Virus record (IMG/VR): IMGVR_UViG_3300043754_000129 | Location: 224,001-288,000 of that record | Strand: one strand, 5' to 3' | DNA from: a virus | Taxonomy: Duplodnaviria; Caudoviricetes | Length of the DNA: 64,000 nt | Shown: positions 1 to 64,000 of the stretch, in pieces | How the letters are laid out: every line of letters starts with the position of its first letter | Position numbering within the stretch: the stretch's first letter is position 1 | The notes under the pieces: generated by a model | The model's input: the letters and a program-made list of their open reading frames with translations, nothing else | Databases searched by the model: none | What the model was told of the DNA's origin: nothing | Translations under genes and position numbers: made by a program

Positions 1-389
1 GCTTCAGGGAAGGTGTCGCTCGTTTCAAACACAGCACCGGCCTGCACGATCTGACCGTTGCTATTGAGAATCAGCTCCATGCGCACATGCTGGGGCTGCG
101 TCTCGTTGGTGACGACCATACCACTCGGCCCGGCAATGATGAATTGCGAATCGGGTTGCACATCCGAGCGGTAGGCGTAGTACTGCGGGGAAGCAATGCC
201 CAAGTCGTTGATCGCTTTGAACTTGAGCATCTGAAACGTTTCGAGAATGTGCTCCATGCCCGCGCCATTGTTGACGCTAAGCTCGGTGCCACCAAACATC
301 GCGATGTTGAAGAGGATGGCTTGTTCGCTGGCAGGAACCAGCACGTCCACCATCGGATCCAACTCTTGCATACCTACGGGCGTACTCAC
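1..389 (-). CDS. hypothetical protein (runs off window start)
   Basis: GTG at 389 after TTAGGAGA RBS; open frame VSTPVGMQELDP... continues past position 1; not in ORF track because truncated. Confidence 0.6.
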   Translation of the reverse strand, partial: MSTPVGMQELDPMVDVLVPASEQAILFNIAMFGGTELSVNNGAGMEHILETFQMLKFKAINDLGIASPQYYAYRSDVQPDSQFIIAGPSGMVVTNETQPQHVRMELILNSNGQIVQAGAVFETSDTFPE

Positions 390-421
390 AACGACTCTCC
401 TAATGGTTCATCTTCAAACCA

Positions 422-706
422 TTACCAGATCGTCGTGTCACGCTCCATGGAGTTCTCGGCACGCGGGCATTCGCGCAAGGTCTGGATCATCACGTGGCTG
501 TCTGGCATGGTGCGCAGGATGTCGTGCATCTGGTTCATCGTGGCGTCCGTGTTCATCTCAGCCTCCACATCCGGGAAGCCGTTACCGTCCGGCACGATGT
601 CCATCGTCATCTTGATCTGCACTTCCAAGCAGCGGTCACGGAACTTCTCCGCATCCGCCTGACACTCCGCGCGAAACGACCACACGCGCATGGGCTTCTC
701 TCTCAT
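422..706 (-). CDS. hypothetical protein
   Basis: 94 aa ORF, RBS GGAGAGGAA, overlaps upstream stop. Confidence 0.75.
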   Translation of the reverse strand: MREKPMRVWSFRAECQADAEKFRDRCLEVQIKMTMDIVPDGNGFPDVEAEMNTDATMNQMHDILRTMPDSHVMIQTLRECPRAENSMERDTTIW

Positions 707-1149
707 TTCCTCTCCTTCATACTGGCATCCATCGGGATTTCAGCCAGCGTTAGTGCCAGATCTTTGCCGATCCAGTTCTTGGGCATGTTGATACGCGGCG
801 GGAACCGAGCTTCCAATTCCAGGAACTTCTGTGCGACCACCGGTGCGACCAGGCCGTAGTACGCCCAAGCGTCTTTCCGACGGTTGAAGGCCCGTGCGGC
901 CGGCCACAGATACGAGAGCTCTTCCAGGATGGCTTCGCGGTTGTGCACGAAGATCTGCTCGGGCTTGCGAATCCGCGCCCGTCCCCAGGCGTCGTCATTT
1001 GCCCAGCGTTCCGGCAAATGCGGATAACGCTTCATGAGCTCAATGCGATGCTCATCCGACATGCCGTCGACAATGGTGACGTTCACCAGCCAGATCGTCT
1101 TACCCTGCTTAACGTCGCGAACCAGAACGTCGATTGTTTTCTTGCTCAC
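703..1149 (-). CDS. hypothetical protein
   Basis: 148 aa ORF, GTG start with AAGGAGAA RBS. Confidence 0.7.
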   Translation of the reverse strand: MSKKTIDVLVRDVKQGKTIWLVNVTIVDGMSDEHRIELMKRYPHLPERWANDDAWGRARIRKPEQIFVHNREAILEELSYLWPAARAFNRRKDAWAYYGLVAPVVAQKFLELEARFPPRINMPKNWIGKDLALTLAEIPMDASMKERK

Positions 1150-1618
1150 CTTGCTTCTCCTTGAATGAGCCGTAGAGCGGAAAGCCGATGATGCCGAAGA
1201 GGATGACGGAGACGATCGCTCCGATGATCCACTTCTCGTAATCGGTCTGCTCGGTTGCGTCCGTGCCCGAAGCTTCCGAGGCTGCGTCCGCTTCGACGCG
1301 CGACTGGTGCGCCTGCGCCAGCATGATCTGCTGGTTCGTCTGGTTAATCACGCGCTGCGTGTCTTCGTCTTGCGAGGAGCTCGGCTTCGTGGCCAGACCC
1401 CGGGTCTCGTTCGCGCGCTCTGCTGCATTGATCGCGGCACTTTCCGCGGCGGTGCTCTCGCTGATGTGCGGAGCGACTTCCGTGACGTGAACCGACGGCG
1501 CCGAGACGTGCACGCTTTCGACGGCCACATGCGGCACCGAGACGTGAACCGACGCAATCGAGATAGCGTGTGCTTGTGCGGCCACACACAAGAGTGCGGC
1601 CAGAATTGTTTTCTTCAT
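1109..1618 (-). CDS. secreted/membrane protein with signal peptide and C-terminal TM helix
   Basis: MKKTILAALLCVAAQAHA signal peptide; repeated SVHV motif; WIIGAIVSVILFGIIGFPLY TM segment. Confidence 0.75.
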   Translation of the reverse strand: MKKTILAALLCVAAQAHAISIASVHVSVPHVAVESVHVSAPSVHVTEVAPHISESTAAESAAINAAERANETRGLATKPSSSQDEDTQRVINQTNQQIMLAQAHQSRVEADAASEASGTDATEQTDYEKWIIGAIVSVILFGIIGFPLYGSFKEKQGEQENNRRSGSRR

Positions 1619-1624
1619 TTTTCG

Positions 1625-2182
1625 TTATTCAGATTTGACAGGAAAGAAGGCCGAGTACCGCTTGGGGCTGATGATAAACATGTCAGCACGGCCGCTATGC
1701 TGCATGCACACTTCTTGCGGTTCATCCCGGAACATGTAGCAGTGGCCGGGTTCGCCGTCATTCATCGCCTTGTACTTACAGGTCGAGCAGTTGTTCGGAT
1801 TGGGTCGCAGATCGAACGCACGGCGTTCTTCCAGGTTGATCTGAAACCCTTCGACGGTCAGGCCATGCAACGTCTTCGTCTTCACGTTGATCATGAAGCT
1901 ACAGAACGACGGATCCCGAATACTGCGCACGAACTGGCCGTAGATGATGTCCTTGTCCTTCCGATGCGCTGGATAGTAGACGATGGTGTACTTGGCCAGG
2001 AACATCTGCTTGTCCGTGATGCCGGCTTCCTTGAGGAAGTCCTTCAGACGGAACTGCGAACGTGCCGGGATCGGGATGATCAACGACTTGATGAAGTACT
2101 TCTGCAAGAGGCGAATGTGACGGCGCCGCAAACGCTCTTGCTCGTTATGCTTGATGCGTGCCTTGACTGCTTTGCTGAGCAT
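1625..2182 (-). CDS. hypothetical protein with basic MLSK leader and C-terminal Cys/His cluster
   Basis: start reassigned to MLSKAVKARIKH; C-terminal CxxC...HC...C possible Zn site. Confidence 0.7.
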   Translation of the reverse strand: MLSKAVKARIKHNEQERLRRRHIRLLQKYFIKSLIIPIPARSQFRLKDFLKEAGITDKQMFLAKYTIVYYPAHRKDKDIIYGQFVRSIRDPSFCSFMINVKTKTLHGLTVEGFQINLEERRAFDLRPNPNNCSTCKYKAMNDGEPGHCYMFRDEPQEVCMQHSGRADMFIISPKRYSAFFPVKSE

Positions 2183-2576
2183 TGTCCAACTCCGTATAAC
2201 GTTTCGTGACGATCGCATGCGCTTCCACCCGTACTTCTTCGAGCACGTGCGGCGGCATGGTCTCGGGGGTGTAATTGCACTCCACGCCCTTGCGGTACAG
2301 GAGGTAGGTCCACTCGCGCAGGAAGTCACGCACAAAGCTACGCGCACGATTGTCCTTCTTACGCTGTTCTGAAATGCGGCAAGCGTCTTTCAGATGGCGA
2401 TGGAAGTAATCGCACGCGGCACGGTACTCATCGCCCGGATGATCGTAGCTGAAGTAGGAACGATCATGGATACACGAAAGCGCGTAGCGAAACTGCTCGG
2501 GCGCTAGGTTGTAGTAGATCTCTTCACCCACATCGTCGATGAAGGTGACGCTACTCGGTTCAAGGACGATTCGCAT
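2145..2576 (-). CDS. hypothetical protein
   Basis: start MRIVLEP after GGATAAAG; compact gene packing. Confidence 0.65.
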   Translation of the reverse strand: MRIVLEPSSVTFIDDVGEEIYYNLAPEQFRYALSCIHDRSYFSYDHPGDEYRAACDYFHRHLKDACRISEQRKKDNRARSFVRDFLREWTYLLYRKGVECNYTPETMPPHVLEEVRVEAHAIVTKRYTELDNAQQSSQGTHQA

Positions 2577-3471
2577 CTTTATCCTCGAATTCCGAGAAGG
2601 AATCGATCGTGAAGAACGTTTTGCCTTCGACGGCATCGGGCGCCTTCACCTGTTCAACCCAGCTGTCCATGTGGCGGGCGTACGCTGCTTGCGCAACCTG
2701 AACGGCGTGAAGCGCATCGCTCGGTTCCTGGGCATTCACCAGGTCGTAGCTGATCACCTCCATCGTGCCGTCCGGCTTCTTATACATGCGTGGCGCCACC
2801 GTCGCTTCGGAGAGCATTGCCATGCGGCTATCCACTTCGCGCTGCGTGAAGATCTCCTGCGCATCACCCGCCTTCCCGATGTCTTCCAGACTGACCTTGC
2901 TGAAATCCATCTTGATGTCGAAGATCGAGCCCGTCGCCGGATTACGACGCTTGCCCCGCACGATGGTCATGAACTTCGTGGCGCTCTGATCACCTTCCTT
3001 CGCACCGGGATCCAGCCCGATGATGAATTCGGGCATGGGCTTGGGCAGCGCTTCCAGATCGTAGAAGGGTTCGTGCTCCAACGAGATCTGGATAGGCTTA
3101 CCCATCTCCATCGCCTTGTTGATCAGGTAACCGTTGAAGTCCGTGCGCCGTTCATGCTGCGGCACCGCGCGACCGATGAGGATCGGCAACTCACCCCGCT
3201 TAAAGCCACCGCCCTTCAACATCCGCTGGATGGATTCGAACCCCGTGGGAATCGGTTCATTCAGACCCTGCTCGATGAGCCTGTCGATGTCCTTCAGGAA
3301 GCTGAAGCTGCGACCCTTCTTGTTCACCGGCGACCAGATGTTGAGGAAGTCGCTCGGATGCTGACGAGCCCGACGCATAGCGCGCTGCAATTCACGCCCG
3401 GCCTTCTTGCGACACATCACGCGTCGCTGCTTGTTCTTGCGAATGCGTTCCTTCACTTGCTTGCTGAGCAT
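2560..3471 (-). CDS. mosaic protein with degenerate DnaB-like helicase fragment
   Basis: IPTGFESIQRMLKGGGFKRGELPILIG...ISLE resembles start of DnaB/RecA-like ATPase domain, but no GKT Walker A. Confidence 0.55.
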   Translation of the reverse strand: MLSKQVKERIRKNKQRRVMCRKKAGRELQRAMRRARQHPSDFLNIWSPVNKKGRSFSFLKDIDRLIEQGLNEPIPTGFESIQRMLKGGGFKRGELPILIGRAVPQHERRTDFNGYLINKAMEMGKPIQISLEHEPFYDLEALPKPMPEFIIGLDPGAKEGDQSATKFMTIVRGKRRNPATGSIFDIKMDFSKVSLEDIGKAGDAQEIFTQREVDSRMAMLSEATVAPRMYKKPDGTMEVISYDLVNAQEPSDALHAVQVAQAAYARHMDSWVEQVKAPDAVEGKTFFTIDSFSEFEDKDANRP

Positions 3472-3560
3472 TACCAGTTCCTTGTGGGGTCAGGGGGATG
3501 GCGTAGAGGCAGCAATACATCGAGGCATCGACGCTATGCTTCCTGGGCTTATCCAACAGG

Positions 3561-4154
3561 CTACGATGTAGCATTGCCGGGCCGCTTCAGAATAACCGAG
3601 ATGTGATCCAGGCCGACCTTCTCGGTGAGCCACACGCCGTTCTCAGCCTGGTAGAACTTGATACCAGCCTTGTGCATGGCGCCTGCATAGATCTCCAGCA
3701 CCACCGCCTTGCCGTGCCGTTGACCGACTTCCAGTGCCGTCTCGTAGTCTTCCGAGAGGTGCACGTACTGACGCGACATCGGCAGCAAGCCGTCGTCGAG
3801 AATCGGGTCGATCGTCTTGCGAGCCGTACCGTGATAGAGCACTGCCGGCGGGACCTTCTCGACAAAGCTGCGATCGACTTCCGTCGTCGAGTGACCTTGC
3901 ACCGCACGAATGCGCGAGCCGTCCGAGGAGATCTCGAAACGCTGCTTGCCGTTCGTGACCACGACTTCCAAGAGCGTCGGGCGATCGAACGTCATGCCGT
4001 CCGGGGCCATTGTCGCATGCTTGATCAGCAGATCGATGCCCGTCCAGCCTTCACGGTCCAGGATGATCCCGATCGATTCCGGCTTGTGGCGCAGCACGAA
4101 GCTGAGGAACTTACTGATCTTGTCCAGTTGTTTTTGTTTGTTCGGTTGGTTCAT
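3561..4154 (-). CDS. kptA: RNA 2'-phosphotransferase (Tpt1/KptA family)
   Basis: ISKFLSFVLRHKPE...LDREGW, KQRFE, IRAVQGHS, LYHGT, RQYVHLS, NGVWL hallmark motifs. Confidence 0.95.
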   Translation of the reverse strand: MNQPNKQKQLDKISKFLSFVLRHKPESIGIILDREGWTGIDLLIKHATMAPDGMTFDRPTLLEVVVTNGKQRFEISSDGSRIRAVQGHSTTEVDRSFVEKVPPAVLYHGTARKTIDPILDDGLLPMSRQYVHLSEDYETALEVGQRHGKAVVLEIYAGAMHKAGIKFYQAENGVWLTEKVGLDHISVILKRPGNATS

Positions 4155-4725
4155 TTTCTTTCTTCCGATAGGTGAGCGGGTAACGCAGGAGCGGGTAGAC
4201 AAGATAACTCTCGGCCACCTTGACATCATAACTAAGCCTGGGGTCCTCGTGCGGCTTGATGGTCCAGGCGTCGGGGTTCTTCACATAGCGCGTTGCGCAC
4301 AGTTCGATGAAGACCCCATCGTGAAAATTCACGACTGAAGCACTGGCGACACCCGTCTCGACGTTGAAGACGGGATTCACGTTCTTCGTGAGCAGGTTCG
4401 CCTTGACTTCCTGGATGCCAGCCGTCTCGGTCTCGATCTGACCATAGACAAAGTACGGCGCATCCTGGAACATCTGCATGACGTCGTAGGCACCGGCGTA
4501 ATCATCAAAGAGGAGCGGACCGCTATTGACGATGTTGCCGTCCACGATGCCAATGAGCTTGGCGGTTTGTTCACGCCGTTGGGGACCAATGCTCGAAGGC
4601 GGAAACAAACCCGAGAAGTACGATGCTGCCGAGTTACAGCCGTAATACCAAGTCTGACCATCGTGCGTTTGAAAGCGCAACAGATAGGTCGGGTTACTTT
4701 CGCGTTCTTCCTCGTTGTGTTCCAT
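4111..4725 (-). CDS. hypothetical protein
   Basis: 204 aa ORF with AAGGACTGAG RBS. Confidence 0.7.
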   Translation of the reverse strand: MEHNEEERESNPTYLLRFQTHDGQTWYYGCNSAASYFSGLFPPSSIGPQRREQTAKLIGIVDGNIVNSGPLLFDDYAGAYDVMQMFQDAPYFVYGQIETETAGIQEVKANLLTKNVNPVFNVETGVASASVVNFHDGVFIELCATRYVKNPDAWTIKPHEDPRLSYDVKVAESYLVYPLLRYPLTYRKKENEPTEQTKTTGQDQ

Positions 4726-4726
4726 C

Positions 4727-5143
4727 TCAGTCCTTGAATCTGGGATTGATGACAGTGGTGATGAGACCGTGGTTCCCTGCCACGAGGTAGCAGGTGAAGA
4801 TCATGGATTCCGCGTGAAGACGTTTCTCCACTTCAGGAGTGAAGTCTTCCAGTCGCTGGAGGTTCAATTCCGGCACCGCCATCAGCACAAAGCGATAGGC
4901 TTCATGGATGTGGTTGCCAATCTTGATACGTTGGGCCTTATAGAGCTGATAGATGCGCGGCCAGGTATCCCGGCGCAGACCTTCCAGCGTCATGTAGTTC
5001 CCACGTACCCAACCAGAAAAAGTGAGGCGCGGCGTGCCCGATGCCCAGAGCGCGTCAAGTTTATCGAATGCGTCAGAGCCTTGAGCCAATACTTCGCTCG
5101 TAAGAGGTTCTCCGACAACTGCGACTTTGACGGGGGTGATCAT
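4727..5143 (-). CDS. hypothetical protein
   Basis: start MITPVK downstream of terminator; AAAGG RBS. Confidence 0.7.
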   Translation of the reverse strand: MITPVKVAVVGEPLTSEVLAQGSDAFDKLDALWASGTPRLTFSGWVRGNYMTLEGLRRDTWPRIYQLYKAQRIKIGNHIHEAYRFVLMAVPELNLQRLEDFTPEVEKRLHAESMIFTCYLVAGNHGLITTVINPRFKD

Positions 5144-5163
5144 CTCATTACCTTTAGGGGTAG

Positions 5164-5203
5164 AAAAAAATAGGAGCCCCGCCCTCCTCAGAACGAGGCT
5201 CCC
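5164..5203 (-). terminator. intrinsic terminator
   Basis: GGGAGCC(T)CG...CGGGGCTCCT hairpin followed by ATTTTTTT. Confidence 0.75.
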
Positions 5204-5258
5204 AAAACCATACATGAAAACCCCTTTCCATGCACGGTACTCCACTGGTACTACTGCA

Positions 5259-6122
5259 TTACTTGACGGCGGTCACTTCGATCGGCAACGCCTTCAGGCC
5301 GAGCTCTTCGAAGTACTGGCCCCAGAGGCCGACGAAGGCAGCTTCGACAGACTTGATGTTGAGCATCTCGCCCAGTTGTGCCGAGAGGCCGAACGCGTAA
5401 CCCGTGCTCAGGATGTACTTGTGGCCGCCGATGTGAACTTGAGCCACTGCATGACCCTGATCTTCCAGGTCCTCGACGAACTTCTTCTGGCCCGGCTCGT
5501 CTTCCGTGCGCACCGCCGAGAAGCTGACGCCGTGACCGAGATTGCCAGTCAGGCTCAGGAACGGATAGCCCGTCTCGCTGTTGTAGAGATGGATGCCCAG
5601 GTTTGCCACGGTACGAGTCTGCGCCGTTCCCATGGCCTGCATCATGCGGTTCGCCACCAGTTGCAGGGCGATCTCTTCGTTCGAACGCGGCTTGCTGTAG
5701 AAGCTCGCGTCAGCGGGTGCGCCGAAGACCATGGGACTAGCTTGCTGAGCCGTGCGCTGATGCGGGTTGCCCCACGGTGCATCCAGGTGCGTGACGAAGG
5801 CGTACGTCGTGCGGTTGCCTGCTTCGTCCGTGTCGCCCATCTGGTTGATGGCGTCGAGCAGGGTGCTGACCCATTCGCTGAAGAGGTTCTGGGTGACCTG
5901 GTAGTCGTACTGCGGACCGTACGTGATTTCTTCGAAGCGCAGCAGCACACGGGCCTTCTCCGCCGTCTTCACGTCCACCAGCGCCAGCTCGATGTGCGGC
6001 AGCTTGCTGATGTGCAGATCACGATGCGTGAAATCGACACCGACGATCTTGGTGAACGGCAGGCGCGGCAGGTGTTCTTGCAGGTCGGCGATCGAGATGG
6101 TCTTGATGACTTGCTTGTTCAT
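5259..6122 (-). CDS. hypothetical protein
   Basis: 287 aa ORF with AAGGAAAC RBS. Confidence 0.8.
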   Translation of the reverse strand: MNKQVIKTISIADLQEHLPRLPFTKIVGVDFTHRDLHISKLPHIELALVDVKTAEKARVLLRFEEITYGPQYDYQVTQNLFSEWVSTLLDAINQMGDTDEAGNRTTYAFVTHLDAPWGNPHQRTAQQASPMVFGAPADASFYSKPRSNEEIALQLVANRMMQAMGTAQTRTVANLGIHLYNSETGYPFLSLTGNLGHGVSFSAVRTEDEPGQKKFVEDLEDQGHAVAQVHIGGHKYILSTGYAFGLSAQLGEMLNIKSVEAAFVGLWGQYFEELGLKALPIEVTAVK

Positions 6123-6188
6123 GGTTCGTTTCCTTGATAACGTTCGATAGGGGTACTACAGTGGGGAAAGGGTACTGCTAAAAAACTG

Positions 6189-6539
6189 TTAGCTCATGTT
6201 GACGAGTTGATCGATCTTGCCGTCCTTGAGCATGAAACCGATGACGACCGTGTTCTCCAACTTCTCTGGCGTATCGCTCTTCGAGATGTTCATGTGGAAG
6301 ACGATGAGTTCACACTGCAACTCTTCCTTGGTCTCGGGGTTCTTCACCGTCGCATCCCGGTCGATGCCCATGCCAAGGCCGATCTTCAACGGACCGTAGC
6401 GATCACGCTGCGCGCGCACTGTGTCGGCGATGTAGTCCAACATGTCTTGCGTGGCGCCGAACTCGCGCAGCTTAGCGAACACGTTTTCCATCGTATCGGT
6501 GTTGGTGTTCGCGATCGGTTCCAGGTGCTTCTTTGCCAT
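6189..6539 (-). CDS. hypothetical protein
   Basis: 116 aa ORF with AAGGAGA RBS. Confidence 0.8.
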   Translation of the reverse strand: MAKKHLEPIANTNTDTMENVFAKLREFGATQDMLDYIADTVRAQRDRYGPLKIGLGMGIDRDATVKNPETKEELQCELIVFHMNISKSDTPEKLENTVVIGFMLKDGKIDQLVNMS

Positions 6540-6549
6540 GAAGATCTCC

Positions 6550-6999
6550 TTAATGGACAGAGACGGACGGTTGTTTGGCCTTGGACTTCGTGTTCCAGCG
6601 CGAGTTCTTCACGGGCGCTGCGGCCGGCTTGCGGAATTGATAGCCGTCAAGCATGACCGTGTGCTCACGCATGTAACGCACGTCCTTGTTGATGGTGCCC
6701 GCACTGAGACCAAGCATCTCAGAGATACGCTTCTGCGTATAACCTTCGAAGAGCATCTTCGCGATGATCGGGTTGCGGTCCTCTTGCGCCATCCAGTACG
6801 AGAACACTTCCACGTTGTTGCGGAAGAAACGCACGCGGTGCTTGACGTCGCCCGTCTTCACATTACCGACAAAGACTTCCAGCATCGTGAGACCATTGAA
6901 CTGGTCCGTTTTGATCTGCACACGGCGCTTGGACTTCTTGTTCGTTTGATACGCTTGCAGGATGGCGTCTTCAACGACGTCGAGTTCTTTCGTATTCAT
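6550..6999 (-). CDS. helix-turn-helix DNA-binding protein
   Basis: EGYTQKRISEMLGLSAGTINKDV HTH; paralog of 10825-11274. Confidence 0.75.
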   Translation of the reverse strand: MNTKELDVVEDAILQAYQTNKKSKRRVQIKTDQFNGLTMLEVFVGNVKTGDVKHRVRFFRNNVEVFSYWMAQEDRNPIIAKMLFEGYTQKRISEMLGLSAGTINKDVRYMREHTVMLDGYQFRKPAAAPVKNSRWNTKSKAKQPSVSVH

Positions 7000-7078
7000 T
7001 GCTTTACCTTTCGTTTCAGTTGGTTTAGATTAATTGAACTACTCAGGGGGCTTGCTCAGAACCCCCTGTCCTACTTCG

Positions 7079-8545
7079 TTACGCCATCGGGATCCGTTCG
7101 AAGATCACATTCAACAGAGCCCCAATGCCGTCAGCGACATTGGCAAGTTCCGACATCTGGTCCGTCTTGCGCGCCAACACCGGACTGACCAAGCCATCCA
7201 TAAAGGACGGCATGACGAAACGTTTCTTCTTGCCGAAATCCGGCGTCATCGAGATGTCCACAATCGTGAGACCGTTGAGACTGGCTTCCACGTTCATGTA
7301 CAGCGGGATGGTGTAATTGCCCGACCACTGCGGGATGTTCGCTGCGAGCATCTCCAGCACGAACTCTTCCTTCGCGCGACTGTCGTGGGCCGGCAAGAGA
7401 CCCGCCAGATCCACCACCGAGAAGCTCAAGCCCGACTCGCGCCAGTTACCCGACGTGCCCGACATTTCCAGCGAGAACACCAGCTTCGTGAGTCCGGTCT
7501 GACCCATGGCTGCCGGCACCTGAATGGCCACCGCATACGCGATCAGCGCTTCGAGGCTCTCTTCATCCCAGTCGCTGTAACGGCTGGAGTGCACGAGATC
7601 CTTATCCGCATTGCTGCCCGTCACGATGGTCATGCGCTCACCCACTGACGCATCGATACGCAGGAGATCTTCCATCTTGAATTCCCGCGTCGCACCCGCT
7701 GCACGATCGCCCACGAGTTCACGCAGGAACGGATTCATGCCGGCCGGCGATTCCTGGATGCGACTGCGAGCTTCTTCCAGCAGATCCGACTGATGGGTGT
7801 TAGCCCGTGCGCCTTCGAGCGCCGTCACATAACCGTCCAGAATCTTCGCGAGCAGATGCGCCGGGTTCACGTTCATGCGATCCGATGCGCGGGGCGTCGA
7901 GCCCACGATCGTGCGCATATCCACCAACGCACCACCCACCATTTCGGGCGCCACTTCCAGTGCGCTCAGGCGCGCCAGGATGTCACACGGGCGCAGCGAT
8001 TCGACGACGTTGGCACTGTTGAAGTTGCCAGCGAAATTCGCATCACTGTAGTAGTGGTGGTTGGCGACCATCTGGGTGTACGGCGCCACGTGGCTTTCCG
8101 GGGCACCCGGATGGCTGCGCGCGGTGACGATCGAGTTGATGTGGAAGGTGAGCGCATTCAGCTGGGCATCGCTGATCTTGCCGTCTAGCACTTCGGCGAC
8201 CGTGTCGGTGTAGCCGTAGACCGTGAGGATCTGCTTGCCGGAAAAGGCCACCGGCTTGACTTCAACTTCAATAGCGAAAGAGTAGCGCGGAGTGTTCCAG
8301 CCCAGGGGCGGCGGGAAGGCGGGCTGTGCTTCGCCCGAGTAGCGCAGGAAGGAACTGATGTGAGGTGCGATCTTGCTGGGGGTGACACGGTCGACGTCGA
8401 CGAGGTCTTCGACTTTCAGGACCTCGTTGATCAGCGCCTCGTTATCTTCGGGTCGACCGACCACGTCAAAGGGTCGACGAAATTGCGGACGAAAGCCCGG
8501 CATTTCAGCGAGGAGGATCTTGCGGATATGGATGGCGTGTTTCAT
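7079..8545 (-). CDS. possible phiKZ gp68-like non-virion RNA polymerase specificity subunit (or paralog)
   Basis: 488 aa; QFRRPF, GWNTPRYSFAIEVE, VYGYTD, FHINSI motifs recalled from jumbo-phage gp68 family; not verified by search. Confidence 0.45.
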   Translation of the reverse strand: MKHAIHIRKILLAEMPGFRPQFRRPFDVVGRPEDNEALINEVLKVEDLVDVDRVTPSKIAPHISSFLRYSGEAQPAFPPPLGWNTPRYSFAIEVEVKPVAFSGKQILTVYGYTDTVAEVLDGKISDAQLNALTFHINSIVTARSHPGAPESHVAPYTQMVANHHYYSDANFAGNFNSANVVESLRPCDILARLSALEVAPEMVGGALVDMRTIVGSTPRASDRMNVNPAHLLAKILDGYVTALEGARANTHQSDLLEEARSRIQESPAGMNPFLRELVGDRAAGATREFKMEDLLRIDASVGERMTIVTGSNADKDLVHSSRYSDWDEESLEALIAYAVAIQVPAAMGQTGLTKLVFSLEMSGTSGNWRESGLSFSVVDLAGLLPAHDSRAKEEFVLEMLAANIPQWSGNYTIPLYMNVEASLNGLTIVDISMTPDFGKKKRFVMPSFMDGLVSPVLARKTDQMSELANVADGIGALLNVIFERIPMA

Positions 8546-8580
8546 GGGTTTTCCTTGGTTTGATGTTCTTGGCTTGGGCG

Positions 8581-8877
8581 TTAGTGGGGAGTTACGCCGT
8601 CGCGCATTACGACCTGGTGGTTGTAGTAGAACTTGCCGGAGGCTTCGTCCATGTAGACGTTGAAGTCCATCGGCACGTTCGGCATCACATCAACTTCGAT
8701 CGTGCCCACCTGAACGCCACCGTGCAACGAGTCACGGTTGCCGAGCATGGCAGCACTTTGGTCAAACGTCACCATGGCATCGGTGTTATCCGCTTGCGGA
8801 CCCAAGGAGACCTTGGCTGCCGTGAGCGTGAAGGACGCGCCGGGGGTGAGAAAGACTTGTTGATTCACGAGCGACAT
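8581..8877 (-). CDS. hypothetical protein
   Basis: 98 aa beta-rich ORF, AAGG RBS. Confidence 0.7.
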   Translation of the reverse strand: MSLVNQQVFLTPGASFTLTAAKVSLGPQADNTDAMVTFDQSAAMLGNRDSLHGGVQVGTIEVDVMPNVPMDFNVYMDEASGKFYYNHQVVMRDGVTPH

Positions 8878-8880
8878 TCT

Positions 8881-9465
8881 TTAACCTTGGGGGTAGAATA
8901 ACGGTTTCAGTTCGGTCATCCACTGTTGGGCGGACTTCCCCTTGTCTTTCATTTCGTCGGCGAGTGCCATCGACATGGCGGACCACTGCATCTCGAGCAG
9001 CTCAGCCTCTTGCTCGTCGGTGAGTTTCTTCGGCTTCGATTCGCCGTCGATGTAACCCCACTCCTGCATGCTGAAGGCCAAGCGATACACCGCATGGCAG
9101 AACGCTTCGTGGTCCGCAGCACTGGTGACGTACTTCGCGAAGAAGAGGTCCAGTGCCTTGACGCTCCAGTAATCCTGCGATGCCATTGCGCAGCCAGACG
9201 CCACGAGTTTGCCGCCCTGAATCTTCTCGACTTCTTCGGGCGTATTCCACTTGGCGTAATTCGGCGCGTACTCGAGGATCGCTTCGTAAGTGCCGAACTG
9301 CTGGTTCATGCCACCCACGAGGTCATGCATCATCCCGCGAAGTTCCTTGGACTTCTCAGGACTCAGAAAGCTGTGGGCAATGCGCTCCTTCGCCTTGAAC
9401 GAGAGGAACGGCAGTTTGAACGCGGCGTTGAACAGCCGCATGTGAAGGGGCACGGGCTTGTCCAT
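8881..9465 (-). CDS. hypothetical protein
   Basis: 194 aa ORF, AGGAGGAGA RBS. Confidence 0.8.
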   Translation of the reverse strand: MDKPVPLHMRLFNAAFKLPFLSFKAKERIAHSFLSPEKSKELRGMMHDLVGGMNQQFGTYEAILEYAPNYAKWNTPEEVEKIQGGKLVASGCAMASQDYWSVKALDLFFAKYVTSAADHEAFCHAVYRLAFSMQEWGYIDGESKPKKLTDEQEAELLEMQWSAMSMALADEMKDKGKSAQQWMTELKPLFYPQG

Positions 9466-9477
9466 GCGGCTCTCCTC

Positions 9478-10197
9478 CTAACTATCGAAACCAAACACGA
9501 AGCGTACTTTGCCGTACGTATCGTGCAGGCGTTGAACTTCCTTGAAGAAGTAAGACAGTTCATCCTTCAAGGTCTTTTCCCATGTGACGCGCACGTAGTC
9601 CCAAGGGCCACTCACCTTGCCGACTTCGCACTCGTTGATGGTGACGGTGTCTTTGCCCCAGATGCCACCGAACCATTCCTGTGGTTGGCTCACCTTGTCC
9701 CAGGCTTCAAACATCGGCTTGGAGAGCACACCGATCTTCACCCGAGGTATGTTCGCCTCGTTGTTGAACCAATTCAGCATCTCGTCTGACATGAGCCAGC
9801 TGAAACTGTGATCCCCCATCCAGATCGCACATTCATGCAATGTGATGGTATCGTCGCTGTAGCGATAACCGGTAAGAACACCGATCGTGTCTGGATCCAT
9901 GGACTTCGCTTCGAGGGGATGGTCTTGTTCCCACCACCCCCGTCTAAACGGCACGAGTGCTTCCACGTGGGTCGGGTGCTCCCAGCAGTAATACTCGAAA
10001 TCCTTGGGTAAGCCGCGCGGAGCAGAGATGGGTCTGATCCACTCCGCATACGGCACCCCAGCGAAGCCATATCCATTGCGTACGTCCGCAAGCGCGGCAA
10101 AGAGCTGGTAGTGGCGTTCGTCGTCCCAGAAGGTAGCAACGTCCACCCACTCCCCGTCAATGCGCGCCTGGAAGACGCTATGGATATCGCAACCCAT
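9478..10197 (-). CDS. conserved phage protein, MGCDIH family
   Basis: MGCDIH...RHYQLFAALADVR...PRGLP...DHSFSWL motifs typical of a widespread uncharacterised phage family. Confidence 0.75.
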   Translation of the reverse strand: MGCDIHSVFQARIDGEWVDVATFWDDERHYQLFAALADVRNGYGFAGVPYAEWIRPISAPRGLPKDFEYYCWEHPTHVEALVPFRRGWWEQDHPLEAKSMDPDTIGVLTGYRYSDDTITLHECAIWMGDHSFSWLMSDEMLNWFNNEANIPRVKIGVLSKPMFEAWDKVSQPQEWFGGIWGKDTVTINECEVGKVSGPWDYVRVTWEKTLKDELSYFFKEVQRLHDTYGKVRFVFGFDS

Positions 10198-10199
10198 CG

Positions 10200-10712
10200 T
10201 CAGCCTTTAGCAGGTGAGAGATCGGTGGTCCGCTCCGGGGAGTCCTTGTAGAAGTAGAAGCGTTCGGTGTAACGCTCCATGTAGACTTCATGGACAATGG
10301 CCGGGTCGTCGTTGTCGGTGAATTCCCCGACGAGTGCACCTTGCGGTTCACCGTTGACCTTGTAGTCCGGGTCGACCTTGCCACCGGCCAGATCGATGAC
10401 GGCACCCCAGTCGATCTTCACATCGCCCGACGTGCACAGCGCGCCGATCCTGATAGCCGCGCCATGAACGAGCGTGAAGCCGTCGTTCCAGGCGAGGTAG
10501 TTGCGTTGATGCGGGTCCGGGGTATGAACCGAGACGGTCGCGCCGAGGGCGAGCGCGCCGGCTGCGGTGTCAACCGGATGTTCGTGGACGACGGCAATGT
10601 TCGTGCCATCGGTCACACGGGAGACTTCAAAGTCCGGACCACCTTCAACGCCAGGGGTCGTGAACACTTCAACCGAGGTCCCGTCGCCAACCTTCTTTTC
10701 CGTGGAAGTCAT
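10200..10712 (-). CDS. hypothetical protein
   Basis: 170 aa ORF, AAGGAG RBS. Confidence 0.75.
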   Translation of the reverse strand: MTSTEKKVGDGTSVEVFTTPGVEGGPDFEVSRVTDGTNIAVVHEHPVDTAAGALALGATVSVHTPDPHQRNYLAWNDGFTLVHGAAIRIGALCTSGDVKIDWGAVIDLAGGKVDPDYKVNGEPQGALVGEFTDNDDPAIVHEVYMERYTERFYFYKDSPERTTDLSPAKG

Positions 10713-10828
10713 GTGCGCTCCTTGAGTTTGCGCATTTCCCTTTCAAAATGATCCTCCATCGCCCACCGGACTTTACGCCGTTCGGGGTTCATGAGGATCC
10801 ACTCACACAACCGCACAATCGCCTTCAC
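10709..10828 (-). CDS. small translationally coupled protein (39 aa)
   Basis: GTGA overlap with upstream stop and ATGA overlap with downstream start; VKAIVRLCEWILMNPERRK... Confidence 0.6.
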   Translation of the reverse strand: MKAIVRLCEWILMNPERRKVRWAMEDHFEREMRKLKERT

Positions 10829-11274
10829 CACGACGGTGGAGCGTATTGCGGGTTGTGGCCTCTCACCATTTTCTGGCTGGTGGTGCTCTTGAGGATCAGG
10901 TCCGTCGGGGTGACGTCCTGAGCCTTAAACTGGCTGCACTCGGTCATGCGACACATGCCCATCAGTTCCTTGATGTCGGTCGCGATGGTGGTCGATGACA
11001 CGCCGATGAGTTCGGCGATTTCCTTCGCCACGCAACCCGAGCGGTACATCTCTTCCACGATGGGCAGGCGAAGTTCTTTGGGCAGGTGGTAGTAAGCGAT
11101 CGGGGTTTCCTGATGGAACCAGCGGCGCTCGATCTTGGCCGAGATTTCGCTCTTCACGAGAACGTAATCGCCAAAGTGCAGCAATTCCACTTTACCTCTG
11201 TACGGCGGCTTCGCATCCATGGCCTGCTGTGAGACACCTGCGAAATACTCGTATACGGGGGAGAGCGGCTTCAT
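10825..11274 (-). CDS. helix-turn-helix DNA-binding protein
   Basis: SGCVAKEIAELIGVSSTTIATDI HTH; directly downstream of promoter motif. Confidence 0.75.
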   Translation of the reverse strand: MKPLSPVYEYFAGVSQQAMDAKPPYRGKVELLHFGDYVLVKSEISAKIERRWFHQETPIAYYHLPKELRLPIVEEMYRSGCVAKEIAELIGVSSTTIATDIKELMGMCRMTECSQFKAQDVTPTDLILKSTTSQKMVRGHNPQYAPPSW

Positions 11275-11353
11275 TTAATTCATTCCTCTTGTTGTGATCC
11301 TCTAGTCAACTAATAGCACGGCGCCGTCAGTTTTACCCAACGGACTCAGAAGG

Positions 11354-11382
11354 ATGATATATGGTTGTTTTTTCGATGAAAC
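11354..11382 (-). promoter_or_regulatory. phage-specific promoter-like motif (copy 1)
   Basis: GTTTCATCGAAAAAAACAACCATATATCAT-type 29-mer shared with five other intergenic sites. Confidence 0.65.
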
Positions 11383-11434
11383 GGCATAAAACTGGAAGTG
11401 GCCGCCCCGCGTCCGAAGACACGTGACGGACACC
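11381..11434 (-). terminator. terminator with TTTTATGCCGT tail
   Basis: CGTGTC-TTCG-GACGCG hairpin extended by flanking pairs, then TTTTATGCCGT. Confidence 0.55.
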
Positions 11435-11472
11435 TCGCCGAGGCCCTACATAGCATTACCCTGTGGGTATTT

Positions 11473-12057
11473 TTACACAGGCTTCTGACCTTCCCAGTGG
11501 ATTGCGTCTTCCACCGCCCACTTGTCCTTGCGCCCGTTCTTGCTCAGGTCGTACCAGTGGGTGTAGTCTTCGAGCTTGCCGCCGTAGGCTTCCTGCGCAC
11601 CCCGCAGACGTGCCACCCAGTTGGGGATGTCCGGATGTTTGCCGTACTGGCTCACGTTACAGACGATCGCGCCACCGGGCAACAGATGCTCCCAGAGAAT
11701 GGGGATGAGGTTGACTTCCGCCCGGCCTGCACAGGACAGGTAGATGGCGTCGGGGCGTTGCAGATCGCTCAGGTCAGCGTAGCAGGCATCGCGCAGATGG
11801 ATGTCGATGTCCGCCGGGTTCACGCCATGGCGCTCCATGTTCTCACGAGCAACCGCCGGATAGTCCGGGTTCACCTCGATGCCGATCAGCTTCACGTCCC
11901 GATAGCGCAGCTTCGACTCGATGAGCACCTTACCGGTGCCGCAGCCCACGTCCCAGATGCAAGTCGGCTTCTGGGGGAACGCGAGAAAGGCACGGATCAC
12001 CATGGAGGTCGGCGTCTCGTCAACCGTCTCCAATGACTTGTAGATTCGCTTTGGCAT
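11473..12057 (-). CDS. CbiT-like class I SAM-dependent methyltransferase
   Basis: IWDVGCGTGKV motif I, IGIEVN motif II, PDAIYL, LWEHLLPGGAIVCN resemble precorrin-6B methylase CbiT. Confidence 0.7.
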   Translation of the reverse strand: MPKRIYKSLETVDETPTSMVIRAFLAFPQKPTCIWDVGCGTGKVLIESKLRYRDVKLIGIEVNPDYPAVARENMERHGVNPADIDIHLRDACYADLSDLQRPDAIYLSCAGRAEVNLIPILWEHLLPGGAIVCNVSQYGKHPDIPNWVARLRGAQEAYGGKLEDYTHWYDLSKNGRKDKWAVEDAIHWEGQKPV

Positions 12058-12073
12058 TTATCAACCTAACAGA

Positions 12074-12098
12074 ATAAGCGGGGAGCCGAAGCTCCCCT
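12074..12098 (-). terminator. intrinsic terminator
   Basis: GGGGAGC-TTCG-GCTCCCC then GCTTATT. Confidence 0.65.
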
Positions 12099-12103
12099 TG
12101 GCG

Positions 12104-12550
12104 TTAGCCCATTTTCGAAACGTCGACGCCCTTGGCAGCCGCAGCCATCGAGGCTTGTGCTTCCTTGGGATCGTGCATGGCCTGCTTGGTCACGTCGGTG
12201 ATGGCCGTGTCCACCGCATTGGTGACGGCACCATCGACGGCATTGACCGCATCAGTTTTCAGTTCCGCCCAGATCGCCACGTACTTGCCGGTCTTGTACA
12301 GATACCAAGCCGAAGCCGCAAGCAGCGCCCAAACGAGCCAATGCTGTTGCAGTTCATACGCGACGACCGCGGTCACGATGATGACCACACGCGTCGTGAT
12401 GATCGTCGGGGCGAGACCGAACTTGCCCACGAGCCATTGCATCCAGGCCACGGTTTGCGTAGCCTTCTGGTTCTCGCTGATCCATTGGCCGATGCCGCTG
12501 GTGAACTGGAGCGCGATGAGCGCGAGTGCTGCGAAGAAAAGAAGTGACAT
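12104..12550 (-). CDS. membrane protein, about 3 TM helices
   Basis: hydrophobic segments and Ala-rich C-terminal tail; start MSLLFF. Confidence 0.7.
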   Translation of the reverse strand: MSLLFFAALALIALQFTSGIGQWISENQKATQTVAWMQWLVGKFGLAPTIITTRVVIIVTAVVAYELQQHWLVWALLAASAWYLYKTGKYVAIWAELKTDAVNAVDGAVTNAVDTAITDVTKQAMHDPKEAQASMAAAAKGVDVSKMG

Positions 12551-12552
12551 AA

Positions 12553-12903
12553 CTAACTCCGATCGTTGAAGTTGAACCCACACACCATAGCGCTTTTCCC
12601 GACCCGGTTCTTCTCATGCTTGGGTCGGATCGTGTACGGGTTGTGGATGCGTTCATCCCAATCGGGTAAGTCGATCGTCTGACTGCGGTACTGATGGTGC
12701 GTGTCGAAGAAGTACTCCAGCTTCCCATCGGTGATGTGATAGTGGCACTCCGTCTTCCGCATGCCCTGATCGTGCGCCAACGAGGGTCGCACAGTGGGCG
12801 TGGCTTCGTCACCCGTAATCTGCCAGGTGACCTTGCCGTCTGTATAGATCCAGTGACTGCATTCGCAGCCCGGGCACCAGTGACAGAACACACCGGGGCG
12901 CAT
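12553..12903 (-). CDS. small Cys/His metal-binding protein (DUF6527-like)
   Basis: HWCPGCECSH...PTVRPS...CHYHITDG...H pattern; start MRPGVF after AAGGAGA. Confidence 0.6.
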   Translation of the reverse strand: MRPGVFCHWCPGCECSHWIYTDGKVTWQITGDEATPTVRPSLAHDQGMRKTECHYHITDGKLEYFFDTHHQYRSQTIDLPDWDERIHNPYTIRPKHEKNRVGKSAMVCGFNFNDRS

Positions 12904-12913
12904 CTCCTTGAAC

Positions 12914-13405
12914 TTAGACACGGTCCCAATGCTCGAAGGTGTAGCCGAAGTGTTCGTTCTCGTGCACGAAGCCCACAGACATCTCGAACTGATTGCGATC
13001 GATCGCCGGGAAGTACGTGTCGCCCTCGAACTCCTTGTGAATGCGAGTGAGGTAGATGTGGTCGGCGAACGGCAATGCCTGACGATAGATGTCCGCGCCG
13101 CCGATGATGTAGCAGAACGAACGACCTTCACGACGGCAGTGGTTCAGCGCGCCTTCCAACGAGTCACGCACCGTGAGGAGGGGCAGTGCGGGGTCACGCA
13201 TCGTGCGGGAGACGACGATGTTGCTGCGCATCACAAGCGGCTTGCCGATCGACTCGTACGTCTTGCGGCCCATCACCACTGCATTGCCCGTGGTCGTCTC
13301 TTTGAAGTGCTTCATGTCTTCCGGGAATTGGCCCATCCACGGAATTTGTCCTTTGTTGCCGATGACACGGTTGCTTGCCATCGCGGCGATCAGAATCGTT
13401 TTCAT
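12914..13405 (-). CDS. folA: dihydrofolate reductase
   Basis: ASNRVIGNKGQIPW, EDMKHFKETTTGNAVVMGRKTYESIGKPL, IIGGADIY, EGDTYFP. Confidence 0.97.
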   Translation of the reverse strand: MKTILIAAMASNRVIGNKGQIPWMGQFPEDMKHFKETTTGNAVVMGRKTYESIGKPLVMRSNIVVSRTMRDPALPLLTVRDSLEGALNHCRREGRSFCYIIGGADIYRQALPFADHIYLTRIHKEFEGDTYFPAIDRNQFEMSVGFVHENEHFGYTFEHWDRV

Positions 13406-13481
13406 TTCTTCGTTATGAATAGGTGAATGGAGTTCCCGGCATTGCTGCCTATGTCATTGCACTGCACAATGAAATCTTACT

Positions 13482-14069
13482 TCACCACTTCAAATAAGCG
13501 GGCAACGATTCCGTAGCTACCTTGTCATGTTGCTGGCCAAAGAACACAAGGTCCTGCGCACGGTCCGTCTTCTTAAAGCGCGCATCCTCACAGAGCTTGT
13601 TCTTCTGCGGCTCCAGCGAGTGATCGTTATACGGGTAGATGGTCAGGCCCGGATCACTCTTATCCACCCAAGCATTGATCTTGCCAAGCGGGACGATCTC
13701 CACGGGATCGAGTACGCAGTACTCATGCGTGACATGCGCGTCCCACACGAGGCGTTCCTTCGTGAGTTCCATTGGCGTCTTGATGCGGACCTTCTGGCCC
13801 GGCTTCATCTGGTAGACAAAGAAGTCCACGCCGTTCTTCTGTCCCTCGTCCGAGAAGAGTTTCTCATAGACGTTGGGGATGATGGCTTGCAGGCAATGAA
13901 AGATGCTCGGCGCAAACGACACACGCGGTGCCGTGAACTCTTTCAGAATGCCTTGGTCTTTGTCATCACTGCCAGCGGGCTTGCGTGGTGCGAGCATCTT
14001 CGGTAGCCGGCCGTCAAACGTGATGTGAAACAATCGCGGGATGTTATTCACAGTCTTCTCCTTGTACAC
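13482..14069 (-). CDS. putative ADP-ribosyltransferase-fold protein, possibly virion-associated
   Basis: LFHIT (beta1 His), RVSFAPS (beta2), DAHVTHEYCVL (acidic strand); C-terminal ATES...LKW. Confidence 0.4.
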   Translation of the reverse strand: MYKEKTVNNIPRLFHITFDGRLPKMLAPRKPAGSDDKDQGILKEFTAPRVSFAPSIFHCLQAIIPNVYEKLFSDEGQKNGVDFFVYQMKPGQKVRIKTPMELTKERLVWDAHVTHEYCVLDPVEIVPLGKINAWVDKSDPGLTIYPYNDHSLEPQKNKLCEDARFKKTDRAQDLVFFGQQHDKVATESLPAYLKW

Positions 14070-14076
14070 AAAATTG

Positions 14077-14106
14077 ACGGCATAAAAGCCAGGCCGAAGC
14101 CTGGCT
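14077..14106 (-). terminator. terminator closing the tRNA cluster
   Basis: AGCCAGGC-TTCG-GCCTGGCT then TTTATGCCGT. Confidence 0.8.
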
Positions 14107-14111
14107 CAATA

Positions 14112-14201
14112 TGGCAGAGAGAAAGGGATTCGAACCCTTGGTGCAGTTGCCCACACATCGCCTTAGCAGGGCGACTCTTTAAACCGCTCGGACATCTCTC
14201 T
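14112..14201 (-). tRNA. tRNA-Ser(GCT)
   Basis: AGAGAGA/TCTCTCT acceptor, TCGCC-CT GCT AA-GGCGA, long variable arm, G73, CCA encoded. Confidence 0.93.
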
Positions 14202-14209
14202 AGAAAAGG

Positions 14210-14293
14210 GGAGCGGGCTGCAAGTGGTTTCGAGCCACCACCAAACTATCGATGCATGCATTCACGATAGCCCAGTTCCTACCGGAGCCCCGC
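14210..14293 (-). ncRNA. tRNA-like cloverleaf with 13-nt palindromic loop
   Basis: bulged GCGGGGCT/AGCCCGC stem, CCGGT-AGGA-ACTGG arm, CTATCG/CGATAG stem with loop TGAATGCATGCAT, GGTGG-CTCGAAA-CCACT T-like arm; no CCA. Confidence 0.5.
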
Positions 14294-14312
14294 ACTGAAG
14301 AAAAAAGGAAAG

Positions 14313-14392
14313 TGGGGCGCCGTAGGGGATTTGAACCCCTGTCTCCGATTCGTGCACGAACCAGCATCCTAGGCCTCTAGAAGAACAGCACC
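14313..14392 (-). tRNA. atypical tRNA with His identity (G-1:C73) and no canonical anticodon loop
   Basis: G-GTGCTGT/ACGGCGC-C-CCA, Glu-like D arm and T arm AGGGG-TTCAAAT-CCCCT; anticodon arm CTGGT-TCGTGCACGA-ATCGG. Confidence 0.75.
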
Positions 14393-14415
14393 ACTGTGAA
14401 ACACCAAACACCTTA

Positions 14416-14491
14416 GGGGTGACCACCGGGAATCGAACCCGGGACCCTCGGGGCCACATCCCGATGCTCTACCAATCTGAGCTATGGCCAC
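14416..14491 (-). tRNA. tRNA-His(GTG)
   Basis: TCGGG-AT GTG GC-CCCGA; C73; position -1 is T; 3' end CC then T. Confidence 0.9.
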
Positions 14492-14515
14492 ACCTAAGCA
14501 TGTCTAGTTGAAACT

Positions 14516-14593
14516 TGGCCCCTTGGAGTGGATTTGAACCACTGACACACCACCATTCGAGGTGGCCGCTCTACCAGACTGAGCTACCGCGGG
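14516..14593 (-). tRNA. atypical tRNA with 8-nt (or 6-nt) anticodon loop
   Basis: canonical D arm and T arm, CCA encoded; GCCAC-CTCGAATG-GTGGT; two acceptor mismatches (CCCGCGG/CCAAGGG). Confidence 0.7.
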
Positions 14594-14608
14594 ATTGAAA
14601 CAATTCAA

Positions 14609-14694
14609 TGGAGAAGAGGATGGGATTCGAACCCACGCGGGCTTGCGCCTCCAGGTTTGCAATCTGGCTCCTTCAGCCTCTCGGACACCTCTTC
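14609..14694 (-). tRNA. tRNA-Cys(GCA) with long variable arm
   Basis: GAAGAGG/CCTCTTC, U73, CCA; CCAGA-TT GCA AA-CCTGG; variable hairpin GGC-GCAA-GCC. Confidence 0.85.
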
Positions 14695-14712
14695 CACTGA
14701 CACAACAAATAC

Positions 14713-14789
14713 TGGTCGGAATTGTAGGATTCGAACCTACGACCCCCTGATCCCAAATCAGGTGCGCTACCGGGCTGCGCTAAACTCCG
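14713..14789 (-). tRNA. tRNA-Pro(TGG)
   Basis: CGGAGTT/AATTCCG, CCTGA-TT TGG GA-TCAGG, CCA encoded. Confidence 0.95.
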
Positions 14790-14806
14790 GAACTACAAAG
14801 ACGGCT

Positions 14807-14882
14807 TGGTGGCGATGGTCAGAATCGAACTGACGACCAACGGATTATGATCCCGCTGCTCTACCGACTGAGCTACATCGCC
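14807..14882 (-). tRNA. tRNA-Met or Ile2 (CAT)
   Basis: GGCGATG/CATCGCC, GCGGG-AT CAT AA-TCCGT, CCA; G1:C72 so not initiator. Confidence 0.9.
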
Positions 14883-14894
14883 GTACTACGAATC

Positions 14895-14982
14895 TGGTGG
14901 GGAAGATTGGATTCGAACCAATGTAGGACCTAAGCCCAACAGATTTACAGTCTGCCCCCTTTAGCCTCTCGGGCACCTCCCC
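14895..14982 (-). tRNA. tRNA-Tyr(GTA)
   Basis: GGGGAGG/CTTCCCC, GCAGA-CT GTA AA-TCTGT, long variable arm, CCA. Confidence 0.95.
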
Positions 14983-14989
14983 AGATGTG

Positions 14990-15540
14990 AAAGAACACAG
15001 CCCAATTTGCCTCGTGACATTTCTGTCCTGTAACCGTTTAGCGTGTGCTAACGCAGTTTGCCGCCTGAGAATTACATCCCAGAGCAGCCCGCCGCATCAC
15101 GTCATGCCGGGTGATTAGGCCGGCCAGTCCATTAAGAGGTTGACTCATTTCACCCGCAAGCCCGTGGATTTGCCAACGGAGCCCAATTAGGGTGGTGCTG
15201 TCGAGTCAAGACCTACCACGTCCTCCTTTCGGTTAGACTAGGTAGTGCAGAGTGCCCATCCAAGTAGAGTGTACGGTCATTGCTTTCTGAGGTGAGAATC
15301 GAACTCACATTTGGCCTGAGGCCGCGGCCAATGACAGCCAGCATGCGTTAGTCCCGTTGAGAGGACGCTGATTCGCATACGGGAGACTCAAGATCCCCGG
15401 GGTATACCGATTCCCCCACTCATCTCTCTACTATCGACACAACTTGCGTTTAGATCACTTTCCGTCCGTCGCGTTACCACAACGGTGGGCATGTCGGAGG
15501 TTTGGGTCTGAAGGTCCCTCGTACATGCATTGTGTATTCT
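14990..15540 (-). ncRNA. large structured non-coding RNA with embedded tRNA-like domain (boundaries approximate)
   Basis: no ORF; nested helices, GNRA hairpins, H-type pseudoknot 15096-15124, D/anticodon/T arms at 15285-15425. Confidence 0.6.
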
Positions 15541-15590
15541 CTCACATACTCTTACGCATTGCAGTAAAAAAATACTTTACTATCAATGAC

Positions 15591-15728
15591 TTAGCATCCC
15601 GGGATCATCGGAATGCCTTCGACGTACATCGGACGCGAGTAGTGAAATACCCACTTCGGTCCGACGGCGTCAAGATGAAGGTGGAGGAAGTACCTCCACC
15701 ACCATTGATAGACAGCGTAGCCGGCCAT
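15591..15728 (-). CDS. small aromatic-rich protein (45 aa)
   Basis: TAATG overlap with upstream stop; MAGYAVYQWWWRYFLHLHLDAVGPKW... Confidence 0.5.
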   Translation of the reverse strand: MAGYAVYQWWWRYFLHLHLDAVGPKWVFHYSRPMYVEGIPMIPGC

Positions 15729-16018
15729 TATGCGTTGGGCGAGACGCCCTCGGTATAACCCTTCGGCTGCGTGCCCGGCGTGATACCTGCGGCGCGCTTG
15801 AGTTGCAGACGGATCTCTTCGACCGTCAACGCGCGCGCAACCGGCATCTTCGGTACGTAGTGCAGGCCCGGACCGATACGTTCCTGCCAGTCATGCGGCA
15901 CCGGGATGACCTTCTGGTCGGCAAACTTCGAACGCCAGTTCGGTCCATGAATACGCTTCATGTAGCGCTCGAACTTGTTGCGGTCCTTGCGCTCACGCAC
16001 CTTCTTACTGCGGTTCAT
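15728..16018 (-). CDS. basic hypothetical protein
   Basis: 96 aa, GGGGAGAC RBS. Confidence 0.7.
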   Translation of the reverse strand: MNRSKKVRERKDRNKFERYMKRIHGPNWRSKFADQKVIPVPHDWQERIGPGLHYVPKMPVARALTVEEIRLQLKRAAGITPGTQPKGYTEGVSPNA

Positions 16019-16838
16019 ACGTCTCCCCCATTTCGACGTAGTCCACCGGGATGTTGAGTTCCCGTGCGGTCTTCACTTCTTCCGACACCCCCACCGACTT
16101 CTCCCAGCCCGGCAGCTTCAGCACGATCACGCGATCGCACTTACGCAAGATAGTGAGGTCGTGTTCACGCCACTTGTCCCAACCGGTCTTGTGTGGCGCA
16201 CCCGACTCCTTGATGACCGCGAGGTTATGCGCGATCGGCGAGACACAGTAGATGCCTTGCTCGATCAGCTCATCGGCCTTGCGACACACCCAGATGCGGT
16301 TCGATTCCTGGATACGTGGATCGTCGTTCGTGAAGGGCGAGGCCAGGTAGTACAACTGCGCCCCCAAGCCCGGACGACGCGGACGTTGCAGGCCTGAGCG
16401 CACACCCGCATCGAAGCATTCTTGCTCGGTCGGTGCGCGGCCCGCATGCAGATAGAACGCGCCACGGAAACCACCGAGCGTGTTCGGCACGAGTTCCAGC
16501 ATCCCGCGCTTCATCGACCAGTCCGAGAACATCTTGACGTAGTTCGCCAGCACCGTACAGACCGCACTGAAGGTTTCGTTGTTGCCCGACTGGAAGAGCA
16601 ACTCGTCGATGGCCTTCACGGCGATCTTGTCGGGATCCGTCACATCGATCAGGAAGTGGACAGCTGCCGAATACGACGTCTTGATCTGAAGGACCGTGCG
16701 CTTATACGACAGCACCTTCTCGCCCCAATCCCAGTTCTCCGGGATGTTGAGGCTGATGCCGGTCTTGATCCCCGGTGCGTTGCGCATCTCTTCGTTGAGT
16801 GCGACCGCTTCTTGAATTTCTTCTTCGCGTGTTTTCAT
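16005..16838 (-). CDS. protein with C-terminal nucleoside 2-deoxyribosyltransferase-like (DUF1937) domain
   Basis: YYLASPF...SPIAHN...DLTILRKCDRVIVLKLPGWEKSVGVSEE. Confidence 0.75.
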   Translation of the reverse strand: MKTREEEIQEAVALNEEMRNAPGIKTGISLNIPENWDWGEKVLSYKRTVLQIKTSYSAAVHFLIDVTDPDKIAVKAIDELLFQSGNNETFSAVCTVLANYVKMFSDWSMKRGMLELVPNTLGGFRGAFYLHAGRAPTEQECFDAGVRSGLQRPRRPGLGAQLYYLASPFTNDDPRIQESNRIWVCRKADELIEQGIYCVSPIAHNLAVIKESGAPHKTGWDKWREHDLTILRKCDRVIVLKLPGWEKSVGVSEEVKTARELNIPVDYVEMGETYEPQ

Positions 16839-16848
16839 GTTGGTTCTG

Positions 16849-17328
16849 TTATCGGAAGTACGCACCACTCTTGATGTGCTCTTCGTCCAGCTCTTCACAC
16901 TTGGCCTTCAGCGCCAGTGCGTCCCAAAACGCGTTGTGCTGCACCGCCCCACGGAGCTTGGTCGGATACGACTCGATTGGTCGGATGTCAAACGTGATGC
17001 GCGGCACCTTGATACGCTTACCCGGTCCCAGCAACATCTCTTCACAGAAGTACTTCACGTCATCCGGCCAGTCGCAGATCACGTTCGGACACGGGTCGCC
17101 CTTGAAGAACTCTTCCAAGAGGTTCCCGGCCTTTGCACCCGGATTCATGTGCAAGGCAAACGCCGGCGCATTTTCCAGATGGGGCAGCACGTTCTGTCGT
17201 ACGTACTCCGTGTAGCTTTCCAGCTTCGGGTAGATCACGTACAAGCCGTGCCCGTCCTGGCGCACGATCCCCAACGAGATGAGCTTGCCACCGAACCCGT
17301 TGAACTCGGTATCGAGATAGTAGTCCAT
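16849..17328 (-). CDS. 3'-5' exoribonuclease, DEDDh (RNase AS/DUF5051-like)
   Basis: YLDTEF...LISLGIV...DWPDD...HNAFWDA. Confidence 0.8.
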   Translation of the reverse strand: MDYYLDTEFNGFGGKLISLGIVRQDGHGLYVIYPKLESYTEYVRQNVLPHLENAPAFALHMNPGAKAGNLLEEFFKGDPCPNVICDWPDDVKYFCEEMLLGPGKRIKVPRITFDIRPIESYPTKLRGAVQHNAFWDALALKAKCEELDEEHIKSGAYFR

Positions 17329-17331
17329 GGC

Positions 17332-17709
17332 TTACCCGTGCGCGAGTGACCAGTCCCAGTACTTGGCTTCGCTGATGACGCGAGCCACGCGCTTATCGAG
17401 CGGATCCGCCATGGTGCGATCTTGCAGCCAGTCTTCCCCACGCGTTTCCAGCTTGCCGACCTTCAGCTTACCGGCGAGCATCTCGATGGCAGTCATGTCA
17501 GCGAACGCCGTCTTTGCTGCGTGCGTGATGAACATCTTCACACGCTCGGTCCAATCCGGTCGCGCTTCGAGCACCGTCAGGAGTTCTTCCGGCGTGCGTT
17601 CCTTCTCTTGAAACACGTGCTCCTGCCAGCAGCCGATCATGAACTTCACGAGTTCACCCATCTGGCTCATGCTGGCATATACGCTGATCTTCTCTTGTGC
17701 GGCGGTCAT
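17332..17709 (-). CDS. hypothetical protein
   Basis: 125 aa, AGAGGGAAC RBS. Confidence 0.75.
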   Translation of the reverse strand: MTAAQEKISVYASMSQMGELVKFMIGCWQEHVFQEKERTPEELLTVLEARPDWTERVKMFITHAAKTAFADMTAIEMLAGKLKVGKLETRGEDWLQDRTMADPLDKRVARVISEAKYWDWSLAHG

Positions 17710-18428
17710 GTTCCCTCTGCGGTTCTAACAGTGATGGTGACGAGAGAGTCCAGCTTGATGAACGTAAACGCTCGCCGACTCGTCCAGCCACCCGTATCGA
17801 TAAAGTGCACGTTGCCCAGTACCTTGGGTACCGGCGTCGTGCAGTGACCCACGATCACAGCGCGGATATCGGGGATGATCTCATGCGTTCCCGTCTTGAA
17901 ACGATCCCGATCCCACATCGCATCGTGCCGTGCGGTCTTCTGAACTTGTGTGCCTTCGGTTTGATCCCGAAGGGCTTGGGTGAATTCCGCCCAGGTCGGC
18001 TTCACGCAGTTCGCGTGCGTAATCCCAACCATGCCGTACCTGTCGTTTTCCACCTCGATGGCAAAGGGCAGGTCGCGGAACGCATCAGCAAAGCGCTGCT
18101 GGTTCTCACGCGTGTTCTGCATATTCCAGCCGCCACCGCCTTCGATGTAGCGCTTGATGTCGATGGGACGATCCTCGCACAGCCGGACAGCGAAGTCGTC
18201 GTGATTGCCCATGACGCTATAGAACCAGGGTTCCTTCATCAGGTTCAGCACCTGGAACGGTTCATCCCCACGGTCCACCAGATCCCCCGTGCAGAAGAGG
18301 CGATCCACGGCGGGATCAAAGCCAATCTCCTTGAGGGCTGCGCGCAGACGCGAGACGTGAGCGTGGACATCCCCCACCGCCCAGTCTTGGCCGCGCAAAT
18401 TCTCTTTGAAACGTTTTACTGCTTCCAT
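17706..18428 (-). CDS. calcineurin-like Ser/Thr protein phosphatase (PphA/lambda NinI family)
   Basis: VGDVH, GDLVDRG, GNHD, ITHA, IVGHCT, FIDTG. Confidence 0.93.
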   Translation of the reverse strand: MEAVKRFKENLRGQDWAVGDVHAHVSRLRAALKEIGFDPAVDRLFCTGDLVDRGDEPFQVLNLMKEPWFYSVMGNHDDFAVRLCEDRPIDIKRYIEGGGGWNMQNTRENQQRFADAFRDLPFAIEVENDRYGMVGITHANCVKPTWAEFTQALRDQTEGTQVQKTARHDAMWDRDRFKTGTHEIIPDIRAVIVGHCTTPVPKVLGNVHFIDTGGWTSRRAFTFIKLDSLVTITVRTAEGT

Positions 18429-18435
18429 GATGTCC

Positions 18436-18693
18436 TCAATAACGACCGGGGCTGATGTAGCAAGACAGGCGTCCATCCACATCGGCTTTCGCTGGGCGAC
18501 CCTGACGCAGACGACGCGCAATCGTCTTCGCACCGGGGTGATAGCGCACAAACACCACACGCAGCGTCTTGCAACTCCAGTCGTAGTTCACGGGACCGGA
18601 CGTGCAGACGCTCTTGCGCGGGGTGCGCTTACCCATCTTAATCACACGCCGCCAGTATGCGTTGTTCTTCACTAGCATCGAATTGACCCCCAT
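18436..18693 (-). CDS. basic hypothetical protein
   Basis: fills gap between neighbours; start uncertain. Confidence 0.45.
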   Translation of the reverse strand: MGVNSMLVKNNAYWRRVIKMGKRTPRKSVCTSGPVNYDWSCKTLRVVFVRYHPGAKTIARRLRQGRPAKADVDGRLSCYISPGRY

Positions 18694-18889
18694 CCTTCCT
18701 GATCTTATCGATGAGGTAACGGGCGCGCTTATGCCGGCGCTCCTGCTTGCTCATCGATTCCGAATAGCCTTCCACTCCGCAAGCTGGACAGCAGTAACCC
18801 GTGTAGCCCGCAGACTGCCGAGCCATCCAGTTACTCGTGCGCTCCCCACGATAGCGTAAGCGCTTCAGTTCATCCCGTGGTTTGCTCAT
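18638..18889 (-). CDS. small basic Zn-ribbon-like protein
   Basis: MSKPRDEL...CCPACG. Confidence 0.6.
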   Translation of the reverse strand: MSKPRDELKRLRYRGERTSNWMARQSAGYTGYCCPACGVEGYSESMSKQERRHKRARYLIDKIRKDGGQFDASEEQRILAACD

Positions 18890-19253
18890 CGACAAGTTTC
18901 CCTTTGCCTGCGATCTTGGCTGCCAGCACACGAGCCACAGCGCACACTTGCTGAATGCCCTGCGCCATCACCCGCATGCCGATGTGTGTCTTCTCGTCTT
19001 TGGAGACCGTCCCAGCATCGTTCTCGAGTTCCGTGATCGAGGCGATCAGGCCCTTGAGTTGCACGAGGTCAGCCTGCGACGGATTCTGACGCCCCCACTC
19101 CACACCCGCAGTGAATGCTTGCTTGAGCCACAGCTTGGTGTGATCCGACTCGCGGTGAAAGCGGGTCTCGATAAACTCTTCGATGGCGGGAGCAACAGCG
19201 CGCCGCTCAAGATCGCGCTGCATCACCCCACCGTCAGGCGGAACGTACGTCAT
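18870..19253 (-). CDS. hypothetical protein (WGRxNP motif)
   Basis: AFTAGVEWGRQNP shared with next gene. Confidence 0.65.
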   Translation of the reverse strand: MTYVPPDGGVMQRDLERRAVAPAIEEFIETRFHRESDHTKLWLKQAFTAGVEWGRQNPSQADLVQLKGLIASITELENDAGTVSKDEKTHIGMRVMAQGIQQVCAVARVLAAKIAGKGKLVDEQTTG

Positions 19254-19449
19254 CGGCTTTCGGTGCCGGATTCGCACGCCCCCACTGAATGCCTTGGTTG
19301 AAGGCGTTCATCACATCGGCCTGGATGCACGGACGCTCATCGCCCTCGTAAAGCGCAGCCACGGCTTCAGCCGCAGCCAGCTGTGCATCTTGATCAAGCG
19401 ATCGAGCCAGCTGAGCAGCTGCTACGGGATTCATGCCACCGAAACTCAT
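19234..19449 (-). CDS. hypothetical protein (WGRxNP motif)
   Basis: AFNQGIQWGRANP; ATGA overlap. Confidence 0.65.
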   Translation of the reverse strand: MSFGGMNPVAAAQLARSLDQDAQLAAAEAVAALYEGDERPCIQADVMNAFNQGIQWGRANPAPKADDVRSA

Positions 19450-19850
19450 TTGTTTTCCTCCACAGCACGTTCTTTGTAGTAGACCAACGGCAGACAGCCG
19501 ACGCTACCCATTTCCAACGGCGAGATGTTCGTCGCAGCAACGGCCATCGCTGCCGCTGAGTTCACTTCACCCTGGTTCCACACCGGAGGCATCTCCACAA
19601 ACTTCGGTGGCAGATGTTGCTCGGGAACCGCCATGGCATTCCGATGCAGGTCAGCCAGTGTCGGTTCCCAATACACCGCATCGTACTTGCCCGTGAACAC
19701 ACCCCAGGCCAACGACAGACGACGGCGCAGCGAGAGTCCTTGGAAGCCCAAGGGACGAGCCGGAATCCAACCGGCCTCCGGGTGGTTCGTCTGAGTGTGG
19801 GTGCCCCACTCGATGAGTTCCGGAACAAAGTACAGATGCGGCGTATTCAT
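19446..19850 (-). CDS. hypothetical protein
   Basis: 134 aa; WIPARPLG...RLSLAWGVFTGKYDAVYW segment. Confidence 0.7.
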   Translation of the reverse strand: MNTPHLYFVPELIEWGTHTQTNHPEAGWIPARPLGFQGLSLRRRLSLAWGVFTGKYDAVYWEPTLADLHRNAMAVPEQHLPPKFVEMPPVWNQGEVNSAAAMAVAATNISPLEMGSVGCLPLVYYKERAVEENK

Positions 19851-19851
19851 G

Positions 19852-20373
19852 TTAGACGCTCGCGCCGACGATGTGCTCGCTGTCGGCCTTGGTGATGATG
19901 ACCGGCGTCGTCGGCACGTCCTGGTGGAAGCCCTTGCCGCCCGTCTTCACCTTCTTGATCGCATCGACGACGTCCTGGCCTTCGATGACCTTGCCGAACA
20001 CGGCGTAGCCCCAGCCTTGCGGGGTCTTCGACGAGTGATTCAGGAACGTGTTGTCGTTGACGTTGATGAAGAACTGGGCGGTGGCCGAATGCGGATCGTT
20101 CGTGCGCGCCATCGCGATCGTGTACTTGTCGTTCTTCAGACCGTTGTCCGCTTCGTTCTGAATCGGTGCATCGGTCGCCGACTGGGTCATGCCTTCGTTG
20201 AAGCCGCCGCCCTGGATCATGAAGCCGTCGATCACGCGGTGGAAGATCAGGCCATTGTAGTGGCCCTTGTTCACGTAGTTCAGGAAGTTCTGCACCGTCT
20301 TCGGGGCGGCCTTCTCGTCGAGCTGAATTACGATCTTGCCATGGTTCGTTTCGAGGGTTACTTGTTTCGTCAT
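19852..20373 (-). CDS. ppiB: cyclophilin-type peptidyl-prolyl cis-trans isomerase
   Basis: [50 protein letters not shown]. Confidence 0.97.
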
Positions 20374-20450
20374 TTCGTTATTCTCCGGTTATTGATAGAA
20401 GGGCTGAGTGTGCCGTTCAGAAGATACTTGAACTGTGTTTTTTTAACCTG

Positions 20451-20490
20451 ACGGCAAAAAAGCCCTGCCGAGCTACCAACTCAGCAGGGG
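20451..20490 (-). terminator. intrinsic terminator
   Basis: CCCTGCTGAG-TTGGTAG-CTCGGCAGGG then CTTTTTTGCCGT. Confidence 0.8.
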
Positions 20491-20528
20491 CACCAATGCG
20501 GTAAATCGTCTTCAGGAAAGAAAGCGGA

Positions 20529-20882
20529 TTAGCTTTCGAGGGGTTCCGTGCCGGGAACGACAACGCCGTCGATCGACGGGGTCGTGTTTTGCAGGCCAGC
20601 AGCCGGCAGGCCCGAGCCCGTCGTCAGCTGCGCCACGTAGCGCGGGTCGAGCGTGTTGCCGGTGACGGGGTCGACCGGGGGCACGAACGTAGCGCCGTAG
20701 GGCACGTACGTCTGGCGCTTGAACAGCTGCGGGCCGTTCGGCAGCGAAGCGTCGTCGACCACAACGTCCACGGCGCCGTCGCCCCAGATGTTGACGATGA
20801 CAGCAGCGAGGGGAGCGTCAGCCGACATGAATTGCACGCGCTGATCGACACTCGGGGTCGTAACGGGAGTAGGACCGGACAT
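20529..20882 (-). CDS. putative virion protein sharing N-terminal domain with next gene
   Basis: PSVDQRV...AAVIVNIWGDGAVDVVV vs PNLDQAV...AAVVHVWEDGHVDLVV. Confidence 0.65.
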   Translation of the reverse strand: MSGPTPVTTPSVDQRVQFMSADAPLAAVIVNIWGDGAVDVVVDDASLPNGPQLFKRQTYVPYGATFVPPVDPVTGNTLDPRYVAQLTTGSGLPAAGLQNTTPSIDGVVVPGTEPLES

Positions 20883-20984
20883 GATTGTGTTTACCTTTGC
20901 AAAGGAAAAGGAAGGAACATGCCAAAAAAAGAAAGGCATGACGGAGAGGAGAGCGCTCTCCTCATACCCGCTATACGATAAAGA

Positions 20985-22919
20985 TCAGTTAAGCGTGAAT
21001 GCGAGCGACATACTCACACCATCCATCGAACCGACGCCGTTAGAAGCAGCGCCGACCAAGACATAAACACGGTCGCCCTGATTCATTGCAAGCGATGAAC
21101 CAGAGAGCCAAGTAGATGAGGCCTTGTTGGCACTTGGAAGGAAGCTCAGCTCAGCGACAGCTGCTGCTGCCGATGTCGTCGTTGAGATATAGAACGGGAT
21201 AGCGGCTGCGGAGCCTGTTTCGGCATATCCAAACATCGCCACCAACGTCATAGCGCGCGGCGCGACGAAGCTGAAGAGCACTGTTCCAACGCCCGCCACC
21301 AGCTGTGCATTACGCAGGAAAGGCGAATTAACGTAATGCGGTGCACCCGCAAATGTTGCCAGCGCATAACGCGCATCCGACGTAGCTTGCGACATAACTG
21401 GACTGCCGCCAATTCCAAGTGTAGGTGTGTTGATAAAGGCCATCACACCGGTAGTACGGGAAATGTCGATCACGTCGCCAAGAAGGGTACCAGTGTCGTT
21501 GTAGTAGTAGATCCGCAGATCACCATTGGCTTGGTCGGTGCCGATGTTCCAACGCAGAACACCACCCTCAGTAATTTGCAACCCGCGAAACACCGTCCCC
21601 GTTGCATCTGCGATATAAGCCCCAGTAACCGTAGGGTGGCTCTTCGGCAGATAGGTACTGGCCGCATTCGTGATGGTCAGATACGCTGCCGCAGCTGCCT
21701 GTGTCGTGAGATACGCGGCTAGTGCACTGGTCAATGCGGCGCTGATAGCGGATGTGACTTGAGTCGGCGTCGAGTAGGTGGCGGCCGCATTTTGCGAGGT
21801 GAGATACGGTGCAATTGCAGCTGCTACCGCGCTTGCCATCGCCGTCTGTGTGGCATACGTCTCAGACGCATTGGAGATCGTCAGATACGTTGCTGCTGCA
21901 TCCGTAATCTTGAGGTAAAGCGACAAAGCAGCAGTAATTGCGCTAGTCACTTCCGTAGGTGTTGCAAATTCGCTTTGTGCAGCCTGAGTTGTGATGTATG
22001 GTTCGAGTGACGCTGTTAAAGCGTTCTCAAAATCCGTTTGTGTGGTGTAGGTGTTCGTTGCGTCTTGTACGGTCAGATAAGATTCCAAAGCTTGCGCAAT
22101 CAAATTCTGAACATTCGCTTTTGTACTATACGTACTGGACGCAAGATCGGTCGTCAGGTAGGGCGAGAGGTCCTGAGCGCAGCAGCAGCTAATCATCACC
22201 CATGCATCAGTACCCGCTGATCCGCTTCCTGGAACGAAGCGAAACTTGAACGTGGAGTAACCGATAATCGAAGTCGGGGCACCGATAGGTGTACCTAACG
22301 ACGAGGTGAATGAAAGTGCAGTAACCGATTCTGTAATAACAACATCGTGCGTCTCCCCAGGTGCTACTGGTTCAGGGAGAACAACTGTCAGCGCATTCAG
22401 AGCGGCCGCTGGAATAATCAAGCAAAGGGCCGTGAGCGGGCTGATTGACACAACGCCACCATCACCTGGCATCGATACAGCGGAGCCAGAGACAAATGGA
22501 TTGCCAGTGGTGAAGAGTGCACCAAGGCGATTGGATGGCGCTCCAAGACTCTGGGTACCGTCATTAACGGGCACCAAAAGACTTGAGAGGAGCTGTGGAT
22601 CGAACGATTCAGCCGTCGTCCAGGTGAGGGCTTCATCCAACGTCAGACCTGTTGGATATAGCGTACCATCGGTTCCGTTTCCAAAGCCTGGACCGAAGGA
22701 AGGATCGCCCATTGACGAATGGGGCGGGAAGGTCATTCGGAAGTTGGAGTAGCGCACCCGGTTGACTTTGAACTCCTGATGGTGTTCATTGGTAACAACC
22801 AGGTCGACGTGCCCGTCTTCCCAAACGTGAACCACTGCGGCCCTGAATTTCGTACCAGTAATCGCTTTATAATGCACAGCCTGATCGAGATTCGGGGCAC
22901 CGACTTGTGTTTTGATCAT
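20985..22919 (-). CDS. putative tail/fibre structural protein
   Basis: 644 aa Ala/Thr/Ser-rich; repeated YLTxxxAxxTY segments; beta-rich C-terminus. Confidence 0.7.
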   Translation of the reverse strand: MIKTQVGAPNLDQAVHYKAITGTKFRAAVVHVWEDGHVDLVVTNEHHQEFKVNRVRYSNFRMTFPPHSSMGDPSFGPGFGNGTDGTLYPTGLTLDEALTWTTAESFDPQLLSSLLVPVNDGTQSLGAPSNRLGALFTTGNPFVSGSAVSMPGDGGVVSISPLTALCLIIPAAALNALTVVLPEPVAPGETHDVVITESVTALSFTSSLGTPIGAPTSIIGYSTFKFRFVPGSGSAGTDAWVMISCCCAQDLSPYLTTDLASSTYSTKANVQNLIAQALESYLTVQDATNTYTTQTDFENALTASLEPYITTQAAQSEFATPTEVTSAITAALSLYLKITDAAATYLTISNASETYATQTAMASAVAAAIAPYLTSQNAAATYSTPTQVTSAISAALTSALAAYLTTQAAAAAYLTITNAASTYLPKSHPTVTGAYIADATGTVFRGLQITEGGVLRWNIGTDQANGDLRIYYYNDTGTLLGDVIDISRTTGVMAFINTPTLGIGGSPVMSQATSDARYALATFAGAPHYVNSPFLRNAQLVAGVGTVLFSFVAPRAMTLVAMFGYAETGSAAAIPFYISTTTSAAAAVAELSFLPSANKASSTWLSGSSLAMNQGDRVYVLVGAASNGVGSMDGVSMSLAFTLN

Positions 22920-23026
22920 GCTGATACTCCACTAAAAGGAGGGATAGAATGAACATCAAAAACGACATCGTGCGGCGGACAACCATAAGATTCGTGTTCA
23001 TTTTCCCCATCAAAAAAGAAGTAAAT

Positions 23027-23060
23027 GGCATAGCCCCCCTCCCAAACGGGAGGGGGGCTT
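23027..23060 (-). terminator. terminator (possibly bidirectional)
   Basis: AGCCCCCCTCCC-GTTT-GGGAGGGGGGCT then ATGCC. Confidence 0.7.
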
Positions 23061-23072
23061 ATACCGTCGTGT

Positions 23073-23966
23073 TTAATCCGGACAGGTCAGGATCAGCCAG
23101 GCACAGACGGCCAAGATGGAATCCTGCAAGTCACTGAAAGGCACGGAGACCGTGGCGCACACTTCATCGGGTGTGCTCTGGAAGTAGAAGAAGTCACCCA
23201 CGTCGCCGGTACGCAGTTGTTCACCATCGTAACCGGTCGATTCGTTTTCGCCCCAGAACTCATGCGCGTCACAGCCGCTACCGGGCATGGAGTTCCAGAC
23301 GGCCCCTTCGTACTTCTTGACGATATCCATCACCTTCAGGATTTCGTTTGCTGCTTCGATGACCTGATTGGTCGTGAGGGTCGGAAGCGCCTGCACTTCC
23401 TTCGGTGCCTGATGCATCGAGGAATGGCGCTCATTCCAGTTCATCTTCGGCGGCACTTCGATCTGCTGCATCTGGGTGCGCGCGAAGTTCTCCACCGCAT
23501 CGACGTCGTCGTCATGGATCTGGTAGAACGCTTCGATCGCTTCTTCGGCTTCGTCCAGTTCCTTGACGTACTTCTCGATCTGACCCACGCCGTCGTACTT
23601 GCGTTGCGCGTCGAGGAAGCCCCTCGAGAAGTGATCGAGCACTTCCTTGGGTTGGTGCATCTTGCCCTGGAACGCGAGATAGTGCCAGTCACGGATATTC
23701 ACGTGATGGGCTTCGGGCTTGTAGTGCGATTCGACCCAGTCGCGATTGGCGAAGGTCTGGGCGATGTAGCTCTTCACGTGAGCGGCGCCCTTGTAGAACG
23801 CTTGGTTGATGTGCTCACGGTGCGTCTTCGGATCCATCTTGGCACGCTTGCCCCCGAAGACCTGCTTGATGATGTCGAGGAAGCCCTCGCACGCGATGAC
23901 TTCTTGCACGGGCTGAATCACCGTTGCCGGGGCACGCATCGGCGAGCCCATGAGAGTTGTTCGCAT
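23073..23966 (-). CDS. putative internal head protein with prohead-protease site
   Basis: IACE/GFLDIIK matches the (S/A/G)-x-E cleavage motif of phiKZ-like head proteins after a short propeptide. Confidence 0.55.
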   Translation of the reverse strand: MRTTLMGSPMRAPATVIQPVQEVIACEGFLDIIKQVFGGKRAKMDPKTHREHINQAFYKGAAHVKSYIAQTFANRDWVESHYKPEAHHVNIRDWHYLAFQGKMHQPKEVLDHFSRGFLDAQRKYDGVGQIEKYVKELDEAEEAIEAFYQIHDDDVDAVENFARTQMQQIEVPPKMNWNERHSSMHQAPKEVQALPTLTTNQVIEAANEILKVMDIVKKYEGAVWNSMPGSGCDAHEFWGENESTGYDGEQLRTGDVGDFFYFQSTPDEVCATVSVPFSDLQDSILAVCAWLILTCPD

Positions 23967-23988
23967 TGTTTCTACCTTAAAAGGAACC

Positions 23989-24027
23989 AAAAAAATAAGT
24001 CGACCCCACCAAAGGATTAGGGTCGAC
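23989..24027 (-). terminator. intrinsic terminator
   Basis: GTCGACCC...GGGGTCGAC then TTATTTTTTT. Confidence 0.8.
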
Positions 24028-24035
24028 CAAAACGC

Positions 24036-24236
24036 TTACTTCAAATCGACGTTAGACATCGGCACCGAATAGTGCCTGCCTTCGTGTTCGACTTGAAGCA
24101 GTCCGCTTCTGCACTGCTTGATGAGTGTGCTGTCCAGGCCGATAATGCGACGGATGTCGGGATCGATACCGATGTCGCGTTTCGCGTTGACGACTACCGT
24201 TTTACCGATAGCGTCCTGTACCTGTTCGGGTGTCAT
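24036..24236 (-). CDS. hypothetical protein (SH3-like size)
   Basis: 66 aa, GAGG RBS. Confidence 0.65.
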   Translation of the reverse strand: MTPEQVQDAIGKTVVVNAKRDIGIDPDIRRIIGLDSTLIKQCRSGLLQVEHEGRHYSVPMSNVDLK

Positions 24237-24242
24237 AGGACC

Positions 24243-24716
24243 TCAGTTGTTTGCAGCCAGTTGAATGCGTTCCTCGTACGCAAGCTCCTGCACTGCCAGT
24301 TGCACCTTGCGCGCATACTTCCAACGCTCGCGTGGTGTTTCCGAATGGTAGCTGCCCACAGCGACCCAGTTATCGCCATGGAGATCGACCTTCTGCCGGT
24401 AGAGCCAAGCCGCCGTGTAGATGTTCTTACACGCGTTCATGAGATCGGCCTTGTGCACCCCGTACTTCTTCAACTCCTTCAAGTGGATGGAGTTGATTTG
24501 CATCATGCCGTAGTCAACCGAACCGTTCTTGTTGTGGTTGATCGCGTGAGGATTGTCTTGAGACTCGACCTTTGCAATGCCGCGCAAGATCACGGGTCGC
24601 ACCTTCTGGTAGTGCGCCGCAGCGTCAAAGCAATCCGCACGGCACGCTTGCGCCGTTACTGCGGTTACTGCTAGGAGGGATAGGGCGAGGACTTTCTGGA
24701 GTTTGGTTGTTCCCAT
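24243..24716 (-). CDS. secreted lytic transglycosylase (SLT; IagB/PilT/EtgA-like)
   Basis: signal peptide; IAKVES catalytic Glu, DYGMMQINS, AVGSYHS motifs. Confidence 0.9.
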   Translation of the reverse strand: MGTTKLQKVLALSLLAVTAVTAQACRADCFDAAAHYQKVRPVILRGIAKVESQDNPHAINHNKNGSVDYGMMQINSIHLKELKKYGVHKADLMNACKNIYTAAWLYRQKVDLHGDNWVAVGSYHSETPRERWKYARKVQLAVQELAYEERIQLAANN

Positions 24717-24744
24717 CGTTCTGAGTTCCTTGGTTTCGACTTGG

Positions 24745-25176
24745 TTATTGTTGCGTGAGCCTTCTCAAAATACCCCGTTTGGCTTCGCGGCGTTTGCGAA
24801 CCTGCGCCTTAAAGACTTGGCGAAACGACTTCATGTCATCGCGCAGCTTCACCTTGTTTTCGGCCAGAATGCGGGCCCAGGCGACGAACTGCCACGAGTG
24901 GTGCCGTACCTTCTGAGCGCGTTCGAGCTCCTCCATGAATTCGGGGCGCGTCATCGTCTGTTGCTCTTTCTTCAGCTGGATCGACCGACTGATATTGAGC
25001 GAGTACTTCAGACTGTCGATGCTGTGCGAGCCCGTAGCACCAACCTGCGCATTGCGACTCAGCTTAAGAAAGGTGAGCTGGCTTTGCTTGTAGTTCTGCA
25101 TGCAACTACGCCACGCGGGTTGCTTGCGGCGTTCACGGTTGATGCGACGGCGCAGCCTGACTGCTTTGGACAACAT
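24745..25176 (-). CDS. basic hypothetical protein with MLSK leader
   Basis: AGGAGG RBS; MLSKAVRLRRRIN. Confidence 0.7.
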   Translation of the reverse strand: MLSKAVRLRRRINRERRKQPAWRSCMQNYKQSQLTFLKLSRNAQVGATGSHSIDSLKYSLNISRSIQLKKEQQTMTRPEFMEELERAQKVRHHSWQFVAWARILAENKVKLRDDMKSFRQVFKAQVRKRREAKRGILRRLTQQ

Positions 25177-25186
25177 AATGCCTCCT

Positions 25187-25218
25187 GACGGCATAAGGGG
25201 CGGACCGAAGCCCGCCCA
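25187..25218 (-). terminator. terminator with TTATGCCGT tail
   Basis: GGGCGGGC-TTCG-GTCCGCCC then CTTATGCCGT. Confidence 0.7.
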
Positions 25219-25223
25219 CTGCC

Positions 25224-25589
25224 TTAGTCGTGCGTGACCTTGGTGTACGTTTCCACGTCCGCCGCCAAGATGGTGCCGCACCACGCTTCGTTCTTGACGA
25301 TGATCGCCGCGTACGGACCATAGCCGTCATCCGAGCTCACCGGCGCTTCGAGGATGAACTGCTCGGTGCCTTCCGTACCCCACGGCTTCCAGCCCGTCTT
25401 CTGCTTGGCTTCCGTGTACGCCTCCAGATCGCCGAACTCCACCGTCGTCGTGTGCTTCTGCTCGAAGTGGATCACGTTGTGCAGTTCGAGTTGACGATCC
25501 GTCGATTCGCTCGACAGACGCTCACCGTGTTCTTCGGAGATGTTTTCCGGATACGGGAACGGGTAGTGGTTCGTGAGAATCAGCTTCAT
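25224..25589 (-). CDS. hypothetical protein
   Basis: 121 aa, AACCAAGGAG RBS. Confidence 0.75.
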   Translation of the reverse strand: MKLILTNHYPFPYPENISEEHGERLSSESTDRQLELHNVIHFEQKHTTTVEFGDLEAYTEAKQKTGWKPWGTEGTEQFILEAPVSSDDGYGPYAAIIVKNEAWCGTILAADVETYTKVTHD

Positions 25590-25614
25590 GTACGGCTCCT
25601 TGGTTGTAGTGCGT

Positions 25615-26133
25615 TTAGTGCGACAGATCGAGCGTATGCATTTCCAGCGTACGCGCGTTGTCGAGGTCGGGGAATGCCTGCTTTACTGCGGTGTGAACCG
25701 CCGGCAGCTGGGTGCTGTTAAGCGATTCGTGGCGCTTGTGCTCGCTGTAGAACTTGCTGTAGAAGAACTCGTACACCCGACGAGCCGCGAGCGGCGCTTG
25801 GGCAGCCGTCACGTTCTTGCAGCAGAACACGAACATCAGTTCCGGATGGCCGTAACGATAGAGCTTCAGATTGAAGTCACCGCCCTTAGCCACTTCTTGC
25901 TCGACCATCATCAGGTTGAGCTCACCCTCTTGCCCGTACGCGACGTATGCCGAGAGTCCCAGCAGCTGATTGTTCAGCATGCGCGAAGCGAACACCGGGT
26001 CGACAAAGGGCAGGTTATTGGGGAGCACTGACCAGCCGACTTCCGGACCCATGCGCCGGTCGAGCTCTTGACAGATCATGTCAAAGAGTTGTTCGGCACG
26101 CGGGCGATCGAGACCGAAGTTACCGATCTTCAT
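25615..26133 (-). CDS. hypothetical protein
   Basis: 172 aa, ATGA overlap. Confidence 0.75.
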   Translation of the reverse strand: MKIGNFGLDRPRAEQLFDMICQELDRRMGPEVGWSVLPNNLPFVDPVFASRMLNNQLLGLSAYVAYGQEGELNLMMVEQEVAKGGDFNLKLYRYGHPELMFVFCCKNVTAAQAPLAARRVYEFFYSKFYSEHKRHESLNSTQLPAVHTAVKQAFPDLDNARTLEMHTLDLSH

Positions 26134-26333
26134 TTCTTCTTCTCCTTCGGCACGAACGCGTGGGGGCAGCGCGTCGGCAGGCAGGCGCGCGCCTTCATCA
26201 GGTCGCCCATGGACGGCGCCTTGGGCTTGCCGTTTTCATCCATGCACTGACCGATGAAGTCGTTGAAGTGATCCGTCACTGCACGAATGGCGTGCTCGAG
26301 CAGGATCTTCTCTTGCAAAGTCTGAGACGTCAT
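26130..26333 (-). CDS. hypothetical protein
   Basis: 67 aa, AACCAAGGAA RBS. Confidence 0.7.
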   Translation of the reverse strand: MTSQTLQEKILLEHAIRAVTDHFNDFIGQCMDENGKPKAPSMGDLMKARACLPTRCPHAFVPKEKKK

Positions 26334-26360
26334 TGCTTTCCTTGGTTTATTGTAGATGAA

Positions 26361-26750
26361 TTACTTCTGGGCCTCGATACGCGTCTTGACCATTTCGTGC
26401 ATCTTGAGCAGCGTATCGGTGTACGTCTCGACAATTGCCGTCGAGCGCTGGACGTGAATCGAGAGTGACTCGAGACCCGTTTGCGTATCCGGCGGAAGCG
26501 AGACGAACTTCTTGCCACTGATGTTGGCAAAGTAATGCGAGAACACGAGAAGCTCCGCGGTCATACGCGAAGCCTCCCGGATGTTGTTCACCAGCATGTG
26601 CATCTTCAACTTGTCGTTGCTGATAGCACCCACGACTGCCAAGCGCGAGCTGACATGCAAGCGCAAGATGGCGTGGTTCAGTTCTTCCGGCAGCTCAGGG
26701 ACTACCGTCGCTTCGATCTTCGCAACCAATTCGTTTACGTCGAACGTCAT
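26361..26750 (-). CDS. hypothetical protein, paralog of 29414-29788
   Basis: FDVNELVAKIEATVVPELP vs FNVQALLDQIEATVVPELP. Confidence 0.7.
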   Translation of the reverse strand: MTFDVNELVAKIEATVVPELPEELNHAILRLHVSSRLAVVGAISNDKLKMHMLVNNIREASRMTAELLVFSHYFANISGKKFVSLPPDTQTGLESLSIHVQRSTAIVETYTDTLLKMHEMVKTRIEAQK

Positions 26751-26794
26751 GATGTCTGTCCTGTAATAGAGCACCGGAATTGATGCTCATGTTG

Positions 26795-26823
26795 GTGATA
26801 TATGGCTCAGTCTGCTTTGAGCC
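26795..26823 (-). promoter_or_regulatory. phage-specific promoter-like motif (copy 2)
   Basis: GGCTCAAAGCAGACTGAGCCATATATCAC immediately after upstream stop codon. Confidence 0.65.
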
Positions 26824-27411
26824 TTATTCGAAGAAGAAAATGCCGTGGTGGAAACCGGGCATCTTCGTATTGCCTTCCTTGTTCGTGAGCGTGCCATCGC
26901 TCCAGCGATTGTAGTCCACGCTGAGCTTGGCGATGCCTTCAAGCAACATCTCGGCGTCGTCCTCGTAGCCCGGGAAGTACTTTTCGGCCCAATCGCGCGC
27001 CCGCTCATGCGACACGGCTTCTTCGGTCGAGTCGAACCAGCCACGCATGTCGAAGAACATCATCGTCATGACAAGCGACGCTCGCGAGAGATTGCCCTGC
27101 TCGGACTTGATGCGCGTCACGCACTTCCATTCCTGCTTGCCCGGCGGCAGATCGGTGCGCTTCTTGTAAAACGAGATGTTGATGGTCATCTCACTGGCCA
27201 TCTGGCCGTCGCCGATGTTGGCCATGGCGTGGATGTCGTCGGGCATCAGGCTGATCGACGTGATCGGCTCACCGCGCACAATGAGGTTCGAGTTGTTCTC
27301 GAACATGCCGATGTTGGGCAGACCGTAGATCTTGCCACGTTCCTCGATGTCCATGATAATCTCGTGGATCGAGTCGTTCAGAAATGCGTTGTAGCTGCGA
27401 ATGATGCTCAT
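26824..27411 (-). CDS. hypothetical protein
   Basis: 195 aa. Confidence 0.75.
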   Translation of the reverse strand: MSIIRSYNAFLNDSIHEIIMDIEERGKIYGLPNIGMFENNSNLIVRGEPITSISLMPDDIHAMANIGDGQMASEMTINISFYKKRTDLPPGKQEWKCVTRIKSEQGNLSRASLVMTMMFFDMRGWFDSTEEAVSHERARDWAEKYFPGYEDDAEMLLEGIAKLSVDYNRWSDGTLTNKEGNTKMPGFHHGIFFFE

Positions 27412-27920
27412 GCGACTTCCTTTTCTTTTAGTCGTTCGCCAGCCATGTAGGCGACGAGGAGTTGAACTACTTGACGAATGCGCGAACCTTCATCGGCAGT
27501 GATGTCGATCGGCCAGTTGGTCTGCTCGAACAGATCTGCCGGGTCCGTGTAGACGACAGGGGCGTAGGTCGAATTCAGGAACCACCATGCAGCGAGTACT
27601 GCTGCCACGCGATGGTCACGCGGTCCAATGCGGTACTCCATGCACTGGCCTTCTTTCGCCGCATTCAGATAGAAGCGCATCTGAAGCGACTCACCGGGTG
27701 CGCGCGGCGGGTAGTAGAACGTCACCCCAGCGACAGCACCCGGACGGTTCGATTCGATCGCCGTGAACGAGACTTCGATCACGTCCGTGGCCAAACGAAT
27801 GCGGGTGCCCGCGGCTGTCGCCAAACGCATCTTGACCGGCATGTGCATGTCCATGAAACACGTCATGATCCGGTCGATGTCCCCGAATATGCGGGTGTGG
27901 TTGATTTGAATCTGTTCCAT
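27408..27920 (-). CDS. hypothetical protein
   Basis: 170 aa, ATGA overlap. Confidence 0.75.
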   Translation of the reverse strand: MEQIQINHTRIFGDIDRIMTCFMDMHMPVKMRLATAAGTRIRLATDVIEVSFTAIESNRPGAVAGVTFYYPPRAPGESLQMRFYLNAAKEGQCMEYRIGPRDHRVAAVLAAWWFLNSTYAPVVYTDPADLFEQTNWPIDITADEGSRIRQVVQLLVAYMAGERLKEKEVA

Positions 27921-27925
27921 GTTGG

Positions 27926-28060
27926 TTATGCGAAAATCCAGTAGACGAGCAACCCGAGAAAGATCACGAGCAGGGAGAGAAGCCCGCTGGCTTCAATGAG
28001 GCACGCGTAGGCGAGGATGTCCCCGACTACGTCGTACCAGCGGCGACGGTAGAAGCTCAT
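27926..28060 (-). CDS. small membrane protein (44 aa)
   Basis: MSFYRRRWY then hydrophobic helix; ATGA overlap. Confidence 0.55.
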   Translation of the reverse strand: MSFYRRRWYDVVGDILAYACLIEASGLLSLLVIFLGLLVYWIFA

Positions 28061-28683
28061 ACCGAGTAGAACACGCGCTTGTCTTCGAGGAATTCCGTCA
28101 CGGCCCACGTGTACGCTTTCACGTCGTCATCGTAGTCCATGTCCGGATCGCACCACGTGAAGCTCCACTCCATGGCTTCGCACAGCTGCCAGAAGCGACT
28201 CGCCATGCCACCCGTGAAGATCTTCTCGAAGGCCGCCTTCCAGCCATCGTGACCCTTCGCGCCGTAACGCAGCTCGGTCATCTCGTGTTCGAGGATCAGC
28301 ATCTGACGGAACAGATCGCGTTCGTACTCCGTCTTGTTCGCACCCATCATCGAGACTTTGATGAAGAAACCTTCACCATTGTTCTTGCTGTCGGGGGCGA
28401 AGTCGGGGAGCAGGTTGTGCGGGTCGCTAAAGTCGTGCGCAGTGCCCGTAGAACGGCCGCGGTCGCTGTCGCGGTTGTAGCGAGCACCCAAGTGAGGGGC
28501 TTCCGCGTCGTCGCCTTGTACGGTCTCGTAGCCCTTGTGCTGGTCGTTGACCTTGACGATCTTCACCATCTTGCCGTCACGCCGGGGATAGCTCTTACCC
28601 AGTTCGAACGGCAGGCTCCCCTCGATCGAGTAGCAGGGGCTTTCACGCATTGCGATAGCGCGTGCCAGAGTGGTTGAGGTCAT
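28057..28683 (-). CDS. hypothetical protein
   Basis: 208 aa, AAGAGAACC RBS. Confidence 0.7.
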   Translation of the reverse strand: MTSTTLARAIAMRESPCYSIEGSLPFELGKSYPRRDGKMVKIVKVNDQHKGYETVQGDDAEAPHLGARYNRDSDRGRSTGTAHDFSDPHNLLPDFAPDSKNNGEGFFIKVSMMGANKTEYERDLFRQMLILEHEMTELRYGAKGHDGWKAAFEKIFTGGMASRFWQLCEAMEWSFTWCDPDMDYDDDVKAYTWAVTEFLEDKRVFYSV

Positions 28684-28696
28684 GTTGGTTCTCTTT

Positions 28697-28978
28697 TTAA
28701 TAAGAAGGGGGTTGGGTGAGGAACAGCGAGAGGATGCCAGTCAGCAGAAAAACCATGCCGCTCGCAAACCACGCATAACGCATCTGTTTGTTCCCCGGGG
28801 GTTCGTTCTCTTCAATGTCGACGTGACTGGTCGTGACTTGCCGCATGCCGTACGTGATCGTTTCCGAATACGTCACCACGTTCATCTCACGCCGGAAGTC
28901 TGCGCGGATGTACATGGCCATGCTGGCGATCCCACAGGTCAGGCAGATCGCCATAATCCACATTTCAGTTACCGGCAT
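28697..28978 (-). CDS. two-TM membrane protein
   Basis: two hydrophobic helices. Confidence 0.65.
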   Translation of the reverse strand: MPVTEMWIMAICLTCGIASMAMYIRADFRREMNVVTYSETITYGMRQVTTSHVDIEENEPPGNKQMRYAWFASGMVFLLTGILSLFLTQPPSY

Positions 28979-28981
28979 TCC

Positions 28982-29404
28982 TTACTCCAGAAAAGCGTCC
29001 ACGGACACACAGAAGCGTGCAGCCAACTTGATTGCCGAAGCCTTGCTCAGGTTACGACGCCCGCTCAGGAAGTCACTGACGACCGACGGATGCATGCAGT
29101 CAGACAGATCCTTCTGTTTGAGCTTGTGCGCCTCCATCAGGTATTTCAGGAGTTCACGCGGCGTTGCGACAGGCGGTTCACTCTGCTTGTCCCAGCCGTA
29201 GATCAGTTCCGTGGCGATCACGTACAGATCGTGCAGCTCGTGGCCTTCCACATGCGCGCCCAAATCGACGAGACCATTGGCGTGCTGCACCATCACGTTG
29301 TACTCTTCCGGCGTACGGATGACCTTCAGCGGGAAGAAGGCGAGGAAGTCCTTGTAGGCCTGCAACACATTGCCGATGACCAGTTTCTTTTCTACCGTCG
29401 ACAT
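28982..29404 (-). CDS. higA: HigA-family antitoxin/Xre HTH regulator (orphan)
   Basis: IRTPEEYN...LIYGWD...PRELLKYLMEAHKLKQKDL...SVVSDFLSGRRNLSK...LAARF. Confidence 0.85.
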   Translation of the reverse strand: MSTVEKKLVIGNVLQAYKDFLAFFPLKVIRTPEEYNVMVQHANGLVDLGAHVEGHELHDLYVIATELIYGWDKQSEPPVATPRELLKYLMEAHKLKQKDLSDCMHPSVVSDFLSGRRNLSKASAIKLAARFCVSVDAFLE

Positions 29405-29413
29405 ACTGACTCC

Positions 29414-29788
29414 TTATTTGATGGGCTTGCCGATCACAGCGGCCATGGTGAGGACGTACACGTGCGCAATCGCTGCGCTACGTTGCACGAGCGTATTCAG
29501 ATGCGTCATCGCCACTTTTTGTTCATCCGAGAACTTATTGAACTTGTCGATGGTGATGTTGCCCACATACGTCGTGAATTCCATCATGCTCTGGTTCAGA
29601 CGCTGGGCTTCGATCAACGCCGTCAGACAGAGGTGCTTGCGCTCTTCCTCGCTCGTGACGAGGATGATCTGGCTGAGTACCGCGGCGACGTAGCGCTCCA
29701 GTTGGATGGGGTGATGATCGTGGGGAAGCTCCGGCACCACTGTGGCTTCAATCTGATCCAGCAGTGCCTGCACATTGAACTCTTTCAT
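29414..29788 (-). CDS. hypothetical protein, paralog of 26361-26750
   Basis: shared IEATVVPELP motif; TAGGAG RBS. Confidence 0.7.
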   Translation of the reverse strand: MKEFNVQALLDQIEATVVPELPHDHHPIQLERYVAAVLSQIILVTSEEERKHLCLTALIEAQRLNQSMMEFTTYVGNITIDKFNKFSDEQKVAMTHLNTLVQRSAAIAHVYVLTMAAVIGKPIK

Positions 29789-29796
29789 GTCGGCTC

Positions 29797-30222
29797 CTAG
29801 TTGTGAGCAATGGCCCAAGCAAGCGCCATGAGTTCGCTGCGGTTGTGTTGTGTTTCGAGAGCGGCATTCACGAGCAGCACCCGTTCTCGCCATTTGATCT
29901 GTTCGCGAACCCAAAGCGTAGTCTTCCTACAGCTCGCAGCGACTATAGACACTGACATGTCGTGCGTGCGAATAGCCTCGTAGAGCAAGGCTGAGACCTG
30001 TGCTTCCAGATTAGCCGTGTACCTGATGATCTGCTCGATATCCATGCCACGTGCAATCAGTTCCTCGTCCGTCTTCGCGAACAGTTTTTCGTTGGTGCGG
30101 TTGGCGAGCTGATCGCGCTCACTCATGATGGAATTGAGTGCTCCACCTTCGTGCATGTGACTAAGTGCCGTACGGATGCGGCGAAACAGAAACTGCCATG
30201 CGAGTTGTTCTTGCTTGGTCAC
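29797..30222 (-). CDS. hypothetical protein, possible HTH
   Basis: 141 aa; MSVSIVAASCRKTTLWVREQI. Confidence 0.6.
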   Translation of the reverse strand: MTKQEQLAWQFLFRRIRTALSHMHEGGALNSIMSERDQLANRTNEKLFAKTDEELIARGMDIEQIIRYTANLEAQVSALLYEAIRTHDMSVSIVAASCRKTTLWVREQIKWRERVLLVNAALETQHNRSELMALAWAIAHN

Positions 30223-30310
30223 GATGAAGCTCCTTGGTTTGTAGGTTATTAAAATACTAAAATCATGTGGTGATATTCACCAGCCCCTTTACAACCGTAA
30301 GGACTGTTTC

Positions 30311-31147
30311 ATGCATCACGAGCAAAAGACTCCTGTTGCACCGACGAAAGCCACGCGCGTCTACAATCGCAAGAAGAAGACGCTCGATGTGCGTGACCAC
30401 AAGTATCACGGTCACCTCACGTTCGGTGCTGCTGCGGTTCCTCCGAAAGTCGACCTCACGCCGCACTGCGGTCCGGTCTTCGATCAGGGCAACCTCGGCT
30501 CCTGCACGGCCAACGCCTGCGCGGGTGCTCTCGAGTACGAAGAGAACATCCAGAACAACAACGCCGCAGCCGTTCAGCTGTCGCGTCTGTTCCTGTACTA
30601 CAACGAACGTGCGCTCGAAGGCGACATCGGTCAAGACGCGGGTGGGGAAATCCGCGACGTGATCAAGGTTGCTGGCCAGTACGGTGCGCCGCTTGAAGCC
30701 ACGTGGCCGTACGACGATGGTCCCACGCAGTTCACGGTGAAGCCGTCGCTCGAAGCCTACGCGGAAGGTCTGAAGCACAAGGCCCTGCAATACCAAGCCG
30801 TGCCGCAAACGCTCGCGTCGTTCAAGCACGTGCTGGCTGTGTTCAACCGTCCGATCGTGATCGGTATCACGGTCTACGAATCGTTCGAGTCCGACTCGGC
30901 GATGTCGACGGGTATGATTCCGATGCCCAACACCATGCTCGAACAGTGCATGGGTGGTCACGCTGTGCTCGTCGTGGGTTACGACGATGCCAAGCAAGCG
31001 TTCCTCGTGCGTAACAGCTGGGGCAACGTCTATCCGCCGGCATGGCCGGGTTCGGCAGAAACCGGTTCGTTCTGGCTGCCGTACGAGTTCATGATGAACC
31101 CGGAACTCGCTGAAGACTTCTGGGTCATCACGTCGATCGCTGGCTAA
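30311..31147 (+). CDS. papain-family (C1A) cysteine protease
   Basis: DQGNLGSCTANA (Q/C), GGHAVLVVGYDD (H), VRNSWG (N); TAAGGA RBS. Confidence 0.93.
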   Translation: MHHEQKTPVAPTKATRVYNRKKKTLDVRDHKYHGHLTFGAAAVPPKVDLTPHCGPVFDQGNLGSCTANACAGALEYEENIQNNNAAAVQLSRLFLYYNERALEGDIGQDAGGEIRDVIKVAGQYGAPLEATWPYDDGPTQFTVKPSLEAYAEGLKHKALQYQAVPQTLASFKHVLAVFNRPIVIGITVYESFESDSAMSTGMIPMPNTMLEQCMGGHAVLVVGYDDAKQAFLVRNSWGNVYPPAWPGSAETGSFWLPYEFMMNPELAEDFWVITSIAG

Positions 31148-31148
31148 G

Positions 31149-31487
31149 CTAGCTTGAAGTACCGCCCGGGGTTTCCCCGGGCTTTATGCCGTCAGCTGTG
31201 ACGGTGTACCACTTGAGCTCGTACTTCATGGGCTTAGTTCCATCGTCAAAGAACGCTGTGGTCTCAAATGAGGACTCCTCCCATTGCCATTCGACGCGTT
31301 GCAATCCTTCGACTTTATCCATCACGCGCCGATGAAACTGAGCGAACTGCACTGCCCAGCGCTCGTCGACAAACTGCTTGCTTAAGAACTCGATGTATTC
31401 GATCCAGATGGCGCCGATAACATCGAGCGCAATGAGCCGTTGATTCATTCGCTCAAGCTTCTTGAGCTGCTGATCAAAGTCGTCCAC
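31149..31487 (-). CDS. hypothetical protein
   Basis: 112 aa. Confidence 0.6.
   Translation of the reverse strand: MDDFDQQLKKLERMNQRLIALDVIGAIWIEYIEFLSKQFVDERWAVQFAQFHRRVMDKVEGLQRVEWQWEESSFETTAFFDDGTKPMKYELKWYTVTADGIKPGETPGGTSS
31164..31192 (+). terminator. terminator of protease gene
   Basis: GCCCGGG-GTTTC-CCCGGGC then TTTATGCCGT, same tail as minus-strand terminators. Confidence 0.75.
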
Positions 31488-31495
31488 GATGTCCC

Positions 31496-31837
31496 TTATT
31501 CTCCATCGGGATGCTGCACCGCACCGGCACCGGTGTACATCAGGTTGCAGTTCATGCGCGCCCGATACGCACGCTGCTTAGCTGCGTCCATTGCATCTTC
31601 CAGACTGGAGAGCAGTTCGGTCGCCTGATCAATCAGGACAAGGTCGGGGGCAGCCATGCCTTGGCCTTCCTTATAGAACGGCGAGACGCGCTTGGTGATC
31701 GTGAAGATCAGGACTTCGAGTTGACCCAAGCGCTTCGGACCCTTAGGCGGCCTATTCAGAAACCCTTGCAGCAGTTCCCGTTCTTCGCGCAGGAGTTCAA
31801 AGAGTTTGCGTTCTTGGGGATGAAAGTGTCGCGGCAT
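31496..31837 (-). CDS. hypothetical protein
   Basis: start MPRHF after TAAGGAGA. Confidence 0.65.
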   Translation of the reverse strand: MPRHFHPQERKLFELLREERELLQGFLNRPPKGPKRLGQLEVLIFTITKRVSPFYKEGQGMAAPDLVLIDQATELLSSLEDAMDAAKQRAYRARMNCNLMYTGAGAVQHPDGE

Positions 31838-31847
31838 TGCGTTCTCC

Positions 31848-32468
31848 TTATGCTTGCACGATGTAGGTACGCGTTTCGGTCCAGCAACGCACGTCGTCTT
31901 CCAGATGCAGCGCCACGATCTTGCCATCGAAGCGCGTTTCGAAATAACAGTAGGCGTCCACCGTCTCATGTCCGATGGTGGCCAGCATGTCAAAGCGCCA
32001 GCCGCGCTTCGCCCGTTGCGTCGTGTCCGTCATGAGGAACGTGGCCGGGGTCATGCGAATCACGAAGTCGATGTCCACATGCAGCGGCACATTCGTGGCA
32101 CTCTTCAGGGCAGCAGCGGTCACGGTCACTGCGAAGTTGTTGATGTCTTCCGACACTTCCGTATCTGCCGACATCGCCTTGGTGTGATCCAAGAAACCCT
32201 TGCAGTGCGTCGTGATGTAGATACCGCGCTTGTGCAGGTCGCGCCAGATGTCCAACCCGCGCTGCAAGACACGAGTCGGTGCACCATCAAGCGTCGCCAT
32301 GCTGCACATGTACGGGATCTTCTCGCCAGTGGCCTTGTAGGCTTCCCATGCCGCGCCCATCATCGCGCTGTGGTCAGCCCGGAGCGGCTCCATCAGCTTG
32401 TCGCTGTATTCCCGGGCTTTGGCGAACTCCTCCGGTGTGCGGAGAATCAGACTAGATATACGTGCCAC
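31848..32468 (-). CDS. hypothetical protein
   Basis: 206 aa, AGGGG RBS. Confidence 0.7.
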   Translation of the reverse strand: MARISSLILRTPEEFAKAREYSDKLMEPLRADHSAMMGAAWEAYKATGEKIPYMCSMATLDGAPTRVLQRGLDIWRDLHKRGIYITTHCKGFLDHTKAMSADTEVSEDINNFAVTVTAAALKSATNVPLHVDIDFVIRMTPATFLMTDTTQRAKRGWRFDMLATIGHETVDAYCYFETRFDGKIVALHLEDDVRCWTETRTYIVQA

Positions 32469-32477
32469 ACATCCCCC

Positions 32478-32885
32478 TTATTCGAAGAAGATTCGTTTGT
32501 TAACATTCAGTTCCCGGCAATCGATGATTCTGCCCGCCGGATTACACTCCAGCAGAATCACGCCGATGTTCATCTTCTCGGCGTAGGTGCGGCGGCACTC
32601 ACCCACGTCGTACATCGTCGGTCCACCCTTCCAGAAGATCACGTGCCCATAGGCCTCACTGCCTTCCGTGAGCTCCAGCTGGGTACGCACCGACAACGCC
32701 ACCCCGCAACCCCAGTCGTGACTGAAATCGGGCAAAGCGGCTGCACGGGCGTAGAACGCAGTCAAGCGTCCATGGATGTACTGGGCTTGCTTTTCCGGCT
32801 CAATGCCGTGATCGAGAACGTATTCGAAAATCTTCGCTGTATCGTCCTCAATCAGCATGTCGAGCTCGGCCATAGAAACGGCCAC
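32478..32885 (-). CDS. hypothetical protein
   Basis: GTG start after TAAGGAGA. Confidence 0.7.
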   Translation of the reverse strand: MAVSMAELDMLIEDDTAKIFEYVLDHGIEPEKQAQYIHGRLTAFYARAAALPDFSHDWGCGVALSVRTQLELTEGSEAYGHVIFWKGGPTMYDVGECRRTYAEKMNIGVILLECNPAGRIIDCRELNVNKRIFFE

Positions 32886-32895
32886 GGTATTCTCC

Positions 32896-33288
32896 TTAAA
32901 TGGCAGTGAACAGTTCGATGGCTTCGCAGCGCTCATGCGGGAGCACTTCCTGCAACTTCTCCAGCACGGTCACCATGAAGTCCGTGGGGAAGATCTCGGC
33001 ATCCGAGGGCACGTTACTCCAGTGCCGGCCGATCATGTCGTCACGCCACGCGCCATCACCGCAGCGCATGTACAGAAACTTGTGTTGGTCGCCATCCTTG
33101 TAGCGACGTCGCACGACCCAACCAAAGGACATGTTGGTATGCAATTCGAGCAGGGCGGTTTCCAGCGCCTTGACTGAATCACGAATGCCGTCGTCGTAAG
33201 CACGCATGAAGTCGAACCGCGCCTCACGCCTGGGGAGAGTGGCTTCAACTGCCGTTACAAGGGGGTGCTTCTTGTCGGGGGTATTCAT
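32896..33288 (-). CDS. hypothetical protein
   Basis: AACCAAGGAG RBS, start MNTPDK. Confidence 0.7.
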   Translation of the reverse strand: MNTPDKKHPLVTAVEATLPRREARFDFMRAYDDGIRDSVKALETALLELHTNMSFGWVVRRRYKDGDQHKFLYMRCGDGAWRDDMIGRHWSNVPSDAEIFPTDFMVTVLEKLQEVLPHERCEAIELFTAI

Positions 33289-33313
33289 GCTGCTCCTTGG
33301 TTTATTAGTTAAA

Positions 33314-33356
33314 GGCATAAAGCCCGGCCCAGGGCAAACCGCTCCCCGGACCGTGC
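33314..33356 (-). terminator. terminator with TTTATGCC tail
   Basis: CGGTCCGGGG.../...CCCTGGGCCG hairpin then GCTTTATGCC. Confidence 0.7.
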
Positions 33357-33371
33357 TTCATGTAGTTCTTC

Positions 33372-35075
33372 TTATTCCCAGCGATCGATCAGCACTTCAC
33401 GCTGGCCGAGTTCCGTCGTCACGCGCAGCAGACGTTGTTCCGTCGCCGAACGCGTGATTGCCAGACCGGCAACCTGTTCCTTCGTCGTCGCTTCGAAAGC
33501 CGCCGTGTTCGAGAACTGATTGATGACTGCCGAGTACTCGTGGAATTCCGGCTTCAGCAGCTGCGGGAACACCGCCGAGCCGACTTGACCGTGATCCACC
33601 GCCGACACGTCGTACGCGCCCGGCAACACGAAGAGGAGCTGCTCCTTCATGTGCGCGTGCTTCTGGCCACCCCACATGTGCGGCATCGGGATGAGCGAGT
33701 CCACCGGGTGCCACGAATTCGGCGTGAGGTTCCAGTTTTCAGCCGGAACCGGCAGCGGCTTCTCGGTCCAGCGGTCCTTGCCCATCTTCGCGTACGGCGA
33801 GACGTGGTTCTCGTAGAAGTACAGCACCGGCGATTCGGCAACCGCGGCCGTAGCCAGACCTGCGAAGAACTCGTGAGCCGGGACCTTGATCTCGAGCTTC
33901 AGCGCCTTCGGCAGGACTTCTTCGACGAACTTGTTCCACGACATGTTAGTACGCGGCAGGTCGATGGTGGCTTCTTGCGCAGCCGCCTTCTTTTCCTGCT
34001 TCATGTGACCGAACAGCGACGCGGTCGTTGCCACCGCTGCTGCGACTTCCTTCGGACGCCAGATGACTTCCGCTTCCGGGATGTCCGACGGCAGCGCCAG
34101 ACGACGGCGCAGCGAATCGGCGTAGCCGTTTTCCGTGAAGAACTTTTCCGCTGCTTCGATAGCGCCATCGGCCGCCGGCGCTTGCGAACGACGGTACGTG
34201 TCCGCTTGCGTGATCTTGCCGAAGCGCTTCTTGATCGCGTCGAAGTCCGCGCCCTTGTTCAGCATTTCGAGCACGTTGTCGCACACGTCCGAGTGCATCA
34301 GACCCGCCGACGCCGTCGAAGCGGCCTTCCAGACGAGGTTGTTCTGCACGTTCGTGTTCTTCGTCGCTTCACGCGCCTTCGCCAGACGGAAGAGGAACGT
34401 AGCCGGCCCCTTGATGACGTTCTGGTTTTGCAGCACGTCAGCTTCGAGGATCGTTTGCAGCTTGGTCAGGTTCGCCAGCGAGTACTCCGGCAGACCCAGA
34501 CGGTAGGTCAGCATCTTGAAGTCCTCGGCCACGATCGCGGCTTGCTGCTCCGGCGACTTATGCGGCATGAACGCGAGCATGTCACGTTCCATTTCCACGT
34601 ACATGTGGTTCCAGCCGCCCGAGACCGGTGCGCCCAAGACCATGTGCTGCGTCTTGAACGAGCCCGTCACGGTGCCCGACTCGACGATCGACTGCATGAG
34701 CGCGACGATCGAGTAGAAGAAGTTGTCCGAGTTGAAGGTCGCGGCGTCCCAGATGGCCGAGCGCAGCTTGCCTTCGTCGTCGATGTAGACGAGCGAGCCG
34801 AAGCGATCCACGAACGTGGTGCAGCAGCGGCACGTGTAGTGCTGGCGACGCGAATCCGGGAAGGCCGACAGGAAGATCTGCTTGAGATCGATCGGGCCGT
34901 CTTCGGTAGCACCCGGCACACCGCGCGCGTTCTTTGCGGTTTGAAACAGCGACTTGCCGAAGGCGCGCTTGTTCAGAAGCAGCGTCTTCTTCAGGTGTTC
35001 GACAAATGCTGCGTAATCGTTGTCATCGCCGAGCGACAGCGTGTTCGGCGTCAATGCGTTCAAAACGTTTTCCAT
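33372..35075 (-). CDS. large conserved phage protein with CxCC motif
   Basis: 567 aa, strong phage codon bias; RQHYTCRCCTTFV. Confidence 0.85.
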   Translation of the reverse strand: MENVLNALTPNTLSLGDDNDYAAFVEHLKKTLLLNKRAFGKSLFQTAKNARGVPGATEDGPIDLKQIFLSAFPDSRRQHYTCRCCTTFVDRFGSLVYIDDEGKLRSAIWDAATFNSDNFFYSIVALMQSIVESGTVTGSFKTQHMVLGAPVSGGWNHMYVEMERDMLAFMPHKSPEQQAAIVAEDFKMLTYRLGLPEYSLANLTKLQTILEADVLQNQNVIKGPATFLFRLAKAREATKNTNVQNNLVWKAASTASAGLMHSDVCDNVLEMLNKGADFDAIKKRFGKITQADTYRRSQAPAADGAIEAAEKFFTENGYADSLRRRLALPSDIPEAEVIWRPKEVAAAVATTASLFGHMKQEKKAAAQEATIDLPRTNMSWNKFVEEVLPKALKLEIKVPAHEFFAGLATAAVAESPVLYFYENHVSPYAKMGKDRWTEKPLPVPAENWNLTPNSWHPVDSLIPMPHMWGGQKHAHMKEQLLFVLPGAYDVSAVDHGQVGSAVFPQLLKPEFHEYSAVINQFSNTAAFEATTKEQVAGLAITRSATEQRLLRVTTELGQREVLIDRWE

Positions 35076-35179
35076 TTGCTTTTCTTTATCCTTCGTTGTG
35101 TTTTGGTTTTACGATACTACTGCTGCCTCTTGGCACGCCATAAGCATACCTCGAGGCAGTAATTTACTACTTTACGGCT

Positions 35180-35743
35180 TTACCACGTGTTCGGCGTGAC
35201 GGTGGCTTCCAGATACTGCTGCTGGTACATCGTGATCAGGTCGCGCAGGTTCATCAGCGTGACGTAGTACCAGCGGTCCATGAGGCCTTCTTCCGGATAC
35301 TGGTAGGCGATCTGGTCGATTTCCACCCACGGCGCATTGCCGTGTTCGTCGCGCTGGTCTTCCAGATGGACCGCCACGCGATTACGCGCTTCGAATTCCA
35401 TCGGATTGAAGCGGCTGTGGGTAGCGGCTTCCGTGTCGATTTCCGTCTCGTACGAGTATTCGCGTGCGAGGCTGTCGTGCGTGCCCATCAGGACCGGATC
35501 AGCCAGATGGTACATGACGCGCACTCGGATCTTCTGTTTGCTCATTTCCTTCTCCTTGTACCCGAATTGCTCGGGTGTGATGTAGTGGGGATTCATGACC
35601 ATGTCCTTGGGGTCAGGACGCGGTCCGTTGCAATACACCCCGATCATCTCGGGGGTGATCTCGGGTGGCTCATACCCGATCATGGCGATGCGCGCCTGTG
35701 CACGCACCCAATCTTCGTCAGGCGGAATCCAGTACTCGCTCAC
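35180..35743 (-). CDS. hypothetical protein (possible internal start at MSKQK)
   Basis: GTGA overlap; internal AAGGAGAAGGAA-ATG. Confidence 0.6.
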   Translation of the reverse strand: MSEYWIPPDEDWVRAQARIAMIGYEPPEITPEMIGVYCNGPRPDPKDMVMNPHYITPEQFGYKEKEMSKQKIRVRVMYHLADPVLMGTHDSLAREYSYETEIDTEAATHSRFNPMEFEARNRVAVHLEDQRDEHGNAPWVEIDQIAYQYPEEGLMDRWYYVTLMNLRDLITMYQQQYLEATVTPNTW

Positions 35744-36168
35744 TGGACGTCTTCCCGGTAGAACGGCACGTTCATGAGCAGCACGTACGTGTCCTTGCTG
35801 TTCTCGCCACCGGGTGTGGCTTTGTGACACGCTTGCAGTTCATAACGCGCCAGCCTGCCGTCTTCGACGACCGTCTTCAATTCCACGTGCACGCGCTGGT
35901 TGATCGCTTCACGAATCGCATGCTCAAACTGCGAGACCACAGCGTGGGCAATCTTCAGCTTGTTGACCGGACCCGTGGCTCGTGCCTCGAGTTCGTCACC
36001 AGCCGGCGTCGTATAGAAGAAGACACCCTTATTGCACGCCACACAGGTGGTGCTAGCCGGCCCTTTGTTATCGGCGTTCGAGGCCAAGATGTTGCGAACG
36101 TATCCTTCACCGATCTGGATGGAGCCGCCGCAACGTTCGTGGGGACACGGATAGATCCTGCTGTTCAT
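35740..36168 (-). CDS. hypothetical Zn-ribbon protein
   Basis: CPHERC...CVAC. Confidence 0.7.
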   Translation of the reverse strand: MNSRIYPCPHERCGGSIQIGEGYVRNILASNADNKGPASTTCVACNKGVFFYTTPAGDELEARATGPVNKLKIAHAVVSQFEHAIREAINQRVHVELKTVVEDGRLARYELQACHKATPGGENSKDTYVLLMNVPFYREDVQ

Positions 36169-36171
36169 TTG

Positions 36172-36531
36172 TTATCCTTGGGGGAGGGGAGGGCGCTTCC
36201 AGCCGAAGCTGAGAACGTAACGACTACCGGCTTCGATCTTGGTGACACTGTGCTCTTCCAAGTCCGGCCGGAAGAACGCAATGCGCCACCAACGAAAGAG
36301 ACACTTACCACACTGGAACACCCCGCCCTTTTCCGGGCGTTTGACTTCGATGTTCAGCCGATAGTGGCGCTGACCAAAGAGCATGGGGTCTTTATGCGGG
36401 GGAATCTGGCTGCCTGTGGGGTAGGCAATCAGATGCATGTCCATCGCGAGATGGTTGGAGTTGAGCATGGTGAAGATACGGTAGCCAGTATTCTGACGAC
36501 CGTCTTCCCACTTAAACAGCTTCCGCGGCAT
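36172..36531 (-). CDS. 2OG-Fe(II) oxygenase-like (cupin) protein
   Basis: YPTGSQIPPHKD (HxD), EHSV (H), RYVLS (R) spacing of 2OG dioxygenases. Confidence 0.7.
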   Translation of the reverse strand: MPRKLFKWEDGRQNTGYRIFTMLNSNHLAMDMHLIAYPTGSQIPPHKDPMLFGQRHYRLNIEVKRPEKGGVFQCGKCLFRWWRIAFFRPDLEEHSVTKIEAGSRYVLSFGWKRPPLPQG

Positions 36532-36748
36532 GCTTGGCCTCCAGTCGCTCAAGGAGCAGGTGCAAGTCATCCAGCAAGAATTCCGGCTTCGTGATGCAGG
36601 CGGTTTCCAAGCAGTGGTAGTGTCGGGCTGCCAACTCCGGCGTATAGTCAGGCGGCGCAGGATACATCAATCGCATCGTGCGCTTGACCAACTTATCGTA
36701 GGCGTCGAGCGGGACAGCAACTGTGCGCTCGTCAGCTGGCGATGGCAT
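36512..36748 (-). CDS. hypothetical protein
   Basis: start MPSPAD after AAGGAA. Confidence 0.55.
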   Translation of the reverse strand: MPSPADERTVAVPLDAYDKLVKRTMRLMYPAPPDYTPELAARHYHCLETACITKPEFLLDDLHLLLERLEAKHAAEAV

Positions 36749-37178
36749 AGTCCGGTTCCTTTTTCTTGATGGTCTTCCAGCTGAATTGCTTCGGCTCGCC
36801 GATCGGTTCCTTGAGCAAGATCTCACCGTTGCGGTAGACCATCGCCTTATACAGCTGGAGATGCACACCACGCCGGAAACGGAAGTTAATCGCATCCCCG
36901 TTGTCGATCACATCTTCATGCAGCAGCCGGAACTTACGCAGAAGAATACCACCCAACTGCATGGGCGACTGATCCAACACATACGTCGCATCGATCAGGT
37001 TGAGCATCGCCGAACGGGCCGCGTGCTCATCTTCGAACTCCCAGCGATGGTTGTCGATGATCTCGCTGTTCGTGAAGAGGATGGCTTGCCCTTCGTTCTT
37101 GCTGATCCACCAGCACGAGCCGTTGGGGAAGAGCATCGCGATCATGAACTTCAGCTTGCCTTCTTTGGCGTCGCTCAT
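36732..37178 (-). CDS. hypothetical protein
   Basis: 148 aa. Confidence 0.7.
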   Translation of the reverse strand: MSDAKEGKLKFMIAMLFPNGSCWWISKNEGQAILFTNSEIIDNHRWEFEDEHAARSAMLNLIDATYVLDQSPMQLGGILLRKFRLLHEDVIDNGDAINFRFRRGVHLQLYKAMVYRNGEILLKEPIGEPKQFSWKTIKKKEPDYAIAS

Positions 37179-37507
37179 TTCTTTTCCTTGAAGATGAAGA
37201 TGATGTCGGGGGGATTGTTGAGCTGGCGCTTGAGCTTATACATCTGCCAAGCAAAGACCGCGATGATCAGGAACATCATCGTGCCAAAGAGGAGCGGGAC
37301 CGCCACCTCGTCGTCGATGGGGAGGTAATCGAAGAAGGGGATGAGCAGCTTACCGCCCATCGAGAGGATCAGCAACGCACCCAACCAGCCAATGGGCCAG
37401 TAGCGGCTGTTGCGAATGCGACTGGACACCTTGTGGGTGAGCATCCAGCAGTAAATACCGAGACAGAGCACACCAGCGACAAAGCGAGCAGCGTTAAGCA
37501 AAGTCAT
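37175..37507 (-). CDS. three-TM membrane protein
   Basis: three hydrophobic helices; AGGAGA RBS. Confidence 0.7.
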   Translation of the reverse strand: MTLLNAARFVAGVLCLGIYCWMLTHKVSSRIRNSRYWPIGWLGALLILSMGGKLLIPFFDYLPIDDEVAVPLLFGTMMFLIIAVFAWQMYKLKRQLNNPPDIIFIFKEKK

Positions 37508-37530
37508 GAGTTTCTCCTGAGGCTACGGGC

Positions 37531-37564
37531 AAAAAAAGAAGAGCCGTAAAGGGCTCTTCTTTTC
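37531..37564. terminator. bidirectional terminator
   Basis: AAAAAAAGAAGAGCC-GTAAA-GGGCTCTTCTTTTT. Confidence 0.8.
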
Positions 37565-37579
37565 TTCAACGCTGAATGC

Positions 37580-38020
37580 TTAGGCCTTGGCCTTCGCAGC
37601 ACGTGCACGGCGGGCTTCTTCGCCGGTATTCAGGCGACCCTTTTCCGCACCGGCCAACTGGTGCAGCATGTCGAGCAGGCGACCGACGTCGCTGATCGAG
37701 CCGATGTCCATCAGGCGATGCTGGTCTTCCATCTTGCGACCGAGCTTCATGGAGAGACGCAGGCCGAAGTAATGCACTTCACCGTTTGCGCCGTCCTTGA
37801 CGATCGGACGCAGCACGAACGAGCGGCCGTCGTGCGTGATGAACTCGTGCACGTTGTGGCCTTGCTTCCATTCCTTGAAGCCCAGGTGCTTCACAGCACC
37901 CGACATCGATTCGATGAACGGCAGGATGTCGTTCGCGTGGTGTTCCGCGTTGGCGACCGTGCCGGCGAGACCTTGACTGTCTTTACGCATCAGCGTGACT
38001 TTCGTTTCTTTGTTACCCAT
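37580..38020 (-). CDS. hypothetical protein
   Basis: 146 aa, AACCAAGGAA RBS. Confidence 0.8.
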   Translation of the reverse strand: MGNKETKVTLMRKDSQGLAGTVANAEHHANDILPFIESMSGAVKHLGFKEWKQGHNVHEFITHDGRSFVLRPIVKDGANGEVHYFGLRLSMKLGRKMEDQHRLMDIGSISDVGRLLDMLHQLAGAEKGRLNTGEEARRARAAKAKA

Positions 38021-38085
38021 CTTGTTTCAGTTCCTTGGTTTCTAGTTTAAGTGATAGGGGACCGAAGTCCCCCGGGGTGCTACTC

Positions 38086-39687
38086 TTACAGCGTGACGGC
38101 CTTCTGGAAATTCAGGCCCAGGTCACTCATCATGCCGACGAGCTTGTTCAGTTCGTCATGCGTGAATGTGGTGCCCTTGATCGCGTACGTCTTTTCCAGC
38201 AGGCCCTTGGGCGCGTGGCCACCTGCCTGGAAACCTTCTGCGCGCAGACCCTTGTACAGCTGACCGAATTCCGAGAGCGTAATCGAGATGCCCTTGATTT
38301 CGATCGACATCGACAGCAGCGGCACGAGATCGGTCAGGTTCTTCTCGACGATCGAGAGGAGCGGCGCCTGAGCCGATGCTGCTGCGGATGCTGCCGACGT
38401 TGCTGCTGCCTGTGCGGACTTGCTCATGTTTTCCTGTTCCTTCGTTTCGTTGGTTGTGGTTTGTGCTGCTGCTTGTGCAACCGGTTCCGGCTGCGCAGGC
38501 GTCTGATTGAACTGCTCGACGGCGTCCTTCAATTGCGCGTCGGTGGACACACTCGTGACCGGAGCCTGAGCGAACTTCGTACGGCTGGACGTGGGGAAGT
38601 CCGGCATCGGAATGTCCTTCAGACGGTACACGAAGTAGGAGCGACCTGCTTCCGGCTTGACTTCACGACGATCGGCGTAGCCCTTCTGCGAGAACAGCGA
38701 CATCGTGGGCGAGACAGAACCCATGGTGAGGCCGTAGTCTGCCAAGAGCAAACCGATTTCGTTGACCGTGTATTCTTCGCGGTCCGACATCACCTTCCAG
38801 ATTGCGACGTTCAAGCTGTCGCCCGGCAGAATGTCTTCGTGGGCCTTCACAGGCGGCACGGTTTCGGCTGCTTCCATTTGCGGCGGAATCGTCCAGGCAT
38901 TGGGGGTGTCCTTGACGAGATCGTGCAGCGTGGTCGGGTTGGCCACCGTGATCTGCGCGGGCGCTGCTGCCTGCGGAGCTTCTTCGGTGAACTGTGCCTT
39001 GACATCGTCCTTCGGCTGCTCCATCACCGGGCATTCGATGTGAGCCTTCAGGCGGTAGAACGTATTGCCGCCTGTGCCCTGACGATCGAACCAGCGATTC
39101 GAACGCACCATCGTGTCAAGACGGCGATCCACTGCACGGAAGTCGAGCCCGAATTCCTTCAGGATCTGAACCACTTCACGCAGCGCACGCCACTTGCGAT
39201 CACTCATCGCCTTCCAGATGCCGATGTCCACGCCTTCGTCCGCACGCACGACGCCGTTGGGGTCGACGACATGCACTTCCGGCGCCTTGAAGGCACGCAC
39301 CTTGGTCTTGCGAGCGACGGCTTCCAGATCGGTGATCTGCTTGCCACGGCGCAGCGTGTAGACCGGCTCGTCCTTGATGGTCCGCACGTCGAAGAAGCCG
39401 TTCATGTTGAGCATGAAAATCGTCGGCTTCACCGCGTCCAGATCGTTGACCCGGCCCTTCAGCTGCTGGCACACGTCGTCGCCCGTGTAACCCTTGTACG
39501 ACATCATCAACTTCACGATCGCCACGTCGATGTCATCTTCCATCGTGATCGTGGTGTCCGGCGTTTCGACCACAGTGGTCGGCAAAAAGGAATGCTTCAT
39601 TCCAAACTTACCCCGTTGATTTTGAGACTTGTACAGATTGCGAATGTCACCCATGGCATTGCCGATTGTACCGTTATCGTTCAACAT
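38086..39687 (-). CDS. protein with three tandem winged-helix-like repeats
   Basis: repeats VAIVKLM/IGIWKAMSDR/VAIWKVMSDR...V...YTL/YRL; Ala/Pro/Gln linkers; AACCAAGGAG RBS. Confidence 0.7.
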   Translation of the reverse strand: MLNDNGTIGNAMGDIRNLYKSQNQRGKFGMKHSFLPTTVVETPDTTITMEDDIDVAIVKLMMSYKGYTGDDVCQQLKGRVNDLDAVKPTIFMLNMNGFFDVRTIKDEPVYTLRRGKQITDLEAVARKTKVRAFKAPEVHVVDPNGVVRADEGVDIGIWKAMSDRKWRALREVVQILKEFGLDFRAVDRRLDTMVRSNRWFDRQGTGGNTFYRLKAHIECPVMEQPKDDVKAQFTEEAPQAAAPAQITVANPTTLHDLVKDTPNAWTIPPQMEAAETVPPVKAHEDILPGDSLNVAIWKVMSDREEYTVNEIGLLLADYGLTMGSVSPTMSLFSQKGYADRREVKPEAGRSYFVYRLKDIPMPDFPTSSRTKFAQAPVTSVSTDAQLKDAVEQFNQTPAQPEPVAQAAAQTTTNETKEQENMSKSAQAAATSAASAAASAQAPLLSIVEKNLTDLVPLLSMSIEIKGISITLSEFGQLYKGLRAEGFQAGGHAPKGLLEKTYAIKGTTFTHDELNKLVGMMSDLGLNFQKAVTL

Positions 39688-39750
39688 ACTTCTGCTCCTT
39701 GGTTTTGGTTTGTTGGTTATAGTGAGCTTCACGTTTGTGCGCTCGGGGGA

Positions 39751-39779
39751 GTTATATAAGTCTGTTTTTCTTTTGAATC
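39751..39779 (-). promoter_or_regulatory. phage-specific promoter-like motif (copy 3)
   Basis: GATTCAAAAGAAAAAACAGAC-TTATATAAC type; about 24/29 identical to copy 4. Confidence 0.7.
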
Positions 39780-39827
39780 GTGTTTTTGAGGCACCCCCAT
39801 TTTAGTTGGTTCTAGAATGTAAGTCAA

Positions 39828-39869
39828 CAGCATAAAGCCTAGGTCGCACCCTGTAGGATACGCCTAGGC
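39828..39869 (-). terminator. terminator with TTTATGCTG tail
   Basis: GCCTAGG...CCTAGGC then TTTATGCTG. Confidence 0.7.
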
Positions 39870-39894
39870 AGTAATAAAAGAATGCGGATACTAC

Positions 39895-40266
39895 TTAGTG
39901 CAACGTCGGCAGAGGATGCATGTCGCACACGAGATCGGTTTCAGGGTCGATCTCGAGGAACCGCGCGTGACGCTCGCGGCTCAAATGCGTCGGCAAGAAG
40001 TCGCTATCGCCAGCCAGGGTCACTGGCCAGATGGCAACGTAAATACCGTGAGCTTCTTTTCCGTTGATGGCGAGATCGGCCTTTTTGGCGATCACGCAAT
40101 ACTCGACACCTTTGTCTTCAAGTTCATCGTCGTCAAAATCCTCCAAGCTGAGAGTGGCATGCGTGGCGAAATGGTCAAAGCGATCAACAAGCTCTTCGCT
40201 GTCCATATGCTCCATGAGAACCTCGATGATATCGGCACCGGATTCTTCTTCAGGCATGTTCATCAT
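39895..40266 (-). CDS. acidic hypothetical protein
   Basis: start MMNMPEE after GAGG. Confidence 0.7.
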   Translation of the reverse strand: MMNMPEEESGADIIEVLMEHMDSEELVDRFDHFATHATLSLEDFDDDELEDKGVEYCVIAKKADLAINGKEAHGIYVAIWPVTLAGDSDFLPTHLSRERHARFLEIDPETDLVCDMHPLPTLH

Positions 40267-40355
40267 GCTACACCTCGTGCTGCTTTCTAAGTATGGAAAA
40301 GAAAGAAGTGTGATAACGGCATTCCCCGTCACACGATTACTCGGTTAGTCTTTTC

Positions 40356-40910
40356 CTACTCCGCTGGCCATACGCCTTTGGCCTTTTGCATGACGACGTC
40401 CAAGAGGGCACCGGCTTCCATCTCGACGCTGCGATCGGTCGGATGGTCCATCCGGAAGATCGTCTGAAGCATGTGCGAGAGGAATTCGCCCCAGAGATTG
40501 GTGCGATACGAGCCGGGTTGGTGCGCTGCCACGGCCCACAGTTTCATGTAGTACTGCATTTGCAGCGTCTGCTCACGGTCGCGCTTTTGGTCAGGAATCA
40601 CGACGTAGTGGTGCGCTTGAATACGCAGGACTTCTTTGGAGATCTTGTTCTGTGCGATGTCGCTCAACTTCATCGAAGCAGAACGCTCCGTAATCAGGCC
40701 GATGACGGTACCTGTGACTTTCTTCAAGCCCTCTTCTTCGAGCCGTACCATGAGCGTCTCATGCTGCGAGAAGCCTATGCATTGCGACAAGTCTAGCTGA
40801 TTGTCGTCCTTGTAACGAAAGCCAGCCGCCTTCGTCACATTCAGAAGTGTACTGCCCAGATGTCTCACTGAGCGATACTCCTCCGGAACATCCCCGCGTT
40901 GTAACCACAT
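40356..40910 (-). CDS. hypothetical protein
   Basis: 184 aa. Confidence 0.65.
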   Translation of the reverse strand: MWLQRGDVPEEYRSVRHLGSTLLNVTKAAGFRYKDDNQLDLSQCIGFSQHETLMVRLEEEGLKKVTGTVIGLITERSASMKLSDIAQNKISKEVLRIQAHHYVVIPDQKRDREQTLQMQYYMKLWAVAAHQPGSYRTNLWGEFLSHMLQTIFRMDHPTDRSVEMEAGALLDVVMQKAKGVWPAE

Positions 40911-40946
40911 ACCCTGCCTCTTGTCGTTGTGGGCGGTCCTTGAAAC

Positions 40947-40978
40947 AAAAAAAAAGAAGGGGGCGACCCCTTCTTTTT
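40947..40978. terminator. bidirectional terminator
   Basis: AAAAAGAAGGGG-GCGA-CCCCTTCTTTTT. Confidence 0.8.
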
Positions 40979-41017
40979 GCCGTGCTACCTCAGGTGGACC
41001 GTCTCACAAGATGCTGC

Positions 41018-41845
41018 TTACTGCGAGATCACTTCCATGATTTCACGCGCTTCGAGCACCGTGAACTCCATGCCCTTGAATGTCACGTGGATCTGGAAGG
41101 TGTTATCTTCCAGGCCCGACATCTGCGTGGCTGCATTCAGGAAACGTGCCAGCTTGAATGCCAGAAGACGCGCATCAGCCGGTTCGATCTTCACTCCGCG
41201 GATGTACGTGCTGCGCTCGACGAGACCCTGGCCCGGGAACTGTGCCGGTTCGTCAGCGTACGATTCAACGGAGCTGCCTTCCGGTTGGACTTGACCGAGC
41301 GGCGCGATGAACGGGTAGTAGCCGCTCGGCGTCCAATCACGGCGACCAATGGCTGCCATGCTGGGGCCTTGACCCATGTCAGCGCGCGGCTGGCGATACA
41401 CCCCCACGTTCGAGGGGAAGGGTGCTACCTTCAGTGCCTGGGCGCGATGGCGTTCAATGCCGTGTTCGCTATATTTGAAGCCCACCGTAATCGCGTCCAC
41501 AAAGTGCGTGAACGGCAGCTTGGGATCCACGCCGTGGGTCTGAGAGATCACCTGGACGAGCTCCGGGCAGGACTGCGTCAGCTGGAAGCGTGCCGGAGCC
41601 GTCTTGTCTTCCTGCTCGATGATCTTGATGAAACCCTGCTCGACGAGCGTCGCGAACTCTTCCTTGATTTCGTCACGCGCGGGACCGCCCATGTCGTCGG
41701 CGATCAGGTTGAGCGGTTCGAGCAGCAGGCCTTCTGCCGACGTGCTGTCCTTGTGTACCAGCGCGTAGCCGATGATCAGGAGCTTGACGCTGTTCAGATG
41801 GTTGACCGTTGCAACTGCGGCTGCTTTCGTGGTGTTCGTGTTCAT
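41018..41845 (-). CDS. hypothetical protein, possible N-terminal winged helix
   Basis: 275 aa downstream of promoter motif. Confidence 0.8.
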   Translation of the reverse strand: MNTNTTKAAAVATVNHLNSVKLLIIGYALVHKDSTSAEGLLLEPLNLIADDMGGPARDEIKEEFATLVEQGFIKIIEQEDKTAPARFQLTQSCPELVQVISQTHGVDPKLPFTHFVDAITVGFKYSEHGIERHRAQALKVAPFPSNVGVYRQPRADMGQGPSMAAIGRRDWTPSGYYPFIAPLGQVQPEGSSVESYADEPAQFPGQGLVERSTYIRGVKIEPADARLLAFKLARFLNAATQMSGLEDNTFQIHVTFKGMEFTVLEAREIMEVISQ

Positions 41846-41895
41846 GACTGTTCCTTTGGTTTGGTTTGTGAAACTACGGGATGTAGCTCACGGGT

Positions 41896-41924
41896 GTTAT
41901 ATAGGTCTGTCCTGCTTTTGAATC
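41896..41924 (-). promoter_or_regulatory. phage-specific promoter-like motif (copy 4)
   Basis: GATTCAAAAGCAGGACAGACCTATATAAC. Confidence 0.7.
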
Positions 41925-42336
41925 ACAACGCAAGCGGTTTCGCGTAAATGCCGCAGATCTTCTCGTCTTTCATCGCCAGAAAGAAAGGTCGCTTGCCTAC
42001 CTTCTCCCCGCCGTGTTCCTGGTTCACTTCGATCACACCTTCGAAGCCGTGCGTGTGCAGGCCCGGATTGGGGAACGGTCCCTTCGTATCGAAGAAGAGC
42101 ACGAGACACGGGTTCAGACTCAGCTTCATATTGAAGTCGAGCGCACCGTCTCCAAAGCGCTTGAACGATTGAAGGGCTTCATGCGTGCGCACCATCAGCA
42201 CATCGAAGAGTGCTTCCTCTTCAGCCGGCGTATGCTCCACGATCCAGTCAAAGACCTTCTCGTAGCCGTCCACGATGTTTGCTTCCGGATTGCCGGTCAA
42301 GAAACGCCAAATCCCCGTTGCGGTTTTCGTTGTCAT
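41923..42336 (-). CDS. hypothetical protein
   Basis: 137 aa. Confidence 0.7.
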   Translation of the reverse strand: MTTKTATGIWRFLTGNPEANIVDGYEKVFDWIVEHTPAEEEALFDVLMVRTHEALQSFKRFGDGALDFNMKLSLNPCLVLFFDTKGPFPNPGLHTHGFEGVIEVNQEHGGEKVGKRPFFLAMKDEKICGIYAKPLAL

Positions 42337-42362
42337 TACTTTAGTCCTGGTATTACCTGATC

Positions 42363-42390
42363 AGCATAAACGCCCGGGACCACCCCGGGC
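42363..42390 (-). terminator. terminator with TTTATGCTG tail
   Basis: GCCCGGG-GTGGT-CCCGGGC then GTTTATGCT. Confidence 0.75.
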
Positions 42391-42409
42391 ATCTATGCAC
42401 TTAAGCCAT

Positions 42410-43219
42410 TTAGGCCTGGAGAGCGAAGGTCTCGTCACGAGCCGCTTCTTCGTCGAGCGGCACGCTCGTCTTCTTGCCCGGACGACGGTTGTCGGTTGCA
42501 GCCTTCAGGGCCGAGCCGAGTGCCGTTTCGTGCATTTCGGGCTTGGCTTCTTGCGCGCCGCGCGGGCGGATGTCCGCAGCCTTCGGCGTACGCAGGTCCT
42601 TGGCTTCGGCCGCGCGATGCGGTTTGCCACCCTTCTTCGCTTCTTCCTTCTTCACGAACTGGGGCATGATGTCCAGTGCGAAGAGTTCACCGACGAGTTG
42701 CGCGACGAATTGCTCGAGGCCTTGGTAGTTGAAGGAGAGTTCCTTCGACGCTTCCGCGGTCTTGAACTTCGTGAGCGCGATCTTCGTGACGTCGCCGTCG
42801 GCGAACATGACGCGGCCGTCTTCGATGAACACGGCTTGCACGTAGTCGGCCAGTGCCGGCTCGCCCTTCGCGTTTTGCAGGCGCAGGTAGTCCTCGGCCT
42901 TCACCAGACCGAAGAGGGTGCCCGTGACCTTGACGAAGCCGCCGTCAGCGATGCGGTTGATCGTGAAGCCATCGACGATGATCAGGCCGTGCTGGTACGT
43001 GTTGAAGCCGGTCTTGTAGTTACCGAGACGCAGCACGTCGATGATCTGGTAGAAACGCTTGACTTCCGGAATTGCGTGCTCGGTGAGCGTGTCACCGTGA
43101 TAGCCCTTGGCGCGCAGGTTGATCACGCGTGCCTTGGGACCCCGAGGTGCGAACGACTTCTTGGCCTCGTGCTTGTTGTGGCCATTGTGCGAACGCTTGT
43201 TGGTTTTGGTCTGGTTCAT
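42410..43219 (-). CDS. hypothetical protein with basic low-complexity termini
   Basis: 269 aa, strong codon bias. Confidence 0.8.
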   Translation of the reverse strand: MNQTKTNKRSHNGHNKHEAKKSFAPRGPKARVINLRAKGYHGDTLTEHAIPEVKRFYQIIDVLRLGNYKTGFNTYQHGLIIVDGFTINRIADGGFVKVTGTLFGLVKAEDYLRLQNAKGEPALADYVQAVFIEDGRVMFADGDVTKIALTKFKTAEASKELSFNYQGLEQFVAQLVGELFALDIMPQFVKKEEAKKGGKPHRAAEAKDLRTPKAADIRPRGAQEAKPEMHETALGSALKAATDNRRPGKKTSVPLDEEAARDETFALQA

Positions 43220-43241
43220 GCTCTTCTTCCTTCCAGCTTAG

Positions 43242-43604
43242 TTAATGAATGGTGGCACCCTTTGGTGCACCAAGCGTGTCAAGGGGCGCGTCCGGGTCAC
43301 GCGCCACGCAGCAGAGAATCTGCCCATGTTTGTCGAGACCAAAACGAAACCCTGGATTTTCAAACTCGTTGATGTGGAAGATGAATTCCGCAGCCCTCAC
43401 CGTGTCAGGCTCGCCGGTCCGGCGTGCATACGGCGGCAACGTCATCTCCCCTTCAGCGTACTTCAACACCATGTAGCTGCCCTGGTACGGCATCATCACC
43501 TGATTCAATGCCACACCAAAGCGCGCCACATCTGCTTCCCCTGGGGTGTTTTCCCGGACGAACTCGAAGAGGTCGTCAATATCCCCTACGTCTTCTGGCT
43601 CCAT
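43242..43604 (-). CDS. hypothetical protein
   Basis: 120 aa, GGGGAG RBS. Confidence 0.65.
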   Translation of the reverse strand: MEPEDVGDIDDLFEFVRENTPGEADVARFGVALNQVMMPYQGSYMVLKYAEGEMTLPPYARRTGEPDTVRAAEFIFHINEFENPGFRFGLDKHGQILCCVARDPDAPLDTLGAPKGATIH

Positions 43605-43657
43605 CTAACTCCCCATTGAACCACCGGGGACACGTGTCCCCGGCTTCACTGCGCAGC

Positions 43658-45535
43658 TTACGCTGCTTGCTTGAACGCGATCGGATTCGTTTCCGGATCC
43701 GGGCAAGTCCACGAGCCCATCAGGTTACCGCGCATTTCCTGGAGCTGCGGGCGCACGGTGATCTGGCTGTTGAGGAACACCGTCTTGTACTCGCCCGCCG
43801 CGAACTGCTCGAGCGTCTGTTGGTCGAACAGGACGTAGTCGTCGCCTTCCTTCTCGACGCGCACCAGACCCTTGGCCGACTTCTTCGTACCGTCGTCGGT
43901 TGCCGGATCCTTATAGATCTCGATGCGGTCCGTACCGTAGATCGCTTCGATTTCCGCGTACAGCGCCTTCATGGCCCAGCCGAACGTGTCACGCGAAAGC
44001 ATGTTGTACGTGTACGAGCCGACGCCGAAGACGACGTTGCACGAAGCGAAGCCCTTCTTCGCCAGACGCTGGAAGATCTGGAGCGCGCGCACCAGGCTGA
44101 TCGAGTCGCCGTAGATGAGACCGACGCGCTCGTGCAGCACCTTGTAGCCCTTGGACGTACGCGTACCGCCGAACGTTTCCCACAGGCACTGGACCGAACC
44201 CTTGCGTTCTGCTTCCGTGATCTTCTCGCCGGTAGCCTTCACCGTGTAGAGACCATTGTGATCCGCAAACGGTTCGCCCGTGCTAGCCCAGAGAACCAGC
44301 TCGTCGTCCTCGTAACCCGTGAGGATGCGAACAGGATCGCCCGAGTCCGGACGGAAGACGATCTTCGCCATGCCGAGTTCGTTCGGCTTGCGAGCGATGA
44401 TCTTGTCCTTCAGTGCCGGCGCGACTTCCGTGATGGTTGCCCAGTAGTCGAACGAGTCGGCCACGATGGAGAGCATGCCTTCCGGGAAATCTTCTTCGAT
44501 CAGCTGACGGATGACTTCCTTTTCAGCCAGCTTGCGCAGCTTGCGCGCACGATCCGCGATTGCCGCAGCTTGCTCAGCCGTCATCGTCGATGCGTCGACT
44601 TCACCGCCCATGGCGATCTGGTCGAGTTCGGCTTGCAGCGTCTTGATCATCGCGTCGCGCTCTTCGCCCGTGAGCTTCGAGACGTACGACGTCGACAGAT
44701 CACCGTGGATCTGACCCATGGCCAGACGCTTCATCACGAGCAGGATGCGCAGCGTCATCACGCTGTGTTCCGTTGCCGGGATCGAACCACCGACGAGTTC
44801 ACGATCGCTGTCTGCGCCGTAGAAGTCTTCGAGGTAGTCGATTGCCGGAATCGTGTCCGTGCCGAAGAACGACAGGAGAACGCCCGAGCCGCAACGTGCT
44901 GCATCGTGCACGCCCGACATGCCGCGCATCGAGAAGTCGTGGATCTGCCAGTAGATGAAATCTTCCGGCGCACCCGTGAGCTTCGCGAAGTACGTGGCGA
45001 GCTTGCGGAATTCGAACGCGATGGTCGCGACCGTAGCCGGCTTCCACATTTCGCAGCTGAACAGCGTTTCGATGTACGTGACGACCCAGGCGAAGTCCGG
45101 ATGCGTGCTGATGAAGATCACCGGCGGCACCTTGATGTTCACACGGCAGCCTTCGGGCAGCGCACGGATTTCCAGCGGCAGGTAGCCGAGGTCATGCAGC
45201 GCGGCAACCTTGTCCGTATTCACCGAGCCCTTGCCGAGCGCGTTGTTCATACGGCGACGATACTTGCGGATCGCTTCGTCCTTGTTCGGCGCGTTGAAGA
45301 ACTCGCGGTTGAACAGATCGACGAGGAACTCCTGCATGAAGCCCGTCAGACCGTACCACACGATCTTTTCGTCGAACAGCTCGCGCAGCACCGGTGCGTA
45401 CTTGGAGGTGCGCGGCGTGAAGTTCGCCACCAGCATCTTCATGCCTTCGGGGTACATGCCCGGGTGACCGGTCTTGTAGAAGTCCGCGAGGTTGAAGGGG
45501 ACAACGCCATTCTTTTCGAGTGCAACAGCTTCCAT
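43658..45535 (-). CDS. nicotinamide phosphoribosyltransferase-like enzyme (NARP1 Namat-type)
   Basis: ADFYKTGH, HDFSMRG, ATEHSVM, SIVADSFDYW, RPDSGDP, LIYGDSI, FGVGSYTY, KDPATDDGTKKSAKG. Confidence 0.93.
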   Translation of the reverse strand: MEAVALEKNGVVPFNLADFYKTGHPGMYPEGMKMLVANFTPRTSKYAPVLRELFDEKIVWYGLTGFMQEFLVDLFNREFFNAPNKDEAIRKYRRRMNNALGKGSVNTDKVAALHDLGYLPLEIRALPEGCRVNIKVPPVIFISTHPDFAWVVTYIETLFSCEMWKPATVATIAFEFRKLATYFAKLTGAPEDFIYWQIHDFSMRGMSGVHDAARCGSGVLLSFFGTDTIPAIDYLEDFYGADSDRELVGGSIPATEHSVMTLRILLVMKRLAMGQIHGDLSTSYVSKLTGEERDAMIKTLQAELDQIAMGGEVDASTMTAEQAAAIADRARKLRKLAEKEVIRQLIEEDFPEGMLSIVADSFDYWATITEVAPALKDKIIARKPNELGMAKIVFRPDSGDPVRILTGYEDDELVLWASTGEPFADHNGLYTVKATGEKITEAERKGSVQCLWETFGGTRTSKGYKVLHERVGLIYGDSISLVRALQIFQRLAKKGFASCNVVFGVGSYTYNMLSRDTFGWAMKALYAEIEAIYGTDRIEIYKDPATDDGTKKSAKGLVRVEKEGDDYVLFDQQTLEQFAAGEYKTVFLNSQITVRPQLQEMRGNLMGSWTCPDPETNPIAFKQAA

Positions 45536-45560
45536 TTCGTTCTTCTTCCTTTCTTCTTGT

Positions 45561-46451
45561 TTAAACGTCGATGACGCGCGTGTCGTCGGTCCAGTTGTTG
45601 CGGGTGAAGACGCTCGTGTAGTGCTCGAGCAGCAGTTCAGCGCCGTAGCTGAAGATGCCATGCGTCACGTACAGGAACATCGGGCGCATCGGCCACGTGG
45701 CTTCGAGTGCCGTTTCACCAGCCGTCGTTTCCACAGCTTCGAGCTTGCGCACAGCCTTCGCCAGTTCGATGAAGGTGCGACCCCCGTCGCAGATGTCATC
45801 GACCACCAGCAGCGGTGCATCAGGCATGTCACCGTGGATCTCGGTCGCCGTGATCTCCAGCGTCTTGGTGTCACGCACCTTGTCCGCGAAGACGACTTGC
45901 AGGCCGCCCAGGCAGTGCGCGATCTTCAGCGTACGCTTGCGCGCACCTGCGTCCGGCGACACCAGTGCCGGCAACACGCCGTAGCGCGCTTCGATCTTCC
46001 GCACGGTTTCTTCGATCGCGCTGTACGCTTCGTCGACCACCACATTGTCGAGCAGAGCCGTCGCCACGTCGCTGTGCGGATCTTGCACGACCACGCGCGC
46101 GTAGCCTTGATCGTTGATCAGCTTGCAGAAGACCTTCAGGCCATGCGCTTCACCGTGATTCGCCACGCGGTCCTGGCGTGCGTACGGCACGTAGGGCATG
46201 ATGAGCGTGATCGGCAGCATCGGGTACAGACGCTTGACGGCGTCGGTCACGAGCAGCAGTTCCATGACGTCGTCGCCACCGGTCAGATGCACCTGGATGT
46301 GGACCGCCACGGGCTTGCCGTTGGGATACACCGTCGGGTGCATTTCGCCACCCTTGAACTTGATCGTTTTCACGTCGAGTTCTTGACGACCGGTTACGGG
46401 TTCGCCAGTCAGCGTGTGACCGCTGCTGTGGACAGCAAATACTTTCAGCAT
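45561..46451 (-). CDS. ribose-phosphate pyrophosphokinase-like enzyme (NARP1 Adps-type)
   Basis: FKGGE, MPYVPYARQDR, DPHS, VSPDAGARK, VVDDICDGGRTF, LYVTHGIFS; directly upstream of Nampt-like gene. Confidence 0.92.
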   Translation of the reverse strand: MLKVFAVHSSGHTLTGEPVTGRQELDVKTIKFKGGEMHPTVYPNGKPVAVHIQVHLTGGDDVMELLLVTDAVKRLYPMLPITLIMPYVPYARQDRVANHGEAHGLKVFCKLINDQGYARVVVQDPHSDVATALLDNVVVDEAYSAIEETVRKIEARYGVLPALVSPDAGARKRTLKIAHCLGGLQVVFADKVRDTKTLEITATEIHGDMPDAPLLVVDDICDGGRTFIELAKAVRKLEAVETTAGETALEATWPMRPMFLYVTHGIFSYGAELLLEHYTSVFTRNNWTDDTRVIDV

Positions 46452-46480
46452 TTCGTTCTAATCCGTTTTCGTTGTTTCGC

Positions 46481-46678
46481 TTACGGCATGTAATGCCAGA
46501 GCTTGATGCAGATCGAGACGATCATCAGGATGATGCCCAGGAAGAAGAGCACCGCACCGATGTAGTCCCACTTGTTGTGCTGCTTGCGCTTCACCAGTCG
46601 CTCCATGGCGTTCGTGCCAAAGAAGCGAATCATGACAACGCCGACCAGGAAACAGATCAACCCAATCACGAAGACCAT
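46481..46678 (-). CDS. small two-TM membrane protein
   Basis: two hydrophobic helices; AAGGAG RBS. Confidence 0.7.
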   Translation of the reverse strand: MVFVIGLICFLVGVVMIRFFGTNAMERLVKRKQHNKWDYIGAVLFFLGIILMIVSICIKLWHYMP

Positions 46679-46688
46679 GCCGCGCTCC

Positions 46689-47219
46689 TTACATGCCGTC
46701 CTGGTTCAGTTCCGACCAGGGCTTGGTGAGCGTGACCACGTTCGGCTCCGAGCGCACCGGCTCCGTCGTGCCGTCCTTGTACAGACACAGCACCCACGTA
46801 CCGTTGGCCGACGGCGAGGAGAACAGACCGTTCGGATCTGCTTGCGGCAGGATCCCGACGCCGACTTGCGACGAAGCGTAGCCGACCATCTGCGGATTCG
46901 TGTACTGCTCCGATTCCGGAATGCCGAAGCCAATCGAGCGACACAGCGGCGTGTGCTCGTTGTGCATCCCCACGAAGTACGTGTAGGTTTGCAGGTTCGG
47001 TTGGTCACGCTTCTCGAAGATCAGCTTGAAGATCTTCTTTTCGGTCCAGTTCAGGATCGCGGGCATGCCGACGGCTGCTTGCGATTCCGACTGCATGCGC
47101 TCTTGCGCAGCGGCTTCACGCTTGGTCGCGTCGGTCTGGCCGTCGCACGATTCCGCGGTGAGGACGAAGAAGGCGGCGAGCGCCAGGGCAGAAACTTTCA
47201 GGAGATTGTTCTTCTTCAT
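46689..47219 (-). CDS. putative lipoprotein
   Basis: signal peptide ending AESC; GMPAI, KRDQ, PQADPNGLF, GTWVLC. Confidence 0.75.
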   Translation of the reverse strand: MKKNNLLKVSALALAAFFVLTAESCDGQTDATKREAAAQERMQSESQAAVGMPAILNWTEKKIFKLIFEKRDQPNLQTYTYFVGMHNEHTPLCRSIGFGIPESEQYTNPQMVGYASSQVGVGILPQADPNGLFSSPSANGTWVLCLYKDGTTEPVRSEPNVVTLTKPWSELNQDGM

Positions 47220-47225
47220 GACTTG

Positions 47226-47570
47226 TTATTGGATTGCGTTGTAGAACGACTGCACATCAGCCGGGAGTTGTCCGCACGTGAACCCGTCGTACTCGTGCTT
47301 GAACGTATCGGCCAGAGCTGCCTTGCCTGCGGCGTCCGCGTGATTCCACTGCTCGCGGATTTGACGCAGTTCGCGCGTGAGGCTATCCACGTGCGAGTCG
47401 GAACACTCGAACGTGTTGTGGCGCACTTGCTCCACACGCGGCGCGAAGAACTTGAGGTTCACATACCCCGCGTAGTTCGCGACGAATCCGAGGATGGCGA
47501 TCACCACGATGATGATGGTGCCCCAGATCAGAAACGTGCCGACTTCTTTTGCTTCTTGTTTGACAGACAC
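47226..47570 (-). CDS. membrane-anchored protein
   Basis: N-terminal TM; FAPRVEQVRHNTFE. Confidence 0.75.
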   Translation of the reverse strand: MSVKQEAKEVGTFLIWGTIIIVVIAILGFVANYAGYVNLKFFAPRVEQVRHNTFECSDSHVDSLTRELRQIREQWNHADAAGKAALADTFKHEYDGFTCGQLPADVQSFYNAIQ

Positions 47571-47573
47571 TGC

Positions 47574-47843
47574 TTACCCCGTTAAAATAGAACTACGCTT
47601 ACGTGAATTGTCAGAAGCTGCTCGAATCTCAGCATCGAGTCGACATGCCTCTGCCAACATCTTCTTATCAAACCACGGCTTCTGCGTTTTCGCGTAGGTG
47701 TACGCTGCATTGCCATACACGTAACGCGCCCCATAATGACCAAACCCGCACTTCGGACAACCGCCGTACTGTGGATGTTGATCATCAATGGAGAAGACCC
47801 ACTCACAACTTGCACAGACTCGAAGCTTTGCGGACTGACTCAT
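47574..47843 (-). CDS. Zn-ribbon protein
   Basis: CASC...CPKC. Confidence 0.7.
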   Translation of the reverse strand: MSQSAKLRVCASCEWVFSIDDQHPQYGGCPKCGFGHYGARYVYGNAAYTYAKTQKPWFDKKMLAEACRLDAEIRAASDNSRKRSSILTG

Positions 47844-47845
47844 GG

Positions 47846-48097
47846 TTACAACCCCACTGGCAGTTGAATAAAACGCAGGATGGGCAGCTCTGGGATCGGC
47901 TTAAACATCGGCTGCACTTTAAGCTCTTCGCGCGGACAACCCCAGTTCGTTACCCGGCGAAACCCCAATGCTTCCCACTTCTTGTCCAGCCGCATGTCGT
48001 CATACGCACGAACATGCGCCTGATGCAGCGTAGCCTTCGCTGCCCAGTACTGAGCATCGTACTGGATTTCTTTCTCTTCCTGATCGTACCACCACAT
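47846..48097 (-). CDS. hypothetical protein
   Basis: 83 aa. Confidence 0.55.
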   Translation of the reverse strand: MWWYDQEEKEIQYDAQYWAAKATLHQAHVRAYDDMRLDKKWEALGFRRVTNWGCPREELKVQPMFKPIPELPILRFIQLPVGL

Positions 48098-48099
48098 GG

Positions 48100-48339
48100 C
48101 TAGGCCCTCGGCGAAGGCGCGAACATCACCTTCATCTGTTCGCCAGCTTGATGCGTCTTGTAGACGAAGTAGCCCACGAGCGCAAGCGTACCGACAATCG
48201 AGAACGCAATCAGCGCTCGACGAATCCAGCGCTTGCGACGCTTTGTTTCTTCATCTTCCGGATCAGGAGGCAGCCAACCACCACGCTGATAACTCTGGCG
48301 GCTGACCTGCATCAACAACAGTGTTGCGGGAACGCTCAT
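48100..48339 (-). CDS. small membrane protein
   Basis: AGGAGG RBS, start MSVPATL; one TM helix. Confidence 0.65.
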   Translation of the reverse strand: MSVPATLLLMQVSRQSYQRGGWLPPDPEDEETKRRKRWIRRALIAFSIVGTLALVGYFVYKTHQAGEQMKVMFAPSPRA

Positions 48340-48347
48340 GACACCTC

Positions 48348-48557
48348 CTATCGACCGAGCAGCTGCAATCGGTTCCGATATGCACGTCGCCCAACCATCA
48401 GGGTTTCCAGACGGTTGAGCAGCTCTTGCTCTTCGGGCGAGAAGCGATGCGTCTGATGAGTGATCACTTGCCGCTTGGCACCTGCCTCGTGAAAAGCGGT
48501 ACTCACCTCTTCCAGGAAGTTCAGGTCTTCCTGGGCCTGCTGCATCGCATCGGGCAT
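48348..48557 (-). CDS. hypothetical protein
   Basis: 69 aa helical ORF. Confidence 0.6.
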   Translation of the reverse strand: MPDAMQQAQEDLNFLEEVSTAFHEAGAKRQVITHQTHRFSPEEQELLNRLETLMVGRRAYRNRLQLLGR

Positions 48558-48559
48558 GG

Positions 48560-49483
48560 TTACACCTTCGGGCAGACGACTTCAGCCGCTTGACCTTGGT
48601 ACTTGCCGCCACGGTCAGCGTACGAGACTTCGCACGTGTCGTCGGACTTGAAGAAGAGCACCTGCGCGCAACCTTCGTTCGCGTAGATCTTCGCGGGCAG
48701 CGGCGTCGTGTTGCTGAATTCCAGCGTCACGTAGCCTTCCCATTCCGGCTCGAAAGGCGTCACGTTCACGATGATACCGCACCGTGCGTACGTGCTCTTG
48801 CCCAGACAGACAGTGAGGACATTGCGCGGGATCTTCATGCGCTCGACCGTACGGGCCAATGCGAACGAGTTCGGCGGGATGATGCAGACGTCACCCTTGA
48901 AGTCCACGAAGGTCTTCTCGTCGAAGTTCTTCGGATCCACCACCGTCGAATTGATGTTGGTGAAGATCTTGAACTCGTCGGCGCAGCGCACATCGTAGCC
49001 GTAGCTGCTCGTGCCGTAGGAGACGATCTTGTCGTTGCGCGCGGCTTCGAGCAAACGCTTGTGGTCGCGGAACATCCATTCCTCGTCCAGCACAGCGTCC
49101 GGCGGCGCGAGAGCCGCATCGAAACCCGACTTGTCCCAGGCGAGCCAGCGCTCCCAGTTGTTCTGGGTGAACTCCGGATGCAGCACCCAGAACGGCGGCA
49201 CTTCATGCGCCTTGTTGCGGATCAGGTCCGGCACGAACGGATCGATCATGCGCGGGTAAGCGACGCAGTAGCCCTGTTGCTCGGACTCCGTCATCACCTT
49301 CACCTTCTCCTGCGCGAGCCAGTCCGGCGTGTGCTCCGGCGTCGAGAACTTCTCGCCCGTTTCCGTGTTGTACAACTGGTCACCCACGAGCGTGAAGAAC
49401 ATCCGCTTGTAATTCGGCGGCAGGTAGCTGTGCGTGGGGACGAGCGAGCGTGCCCGGATCTGCTTGTCACTCAGGATGCTCAT
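48560..49483 (-). CDS. dcd: dCTP deaminase with two N-terminal insertions
   Basis: [63 protein letters not shown]. Confidence 0.95.
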
Positions 49484-49748
49484 CTTCTTCTCCTTCGTTG
49501 CCAAACTTCGGCAGATGTGGAAGAGTGAGTTCGAGATACTCTTTCTCTTCCACGATGTAATAGAACTTGTCGCCGATCTTTTCCCGGCCCTTATTCTTCG
49601 CAATGAGGTACAGAGTCTGCATCCTCATGTAAGCCGCGTAGAACATCAGGAACGTCATGAGGAAGCCCATGACGGCCGCCCCATAGAAGAAGTTCGGGTC
49701 ATTCAACGTAGCGTCGATGGCTTGCAGACTCATGCTGCCCCCGATCAA
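49467..49748 (-). CDS. membrane protein
   Basis: one TM helix; 93 aa. Confidence 0.65.
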
Positions 49749-50122
49749 TAGATCGTGCGGCTACGGATAGCCTGCGTCTTCTGGAAGCTCGGCTGCGCGC
49801 TGCTCTGGCCCGTACGGCCCTGGCGCACCGGTGCCTGGACAGCGGCGGCCGGCTTTTCGACGCGCGCGGCTTGTGCGGCGACGTCGACGGCGCCCGCGGC
49901 GACGGCTTCAGCTTTCGACTGTTCGACTTGCGCGGCGAGCAGGTCCTTCGCGACGATCGAGCTGATCTTGTCTTCGAGGGACTTCGCGAAATCGAGGGTG
50001 ATGTGCAGATCGCCTTCGAGCAGTGCGACGAGCTTCTCGACAGGGATCTCCAGCTTCTGTGCGTCTTCCGACAGCTTGCGGCCTTCGAATGCTTTCTTCA
50101 GGTATTCGACTACGAGGTTCAT
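49745..50122 (-). CDS. HigA/VapI-like HTH protein
   Basis: AQKLEIPVEKLVALLEGDLHITLDFAKSLE...LLAAQ resembles addiction-module antidote HTH. Confidence 0.55.
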   Translation of the reverse strand: MNLVVEYLKKAFEGRKLSEDAQKLEIPVEKLVALLEGDLHITLDFAKSLEDKISSIVAKDLLAAQVEQSKAEAVAAGAVDVAAQAARVEKPAAAVQAPVRQGRTGQSSAQPSFQKTQAIRSRTIY

Positions 50123-50137
50123 GACTACGGTCCTTTC

Positions 50138-50986
50138 TTAGTTAGTGGTTGACTGCTTGGGTGCTGCCTTCTTACGCGGCGCCTTCGGGACGATCCCCAG
50201 ACGCTTCTCGTAACGCTTCAGCTTGGCCTTGAGCGTGTTAAGCTCAGCGGTCAAGGCTTGATTTTCCTTATCCAGGTTCAGGAGCGGCTGGTACATCAGC
50301 TCACGCCGCAAGAACGAGGGTTCAATCTTCCTGCCATTCGGGTAGACCTTCTCCATCACCCCAATGAGCAGGTCCTTCGGGATTTCGTGGTGCAGTCCGT
50401 AGCGACGGAAGATCGGCTTCTTGTCGTCAGGATGCTCGGTCATTTCCCAGATATCGATGAAGCCACCCGAGTTGCCATCGTGGTAGAACGTATCGAACAT
50501 CGCCCGGATGACGTCGACCTTCGCATCTTCCGGTGCGCGCTTGATGTTGTTCAAGCACAGCTGCGCCCCACCACCCATGCAGACGATCTCGTTCTTCTCG
50601 TACTTCTTGTACGAAAAGCCAGCCTCGTCGAAACGGAACGAATGGTTGAACTGTTCACCGATCAGGAGCACTTCGAAGAGGTTCCCCATGGCCACGACCA
50701 GGTCCTTTTCGGCGGCGATCGTGTAGAAGAGGAGTGCTGTGCTGCTATCCGAATCGGCACGCGCATCGTCTTCCAACGACTCCACAAATTTCACCATCGG
50801 CATAAACGCGCCGGTCCCCGACCAGCCGTGCACGATATCATCAAAGACGAAGCCTTCCTTTTCGCTTTTGATGCGAAAGGGAGTCAAGATCTGCTGGATC
50901 TTGGTAAGCGAGTGAAGTACCTCGCCGTCCTTGTTAATCGCGCTGTCTGCGTACAACCGGTTCTTGTGCCAAACAATGCAAGTCAT
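50138..50986 (-). CDS. Ntn-hydrolase / proteasome-beta (HslV-like) protein with coiled-coil tail
   Basis: MTC..., LYADS, KI, GWSG, MGGGA, DGNSGGFIDIW motifs; Thr2 as potential nucleophile. Confidence 0.6.
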   Translation of the reverse strand: MTCIVWHKNRLYADSAINKDGEVLHSLTKIQQILTPFRIKSEKEGFVFDDIVHGWSGTGAFMPMVKFVESLEDDARADSDSSTALLFYTIAAEKDLVVAMGNLFEVLLIGEQFNHSFRFDEAGFSYKKYEKNEIVCMGGGAQLCLNNIKRAPEDAKVDVIRAMFDTFYHDGNSGGFIDIWEMTEHPDDKKPIFRRYGLHHEIPKDLLIGVMEKVYPNGRKIEPSFLRRELMYQPLLNLDKENQALTAELNTLKAKLKRYEKRLGIVPKAPRKKAAPKQSTTN

Positions 50987-51009
50987 GGGTTTTTTATTTC
51001 CTTGGTTTT

Positions 51010-51336
51010 TTACTTCGTGGGGACGAGGGTAACTTTCTGGACACCGACCTTGACGATGTCTTCGAGCGTGGCACGGCGATTGAACCAGCCTTCTGCACCA
51101 ATCAGCTTCTGGTAGTAGCAGCCTTTCTCTTCCAGGAACTCGCGCCAGTAGTTCTTTTCGATCTCGCGCTTGACGATGTTGTTCTTGTCGGTGAGTTCAA
51201 CCACGTACACCGGCTCTTTACGGAAGTGAAAGAAGAACTTGCCATCGAAGTAGATCGCCGCCACGATGAGGTGCTCGGGACGACGACCGACACGACGTTT
51301 CACTTGACGCATACGGCGCTCAGACGAGCGGCTCAT
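51010..51336 (-). CDS. hypothetical protein
   Basis: start MSRSSERR after GGAGG. Confidence 0.7.
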   Translation of the reverse strand: MSRSSERRMRQVKRRVGRRPEHLIVAAIYFDGKFFFHFRKEPVYVVELTDKNNIVKREIEKNYWREFLEEKGCYYQKLIGAEGWFNRRATLEDIVKVGVQKVTLVPTK

Positions 51337-51728
51337 ACGACCTCCAGGAAGCGTTGGGAAATGTGCGCATTGTCCAGGAGAATCTTCTTCGGCCGTGGAT
51401 TGTTGCGCCACTCGATTACATCTTGCATCATCTTGCCAGGCGACACTTGACAGTAGCACTTGTCACCGAGCGGACCTTCACAGTCCTTGTTGTACAGGGG
51501 GATTTTCGCGAAGTCTTCACGGGTCGTGACCTGGACCTTATCGTAGTCCCAGTCCCAGTGATTGTGGGGGAGCATCACCCGGTCGCGAACCAAGGTGACG
51601 TGTGTATCGGTGGCAGCGAGCACCAGCATCATCGGAGTGAAATGGTCCGACCAGTAATCACCGGCTTCGGGATTTAAGCGATGCTTGCGTGTGAGGCGCT
51701 CTTGCTCTTCCAGATATCTGCTGCTCAT
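51333..51728 (-). CDS. hypothetical protein
   Basis: 131 aa, ATGA overlap. Confidence 0.7.
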   Translation of the reverse strand: MSSRYLEEQERLTRKHRLNPEAGDYWSDHFTPMMLVLAATDTHVTLVRDRVMLPHNHWDWDYDKVQVTTREDFAKIPLYNKDCEGPLGDKCYCQVSPGKMMQDVIEWRNNPRPKKILLDNAHISQRFLEVV

Positions 51729-51967
51729 TTGTTATCCCTTCGTTGTGTGTATGGGCCAGTACTACTACCGTTCCCTAGCATGTCCGTCATGAATTCACGT
51801 ACCCCACGGCGCGTCCAGTTGTTGGCGCAACTGTCCCTCGTTCGAGCTGAATCCCGTTCAAACGTTTTCAAAGCGGCGAGACTCAGAAACGTGCTAGAGC
51901 ATTGCTTACCGCGGTACCGGTAACTTAAAGGAGTCCCAGGCCTATCGTCCCACGACGACCAGCCCAA
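51725..51967 (-). CDS. hypothetical protein
   Basis: 80 aa; start uncertain. Confidence 0.45.
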   Translation of the reverse strand: MGWSSWDDRPGTPLSYRYRGKQCSSTFLSLAALKTFERDSARTRDSCANNWTRRGVREFMTDMLGNGSSTGPYTQRRDNK

Positions 51968-52003
51968 GCATGCCCGGGGTACAACCGCTTCTGGAGAAAT
52001 CTG

Positions 52004-52186
52004 TCACTGAATCCAGTGGTAGAGAACTTCAGCGCGTCCCAGGTACATGCCCCATACCGCGGCGCTCACCACAATCGCGACGTAGCGCGGAATCGTGATG
52101 ACCTTTCGATGCCCCCGCAGTGTCGCGAGGGCGAAACAGACGAGTACAATCGTTGCAATTATGAGTTTATGTTCGAGTGCGTGCAC
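52004..52186 (-). CDS. small two-TM membrane protein
   Basis: first gene after promoter motif; hydrophobic. Confidence 0.6.
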   Translation of the reverse strand: MHALEHKLIIATIVLVCFALATLRGHRKVITIPRYVAIVVSAAVWGMYLGRAEVLYHWIQ

Positions 52187-52213
52187 TTTTGTTCTACCTA
52201 ATGGTCCAGTTAG

Positions 52214-52242
52214 GTGATATATGGTTGTTTCGTGCTTCAGTC
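52214..52242 (-). promoter_or_regulatory. phage-specific promoter-like motif (copy 5)
   Basis: GACTGAAGCACGAAACAACCATATATCAC. Confidence 0.65.
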
Positions 52243-52643
52243 TAGCGAGGCGGCAAGCCCGAGAGCTTGTAGCGAATCAATCCCCGATTCGCGCCTTTAA
52301 GCGAAAGGAACATCGTGTCGTTGCCCAAACGCCGTTCGTACTGGTACGGAAGGATCCCGTCCTGCCGATAGATCTGCTTGTCAAGCAACTGGTGGAGCGT
52401 TGCCTCATGCAGCTTGCGAATCCAGGGCACGATCAGTTCGCCGTACTCCTGTTCCTCGCGCTGGATCTTCAGCAGATACAGTTCCAGCTTTAAGGCCGCA
52501 TCCTTAAACTCCCGCAGATGCTCGTACACGTCGCGGATCACCTTGTCCGTGTACTGTTCCTTAAAGCCGTACATTCCCAGATACGAGTCGATGATACTCA
52601 CTTCATCGACTGCATCCAGGATAATGATTTCCGGTACTGTCAT
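52242..52643 (-). CDS. hypothetical protein, paralog of 57458-57844
   Basis: shared P..II...(L/I)Y...G...Y.Y..R..N...L pattern. Confidence 0.7.
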   Translation of the reverse strand: MTVPEIIILDAVDEVSIIDSYLGMYGFKEQYTDKVIRDVYEHLREFKDAALKLELYLLKIQREEQEYGELIVPWIRKLHEATLHQLLDKQIYRQDGILPYQYERRLGNDTMFLSLKGANRGLIRYKLSGLPPR

Positions 52644-53005
52644 TGCGGCACGTACTGGTACGTTTCCACTGCGCCACCCGTCGCAGCCGAAAGCACCTTG
52701 ATTTCGTACTTGTCCGCAAACTTCGCGACCATCTGACCGTCTTCGAATTCCAGGTCACCCACACACACGTGGAACATCAGGAGCGAGCGCGGGTCAGCGT
52801 TCTTCAGATTCGTCGGCAGGCGGACCTTCTTGAACTCCTGAGCACGCTTGGAGCAAGCCTTCAGGTCGAACATGTCGATCCCTTCTTTCTTGTCCTCACG
52901 CAGGACGTCGCCGTCCATGCCCTCGCGGCCCAAGTAGCCCACGATAATCCCGTCACGCGCAAAAGCAATCTGATAAGACATCTTACAAGTCCTCTTACTG
53001 GTCAT
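52640..53005 (-). CDS. hypothetical protein
   Basis: 121 aa. Confidence 0.7.
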   Translation of the reverse strand: MTSKRTCKMSYQIAFARDGIIVGYLGREGMDGDVLREDKKEGIDMFDLKACSKRAQEFKKVRLPTNLKNADPRSLLMFHVCVGDLEFEDGQMVAKFADKYEIKVLSAATGGAVETYQYVPQ

Positions 53006-53549
53006 CGTAGTCGGTTGCGTAGCCGACGTTGTTGGTTTGACTGATGAAAGCGTTCTCTGCTATCCCGAGGACGGTGAAGCAGAAGGTGCGCAGATAATTC
53101 GTGTAACGTGGGTCTGCACACGTCGCCGTGTAGTATTGCTTGATGCGGTTTAAATCCCACGGCACGAGATCCATCTGGCTCAGCTCGCGCGTGATCCAGC
53201 AGACCACCATGAGTGACATCAAATCCACAAAGGTGGACGAGAACGCCATGTGACCCATCGTGCGACGCGGACCGAACACCGAACCACCGGTGCCAAAGAG
53301 CAGCTCGACTTCCGCGTTCGGACTCACGCGGCTGAACTTCACATGCGCGAAGCGTTCGCTGATCGCCAGGAAGTACGCCAAGCCCGTGTCCGTGGGCGGA
53401 GGAGGATACGGCGTCGTCTGGAAGTCAAGGCTCGCTCGACCAATCTGGATGTTGCGACTCTGAATGTCCGCAAACACCGCTTGCATGATCGGCACGAGTT
53501 GTAACGACTGGGACCCCGGATACGGATCCATTGCAGGAGGAGTACTCAT
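52995..53549 (-). CDS. hypothetical protein
   Basis: 184 aa. Confidence 0.7.
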   Translation of the reverse strand: MSTPPAMDPYPGSQSLQLVPIMQAVFADIQSRNIQIGRASLDFQTTPYPPPPTDTGLAYFLAISERFAHVKFSRVSPNAEVELLFGTGGSVFGPRRTMGHMAFSSTFVDLMSLMVVCWITRELSQMDLVPWDLNRIKQYYTATCADPRYTNYLRTFCFTVLGIAENAFISQTNNVGYATDYDDQ

Positions 53550-53630
53550 GGTTTTGTTAGGAGGGGGTTCTTCTCAGAAGATGAGAGCCCAGTGTAAAAA
53601 GTAATACCGTCGGGTATCGTGGTTGGAAAC

Positions 53631-53680
53631 AAAAAAAGAGGGACGCCACCCCTCTACCCCCGGGTGGGGGCGGTCGTCTC
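53631..53680 (-). terminator. intrinsic terminator
   Basis: GC-rich hairpin then TCTTTTTTTG. Confidence 0.65.
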
Positions 53681-53715
53681 TCAAAGTCCAGCGAAGTGGT
53701 CTCCTCGCGCTGGCA

Positions 53716-54471
53716 TTACCAACCGCGGTAGTAGTACACCGGCGGGCGACGGTAGACCGGACGATATGCCGGCCAGTAGCCCGTGGCCAATGCGGGCGGA
53801 ACACCCGGCACTACCACATACGTTGATGCAGGCGGGCCAGGAGGCGGCTCGTAGGCTTCCGGCGGCATCTGGGTATATGTGGGTACCGGGCGCGGTGCGT
53901 AGACCGGCGGACGGGGCACATAGACCGGCTGCGGCTGCATCTGTTGCGCGACCCATTGCGACGGATCGAAGTTCGGATCTTGCACGGCCTGTTGCGGCGT
54001 CTGCGGGACCTGTTGGACGTAGACGTTTACAGGGGGTGCAGGCTGTTGAACTGGTCGAGCAGGATACGGCGCCTCATCCGGTCCGCTTCCATACCCCTGA
54101 GCATACGCTGGTTGGCGGCGCGGTTGCGCAGGTATTGTCGTGTAACGGGACTGATCGTCTTGGGCGACGACGCGGGGCGGCGCGGCGGCTTGCCCAGGGT
54201 ACCCGGGCGGCAGAGGCGGAGGATTGTTGGCTTGTTCATCGTCTTCCTTCTGGGACTTCTTCCCGTTGTAGTATCCGTTGCGATACGCGCGGGCCGTGCC
54301 CGACATTTTCGCATTGGGGGCTTCCACCGCGCCGTCGTCATTGACGATGGCTTCGTTGGGGTCGAGTGCGGCTTGGTCCACCGCGGCTTGTTCGTATTGC
54401 GAGCGCGGTCCATCAGCCATGGCGAGCAAGCTCGCCGAAGCCAAGGCAACGCCGATTATCAGTCGTTTCAT
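53716..54471 (-). CDS. secreted Pro/Gln/Tyr-rich low-complexity protein
   Basis: MKRLIIGVALASASLLAMA signal peptide; long PQ/PVY-rich tail. Confidence 0.75.
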   Translation of the reverse strand: MKRLIIGVALASASLLAMADGPRSQYEQAAVDQAALDPNEAIVNDDGAVEAPNAKMSGTARAYRNGYYNGKKSQKEDDEQANNPPPLPPGYPGQAAAPPRVVAQDDQSRYTTIPAQPRRQPAYAQGYGSGPDEAPYPARPVQQPAPPVNVYVQQVPQTPQQAVQDPNFDPSQWVAQQMQPQPVYVPRPPVYAPRPVPTYTQMPPEAYEPPPGPPASTYVVVPGVPPALATGYWPAYRPVYRRPPVYYYRGW

Positions 54472-54497
54472 CTTGCTCTCCTCGCGTGATGACATTT

Positions 54498-54527
54498 GAC
54501 GGCATAAAAGCCGGGCGGCTGCCCGGC
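54498..54527 (-). terminator. terminator with TTTTATGCCGT tail
   Basis: GCCGGGC-AGCC-GCCCGGC then TTTTATGCCGTC. Confidence 0.8.
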
Positions 54528-54531
54528 ATCT

Positions 54532-54786
54532 TTAAGCGGTGCGAACCCGGAAGGTCCGCAACTTGTAGCGCACCCCATTGATGCGCGCGGCGATCTGCGG
54601 ATCGCTTTCGAACTTCGGCTTGTATTCTTTAATGAACTGATCCTTCCCGTCCTTCGCGATCGCGTCGTAATCCTGCTGGGCGGATTCGAAGGCGTAATCG
54701 TTCTTGCGAAAGAGTTGACGACCGATGCCCGATGAAATCACCGAGACATCCATCACGTAGCGTCGCTTTCCAAACGTCGTAGTCAT
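54532..54786 (-). CDS. hypothetical protein
   Basis: 84 aa. Confidence 0.65.
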   Translation of the reverse strand: MTTTFGKRRYVMDVSVISSGIGRQLFRKNDYAFESAQQDYDAIAKDGKDQFIKEYKPKFESDPQIAARINGVRYKLRTFRVRTA

Positions 54787-54846
54787 TGTTTTAGCTCGCC
54801 CAGTTCTTGGCCAGGCGAGTCCTTTTATAAAGAGGTGATGCGGAAG

Positions 54847-55182
54847 TCAGCCGTTGTCCTCGTCGTCCTGATCGAGGATGTGGTTGCCCGCGACGTCATG
54901 CGATTCTTCTTCGAAATCGTTCTCAGCGTTGTCTTGCTGGACGTTCTCGATGGGGACCGTTCCGAAACGGTGGTGGCGCTCACCTTCGAGCAGACCCGAG
55001 TGCTCTTCGGCCTGCGTGCGGCTCATGCCTTGCGAGATGAGTTCCGCGTACTTGTCCGTGGCTTCAACGATGCCCGGCCAGAAGCACTTCTCGCAGAAGC
55101 CCGAGTCTTCCTCGCCGCCGTCGGTGACGACTTCCTGGCAGCCGAACTTGCCGCGGTTGCCTTTGCAGAGACCTTCACTCAT
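54847..55182 (-). CDS. acidic protein with Cys cluster
   Basis: C...C...CEKC; D/E-rich tail. Confidence 0.65.
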   Translation of the reverse strand: MSEGLCKGNRGKFGCQEVVTDGGEEDSGFCEKCFWPGIVEATDKYAELISQGMSRTQAEEHSGLLEGERHHRFGTVPIENVQQDNAENDFEEESHDVAGNHILDQDDEDNG

Positions 55183-55471
55183 GGGTCATCCTCCAGTTCT
55201 CAAGTCCGTTGCGAATCGCGATGATTACCACGATCACGGCGACGGGAATGTTGATGATGGGTAGGCACGCTGTGAGGAACCACCAGCCCAAGCCCCACTT
55301 CATGCTCCAACCTTTATTCGGCAACAGGTTGTATCCGAACTTGGACTGATTGTAACGCCAGGGCTCGCGAATCATCCGGATGTCTTCGCGGATCAGGACG
55401 ATGAATACACCCAAGTCCAGCAAGAAGCTAAGCCCCACGTAGCCGACAAAAATCCACTTCCAGATATTCAT
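55175..55471 (-). CDS. two-TM membrane protein
   Basis: AAGGA RBS; two hydrophobic helices. Confidence 0.7.
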   Translation of the reverse strand: MNIWKWIFVGYVGLSFLLDLGVFIVLIREDIRMIREPWRYNQSKFGYNLLPNKGWSMKWGLGWWFLTACLPIINIPVAVIVVIIAIRNGLENWRMTHE

Positions 55472-55480
55472 GTTGTCCTT

Positions 55481-55512
55481 AAGAAAAAAGAAAGAGAGGC
55501 CGAAGCCTCTCC
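55481..55512 (-). terminator. intrinsic terminator
   Basis: GAGAGGC-TTCG-GCCTCTC then TTTCTTTTTT. Confidence 0.8.
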
Positions 55513-55525
55513 CGCACGGATGTGC

Positions 55526-56812
55526 TTAGTTGGCCGTAGCCGTCTGTGCGCCGTTGGTGTTACCCATGGCGACAGTTGCGTTCGCCAGCCACGAGCACGG
55601 AGCCGTGGCAGACGGGTTGGCCAGTTCGTATTGCTGGCAGGCGTACTGCGCTTGCAGGATGGCCGTGTTCGTCGCGTTCAGCCCGTTGACCGGTTGGCTC
55701 GGCGTGGTGTTCAGGTTCGGGGCGATGAACTCCGTATTCACGATGTTCTGTGCGCCCGTGGTGAACGTCCACGTCAGGTTGACCGGCGAAGCGGTGAAGC
55801 TCGCGTTCGTCATGGTGCCCGTCACCTTCACCGTGTACAGCGTATTCGGCTTCAGTTGCAGGAGCGGCACGCATTGCGCGGCCATGGCAGCTTGCGCGTT
55901 CGAGTTGTTGCTCGAGTCGTATTCTGCACAGGGGACGACGAAGCCCGACGAATCGGTGATCGTGAAGGACATGCCCGAGAACGATGCGTTGTTGTAGCCT
56001 TGCATCGTCACCGCGTAGCCCAGCACGCTACCGTGTTCGTTCGTGACGGCACCACCAGCCGGTTGTTCGGCTTCCGTATCGGCCCAGGAGGTCGGCACAC
56101 CGGTCTGACCATTGAACGGCCACACGACGACTTGCGTGTCAGTAGGACGCGCCGAGCAGGGATCGGCGAAGTCGACGTTCAGGTACTCGGTGTACACGTT
56201 GCTGTTATAGAACGCGTTGAAGACTTGAGCACCATTGGCTGAGCCTGCACCGACGTTCTGGTAGCAGTAGAACATGTTCTCGCGGTGGAACGGCGCGTCG
56301 CGCAGTCCCGTGATCGAAAGAACGCTGCCACCGTTTGCCTTCTGGGTGTCGACCACGAAAGCCGAACCCGTGATTTCGCCGTCAAGCGAAGTCGGGTGTG
56401 CTGCCTGAATGCGCTGATCGACGGACGCACCCGTGAAGGTCGGCGGCGAGAGCGATTGCGTTTCGTCGTGGGTGACGAGGCTCACCGCTGCTTCGTAGTT
56501 CGCGTGGTTCTGCGCCGTGGTCGTGAGTGCCGGGAGCGTGGTCAGGACATTCAGGCCCGCTGCCGTGCGAAACGCGTTCAGGTAGTTGATGCTGTCGGTC
56601 GCGAAGTCGCCGCCTTCCGAGAGGCTCGAGAGTGCATTCGCGTTCGGCGAAACCATCGTGATTTCGGTGGCCTGGCCTGCCGGAGGAGTCGTGCTGCCCG
56701 TGGAGGTGCCGCCGCCGGAGCTGCTGGAACCACCGCCACCACCACCGCATGCCGAGAGGAGAAACGCGAAAAGCATCGCGATAATCGGCAACATGAATTT
56801 ATCCTTCTTCAT
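55526..56812 (-). CDS. lipoprotein with CAP (SCP/Tpx-1)-like domain and Ig-like domain
   Basis: lipobox LSAC + G/S linker; LNAFRTAAGL...AQNHANY...HDE...GE...PFHRENM; later LLQLKPNTLYTV...WTFTT. Confidence 0.75.
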   Translation of the reverse strand: MKKDKFMLPIIAMLFAFLLSACGGGGGGSSSSGGGTSTGSTTPPAGQATEITMVSPNANALSSLSEGGDFATDSINYLNAFRTAAGLNVLTTLPALTTTAQNHANYEAAVSLVTHDETQSLSPPTFTGASVDQRIQAAHPTSLDGEITGSAFVVDTQKANGGSVLSITGLRDAPFHRENMFYCYQNVGAGSANGAQVFNAFYNSNVYTEYLNVDFADPCSARPTDTQVVVWPFNGQTGVPTSWADTEAEQPAGGAVTNEHGSVLGYAVTMQGYNNASFSGMSFTITDSSGFVVPCAEYDSSNNSNAQAAMAAQCVPLLQLKPNTLYTVKVTGTMTNASFTASPVNLTWTFTTGAQNIVNTEFIAPNLNTTPSQPVNGLNATNTAILQAQYACQQYELANPSATAPCSWLANATVAMGNTNGAQTATAN

Positions 56813-56884
56813 TTTGGAGTACCCTCTGTCTTGGTTTAGAGTTATGGCGGGGAGCGGAATGCTCCCCTTATGCCGGTCATGCGA

Positions 56885-57361
56885 TTACGCGTGGGCTGCG
56901 ACCGGTTGTTCGACAGCCGGGCCGTTGCGCGAGACGAACGTTTCCAGATCGTTCAGGCAGTAGACGATGTAGAACACCGTGAAGAAGAACGTGTAGAAAC
57001 CGTTCAGCTTGTACGAGCGGATGCCCCACGTGTCGATGACGAGCGACTCGAGAGTCTTCTTCGCACCGAATGCCCAGACGATGTAGATCACACCCATGGC
57101 CAGCGAGAGCAGTACGCCCAGGCCCTGGATGTCGTCGCTTTCGCCGAAGAAACGGCATACGAGCGAGATGATCAGCATGACCAGCAGAGTGACGGGCACC
57201 CAGCCGGCGATGACTTCCTTACCGACGGCCTCGTTGATCTTGGCCGCGCGCTTGAACAGATAGACGACCGGCCAGATGCCGACGCCCAGAATGCCCACGA
57301 TCACGAAGAGCGCGAAGTTGACTTGAGCTGCTGCACGAATGTTCTTTGCGGTTTGCAACAT
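56885..57361 (-). CDS. four-TM membrane protein
   Basis: multiple hydrophobic helices; first gene after promoter motif. Confidence 0.75.
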   Translation of the reverse strand: MLQTAKNIRAAAQVNFALFVIVGILGVGIWPVVYLFKRAAKINEAVGKEVIAGWVPVTLLVMLIISLVCRFFGESDDIQGLGVLLSLAMGVIYIVWAFGAKKTLESLVIDTWGIRSYKLNGFYTFFFTVFYIVYCLNDLETFVSRNGPAVEQPVAAHA

Positions 57362-57421
57362 GATGACACCCCATGGAGTTTGGTTAATTGTAGTAATAGC
57401 GTTGTGCTATTTACCATGGGC

Positions 57422-57450
57422 GTGATATGTGGCTATTTTCGCTTTCAATC
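57422..57450 (-). promoter_or_regulatory. phage-specific promoter-like motif (copy 6)
   Basis: GATTGAAAGCGAAAATAGCCACATATCAC. Confidence 0.6.
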
Positions 57451-57457
57451 CGCTTTT

Positions 57458-57844
57458 TTACGCGTAATGAATCAAGATGATTTCTTTGTTGGAGCACCGG
57501 CCGGAATAGACGTAATCAAACTTGCCATTCAGGTACAGTCTGTGTTCTTCAAACAGGTTCAGGAAATCCATCCCGAGCTTATAGACTTCCCCGGCATTGC
57601 GCACGGTGAATGCAGCATCGTGACCGTGGTACGCCTCAAGGTGCTTGATCTTATCGGCCAAGGACATGAGTTGGGTGTGCGCCACGTTCTGATGGTCCAA
57701 GCAACTCACGACGCCGTCAATGACTTCGTCGGTATAGCGCTCAAGCGTCAGGTCATCCAGACACAAATCGTTACTGCGCCAGAGGCGCTGCATCTCGGCG
57801 ACGCGATCGGGCATAGGGAAGATGATCGTGGATGGAGTTCGCAT
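57458..57844 (-). CDS. hypothetical protein, paralog of 52242-52643
   Basis: see paralog. Confidence 0.7.
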   Translation of the reverse strand: MRTPSTIIFPMPDRVAEMQRLWRSNDLCLDDLTLERYTDEVIDGVVSCLDHQNVAHTQLMSLADKIKHLEAYHGHDAAFTVRNAGEVYKLGMDFLNLFEEHRLYLNGKFDYVYSGRCSNKEIILIHYA

Positions 57845-57846
57845 GG

Positions 57847-58092
57847 TTAATTCAAAACACGGTGACGATCCACGTAACGCGAGAGGATGAGCGACTCGGA
57901 ATGAATGCGATTCTCCGAGGCTTCCAACTCACTGTCGCGAATCAGGTGGACTTGACAGAAAGCACGGCCGAGTGCTTCGCCGGCTTCCACATGGTGGTCT
58001 TTGTGCTGCGCGAAATACTTCTCCTTCCATTCGTGGAAGTCTTCATACGTCATGAGACTACGGGGACGCGAAGGAAAGGGGAGCGTGAACAT
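57847..58092 (-). CDS. hypothetical protein
   Basis: start uncertain (MFTLPF or MTYEDF). Confidence 0.5.
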   Translation of the reverse strand: MFTLPFPSRPRSLMTYEDFHEWKEKYFAQHKDHHVEAGEALGRAFCQVHLIRDSELEASENRIHSESLILSRYVDRHRVLN

Positions 58093-58355
58093 GCTGATGA
58101 AACCGGCAATACTCTCTCGCAGAGAATGACCCACTTTGGTTTTAATTGACGAGAACACTTCGGGTTGTCTCCTTTTTGTTGACCTAACGGAAAAAAAGCC
58201 CACACCTCCCGAGGGCGGAAGATGCGGACGTGAATGAAAAGGCAAAGCTGAAAACCAACAAAAGGAACCAAGGAGAGTTTCGAACTCACTCATGCGGGCG
58301 CGCGATCTGAGTGGTCTACTTACTCTCCTCATGAGATACCCCCGGGCGATAACTT

Positions 58356-59558
58356 TTAACTAGACCAAGAAGTCTCGATCTGAGACGGCTCAGCCAGCGT
58401 CGTTGTAATCGGGTCGCCCAGTACTTCCATCGTGACGGCTGTCACGGTAATAACCTGCTGCTTGTGCGTGAGCACTTGACCGGCAATAGCTCTGGCAGTC
58501 GAACCGGTAATGGGTTTGACAATCAGGAACGATTGAATGCCCTTGGTGGTCAGTCCACCCGAGGCGCGAATCATGATCGAGGTGTTCACCGCGTACGACT
58601 GCATCATGGGCTTCGGTTTCAGGATCACCTGTGCGGTCGTTGCGAAGTTCATCATCCCCGTCACGCCACTACCGTTACAGAGCACCTGGCCTCGGATCGC
58701 CATCGCTTTGGCACTGGGCTTTTGTTGAGTCAGCACCTGACCCTTAATCGCCATGGCCTTTGCGGTCTTGACCCCTGAGACCATCACCTGACCTGCCACC
58801 CCTTGCAGTGTTGCCGAAGGCGGCATGGTCGCCAGTACCTGAGCCTGCACGTTCTGCACTATCAGCTTGCTCGGGACAGCAACCAACACCTGCCCGCCCG
58901 TACCCAGGGAGCTTGCACTGCGATACCCGTTGGATACCAGCACCTGCCCGCCGATCGCCTGTGTCTGGGTGGAAGGCGGAGACGCTGCCACCACCTGACC
59001 CGTCACGGCTTGCACCGTCAGACTCCGTGCTGTCTTCAGAGTCGTGAGGATCTGACCCGTGATAGCACGCGCTACTGCCGAGCTCTTCTGGGTCGCCACC
59101 ACTTGACCAGTGACTGCCTGCACAGTGATCTTGGGAGCAGGGGCCGCGATGAGGACCTGGCCACCAATGGCCGAAGACTGCGCCGCCGTGAGCGTACTGC
59201 CCACAAGCACCTGACCACCAACACCAGCGAGAGAGGACGACGGGATACCACCCGCGAGTGCTTGCGCCTGCACATTCACCACCGTGAGCGCTGCCTTCTT
59301 CGAGAGCAGTACCTGTCCGCCAATCCCCTTCGCACCCACGGGCTGAGGTGGTAAGCCCACCATCACCTGTGCCTGCACGGACTGTGCTTTCAACCCCGGA
59401 ATAGCGGTTGTCATCACTTGCGCGCGAACCGATTGCGCTTTGAGTCCGGGCAGGGTGCCTACCATTACCTGACCACGCACAGCTTGAGCCGTCATCGCGG
59501 GTTTGCTACCAACCAACGCTTGCCCGCGTACAGCTTGTACCTGAATGCTCGTAGTCAC
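58356..59558 (-). CDS. tandem-repeat structural protein (about 22 x 17-19 aa)
   Basis: repeat unit ...(A/V)Q(A/G)(V/I)x(G/A)QV(L/M)(V/T)x throughout. Confidence 0.8.
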   Translation of the reverse strand: MTTSIQVQAVRGQALVGSKPAMTAQAVRGQVMVGTLPGLKAQSVRAQVMTTAIPGLKAQSVQAQVMVGLPPQPVGAKGIGGQVLLSKKAALTVVNVQAQALAGGIPSSSLAGVGGQVLVGSTLTAAQSSAIGGQVLIAAPAPKITVQAVTGQVVATQKSSAVARAITGQILTTLKTARSLTVQAVTGQVVAASPPSTQTQAIGGQVLVSNGYRSASSLGTGGQVLVAVPSKLIVQNVQAQVLATMPPSATLQGVAGQVMVSGVKTAKAMAIKGQVLTQQKPSAKAMAIRGQVLCNGSGVTGMMNFATTAQVILKPKPMMQSYAVNTSIMIRASGGLTTKGIQSFLIVKPITGSTARAIAGQVLTHKQQVITVTAVTMEVLGDPITTTLAEPSQIETSWSS

Positions 59559-59569
59559 GGCTAGACTCC

Positions 59570-61891
59570 TTAGGTCGTCTTAGTGACCGACACTTTCATC
59601 GATTGAAGTCCGGCCGCGGTCCACGCAGCACCCGTATTCGGATCAGTCGTCTGAATCAACTGACTGTATCCGGTTTGGAAACCTGTGCCCGCACCTTGCG
59701 AGCCCTGGACACTCTTCGTGCCACTCACCACCCCTACCGCGCCGTTAGCACCCGCGCCCGAGTACTTTGCAAAGTAGCCTTCCACGATCACAGCCTGCAC
59801 CCGGTAGTTGGCCGGGATAGTCGGGTTCGTATTGAAGACGTCCGTCTGCCCTTGCGTGGCACTGTAGATCGAGCCTTCCGAATTGGAAAGCGTGGTGTTC
59901 ACAATACTTGCATGCGAGCCCGCATTGGACGTCGAGAACTGCGTACTCGAATCGCCATTGAGCGGATCAGGGATGATGTTAATCGTTCCCTGCTGCCCGT
60001 ACGCACCTGTCGGGTCGTTCGTCATGTTGGTCGTGTACATATCGTCCACAACCGTGAACTGACCGTTACGCGGCAGGTTCAGGTAGAGACCCGTGACACC
60101 CGTGTCCCCGGAAGGCGCGAGCTGCACTGGACTGCCCCCATTGAGCGGGCCAATGATCGACGTGTCAATCGCCCACTGCACCGTGAACTGATTGGGCTGC
60201 CCCGCCACCGAGGTGAAGATCAGTTCGTAGTAGTGAGTCAGCCCGGAAGCGATCGGCACGTTCTGTGCGCTACCCTGCGCAGTGGCCGAACCACTCCCTG
60301 GTGCCAGGTATGCCGAAACCGGCCGGTAGGTGTTGTTCCCGCTACCTGCCACCGCCCCCGGCATGATGCCTGCCCCCACGCTTTGACCAGTGGCGTTGTT
60401 CCACGGCACGAAGCTACCGTTGGATTGCGTGCCACCGTAGACACCCAGAAGCGATGCAGTGCCTGCGACCGTTTGCTCGGTGTAGTCCGGGTAGTACAGT
60501 GGCGTCCACGCAATACCGTCAGGTGAGACCGCAAGCACGGCGTTACTCAGACAGCCCGTCAAGACAAAGCGCAGGCCATCCCAGAACACCCCGGTGAAGG
60601 TGGAACCGCCCGATCCCGACCACAAGAAGCGATCGGACTTCGACCACGTGGCCCCGTCCTTCGAAGTCCACAGACAACCGTTACCCGTGAGAGGGTCACT
60701 ACCAACGGCCACCGCGATGGAGCCATTACAGTCCACCGAAGTCACCACGCCGGCGCCCACATTGAGCGGCTGTGCCCACACACCCGTAGTCGGACACTGG
60801 ATACTGCTCGGCGTGCCCGGATTGGCGATGGTGTAAATGCCGCCGTAACCCACCGAGATCCACACGTTACCACCCGCGAAGTAGCAGATGTCCAACTGCG
60901 TGGCCGGGATCGTCGAGCTATACAGCTGTTGCAACGACGTAATCGGCGTCATCGCCCATTGCGTGGTCTTCGCCTGCTGGGCATACGGCATCGCCTCACC
61001 GGACGTGGGCGAGAAGCCCGTCAAGCAGGCCCAGCCCGACTTGGTGCGACCGATCGAGTACCATTGCCGATTCGACGTGTTCGTGACGGCCGTCGTGCCC
61101 GAGTAGTACGTTGCGCCCCAGACCGTGTAGCCGGAACCCACAGCCGGAACAAAGCCCGGAATCAGCACCCAGCCGTTTGCATTGGTCGGCGGATAGGCAA
61201 AGAACTCATAGCCGCTCGGCGCGCCAGGCAAAGGCGTAATCGCTCCCACGCCGATGTACGAGTTCCAGTTCGTGGTGTTCAACATGACGGTCCACGACAC
61301 GCCACCGTTGGTCGAGCCATAGCCCGCCATCACGAACTGACCCGTACCGATACCCGTGTTGTTCTGAAACACCACGATGGCAGCATTCGCCCCCGAGCCA
61401 TACACTGCAATGCTCGAATACGGCGAGATGGCAGCAGGCTGGGCCTGGGTGAGGGTCCAGTTCTGCAAATCGGTGGAATGCACCACCACACCCGTCGTGC
61501 CGTTCAAGACTGCCACAGCCCAGTAGGTGCCCGCACCATCGTACTGAATCTGGTTACAGTAGTACGGGGCGACTTCCAACTGACTCACTTTGTTAAATGT
61601 AGCGGCCACGCCCACTGCGAAACCACCGCTTTGCCACGCGGCGTACACACTCTGATTGAGCGCATTCATTCCGAAGTCAGGCGCGTTCGCCGTTGCCATC
61701 GGCAACGCCGCGCTGTTCGAGTACGGACCCTTCAACATCAGGCCCGTGCCAGGAACACCAGTGCGCGACGGAACGCCGACTACCGTATTGCCGTTGATGG
61801 TGATGGACTGTGACGTCATCCATCCCTTCGCGGCAGTCAGGTCGCTTTGATCGAATGTTGCCTCAAAGCCTTCCGCCATCACTAAAGACAT
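59570..61891 (-). CDS. tail fibre/spike-like protein
   Basis: 773 aa G/S/T/A-rich; BNR-like S.DG.xW repeats; C-terminal domain shared with next gene. Confidence 0.75.
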   Translation of the reverse strand: MSLVMAEGFEATFDQSDLTAAKGWMTSQSITINGNTVVGVPSRTGVPGTGLMLKGPYSNSAALPMATANAPDFGMNALNQSVYAAWQSGGFAVGVAATFNKVSQLEVAPYYCNQIQYDGAGTYWAVAVLNGTTGVVVHSTDLQNWTLTQAQPAAISPYSSIAVYGSGANAAIVVFQNNTGIGTGQFVMAGYGSTNGGVSWTVMLNTTNWNSYIGVGAITPLPGAPSGYEFFAYPPTNANGWVLIPGFVPAVGSGYTVWGATYYSGTTAVTNTSNRQWYSIGRTKSGWACLTGFSPTSGEAMPYAQQAKTTQWAMTPITSLQQLYSSTIPATQLDICYFAGGNVWISVGYGGIYTIANPGTPSSIQCPTTGVWAQPLNVGAGVVTSVDCNGSIAVAVGSDPLTGNGCLWTSKDGATWSKSDRFLWSGSGGSTFTGVFWDGLRFVLTGCLSNAVLAVSPDGIAWTPLYYPDYTEQTVAGTASLLGVYGGTQSNGSFVPWNNATGQSVGAGIMPGAVAGSGNNTYRPVSAYLAPGSGSATAQGSAQNVPIASGLTHYYELIFTSVAGQPNQFTVQWAIDTSIIGPLNGGSPVQLAPSGDTGVTGLYLNLPRNGQFTVVDDMYTTNMTNDPTGAYGQQGTINIIPDPLNGDSSTQFSTSNAGSHASIVNTTLSNSEGSIYSATQGQTDVFNTNPTIPANYRVQAVIVEGYFAKYSGAGANGAVGVVSGTKSVQGSQGAGTGFQTGYSQLIQTTDPNTGAAWTAAGLQSMKVSVTKTT

Positions 61892-61900
61892 ACGTACCTC

Positions 61901-64000
61901 TTAGTTGATCTTGTTCGCCACCACATTCAAGGCGTTCAAGCCCGCTGCGGTCCAGGCCGCGCCAGTGTTCGGGTCGACCTGCGAGAGCGCAGCCGAGAAG
62001 AGTGGCGTCGCACTGTTGGCAGCCACTGTGTTACCCGCGACCACCTGACCGTTGCTGCTCATCTGAATCTGGCAGTTCGCACCGATCGGACCGTAAGCGG
62101 CGAAGAAGCCTTCGACCTGCACGGCATTGATCTTGTAACTTGCCGGCACGGTGTTGCTCGTGCTGTAGGTGTCCTTCACCCCCGGCGTGCTGGAGTACAC
62201 GTAACCCTCGGAGTTCGAGAGCGGCGTATTCACCGTCTTCGCATTGGTGTTGCCATTGATGCTGTTGGTGAGTTGATCGCTCACGTCGCCCGCAAGAGCC
62301 AGCGGCATCACGACTTGGGGGCCCAGTTGACCCACACCGATCGTCCCGGCGAAGTTCGTGAGATAGATGTCGTCGATCATCACGAAGTTACCAGTCTGCG
62401 GCAAGTTGAACAGCAGGCGCGAAGCACCCGTCGTGTCCGTGGTGGCCGCGAACTGCGCCGTTTGCGTACCCGGCAGGACCACGCCGTTGATGGCGTACTG
62501 CACCGTGAACTGGTTCGTCGTACCCGGGACCGCGGTTGCGATGATCTCGTAGTAGTTCGTCAGATTACCCGTACACGGGATGTTCTGCGCAGCATTGGCT
62601 ACGTTGGTCAGCGTCATGCCGGTCGTGGCGCCCGCGAGCGCAATCCCCTGCACCGTACGCGTGATCACGTTCAGACCTTGGGTCGCTGCACCCACCGTGA
62701 AGCCCAGGCCCGAAGCGAAGCCTGCGGTTGTGGCCGTGCTCCACGGCACGAACGAACCCGCATTCGACGTCGACGAGGTCGTGTCCAGATACGTACCAGC
62801 GGTCAGCGTACCCGAGTAGACGCCCGCCACGTTACCACTGGTCGTGCCGGCGGCTTCCGTGTAGTCCGGGTAGTAGAGCGCGTTCCACGCAATGCCGTCG
62901 GTCGACACCGCGATCACGTTGTTGTTCAAACCACCCGTGAGCACGAAGCGGTGACCGTCCCAGAAGACGTTCGTGAACGTGTTGTTCTGCACGGCGCTCG
63001 GCTCTTGGAAGAGGAAGCGATCCACCTTCGTCCAACTCGTACCGTTGTTCGTGTAGTAGATGGCCGAGGCATTCGTCACGGCATCGTGACCCACAGCAAC
63101 CGCCACCGTACCTGCCGTATTCACATCGCAGCTGAACACCGCAGCGCTCGCTACCTGCACCACGTTCGACCAAGCGGCCGTCGGTCCGAGCACGTTACCG
63201 ACCGTCCCCGATTGCGTGGCGATATAGATACCACCGTAACCCACCGCCACCCAGTAGCCGTTGATGTAGGTCATGTCGGCAATCTGGAAGCCCGGCAGTG
63301 AGCTGCCCGCCGTCCAGTTCGCGGCGGTCGCGATCCCCGAGTTGTTCGCCTGAATCCACGAGAAGTACGTGTTGACGGCGCCGTTGATGGTGGTCAGGGC
63401 CGTACCTGTCGTCCCCCAAGTCATCACGACGCCATTGACGAGCTTCGCAGCACCTGTTGAGTTCGCACCCGTGGCGACCAGCTGCGTCGCACTGATGGCC
63501 GTGAATGCCAGCGCGCTCGAGAGCAAGCCTACGCCCAGACCCGTGCCGCTCGAATACGGCAGGATGAAGGGTGCAGCACTGTTGCCCGTGGCGATCAAGT
63601 ACTTCGGGTTGGTGATGGCGGCCGAAGTCGTCCACGTCAGACCCATATTGGTCGTGTAGTAGATGGCATTGGCCAAGCTGTTCATGCTGTTCGACACGAT
63701 CACCGTCGCGCTCGAACCCGAACCCGAGATCGTGATGGTCGACTGTTGGGCGATGTTGGTGGGCTGCGTCGGGCACTGAATCCAGTTCTGGAGATCCGAC
63801 GAATAGCACACCACGTAGGTCGCAGCATTCAGACAGATCGCCCAGTAATACGTGCTGCCATCGTAACGAATCTGCTGCGGGTTGCTCGGCGCCACTTGCA
63901 GCTGAATCGTCTTGTTGAACGTGGCATTGAAGCCGATGGAGAAACCACCCGCTTGCCAGAGCGAATAGATCGACTGGCCCAGATCCTTCAAACCGAAGTC
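61901..64000 (-). CDS. tail fibre/spike-like protein, paralog of 59570-61891 (N-terminus outside window)
   Basis: frame open to window end; DFG..LxQS(V/I)Y..WQ.GGF, YYE(L/I)I..., DD(M/I)Y.TN, SNSEG shared. Confidence 0.75.
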   Translation of the reverse strand, partial: DFGLKDLGQSIYSLWQAGGFSIGFNATFNKTIQLQVAPSNPQQIRYDGSTYYWAICLNAATYVVCYSSDLQNWIQCPTQPTNIAQQSTITISGSGSSATVIVSNSMNSLANAIYYTTNMGLTWTTSAAITNPKYLIATGNSAAPFILPYSSGTGLGVGLLSSALAFTAISATQLVATGANSTGAAKLVNGVVMTWGTTGTALTTINGAVNTYFSWIQANNSGIATAANWTAGSSLPGFQIADMTYINGYWVAVGYGGIYIATQSGTVGNVLGPTAAWSNVVQVASAAVFSCDVNTAGTVAVAVGHDAVTNASAIYYTNNGTSWTKVDRFLFQEPSAVQNNTFTNVFWDGHRFVLTGGLNNNVIAVSTDGIAWNALYYPDYTEAAGTTSGNVAGVYSGTLTAGTYLDTTSSTSNAGSFVPWSTATTAGFASGLGFTVGAATQGLNVITRTVQGIALAGATTGMTLTNVANAAQNIPCTGNLTNYYEIIATAVPGTTNQFTVQYAINGVVLPGTQTAQFAATTDTTGASRLLFNLPQTGNFVMIDDIYLTNFAGTIGVGQLGPQVVMPLALAGDVSDQLTNSINGNTNAKTVNTPLSNSEGYVYSSTPGVKDTYSTSNTVPASYKINAVQVEGFFAAYGPIGANCQIQMSSNGQVVAGNTVAANSATPLFSAALSQVDPNTGAAWTAAGLNALNVVANKIN

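What the first reader, a model, noticed from the sequence alone, without database searches (positions are those of the whole stretch)
14313..14392. tRNA with His identity pair G-1:C73, Glu-like body and a GTGCAC palindrome replacing the anticodon loop
The sequence reads G-GTGCTGT TC TTCT AGAGGCCT AGGAT G CTGGT TCGTGCACGA ATCGG AGAC AGGGG TTCAAAT CCCCT ACGGCGC C CCA. It has a genomic G-1 opposite C73, the major HisRS determinant, and an encoded CCA. The anticodon arm can fold only as an 8-bp stem with a TGCA tetraloop or a 5-bp stem with a 10-nt loop; there is no U33 and no purine 37. Inference: it could be charged with His yet not decode, acting as a histidyl donor or sink, a HisRS decoy, or a kissing-loop RNA.
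Basis: partly seen in the sequence, partly recalled or inferred. Interest (0 to 1): 0.72.

Follow-up and report, generated by a model that had tools for sequence, protein, structure and literature searches.

The report
Phage tRNA mimic with sealed anticodon
A giant soil phage carries, inside its tRNA operon, a complete tRNA-shaped gene with the histidine-type acceptor end, but its codon-reading loop is closed into a hairpin, so it can probably be processed and perhaps loaded with histidine yet cannot read codons; whether it is kept for a purpose or is a freshly broken tRNA gene is still open.

Summary
Window 14313-14392 (minus strand) is a full cloverleaf in a nine-gene RNA operon of a 324-kb soil jumbo phage. 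It has an encoded G-1 opposite C73, an encoded CCA, a tRNA-Glu-type D arm and 4-nt variable loop, and a canonical T arm. Three extra bases turn the anticodon loop into the 10-nt palindrome UCGUGCACGA, which folds as an 8-bp stem with a UGCA tetraloop, 7.5 kcal/mol better than the open loop.

It is not an assembly error. An independent soil metagenome contig that differs at about 2.5% of positions nearby is identical across the element, and a third variant keeps its length.

No single 3-nt deletion restores a canonical loop. A canonical 7-nt loop swapped in by computer makes ARAGORN call the body a tRNA-His or tRNA-Glu.

The relatives I could fetch (66-73% protein identity next door) lack the gene, and no copy turned up in IMG/VR, JGI metagenomes or GTDB genomes. 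Selection on it is therefore unproven.

Two neighbouring tRNA-shaped genes also have self-complementary loops and do show conservation or compensatory changes.

Best reading (about 50%): a non-decoding, probably histidine-accepting tRNA mimic. Main rival (about 33%): a young pseudogene.

This scan has already noted sealed-anticodon tRNA mimics in other large phages.

The parts
14313..14392 (-). E1, the whole tRNA-shaped gene (80 nt with G-1 and CCA)
   Evidence: Sequence read. Cloverleaf fold -32.7 kcal/mol, z -2.45. ARAGORN calls tRNA-?(tgca), score 93.5, only at -ps90. Identical in the independent contig of run X2.
14392..14392 (-). Encoded G-1, pairs with C73 (14316)
   Evidence: Sequence. 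RNAfold includes this pair in an 8-bp acceptor stem.
14313..14316 (-). C73 followed by encoded CCA
   Evidence: Sequence. 13 of the genome's 14 ARAGORN-called tRNAs also encode CCA.
14345..14364 (-). Anticodon arm sealed into an 8-bp helix (C-G, U.G, G-C, G.U, U-A, U-A, C-G, G-C) capped by UGCA; the 10-nt palindrome UCGUGCACGA lies at 14350-14359
   Evidence: Sealed form is 7.5 kcal/mol better than the open form; pair probabilities 0.95-1.0. No single 3-nt deletion gives U33 plus R37.
14366..14384 (-). U8-C9 and a tRNA-Glu-type D arm (U10.U25, U11-A24, C12-G23, U13.G22; loop with GG)
   Evidence: 15-nt core identical to the phage's own tRNA-Glu and to tRNA-Glu genes of other phages.
14324..14344 (-). 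4-nt variable loop AGAC (A46, no position 47, C48) and T arm AGGGG-UUCAAAU-CCCCU
   Evidence: Sequence and fold.
14416..14491 (-). Neighbouring tRNA-His(GUG) with a normal 7-nt loop, but U at -1 (no G-1), C73, and a CCU end
   Evidence: ARAGORN and Rfam 60.1 bits. Flanks read.
14516..14593 (-). Odd tRNA with an 8-nt loop CUCGAAUG (or a 6-bp stem with UCGAAU), two acceptor mismatches and CCA; member of the same operon
   Evidence: ARAGORN tRNA-???(cgaa); Rfam 43 bits. Two compensatory T-stem double changes in X2/X3/X4. Orthologous 3' end with a different T stem in L011.
14212..14296 (-). E2, a cloverleaf-like element with a 6-bp stem, a 13-nt loop holding AUGCAUGCAU, and a T-like arm; lies directly downstream of E1
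   Evidence: Fold. 85.5% identical to L009:5811-5893, while the flanks do not align.
14084..14105 (-). Intrinsic terminator (GCCAGGC-UUCG-GCCUGGC-UUUU) that closes the RNA operon after tRNA-Ser
   Evidence: Sequence. The same hairpin is seen in relatives L009, L010 and L014.

Best explanation
E1 is a genuine tRNA-shaped gene, transcribed with the phage's real tRNAs from one operon: a long non-coding leader, then Tyr, Met, Pro, Cys, the odd tRNA, His, E1, E2, Ser and a terminator.

Its body has everything needed to fold into the tRNA L-shape. I infer that host RNase P cuts it one base early because G-1 pairs with C73, and that it ends in its encoded CCA. That yields an 80-nt RNA with the bacterial histidine acceptor signature.

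Its anticodon arm is closed into an 8-bp hairpin, so it cannot pair with a codon.

I propose that it is kept as a non-decoding tRNA mimic, most likely chargeable with histidine by the host HisRS. It would be one of several mimics with self-complementary 'anticodon' loops in this phage.

Shown: the structure, that the sequence is real, the operon context, and that it is not a simple +3 error.
Inferred: processing, histidylation, and that it is under selection.
What it does after charging (HisRS or EF-Tu sink, histidine donor, decoy for a tRNA-directed host factor) is unknown.
For: 1. All tRNA features are intact except the loop. Swapping in any 7-nt loop with U33 by computer makes ARAGORN call it tRNA-His or tRNA-Glu at the default threshold.
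2. Getting from a canonical loop to this one needs at least two events, and the result is a perfect 10-nt palindrome (0.1% of random 10-mers).
3. The sealed form is strongly favoured.
4. It has G-1, C73 and CCA. C73 occurs in only one other of the genome's 14 called tRNAs, the tRNA-His.
5. HisRS charges G-1:C73 microhelices, and G-1 irregular soil tRNAs are charged but do not decode (PMC9976931; PMC5389517).
6. It lies inside a terminator-bounded tRNA operon.
7. It is identical in an independent strain that has 24 substitutions and 3 indels per 1066 nt nearby. A third variant has 3 substitutions and no indel.
8. Two neighbouring loop-palindrome elements look selected. The odd tRNA has two compensatory T-stem double changes, plus an orthologue whose T stem is different but still paired. 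E2 is 85% conserved in a relative whose flanks do not align.
9. The genome holds at least four more anticodon-less tRNA-shaped genes ending in CCA.
Against: - No orthologue was found outside strain-level variants. The syntenic slot in L009, L010 and L014 lacks E1, and pattern scans of IMG/VR, JGI metagenomes and GTDB genomes found none.
- Zero differences in 80 nt at about 2.3% divergence is expected by chance roughly 16% of the time, so purifying selection is not shown.
- The D stem has a U10.U25 mismatch and the acceptor stem has two G.U pairs, which could be early decay.
- No phage HisRS, class-II core, Thg1, GluRS, peptidyl-tRNA hydrolase, CCA-adding enzyme or RtcB was found that could point to a dedicated pathway.
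- A single templated 'quasi-palindrome' mutation could create the perfect palindrome without any selection.
Confidence: 0.5

Rival explanations
1. Young pseudogene. A Glu-bodied tRNA-His (or tRNA-Glu-derived) gene was disabled recently by a templated hairpin, or 'quasi-palindrome', mutation in the anticodon loop. It is still transcribed and processed only because it sits in the operon, and it has no function.
For: - The gene is restricted to one species-level lineage. It is absent from the same slot in relatives with 66-73% identity in the neighbouring protein.
- No copy was found in public collections.
- A canonical tRNA-His(GUG) lies 23 nt upstream, so E1 would be redundant.
- The D stem has a U10.U25 mismatch.
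- A real tRNA-His with the same Glu-type body exists in a Saccharibacteria MAG, which shows a plausible functional ancestor type.
Against: - At least two events are concentrated in the 10-nt loop, while every helix and every tertiary-contact nucleotide elsewhere is intact.
- Three elements in one operon share self-complementary loops, and two of them show conservation or covariation.
- The 'redundant' upstream tRNA-His itself lacks G-1 and A76.
Confidence: 0.33
2. Dimerising RNA. The palindromic GUGCAC drives loop-loop kissing or an extended duplex between two E1 molecules, in the manner of the HIV-1 dimerisation site (that comparison is from my own knowledge).
For: - The 6-nt palindrome GUGCAC sits at the centre of the arm.
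- E2 carries AUGCAU and the odd tRNA carries UCGA at the same place.
- Cofolding predicts a 20-bp intermolecular duplex: -82.3 kcal/mol against 2 x -32.7 for two monomers.
Against: - A kissing complex requires opening two sealed arms (about +15 kcal/mol) for a -7.9 kcal/mol duplex.
- Any palindromic hairpin gives a favourable cofold, so that result is not specific.
- There are no data on RNA concentration or on any chaperone.
Confidence: 0.05
3. DNA-level element. The palindrome is a protein-binding, restriction or homing-endonuclease site, or a footprint of a mobile insertion in the anticodon loop, and the RNA shape is incidental.
For: - Mobile cassettes and nucleases do target phage tRNA anticodon loops. 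This rests on earlier scan notes on other genomes, which I did not check.
- The 10-mer occurs 3 times in the genome against about 0.3 expected.
Against: - GTGCAC and ATGCAT are neither avoided nor enriched in the genome (observed/expected 0.74 and 0.80).
- The other two copies of the 10-mer lie in unrelated sequence context.
- The outer pairs of the arm are G.U, which is complementary only at the RNA level.
Confidence: 0.05
4. It still decodes. This would be a tRNA-His (or other) with an expanded 8- to 10-nt loop that opens on the ribosome and reads CAY or a longer codon.
For: - GUG is present in the loop.
- ARAGORN at a low threshold draws an 8-nt loop.
- Natural 8-nt-loop tRNAs exist, for example the yeast mitochondrial tRNA-Thr (title and abstract of PMC3113583, listed).
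Against: - There is no U33.
- All three inner pairs have probability >=0.95, and the open form costs 7.5 kcal/mol.
- A 10-nt loop is beyond known functional sizes (my own knowledge).
Confidence: 0.04

Closest known systems
Irregular G-1 'tRNA1' species in tRNA polycistrons from forest and peat soil metatranscriptomes (Mukai et al., Nucleic Acids Res 2017, PMC5389517)
   Same: - tRNA-shaped RNAs from soil.
- Encoded in polycistrons beside other odd tRNAs.
- Carry G-1.
- Shown to be charged by E. coli HisRS better than tRNA-His, yet not used to insert His.
   Different: - Those keep a 7-nt anticodon loop (GGU, with GUG at 35-37), and some have an 8/4 acceptor/T geometry.
- The authors suggest they may derive from Acidobacteria and may be associated with toxin-antitoxin loci.
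- E1 is 7/5 plus G-1, phage-encoded, and has a sealed arm. No sequence relationship was tested.
Bacterial tRNA-His, including the Glu-type-bodied tRNA-His(GUG) of a Candidatus Saccharibacteria MAG (L091; the same sequence in L090)
   Same: - Encoded G-1:C73 and CCA.
- The same 15-nt D-arm core and a 4-nt variable loop.
- GUG at the same distance (9 nt) from the D arm.
   Different: - The real tRNA-His has the 7-nt loop UUGUGAU.
- E1 has UCGUGCACGA, with no U33, sealed.
Bacterial and phage tRNA-Glu(UUC)
   Same: - D arm, U13.G22 with A46, missing position 47.
- T stem AGGGG/CCCCU.
- E1's best match among the phage's own tRNAs (55/75).
   Different: - No UUC anticodon.
- C73 instead of G73, U2.G71 instead of U2-A71, and an extra G-1.
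- The phage has no GluRS.
Histidine-accepting tRNA-like structures at the 3' ends of plant virus RNAs (tobamovirus type; my own knowledge; Rudinger et al. 1994 is cited as reference 252 in PMC9976931)
   Same: - A viral RNA that mimics the tRNA acceptor end.
- Can be histidylated through positions -1/73 without acting as a decoding tRNA.
   Different: - Those are part of a genomic RNA, built with a pseudoknotted acceptor, in eukaryotic RNA viruses.
- E1 is a free-standing cloverleaf gene in a DNA phage.
mascRNA / MEN-beta tRNA-like small RNAs (Rfam RF01684)
   Same: A tRNA-shaped RNA with a non-decoding anticodon arm, released by tRNA-processing enzymes.
   Different: - Eukaryotic.
- E1 scores only 18.8 bits against a gathering score of 42.5, so it is not a member.
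Sealed-anticodon tRNA mimics noted earlier in this scan in other large phages (e1-5345864, e1-5374148, e1-5401994, e1-4045518)
   Same: - Full tRNA body with the anticodon loop closed into a hairpin, in huge soil phages.
- Some are Glu-derived.
   Different: - Different caps (UUCG, GAAA, GCUUGC), and some come with a phage GluRS.
- E1 has His acceptor identity and no phage synthetase.
- No shared sequence words with E1. I did not verify those notes.

Membership tests
Canonical tRNA (Rfam RF00005) | 7-bp acceptor stem, discriminator base, 3' CCA | tested here: met
   7 bp (two of them G.U), C73 and an encoded CCA.
Canonical tRNA (Rfam RF00005) | D arm and T arm with the conserved elbow nucleotides (U8, A14, G18G19, U54-U55-C56, A58, 15:48 pair) | tested here: met
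   All are present in the sequence (G15:C48 included). The D stem has one U.U mismatch.
Canonical tRNA (Rfam RF00005) | 5-bp anticodon stem with a 7-nt loop, U33 and purine 37 | tested here: not met
   The 10-nt segment is sealed into 3 more pairs plus UGCA. No single contiguous 3-nt deletion gives U33 plus R37.
Canonical tRNA (Rfam RF00005) | Reaches the family's detection thresholds | tested here: not met
   No RF00005 hit at the gathering score. Best member of the clan is 23.2 bits. ARAGORN at default finds nothing.
Bacterial tRNA-His | Genome-encoded G-1 opposite C73 | tested here: met
   G at 14392 and C at 14316. Identity rule taken from PMC9976931.
Bacterial tRNA-His | GUG at positions 34-36 of a 7-nt loop | tested here: not met
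   GUG is present, but inside the sealed palindrome.
Bacterial tRNA-His | Aminoacylation by HisRS | not testable with these tools
   Needs an in vitro charging assay. The only precedent is PMC5389517.
Bacterial tRNA-Glu | Augmented D helix (U11-A24, U13.G22..A46, no position 47) | tested here: met
   Alignment to the phage's own tRNA-Glu. The identity set itself is from my own knowledge of E. coli GluRS.
Bacterial tRNA-Glu | UUC anticodon with A37, and U2-A71 | tested here: not met
   No UUC anticodon; U2.G71; C73.
tRNA-Sec (RF01852) | 13-bp acceptor/T branch with a discriminator base, 6-bp D stem, long variable arm, UCA anticodon | tested here: not met
   23.2 bits against a gathering score of 47. 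The variable loop is 4 nt and there is no UCA. The eighth acceptor pair is G-1:C73, which leaves no discriminator base.
Irregular G-1 tRNAs of soil polycistrons (Mukai 2017) | G-1-bearing tRNA-shaped RNA in a polycistron, charged by HisRS, not decoding | tested here: inconclusive
   G-1, polycistron context and non-decoding architecture are met. Charging is untested, and sequence kinship was not examined (their sequences are not held here).

The most novel reading that the evidence does not exclude
E1 is a selected, histidine-chargeable but non-decoding tRNA mimic. Together with the neighbouring G-1-less tRNA-His(GUG) and at least six other anticodon-less tRNA-shaped RNAs in this genome, it would form a phage toolkit that manipulates host tRNA-handling machinery: HisRS, EF-Tu, tRNA-directed defence or sensing. 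No such class of phage RNA turned up in my four literature searches.
Probability: 0.3. Interest if true: 0.75.

Novelty: new variant of a known kind. Interest (0 to 1): 0.55.

Why it matters
Phage tRNA genes are usually explained as codon-usage helpers, or as replacements for host tRNAs cut by defence nucleases. A phage RNA that keeps every tRNA feature except the ability to read a codon, and that carries the one acceptor signature known to be enough for charging without an anticodon, points to a different use of tRNA shape by viruses.

If it is charged, it would be a bacterial-virus counterpart of the histidine-accepting tRNA-like ends of plant viruses. It would also give a genomic home to the 'charged but not translated' G-1 tRNAs seen in soil metatranscriptomes.

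If it is only a fresh pseudogene, it is still a clean example of how one loop mutation hides a gene from tRNA finders.

Tried and rejected
**Searches for copies elsewhere**
- Exact anticodon-arm 16-mer in IMG/VR: one chance hit in non-tRNA sequence.
- D-arm plus T-arm patterns in IMG/VR: only ordinary tRNA-Glu or tRNA-Asp genes, none with the longer arm.
- The 3' half of E1 in IMG/VR: nothing.
- JGI metagenomes: palindrome plus T arm gave nothing. Glu-type body plus C73-CCA gave one tRNA-Glu(CUC) and one true tRNA-His.
- GTDB genomes: only the Saccharibacteria tRNA-His.
- BLAST of E1 against the whole records of Ralstonia phage FLC4-3B and Burkholderia phage FLC9: T-arm matches only.
- Search with the spurious 65-aa ORF that overlaps E1, to fish for relatives: nothing.

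**Expression**
- No RNA holder was listed for this stretch. This is no evidence either way.

**Other ideas rejected**
- Sequencing or assembly error: rejected.
- Restriction-site explanation: rejected, because GTGCAC and ATGCAT occur at ordinary frequencies.
- Chimeric recombination junction: rejected, because the two halves form a complete acceptor stem.
- Phage-encoded partner enzymes (HisRS, class-II core, Thg1, GluRS, peptidyl-tRNA hydrolase, CCA-adding enzyme, RtcB): none found.

**Could not be done**
- The host is unknown. There is only about 28% protein identity to Ralstonia and Burkholderia jumbo phages.

Full report
**Where it is**

The window is bases 224001-288000 of a 323,678-bp IMG/VR virus record. 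Its proteins are only about 28% identical to those of Ralstonia phage phiRSL1 and RsoM2USA and of Burkholderia BcepSauron-type jumbo phages. It is therefore an uncultured jumbo phage, and near-identical DNA is found in soil metagenomes.

The finding lies on the minus strand in a row of RNA genes:
- tRNA-Tyr, 14895-14982
- tRNA-Met, 14807-14882
- tRNA-Pro, 14713-14789
- tRNA-Cys, 14609-14694
- an odd tRNA with an 8-nt loop, 14516-14593
- tRNA-His(GUG), 14416-14491
- the element in question (E1), 14313-14392
- a second unannotated cloverleaf-like element (E2), about 14212-14296
- tRNA-Ser(GCU), 14112-14201

The row ends in an intrinsic terminator at 14084-14105. A terminator-like hairpin of the preceding gene lies at 15680-15700. 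About 600 nt of conserved non-coding sequence lies between that hairpin and tRNA-Tyr. E1 is thus inside one RNA operon.

RNAfold gives a cloverleaf at -32.7 kcal/mol (z = -2.45). It has an 8-bp acceptor stem that includes G-1:C73, and an 8-bp anticodon stem capped by UGCA. The sealed arm is 7.5 kcal/mol better than a 5-bp stem with an open 10-nt loop, and every one of the eight pairs has probability 0.95 or more.

ARAGORN at default settings does not report the gene. At -ps90 it reports 'tRNA-?(tgca)', score 93.5. In Rfam the best hit is tRNA-Sec at 23.2 bits (gathering score 47). The general tRNA model does not reach its threshold.

The 'Glu-like body' is real. Of the phage's 14 called tRNAs, its own tRNA-Glu(UUC) aligns best (55 of 75 positions). 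The two share an identical 15-nt D-arm core, the 4-nt variable loop type and a similar T arm.

**It is not an error, and it is not simply 'tRNA-His plus three bases'**

A 28.8-kb contig from a different soil study (run X2) covers 13900-14965 with 24 substitutions and 3 indels. None of them falls in E1. A 151-nt contig from a third study (X3) covers 14312-14425 with 3 substitutions and no indel. The three extra bases are therefore real.

None of the six products of a contiguous 3-nt deletion has U at position 33. The closest product, UCGUGGA, has GUG and G37 but C33. ARAGORN at default still rejects all eight deletion variants.

When the 10-nt segment is replaced by computer with any 7-nt loop that has U33, the rest is called at the default threshold as tRNA-His or tRNA-Glu. 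The body is therefore fully tRNA-competent, and the loop differs from a working loop by at least two events. Those events produced a perfect 10-nt palindrome, which 0.1% of random 10-mers of this composition are.

**Identity signals**

G-1 opposite C73, followed by CCA, is the bacterial histidine acceptor signature. HisRS charges 13-bp minihelices and 8-bp microhelices that carry G-1:C73, and the anticodon is a secondary determinant (PMC9976931, read).

Among this genome's 14 called tRNAs, only the tRNA-His has C73.

A pattern search for Glu-type bodies with C73-CCA found a true tRNA-His(GUG) with the same D arm, G-1:C73 and a 4-nt variable loop. It sits in a Candidatus Saccharibacteria MAG and in a metagenome contig. 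A Glu-type body is therefore compatible with being a working tRNA-His, and GUG sits at the same distance from the D arm in E1.

The tRNA-His(GUG) just upstream of E1 has U at -1, so it has no encoded G-1. It is also the only called tRNA in the genome without an encoded CCA; it ends CCU. The tRNA-His of the distantly related Burkholderia phage FLC9 has the normal G-1:C73-CCA. The two hallmarks of histidine identity are thus split between two adjacent genes. I cannot explain this.

**Conservation**

The protein encoded just downstream (13482-14069) has relatives at 51-73% identity, and I fetched their contigs.
- L009 and L014 share the non-coding leader and tRNA-Tyr at 75-92% DNA identity.
- L009 also has E2 at 85.5% identity, and the terminator.
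- Met, Pro, Cys, the odd tRNA, His and E1 are absent from that slot in L009, L010 and L014.
- L011 begins with the 3' end of an orthologue of the odd tRNA.

No E1-like sequence was found in IMG/VR, JGI metagenomes or GTDB genomes with six different patterns. E1 is known only from one species-level lineage.

Zero changes in 80 nt at about 2.3% divergence has a chance probability of about 0.16, so selection on E1 itself is not shown.

**Context that argues against plain decay**

- The odd tRNA shows two compensatory double changes in its T stem in X2/X3/X4: 14543 with 14527, and 14542 with 14528. In L011 its T stem is different but still paired. Its loop contains UCGA.
- E2 is conserved where its flanks are not. 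It carries AUGCAUGCAU in its loop, and the core AAUGCAUGC is kept in L009.
- The three changes of X2 in E2 all fall in its T-loop and give UUCAAAG, as in L009.
- Elsewhere in the genome (93.3-96.3 kb), the gaps of the other tRNA cluster hold at least four tRNA-shaped genes of about 130 nt. Each has a branched insert in place of the anticodon loop, and each ends in CCA.

This phage therefore carries a set of non-decoding tRNA look-alikes, and E1 fits that set.

**Mechanism**

Steps shown:
- the fold;
- the sealed arm;
- the acceptor signature;
- the operon context.

Steps inferred from established knowledge:
- RNase P leaves G-1 when it pairs with C73.
- The encoded CCA gives a chargeable end.
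- HisRS accepts it. The closest experimental precedent is Mukai et al. 2017: G-1 'tRNA1' RNAs from soil polycistrons were charged by E. coli HisRS better than tRNA-His but did not insert His in vivo (PMC5389517).

What a charged, non-decoding His-RNA would do is unknown. The phage encodes no HisRS, class-II synthetase core, Thg1, GluRS, peptidyl-tRNA hydrolase, CCA-adding enzyme or RtcB. Any partner would therefore be a host protein or a protein of an unrecognised family.

The kissing-loop idea is energetically poor: -7.9 kcal/mol for GUGCAC pairing against about 15 kcal/mol to open two arms. A DNA-level restriction-site role is unsupported, because GTGCAC and ATGCAT are at ordinary frequencies while CTGCAG is completely avoided.

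**Verdict**

- About 50%: a maintained, non-decoding tRNA mimic that probably accepts histidine.
- About 33%: a young pseudogene made by a templated palindrome-forming mutation.
- About 14% is spread over the three minor alternatives listed as rivals: dimerising RNA, DNA-level site, residual decoding. The rest is unassigned.

It is a new variant of a known kind, the irregular or non-decoding tRNA-like RNAs. This scan has already noted sealed-anticodon tRNA mimics in other large phages. I did not verify those notes.

Noticed in passing
window 14416-14491 (-): The canonical-looking tRNA-His(GUG) has U at -1 (no encoded G-1) with C73. It is the only one of the genome's 14 called tRNAs without an encoded CCA (it ends CCU). 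Histidine identity is split between it and E1.
   Followed up: partly
window 14516-14593 (-); L011:1-30: tRNA with an 8-nt loop CUCGAAUG (or a 6-bp stem with UCGAAU), two central acceptor mismatches and CCA. Two compensatory T-stem double changes in soil variants, and an orthologue with a different but still paired T stem, indicate that it is under selection.
   Followed up: partly
window 14212-14296 (-); L009:5811-5893: Unannotated cloverleaf-like element (E2) with a 6-bp stem, a 13-nt loop holding AUGCAUGCAU, and a T-like arm. It is 85.5% conserved in a relative whose flanks do not align. The strain-level changes all fall in the T-loop.
   Followed up: partly
window 14983-15593 (-): About 600 nt of non-coding sequence ahead of tRNA-Tyr is 75-85% identical in relatives L009 and L014. 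It is probably a large structured RNA that heads the operon.
   Followed up: no
same genome, G000:C1:93300-96300 (L092), e.g. 94000-94129 and 94501-94629 (-): At least four tRNA-shaped genes of about 130 nt lie in the gaps of the other tRNA cluster. Each has a normal acceptor, D and T arms and CCA, but a branched insert (including a second T-arm-like hairpin) in place of the anticodon loop. There are weak Rfam tRNA and YrlA hits.
   Followed up: partly
whole genome G000: CTGCAG is completely absent (0 against about 120 expected) and GTTAAC is strongly depleted (3 against 20). This suggests pressure from host restriction systems with those specificities.
   Followed up: no
L090:935-1000 (-), L091:359-408 (+): A Candidatus Saccharibacteria MAG has a true tRNA-His(GUG) built on a tRNA-Glu-type body (same D arm, 4-nt variable loop). 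It was the only such case among about 185,000 species genomes with this strict pattern.
   Followed up: no
window 14393-14894 compared with L009:5643-5810: The block Met-Pro-Cys-odd-His-E1 is present in this phage but absent between tRNA-Tyr and E2 in relatives. The tRNA content of this operon turns over quickly.
   Followed up: partly

What the first reader, a model, noticed from the sequence alone, without database searches (positions are those of the whole stretch)
14990..15540. Large structured ncRNA with an embedded, non-aminoacylatable tRNA-like domain heading the tRNA cluster
Seen on the minus strand: about 550 nt with no credible ORF but many nested helices. A tRNA-like module at 15285-15425 has a Leu/Ser-type D arm (TGGGGGAATCGGTATACCCC), an anticodon-like arm (GGGAT-CTTGAGT-CTCCC) and a canonical T arm (GTGAG-TTCGATT-CTCAC). 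Its variable region is swollen to about 70 nt with two hairpins (GTATGCG/CGCATGC; TGGCC/GGCCA). It has no CCA end. Its 4-bp acceptor remnant (TGAG/CTCA) continues into a long irregular stem (GTAGAG/CTCTAC, GTGTC/GGCAC), so the cloverleaf is a domain of a bigger RNA. Downstream are CC-GAAA-GG and GACA-GAAA-TGTC GNRA hairpins, a multibranch domain closed by TTGACTC/GAGTCAA (15203-15209 with 15140-15146), an H-type pseudoknot (GCCGG/CCGGC plus ATCAC/GTGAT, 15096-15124) and further hairpins. Established: large ornate phage ncRNAs (GOLLD, ROOL) sit in tRNA clusters and bacterial Y RNAs mimic tRNA. I do not recognise this architecture as any of them. Inference: a new large tRNA-mimic RNA, perhaps a scaffold or decoy.
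Basis: partly seen in the sequence, partly recalled or inferred. Interest (0 to 1): 0.85.

Follow-up and report, generated by a model that had tools for sequence, protein, structure and literature searches.

The report
Phage tRNA-Leu mimic inside 570-nt RNA
A jumbo phage encodes, ahead of its tRNA genes, a roughly 570-base folded RNA built around a leucine-tRNA look-alike that has no conserved anticodon and no free end to carry an amino acid. The look-alike belongs to an uncatalogued RNA family found in many phages, and its job is unknown.

Summary
Window 15550-14983 (minus strand) is non-coding and matches no Rfam family. In the window and two close metagenomic relatives it folds as one closed RNA: a 16-17-bp terminal helix with two compensatory pairs ends 1 nt before tRNA-Tyr.

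Its core (15432-15263) belongs to a family of about 25 distinct sequences from phage and metagenome contigs, including Xanthomonas phage RTH11 and Ralstonia phages RP12/RP31.

The family keeps these tRNA-Leu features:
- a class-II D arm with U8, A14, A15, G18G19 and U48;
- a T arm;
- 3-4 bp of acceptor stem.

The anticodon arm is replaced by variable hairpins. The variable-arm loop pairs with the 3' tail just after CUCAGARAR, forming a 7-bp pseudoknot in which every pair covaries. A covarying stem seals the ends, so there is no CCA.

My covariance model scores members at 60-147 bits and real tRNAs at 41 bits or less. Each of the six genomes searched has one copy. Relatives' copies occur in four soil metatranscriptomes.

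Function is untested. My best guess is a non-chargeable tRNA-Leu body mimic that engages LeuRS, RNase P or another factor that reads the tRNA elbow.

This scan has met related tRNA-Leu-derived phage RNAs before on other DNA.

The parts
14983..15550 (-). Whole closed structured RNA, about 568 nt: 5' domain, tRNA-Leu-like module and 3' domain. Its 3' end abuts tRNA-Tyr (14982).
   Evidence: RNAalifold on the window, L069 and L112 gives 147 pairs, 29 of them with compensatory changes. There is no Rfam match. The MFE z-score is -2.5.
15534..15550 (-). Terminal helix P1, 5' strand (AGUAUGUGAGAGAAUAC).
   Evidence: It pairs with 14998-14983. Of 16 predicted pairs, two show compensatory changes in L112 (G-C to A-U and A-U to G-C), two change on one side and one is broken.
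14983..14998 (-). Terminal helix P1, 3' strand (GUGUUCUUUCACAUCU). It ends 1 nt before tRNA-Tyr +1.
   Evidence: That RNase P cleavage of tRNA-Tyr would leave this as the RNA's 3' end is an inference.
15466..15528 (-). 5' domain: hairpin GCAUGU...ACAUGC (15528-15489) and hairpin CCGUUGUGGUAACGCGACGG (15485-15466).
   Evidence: Three compensatory pairs in the first hairpin and two in the second across L069 and L112.
15436..15440 (-). Stem GUGUC, pairing with GGCAC (15256-15252). It encloses the tRNA-like module.
   Evidence: Two pairs show compensatory changes: UA/GC/CG and GC/AU.
15263..15432 (-). tRNA-Leu-like module (family member), bounded by outer stem AGUAGAG (15432-15426) / CUCUACU (15269-15263).
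   Evidence: Model R1 scores it at 141 bits against 41 bits or less for tRNAs. An outer stem is present with a different sequence in 15 of 17 members.
15399..15424 (-). Acceptor remnant 5' strand (GAUGAG), U8, G9 and a class-II D arm: 3-bp stem, A14, A15, G18G19.
   Evidence: GAGUGG.GGAA..GG is invariant. D-stem pair 11:24 covaries: GC 10, UA 4, CG 2, UG 1. It is near-identical to the D arms of phage tRNA-Leu genes.
15341..15398 (-). Variable region in place of the anticodon arm: hairpin GGGGAUCUUGAGUCUCCC (15398-15381) and branched hairpin GUAUGCG...CGCAUGC (15380-15341).
   Evidence: The D-arm-to-T-arm spacing differs widely between family members and the sequence is not alignable. The loop differs among the three close relatives.
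15325..15339 (-). Variable-arm hairpin (stem GGC/GCC plus U-G pairs). Its loop GUCAUUG (15335-15329) is the 5' strand of pseudoknot helix X.
   Evidence: The stem covaries (CG 12, GC 2, GU 1). The hairpin lies at the variable-arm position directly before the T arm in the minimal members L007 and L039.
15313..15323 (-). Small hairpin GGCC-UCA-GGCC between the variable-arm hairpin and the T arm.
   Evidence: All four pairs have compensatory changes where the hairpin is present; it is absent in minimal members.
15292..15308 (-). T arm GUGAG-UUCGAUU-CUCAC, preceded by invariant U48 (15309).
   Evidence: 100% paired, with four of five pairs showing compensatory changes.
15276..15291 (-). CUC (acceptor 3' strand), purine linker AGAAAG, and CAAUGAC (helix X 3' strand, 15282-15276).
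   Evidence: All seven pairs of helix X have compensatory changes and 95.8% of cells pair. The linker consensus is AGARAR, once members found without using this motif are included.
14999..15251 (-). 3' domain: conserved blocks separated by hypervariable stretches. It includes GACUC/GAGUC (15207-15203 with 15146-15142), GCCGG..CCGGC (15124-15106), GCACACGCUAAACGG (15048-15034) and the hairpin GACA-GAAA-UGUC (15027-15016).
   Evidence: Conserved only in L069 and L112. The last hairpin covaries (GAUCU/AGGUC in L069). No similarity elsewhere in the genome or to the RTH11/L085 extensions. The remaining pairings are tentative.
15563..15576 (-). AGUA-U7-ACU palindromic AT-run motif, 13 nt upstream of P1. 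Possibly a phage promoter.
   Evidence: gtaTTTTTTTAC recurs at two other sites of the 324-kb, 57% GC genome (82199+, 105952-), with a looser T7AC at 49529+. It also lies upstream of the module in L003 and RP12. Its A/T run is inverted in L069 and L112, so its role is uncertain.

Best explanation
Window 15550-14983 (minus strand) encodes one stable, non-coding, multi-domain RNA of about 570 nt.

Synthesis (inferred):
- It is transcribed with the tRNA operon.
- Its 3' end is made when RNase P cuts at the 5' end of tRNA-Tyr.
- Its two ends are zipped together by a 16-17-bp helix.

The core (shown by comparison and covariation):
- The functional core is a tRNA-Leu-derived module that is an independent gene in many other phages.
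- The module keeps what gives a leucine tRNA its L-shaped body: U8:A14, the Leu-type A15:U48 pair, G18G19 against the T loop, a class-II D arm, a T arm and three to four acceptor pairs.
- The anticodon arm has become a variable insert.
- The variable-arm loop is base-paired to the 3' tail.
- The acceptor helix runs on into a closing stem, so there is no 3' end to charge.

How it works (inferred, not shown):
- The RNA presents a tRNA-Leu body that can be bound but neither charged nor decoded.
- It thereby occupies or recruits a factor that reads the tRNA elbow and core rather than the anticodon or CCA end.
- Leucyl-tRNA synthetase is the most specific candidate. RNase P and other tRNA-processing enzymes are alternatives.
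- The variable inserts, and in this lineage the extra 5' and 3' domains, ride on this scaffold.
For: What it is:
- No ORF and no Rfam or ARAGORN hit.
- About 25 distinct homologues, from phage and metagenome contigs only.
- None of the 50 bacterial-genome hits to the 3' motif had the D-arm motif.
- R1 scores members at 60-147 bits against 41 bits or less for tRNAs, with one copy per genome in six genomes.
- Covariation is strong for the T arm, D stem, variable-arm hairpin, helix X and outer stem.
- In this lineage P1, the GUGUC/GGCAC stem and the 5' hairpins show compensatory changes.

Leu origin:
- The D arm is near-identical to phage tRNA-Leu genes, and one search pattern also found a true tRNA-Leu(GAG).
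- The best T4 match to R1 is tRNA-Leu.
- The module abuts a tRNA-Leu gene in four lineages.

Expression:
- Contigs covering 15272-15423, with flanks typical of the close relatives, occur in four soil metatranscriptomes from four studies.

Mechanism:
- The invariant positions coincide with the published bacterial LeuRS identity set: A15-U48, G18G19 and the D/T-loop tertiary pairs.
- Neither an anticodon loop nor a free acceptor end is conserved, which argues against a decoy for anticodon nucleases or for enzymes that attack the CCA end.
Against: - No experiment or tool here shows binding to any protein. The LeuRS complex job was not folded.
- Most conserved nucleotides are universal tRNA-fold elements, so conservation could reflect folding and stability alone.
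- A73 and the CCA end, which are required for leucylation, are not available in a normal acceptor context.
- No protein gene is a conserved neighbour.
- The 570-nt form rests on only three closely related sequences, and much of the 3' domain fold is tentative.
- The metatranscriptome contigs could in principle come from contaminating DNA.
- The family was collected largely by motif searches, so its apparent uniformity is partly due to how members were found. The linker proved to be AGARAR, not an invariant AGAAAG.
Confidence: 0.55

Rival explanations
1. It is a cis-acting structural and processing module. The tRNA-like fold serves only as a compact, nuclease-resistant scaffold and punctuation mark. 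It stabilises the transcript, directs RNase P/E/Z cuts in the polycistronic tRNA precursor, and presents lineage-specific hairpins that carry the real activity. This would be a natural counterpart of the laboratory 'tRNA scaffold'.
For: - The conserved parts are those that make the tRNA fold, while the anticodon-arm position is a hypervariable insertion site.
- The module sits between tRNA genes with 1-5-nt spacers in L007 and L039.
- P1 ends 1 nt before tRNA-Tyr.
- No conserved protein neighbour was found.
Against: - In RTH11, RP12, L003, L021, L025 and L085 no tRNA gene is adjacent to the module.
- A generic scaffold does not explain retention of the Leu-type A15:U48 pair and D loop, nor the conserved purine linker and pseudoknot.
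Confidence: 0.25
2. It is a cis-regulatory leader, such as a riboswitch or a sensor of a protein or tRNA, that controls expression of the downstream tRNA operon or gene.
For: - It lies at the head of the tRNA cluster here and directly upstream of genes in L003 and RP12 (an RLIG1-like RNA ligase) and L025 (terminase).
- A second GUCAUUG heptamer at 15590-15584 could compete with the variable-arm loop for the CAAUGAC tail.
Against: - Downstream genes are unrelated across lineages, and in L007 and L039 it lies in the middle of a tRNA array.
- No terminator or anti-terminator pair, and no ribosome-binding-site sequestering helix, is conserved.
- In L085 it is followed by about 390 nt of further non-coding sequence (about 150 nt in RTH11) ending in a terminator or terminator-like hairpin, like a stand-alone RNA gene.
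Confidence: 0.1
3. After processing it becomes a chargeable, non-decoding Leu acceptor. Cleavage near the purine linker and CCA addition would yield a leucylated tRNA-like RNA used outside the ribosome, for example as a Leu donor.
For: - E. coli tRNA-Leu without the anticodon and variable arms is still leucylated if A73 and the D/T tertiary pairs are intact (PMC9976931).
- Counting from the T stem, position 73 is an invariant A within CUCAGARAR.
Against: - Only 3-4 Watson-Crick acceptor pairs exist, and positions 1-3 and 70-72 do not pair.
- No CCA is encoded.
- Helix X and the outer stem covary, so the 3' tail is under selection as part of the fold.
Confidence: 0.06
4. It is a decayed tRNA-Leu pseudogene or attachment-site remnant with no RNA-level function, or a divergent member of a known class (GOLLD, ROOL, tmRNA, RNase P RNA, Y RNA/YrlA, group I intron).
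For: - Its tRNA-Leu ancestry is clear.
- Large phage RNAs near tRNA clusters are known (GOLLD and ROOL; my own knowledge, and bioRxiv 10.1101/2024.12.08.627333 listed).
Against: - Compensatory changes occur in five helices across about 25 sequences.
- No Rfam hit at E up to 10.
- ARAGORN finds no tmRNA.
- The genome has no TROVE/Ro or RtcB gene.
- The strand order is not permuted as it is in YrlA.
Confidence: 0.03

Closest known systems
Bacterial and phage class-II tRNA-Leu
   Same: - D arm (3-bp stem, A14, A15, G18G19), U8, U48 and the T arm with a UUCRANU loop.
- Acceptor pairs 5-7:66-68 and a hairpin at the variable-arm position.
- It often lies next to a tRNA-Leu gene.
   Different: - No conserved anticodon loop.
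- The acceptor stem is cut to 3-4 bp and continues into a closing stem, so there is no NCCA end.
- The variable-arm loop is enlarged to 6-7 nt and paired to the 3' tail.
- ARAGORN and Rfam RF00005 do not detect it.
tRNA-Leu-derived, anticodon-less phage RNAs met earlier in this scan, for example Bacillus phage SPP1 6653-6748
   Same: - A tRNA-Leu-type D arm and T arm.
- The anticodon arm is replaced by a structured insert.
- The ends are sealed in a helix.
- It is carried by phages and absent from Rfam.
   Different: - SPP1 scores only 16 bits with R1.
- It has a full 8-bp acceptor-like helix.
- It lacks CUCAGARAR and the pseudoknot between the variable-arm loop and the tail.
- At most this is the same superfamily, not the same family.
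GOLLD and ROOL large ornate RNAs
   Same: - Several hundred nucleotides long, multi-domain and pseudoknotted.
- Carried by phages, often beside tRNA genes, with unknown function (my own knowledge, and bioRxiv 10.1101/2024.12.08.627333 listed).
   Different: - No covariance-model match.
- Different hosts.
- Here the large form is lineage-specific, and only the tRNA-like core is widespread.
- Oligomerisation was not tested.
Bacterial Y RNA YrlA (Rfam RF02553)
   Same: A non-coding RNA with a tRNA-like D/T elbow module and a long stem formed by its two ends.
   Different: - The YrlA module is circularly permuted (T arm, capped acceptor, D arm), and its end stem replaces the anticodon stem and binds Ro/Rsr.
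- Here the order is D then T, and the end stem extends the acceptor.
- There is no RF02553 hit on the element and no TROVE or RtcB gene in the genome.
Phage T4 species 1 and 2 RNAs (rnaC, rnaD)
   Same: Small RNAs annotated as stable and encoded in a phage tRNA cluster. That they have partial tRNA features and an unknown function is my own knowledge.
   Different: R1 matches only the rnaC T arm (11 bits). There is no shared D arm, linker or pseudoknot.

Membership tests
tRNA (Rfam RF00005; class-II tRNA-Leu) | Detected by tRNA covariance or heuristic models. | tested here: not met
   ARAGORN and cmscan find the seven flanking tRNAs but nothing in 14990-15550, even at E up to 10.
tRNA (Rfam RF00005; class-II tRNA-Leu) | A 7-bp acceptor stem with a free discriminator-CCA 3' end. 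| tested here: not met
   Only GAG/CUC (plus U-A in some members) pairs. The 3' strand continues as AGARAR, helix X and the closing stem.
tRNA (Rfam RF00005; class-II tRNA-Leu) | An anticodon arm with a conserved 7-nt loop and a Leu anticodon. | tested here: not met
   The loop is CUUGAGU, CGAAUGCGA or CUAAACA in three close relatives. The region is not alignable across the family.
tRNA (Rfam RF00005; class-II tRNA-Leu) | D arm and T arm with the elbow nucleotides (U8, A14, A15:U48, G18G19, U54-A58). | tested here: met
   These positions are invariant, and both stems covary.
GOLLD (RF01998) / ROOL (RF03087) | A match to the family covariance model. | tested here: not met
   No hit at the gathering threshold on the whole window, or at E up to 10 on 14850-15750.
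YrlA / bacterial Y RNA (RF02553) | A covariance-model match, a permuted tRNA-like module and a Ro/Rsr (TROVE) partner gene. | tested here: not met
   The only hit is spurious: 18.9 bits on real tRNAs, against a gathering score of 69. The genome has no TROVE or RtcB gene. The strand order is not permuted.
tmRNA (one-piece or permuted) | An alanine-type acceptor formed by the 5' and 3' ends, a tag reading frame, and detection by ARAGORN or Rfam. | tested here: not met
   ARAGORN reports no tmRNA. The only permuted-tmRNA hit is 14.3 bits on tRNA-Tyr, against a gathering score of 47.
The new phage tRNA-Leu-like family defined here (model R1) | Outer closing stem; GAG-U-G plus a Leu-type D arm; variable insert; variable-arm hairpin whose loop pairs with the tail after CUCAGARAR; T arm. 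| tested here: met
   The window element scores 141 bits and has every feature.
Earlier-scan tRNA-Leu-derived phage RNA superfamily (SPP1 type) | A tRNA-Leu D and T arms, loss of the anticodon arm and sealed ends. | tested here: inconclusive
   The SPP1 element shares the D and T arms and the sealed ends. It scores only 16 bits and lacks the linker and pseudoknot. Common descent is plausible but not shown.

The most novel reading that the evidence does not exclude
The 570-nt RNA is a new class of large ornate phage RNA, comparable to GOLLD and ROOL, built around a tRNA-Leu body that LeuRS can recognise. It would work as an RNA-protein or RNA-only assembly that captures leucyl-tRNA synthetase or another elbow-reading factor during infection by a nucleus-forming jumbo phage. 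The stand-alone 130-230-nt modules in other phages would be the minimal version of the same device.
Probability: 0.25. Interest if true: 0.85.

Novelty: new variant of a known kind. Interest (0 to 1): 0.7.

Why it matters
tRNA mimicry is well known in plant RNA viruses, tmRNA, Y RNAs and MALAT1. In phages, the stable tRNA-like RNAs of tRNA clusters (T4 rnaC and rnaD) have stayed unexplained for decades.

This work defines a covariation-supported family with a clear architecture. The family is absent from Rfam 15 and from the papers I could search. It is present in cultured phages (Ralstonia RP12 and RP31, Xanthomonas RTH11), so it can be tested directly.

The family keeps the determinants that bacterial LeuRS reads and discards those needed for decoding and charging. 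That gives a concrete hypothesis about how phages interfere with, or borrow, the host tRNA machinery. It also shows that genome annotation misses a recurrent class of phage RNA genes.

The ~570-nt closed form adds a candidate to the short list of very large structured bacterial and phage RNAs.

Tried and rejected
- Rfam at the gathering threshold and at E up to 10: no family.
- Hammerhead reading of 'GAUGAG...GAAA': rejected. The CUGA core is not conserved, and GAUGAG is inherited from the tRNA-Leu acceptor.
- Group I intron in tRNA-Leu: rejected. The insert is only 35-130 nt and there is no Rfam hit.
- Y RNA: no TROVE or RtcB gene.
- T4 rnaC/rnaD homology: rejected.
- Linkage to the RLIG1-like RNA ligase seen in L003 and RP12: not general. 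The window's genome has the ligase about 188 kb away (genome 50573-51136) without the module. Other members have unrelated neighbours.
- Similarity of the 3' domain to other parts of the genome, or to the RTH11 and L085 extensions: none. A viral-contig scan for its conserved blocks found nothing.
- Sigma-70 promoter or terminator inside the region: none. The only terminator-like hairpin, at 15700-15680, lies upstream.
- LeuRS plus module complex prediction: the job was not folded and gives no evidence either way.
- Minimum-free-energy z-scores of the module alone are unremarkable, -0.9 to -1.6. The support comes from covariation, not thermodynamics.
- Contig ends in the metatranscriptomes are inconsistent, so they do not define the RNA's ends.
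Full report
**Setting**

The window is bases 224001-288000 of a 323,678-bp virus record with 57% GC. An RNA-ligase gene elsewhere in the genome is 72% identical in protein to that of a 283-kb uncultured phage (L003). BLAST links the region to Ralstonia jumbo phages RP12 and RP31 and to Xanthomonas phage RTH11. On the minus strand ARAGORN and Rfam find seven tRNA genes at 14112-14982. They find nothing between tRNA-Tyr (14982) and the upstream gene, even at E up to 10. No minus-strand ORF inside the region exceeds 45 aa. The 104-aa plus-strand ORF that overlaps the 5' part is broken by 1- and 2-nt indels in the relatives.

**Checking the observation**

To see whether they mean anything I looked for homologues.

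- BLAST found an 87-nt match in an unannotated ~500-nt gap of phage RTH11.
- A pattern from the D-arm side found two jumbo-phage contigs (L003, and L005, which is RP12). It also found a genuine tRNA-Leu(GAG) with the same 5' half.
- Patterns from the T-arm side found further members in IMG/VR and metagenomes.
- The same pattern gave 50 hits in the bacterial species-representative genomes, and none of them had the D-arm motif.
- The 3' motif had been part of most queries. I therefore repeated the search with a pattern that does not use it. This returned known members plus two new ones whose linker reads AGAGAA or AGAGAG.
- A last scan with that variant added five more members.
- In all there are about 25 distinct sequences, on contigs from 1 kb to 389 kb.

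**Architecture of the family**

From 5' to 3' the elements are as follows.

- An outer stem of 6-16 bp whose sequence differs in almost every lineage.
- 1-4 unpaired nucleotides.
- The invariant GAG-U-G, followed by a class-II D arm. The stem has 3 bp, and pair 11:24 reads GC 10, UA 4, CG 2, UG 1. The loop carries A14, A15 and G18G19.
- A hairpin at the anticodon-arm position, usually followed by further hairpins. This stretch differs widely in length between members and is not alignable.
- A hairpin at the variable-arm position with a 4-5-bp covarying stem and a 6-7-nt loop.
- An optional small hairpin.
- The invariant U48 and a T arm with a UUCRANU loop.
- CUC, which pairs with the 5' GAG as tRNA positions 5-7:66-68.
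- A six-purine linker, AGARAR.
- A heptamer complementary to the variable-arm loop (helix X).
- 3-6 nucleotides beginning with C.
- The 3' strand of the outer stem.

Because GAG/CUC and helix X interleave, the fold is a pseudoknot.

**Statistical support**

On a 17-sequence alignment of the 3' half, 94.4% of cells form standard pairs against 70.8% in shuffles. The covariation score is 0.621 against 0.199 in shuffles and 0.06-0.11 when the partners are slid. None of 500 shuffles reaches the observed value on any measure. All seven pairs of helix X and four of the five T-stem pairs have compensatory changes.

Finding the outer stem by chance is unlikely in most members taken singly. It is very unlikely jointly.

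A covariance model built from the family scores members at 60-147 bits and real tRNAs at 41 bits or less. It finds exactly one copy in each of six complete or near-complete phage genomes.

**The large RNA in this lineage**

Two metagenomic contigs, L069 and L112, are close relatives across the whole gap. Conserved blocks alternate with stretches that differ in length and sequence, as expected for a structured RNA. RNAalifold on the three sequences predicts a closed molecule.

- Window 15550-15534 pairs with 14998-14983. Two pairs are compensated in L112 (G-C to A-U and A-U to G-C). The 3' strand ends one base before tRNA-Tyr.
- A 5' hairpin (15528-15489) has three compensated pairs.
- The hairpin GACA-GAAA-UGUC becomes GAUCU-UAAAC-AGGUC in L069.
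- The GACUC/GAGUC helix closes a stretch that varies widely in length, but the helix itself never varies.
- The proposed H-type pseudoknot keeps its first stem, with one base pair deleted, and keeps AUCA/UGAU. RNAalifold offers a competing partner for part of it.

The detailed fold of the 3' domain is not settled.

In other lineages the module stands alone.

- It lies between tRNA genes with spacers of a few bases in L007 and L039.
- In L085 it is followed by about 390 nt of other non-coding sequence ending in an intrinsic terminator. RTH11 has about 150 nt ending in a terminator-like hairpin.
- It lies upstream of an RLIG1-like RNA ligase in L003 and RP12.
- It lies beside a terminase, portal or SSB gene in L025, L021 and L049.

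**Origin**

The D arm is nearly the same as that of phage tRNA-Leu genes. The best match of the model in phage T4 is tRNA-Leu. The module abuts a tRNA-Leu gene in four separate lineages. It is therefore a derivative of a class-II tRNA-Leu gene.

**Expression**

Four soil metatranscriptome runs from four studies contain contigs of 151-319 nt that cover window 15272-15423 at roughly 90-95% likeness. Their flanks match the L069/L112 type. Nothing from these runs lies on the neighbouring coding sequence. This fits an abundant, stable RNA in relatives.

**How it most likely works**

Shown:
- It has a conserved tRNA-like core.
- It has no conserved anticodon.
- It has no free acceptor end.
- The variable arm is tied to the 3' tail.
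- The ends are sealed.

Inferred:
- It is transcribed with the tRNA operon.
- Its 3' end is formed by RNase P cleavage of tRNA-Tyr.
- It folds into an L shape.

The functional reading rests on the pattern of what is kept and what is lost. Decoys for anticodon nucleases or for enzymes that attack the CCA end are unlikely, because those parts are absent or variable. What remains is the elbow and core.

The published identity set of bacterial LeuRS is the A15-U48 pair, G18G19, A20a, the D/T-loop tertiary pairs and A73. E. coli tRNA-Leu without its anticodon arm and long variable arm is still recognised (PMC9976931, section 12). The family keeps this set except a usable acceptor end.

I therefore favour a tRNA-Leu body that can be bound but not charged, and that occupies or recruits LeuRS or another elbow-reading factor such as RNase P. 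I put about 0.3 on LeuRS specifically and about 0.5 on core mimicry in general.

The main rival is a purely structural scaffold and processing module that carries lineage-specific payload hairpins. A cis-regulatory leader and a chargeable non-decoding Leu acceptor are less likely. A dead pseudogene or a known RNA class is essentially excluded.

**Comparison with what is known**

- It is not a tRNA by any detector, and it fails the acceptor and anticodon criteria.
- It is not GOLLD, ROOL, tmRNA, RNase P RNA or YrlA. There are no model hits, no Ro or RtcB gene, and the strand order differs.
- It is not related to T4 rnaC or rnaD beyond a T arm.
- I found no description of it in the papers I could search. 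A 2023 catalogue of about 10,000 viral structured-RNA candidates could contain it unnamed (PMC10690425).
- This scan has met tRNA-Leu-derived, anticodon-less phage RNAs before on other DNA.
- I checked the one named example, phage SPP1. It has such an element at 6653-6748, with a Leu-type D arm and sealed ends. It scores only 16 bits and has neither the purine linker nor the pseudoknot.
- The present family is thus at most a distinct branch of a wider superfamily.

**Verdict**

It is a new variant of a known kind (tRNA-derived mimic RNAs). It has a well-defined structure, cultured representatives and a testable hypothesis, but no demonstrated function.

Noticed in passing
window 14516-14593 (-): ARAGORN calls a tRNA with a four-base anticodon (cgaa) and no assigned amino acid. 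Rfam scores it at only 43 bits.
   Followed up: no
window 14202-14415 (-): A 214-nt gap between tRNA-Ser and tRNA-His inside the otherwise tight tRNA array. Other first-stage notes place undetected tRNA-like genes there.
   Followed up: no
window 15584-15590 (-): A second copy of the heptamer GUCAUUG, identical to the variable-arm loop, lies in a 12-nt block (UAAGUCAUUGAU) conserved in L069 and L112. If transcribed, it could compete for the CAAUGAC tail.
   Followed up: no
window 15591-15728 (-), with hairpin 15700-15680: Compared with L069 and L112, the window has about 140 extra bases between the upstream gene's stop and the conserved block. They contain a terminator-like hairpin and a 45-aa ORF.
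   Followed up: partly
L045:1430-1500 (genome 50502-50572), L003 about 2130-2185 (-), L005 about 3050-3110 (-): A conserved hairpin with a T-loop-like GGGAUUCGAAAC sequence lies directly upstream of the RLIG1-like RNA ligase gene in the window's genome, in L003 and in RP12. It may be a 5'-UTR element of the ligase.
   Followed up: partly
L016:1305-1789 and L049:2016-2092: Phage tRNA-Leu genes of only 76-77 nt, which is too short for the long variable arm. In both loci the tRNA-Leu-like module abuts one of these genes.
   Followed up: no
L085:11545-11935 (-) and L001:3088-3240 (+): In RTH11-type phages the module is followed by further ORF-free sequence: about 390 nt ending in an intrinsic terminator in L085, and about 150 nt ending in a terminator-like hairpin in RTH11. 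Parts are shared between the two, but nothing matches the window's 3' domain.
   Followed up: partly
L192 (Bacillus phage SPP1) 6640-6810 (+): An unannotated tRNA-Leu-like element with an 8-bp closed acceptor-like helix, followed by a second T-arm-like hairpin, between genes 10 and 11.
   Followed up: partly
genome about 93-96 kb and about 218 kb (outside the window): A second tRNA cluster gives weak model hits at 93920-95622. Earlier notes report 'double tRNA' genes there and another ~550-nt ORF-free RNA about 5.8 kb before the window. BLAST shows no similarity between that RNA and this one.
   Followed up: partly
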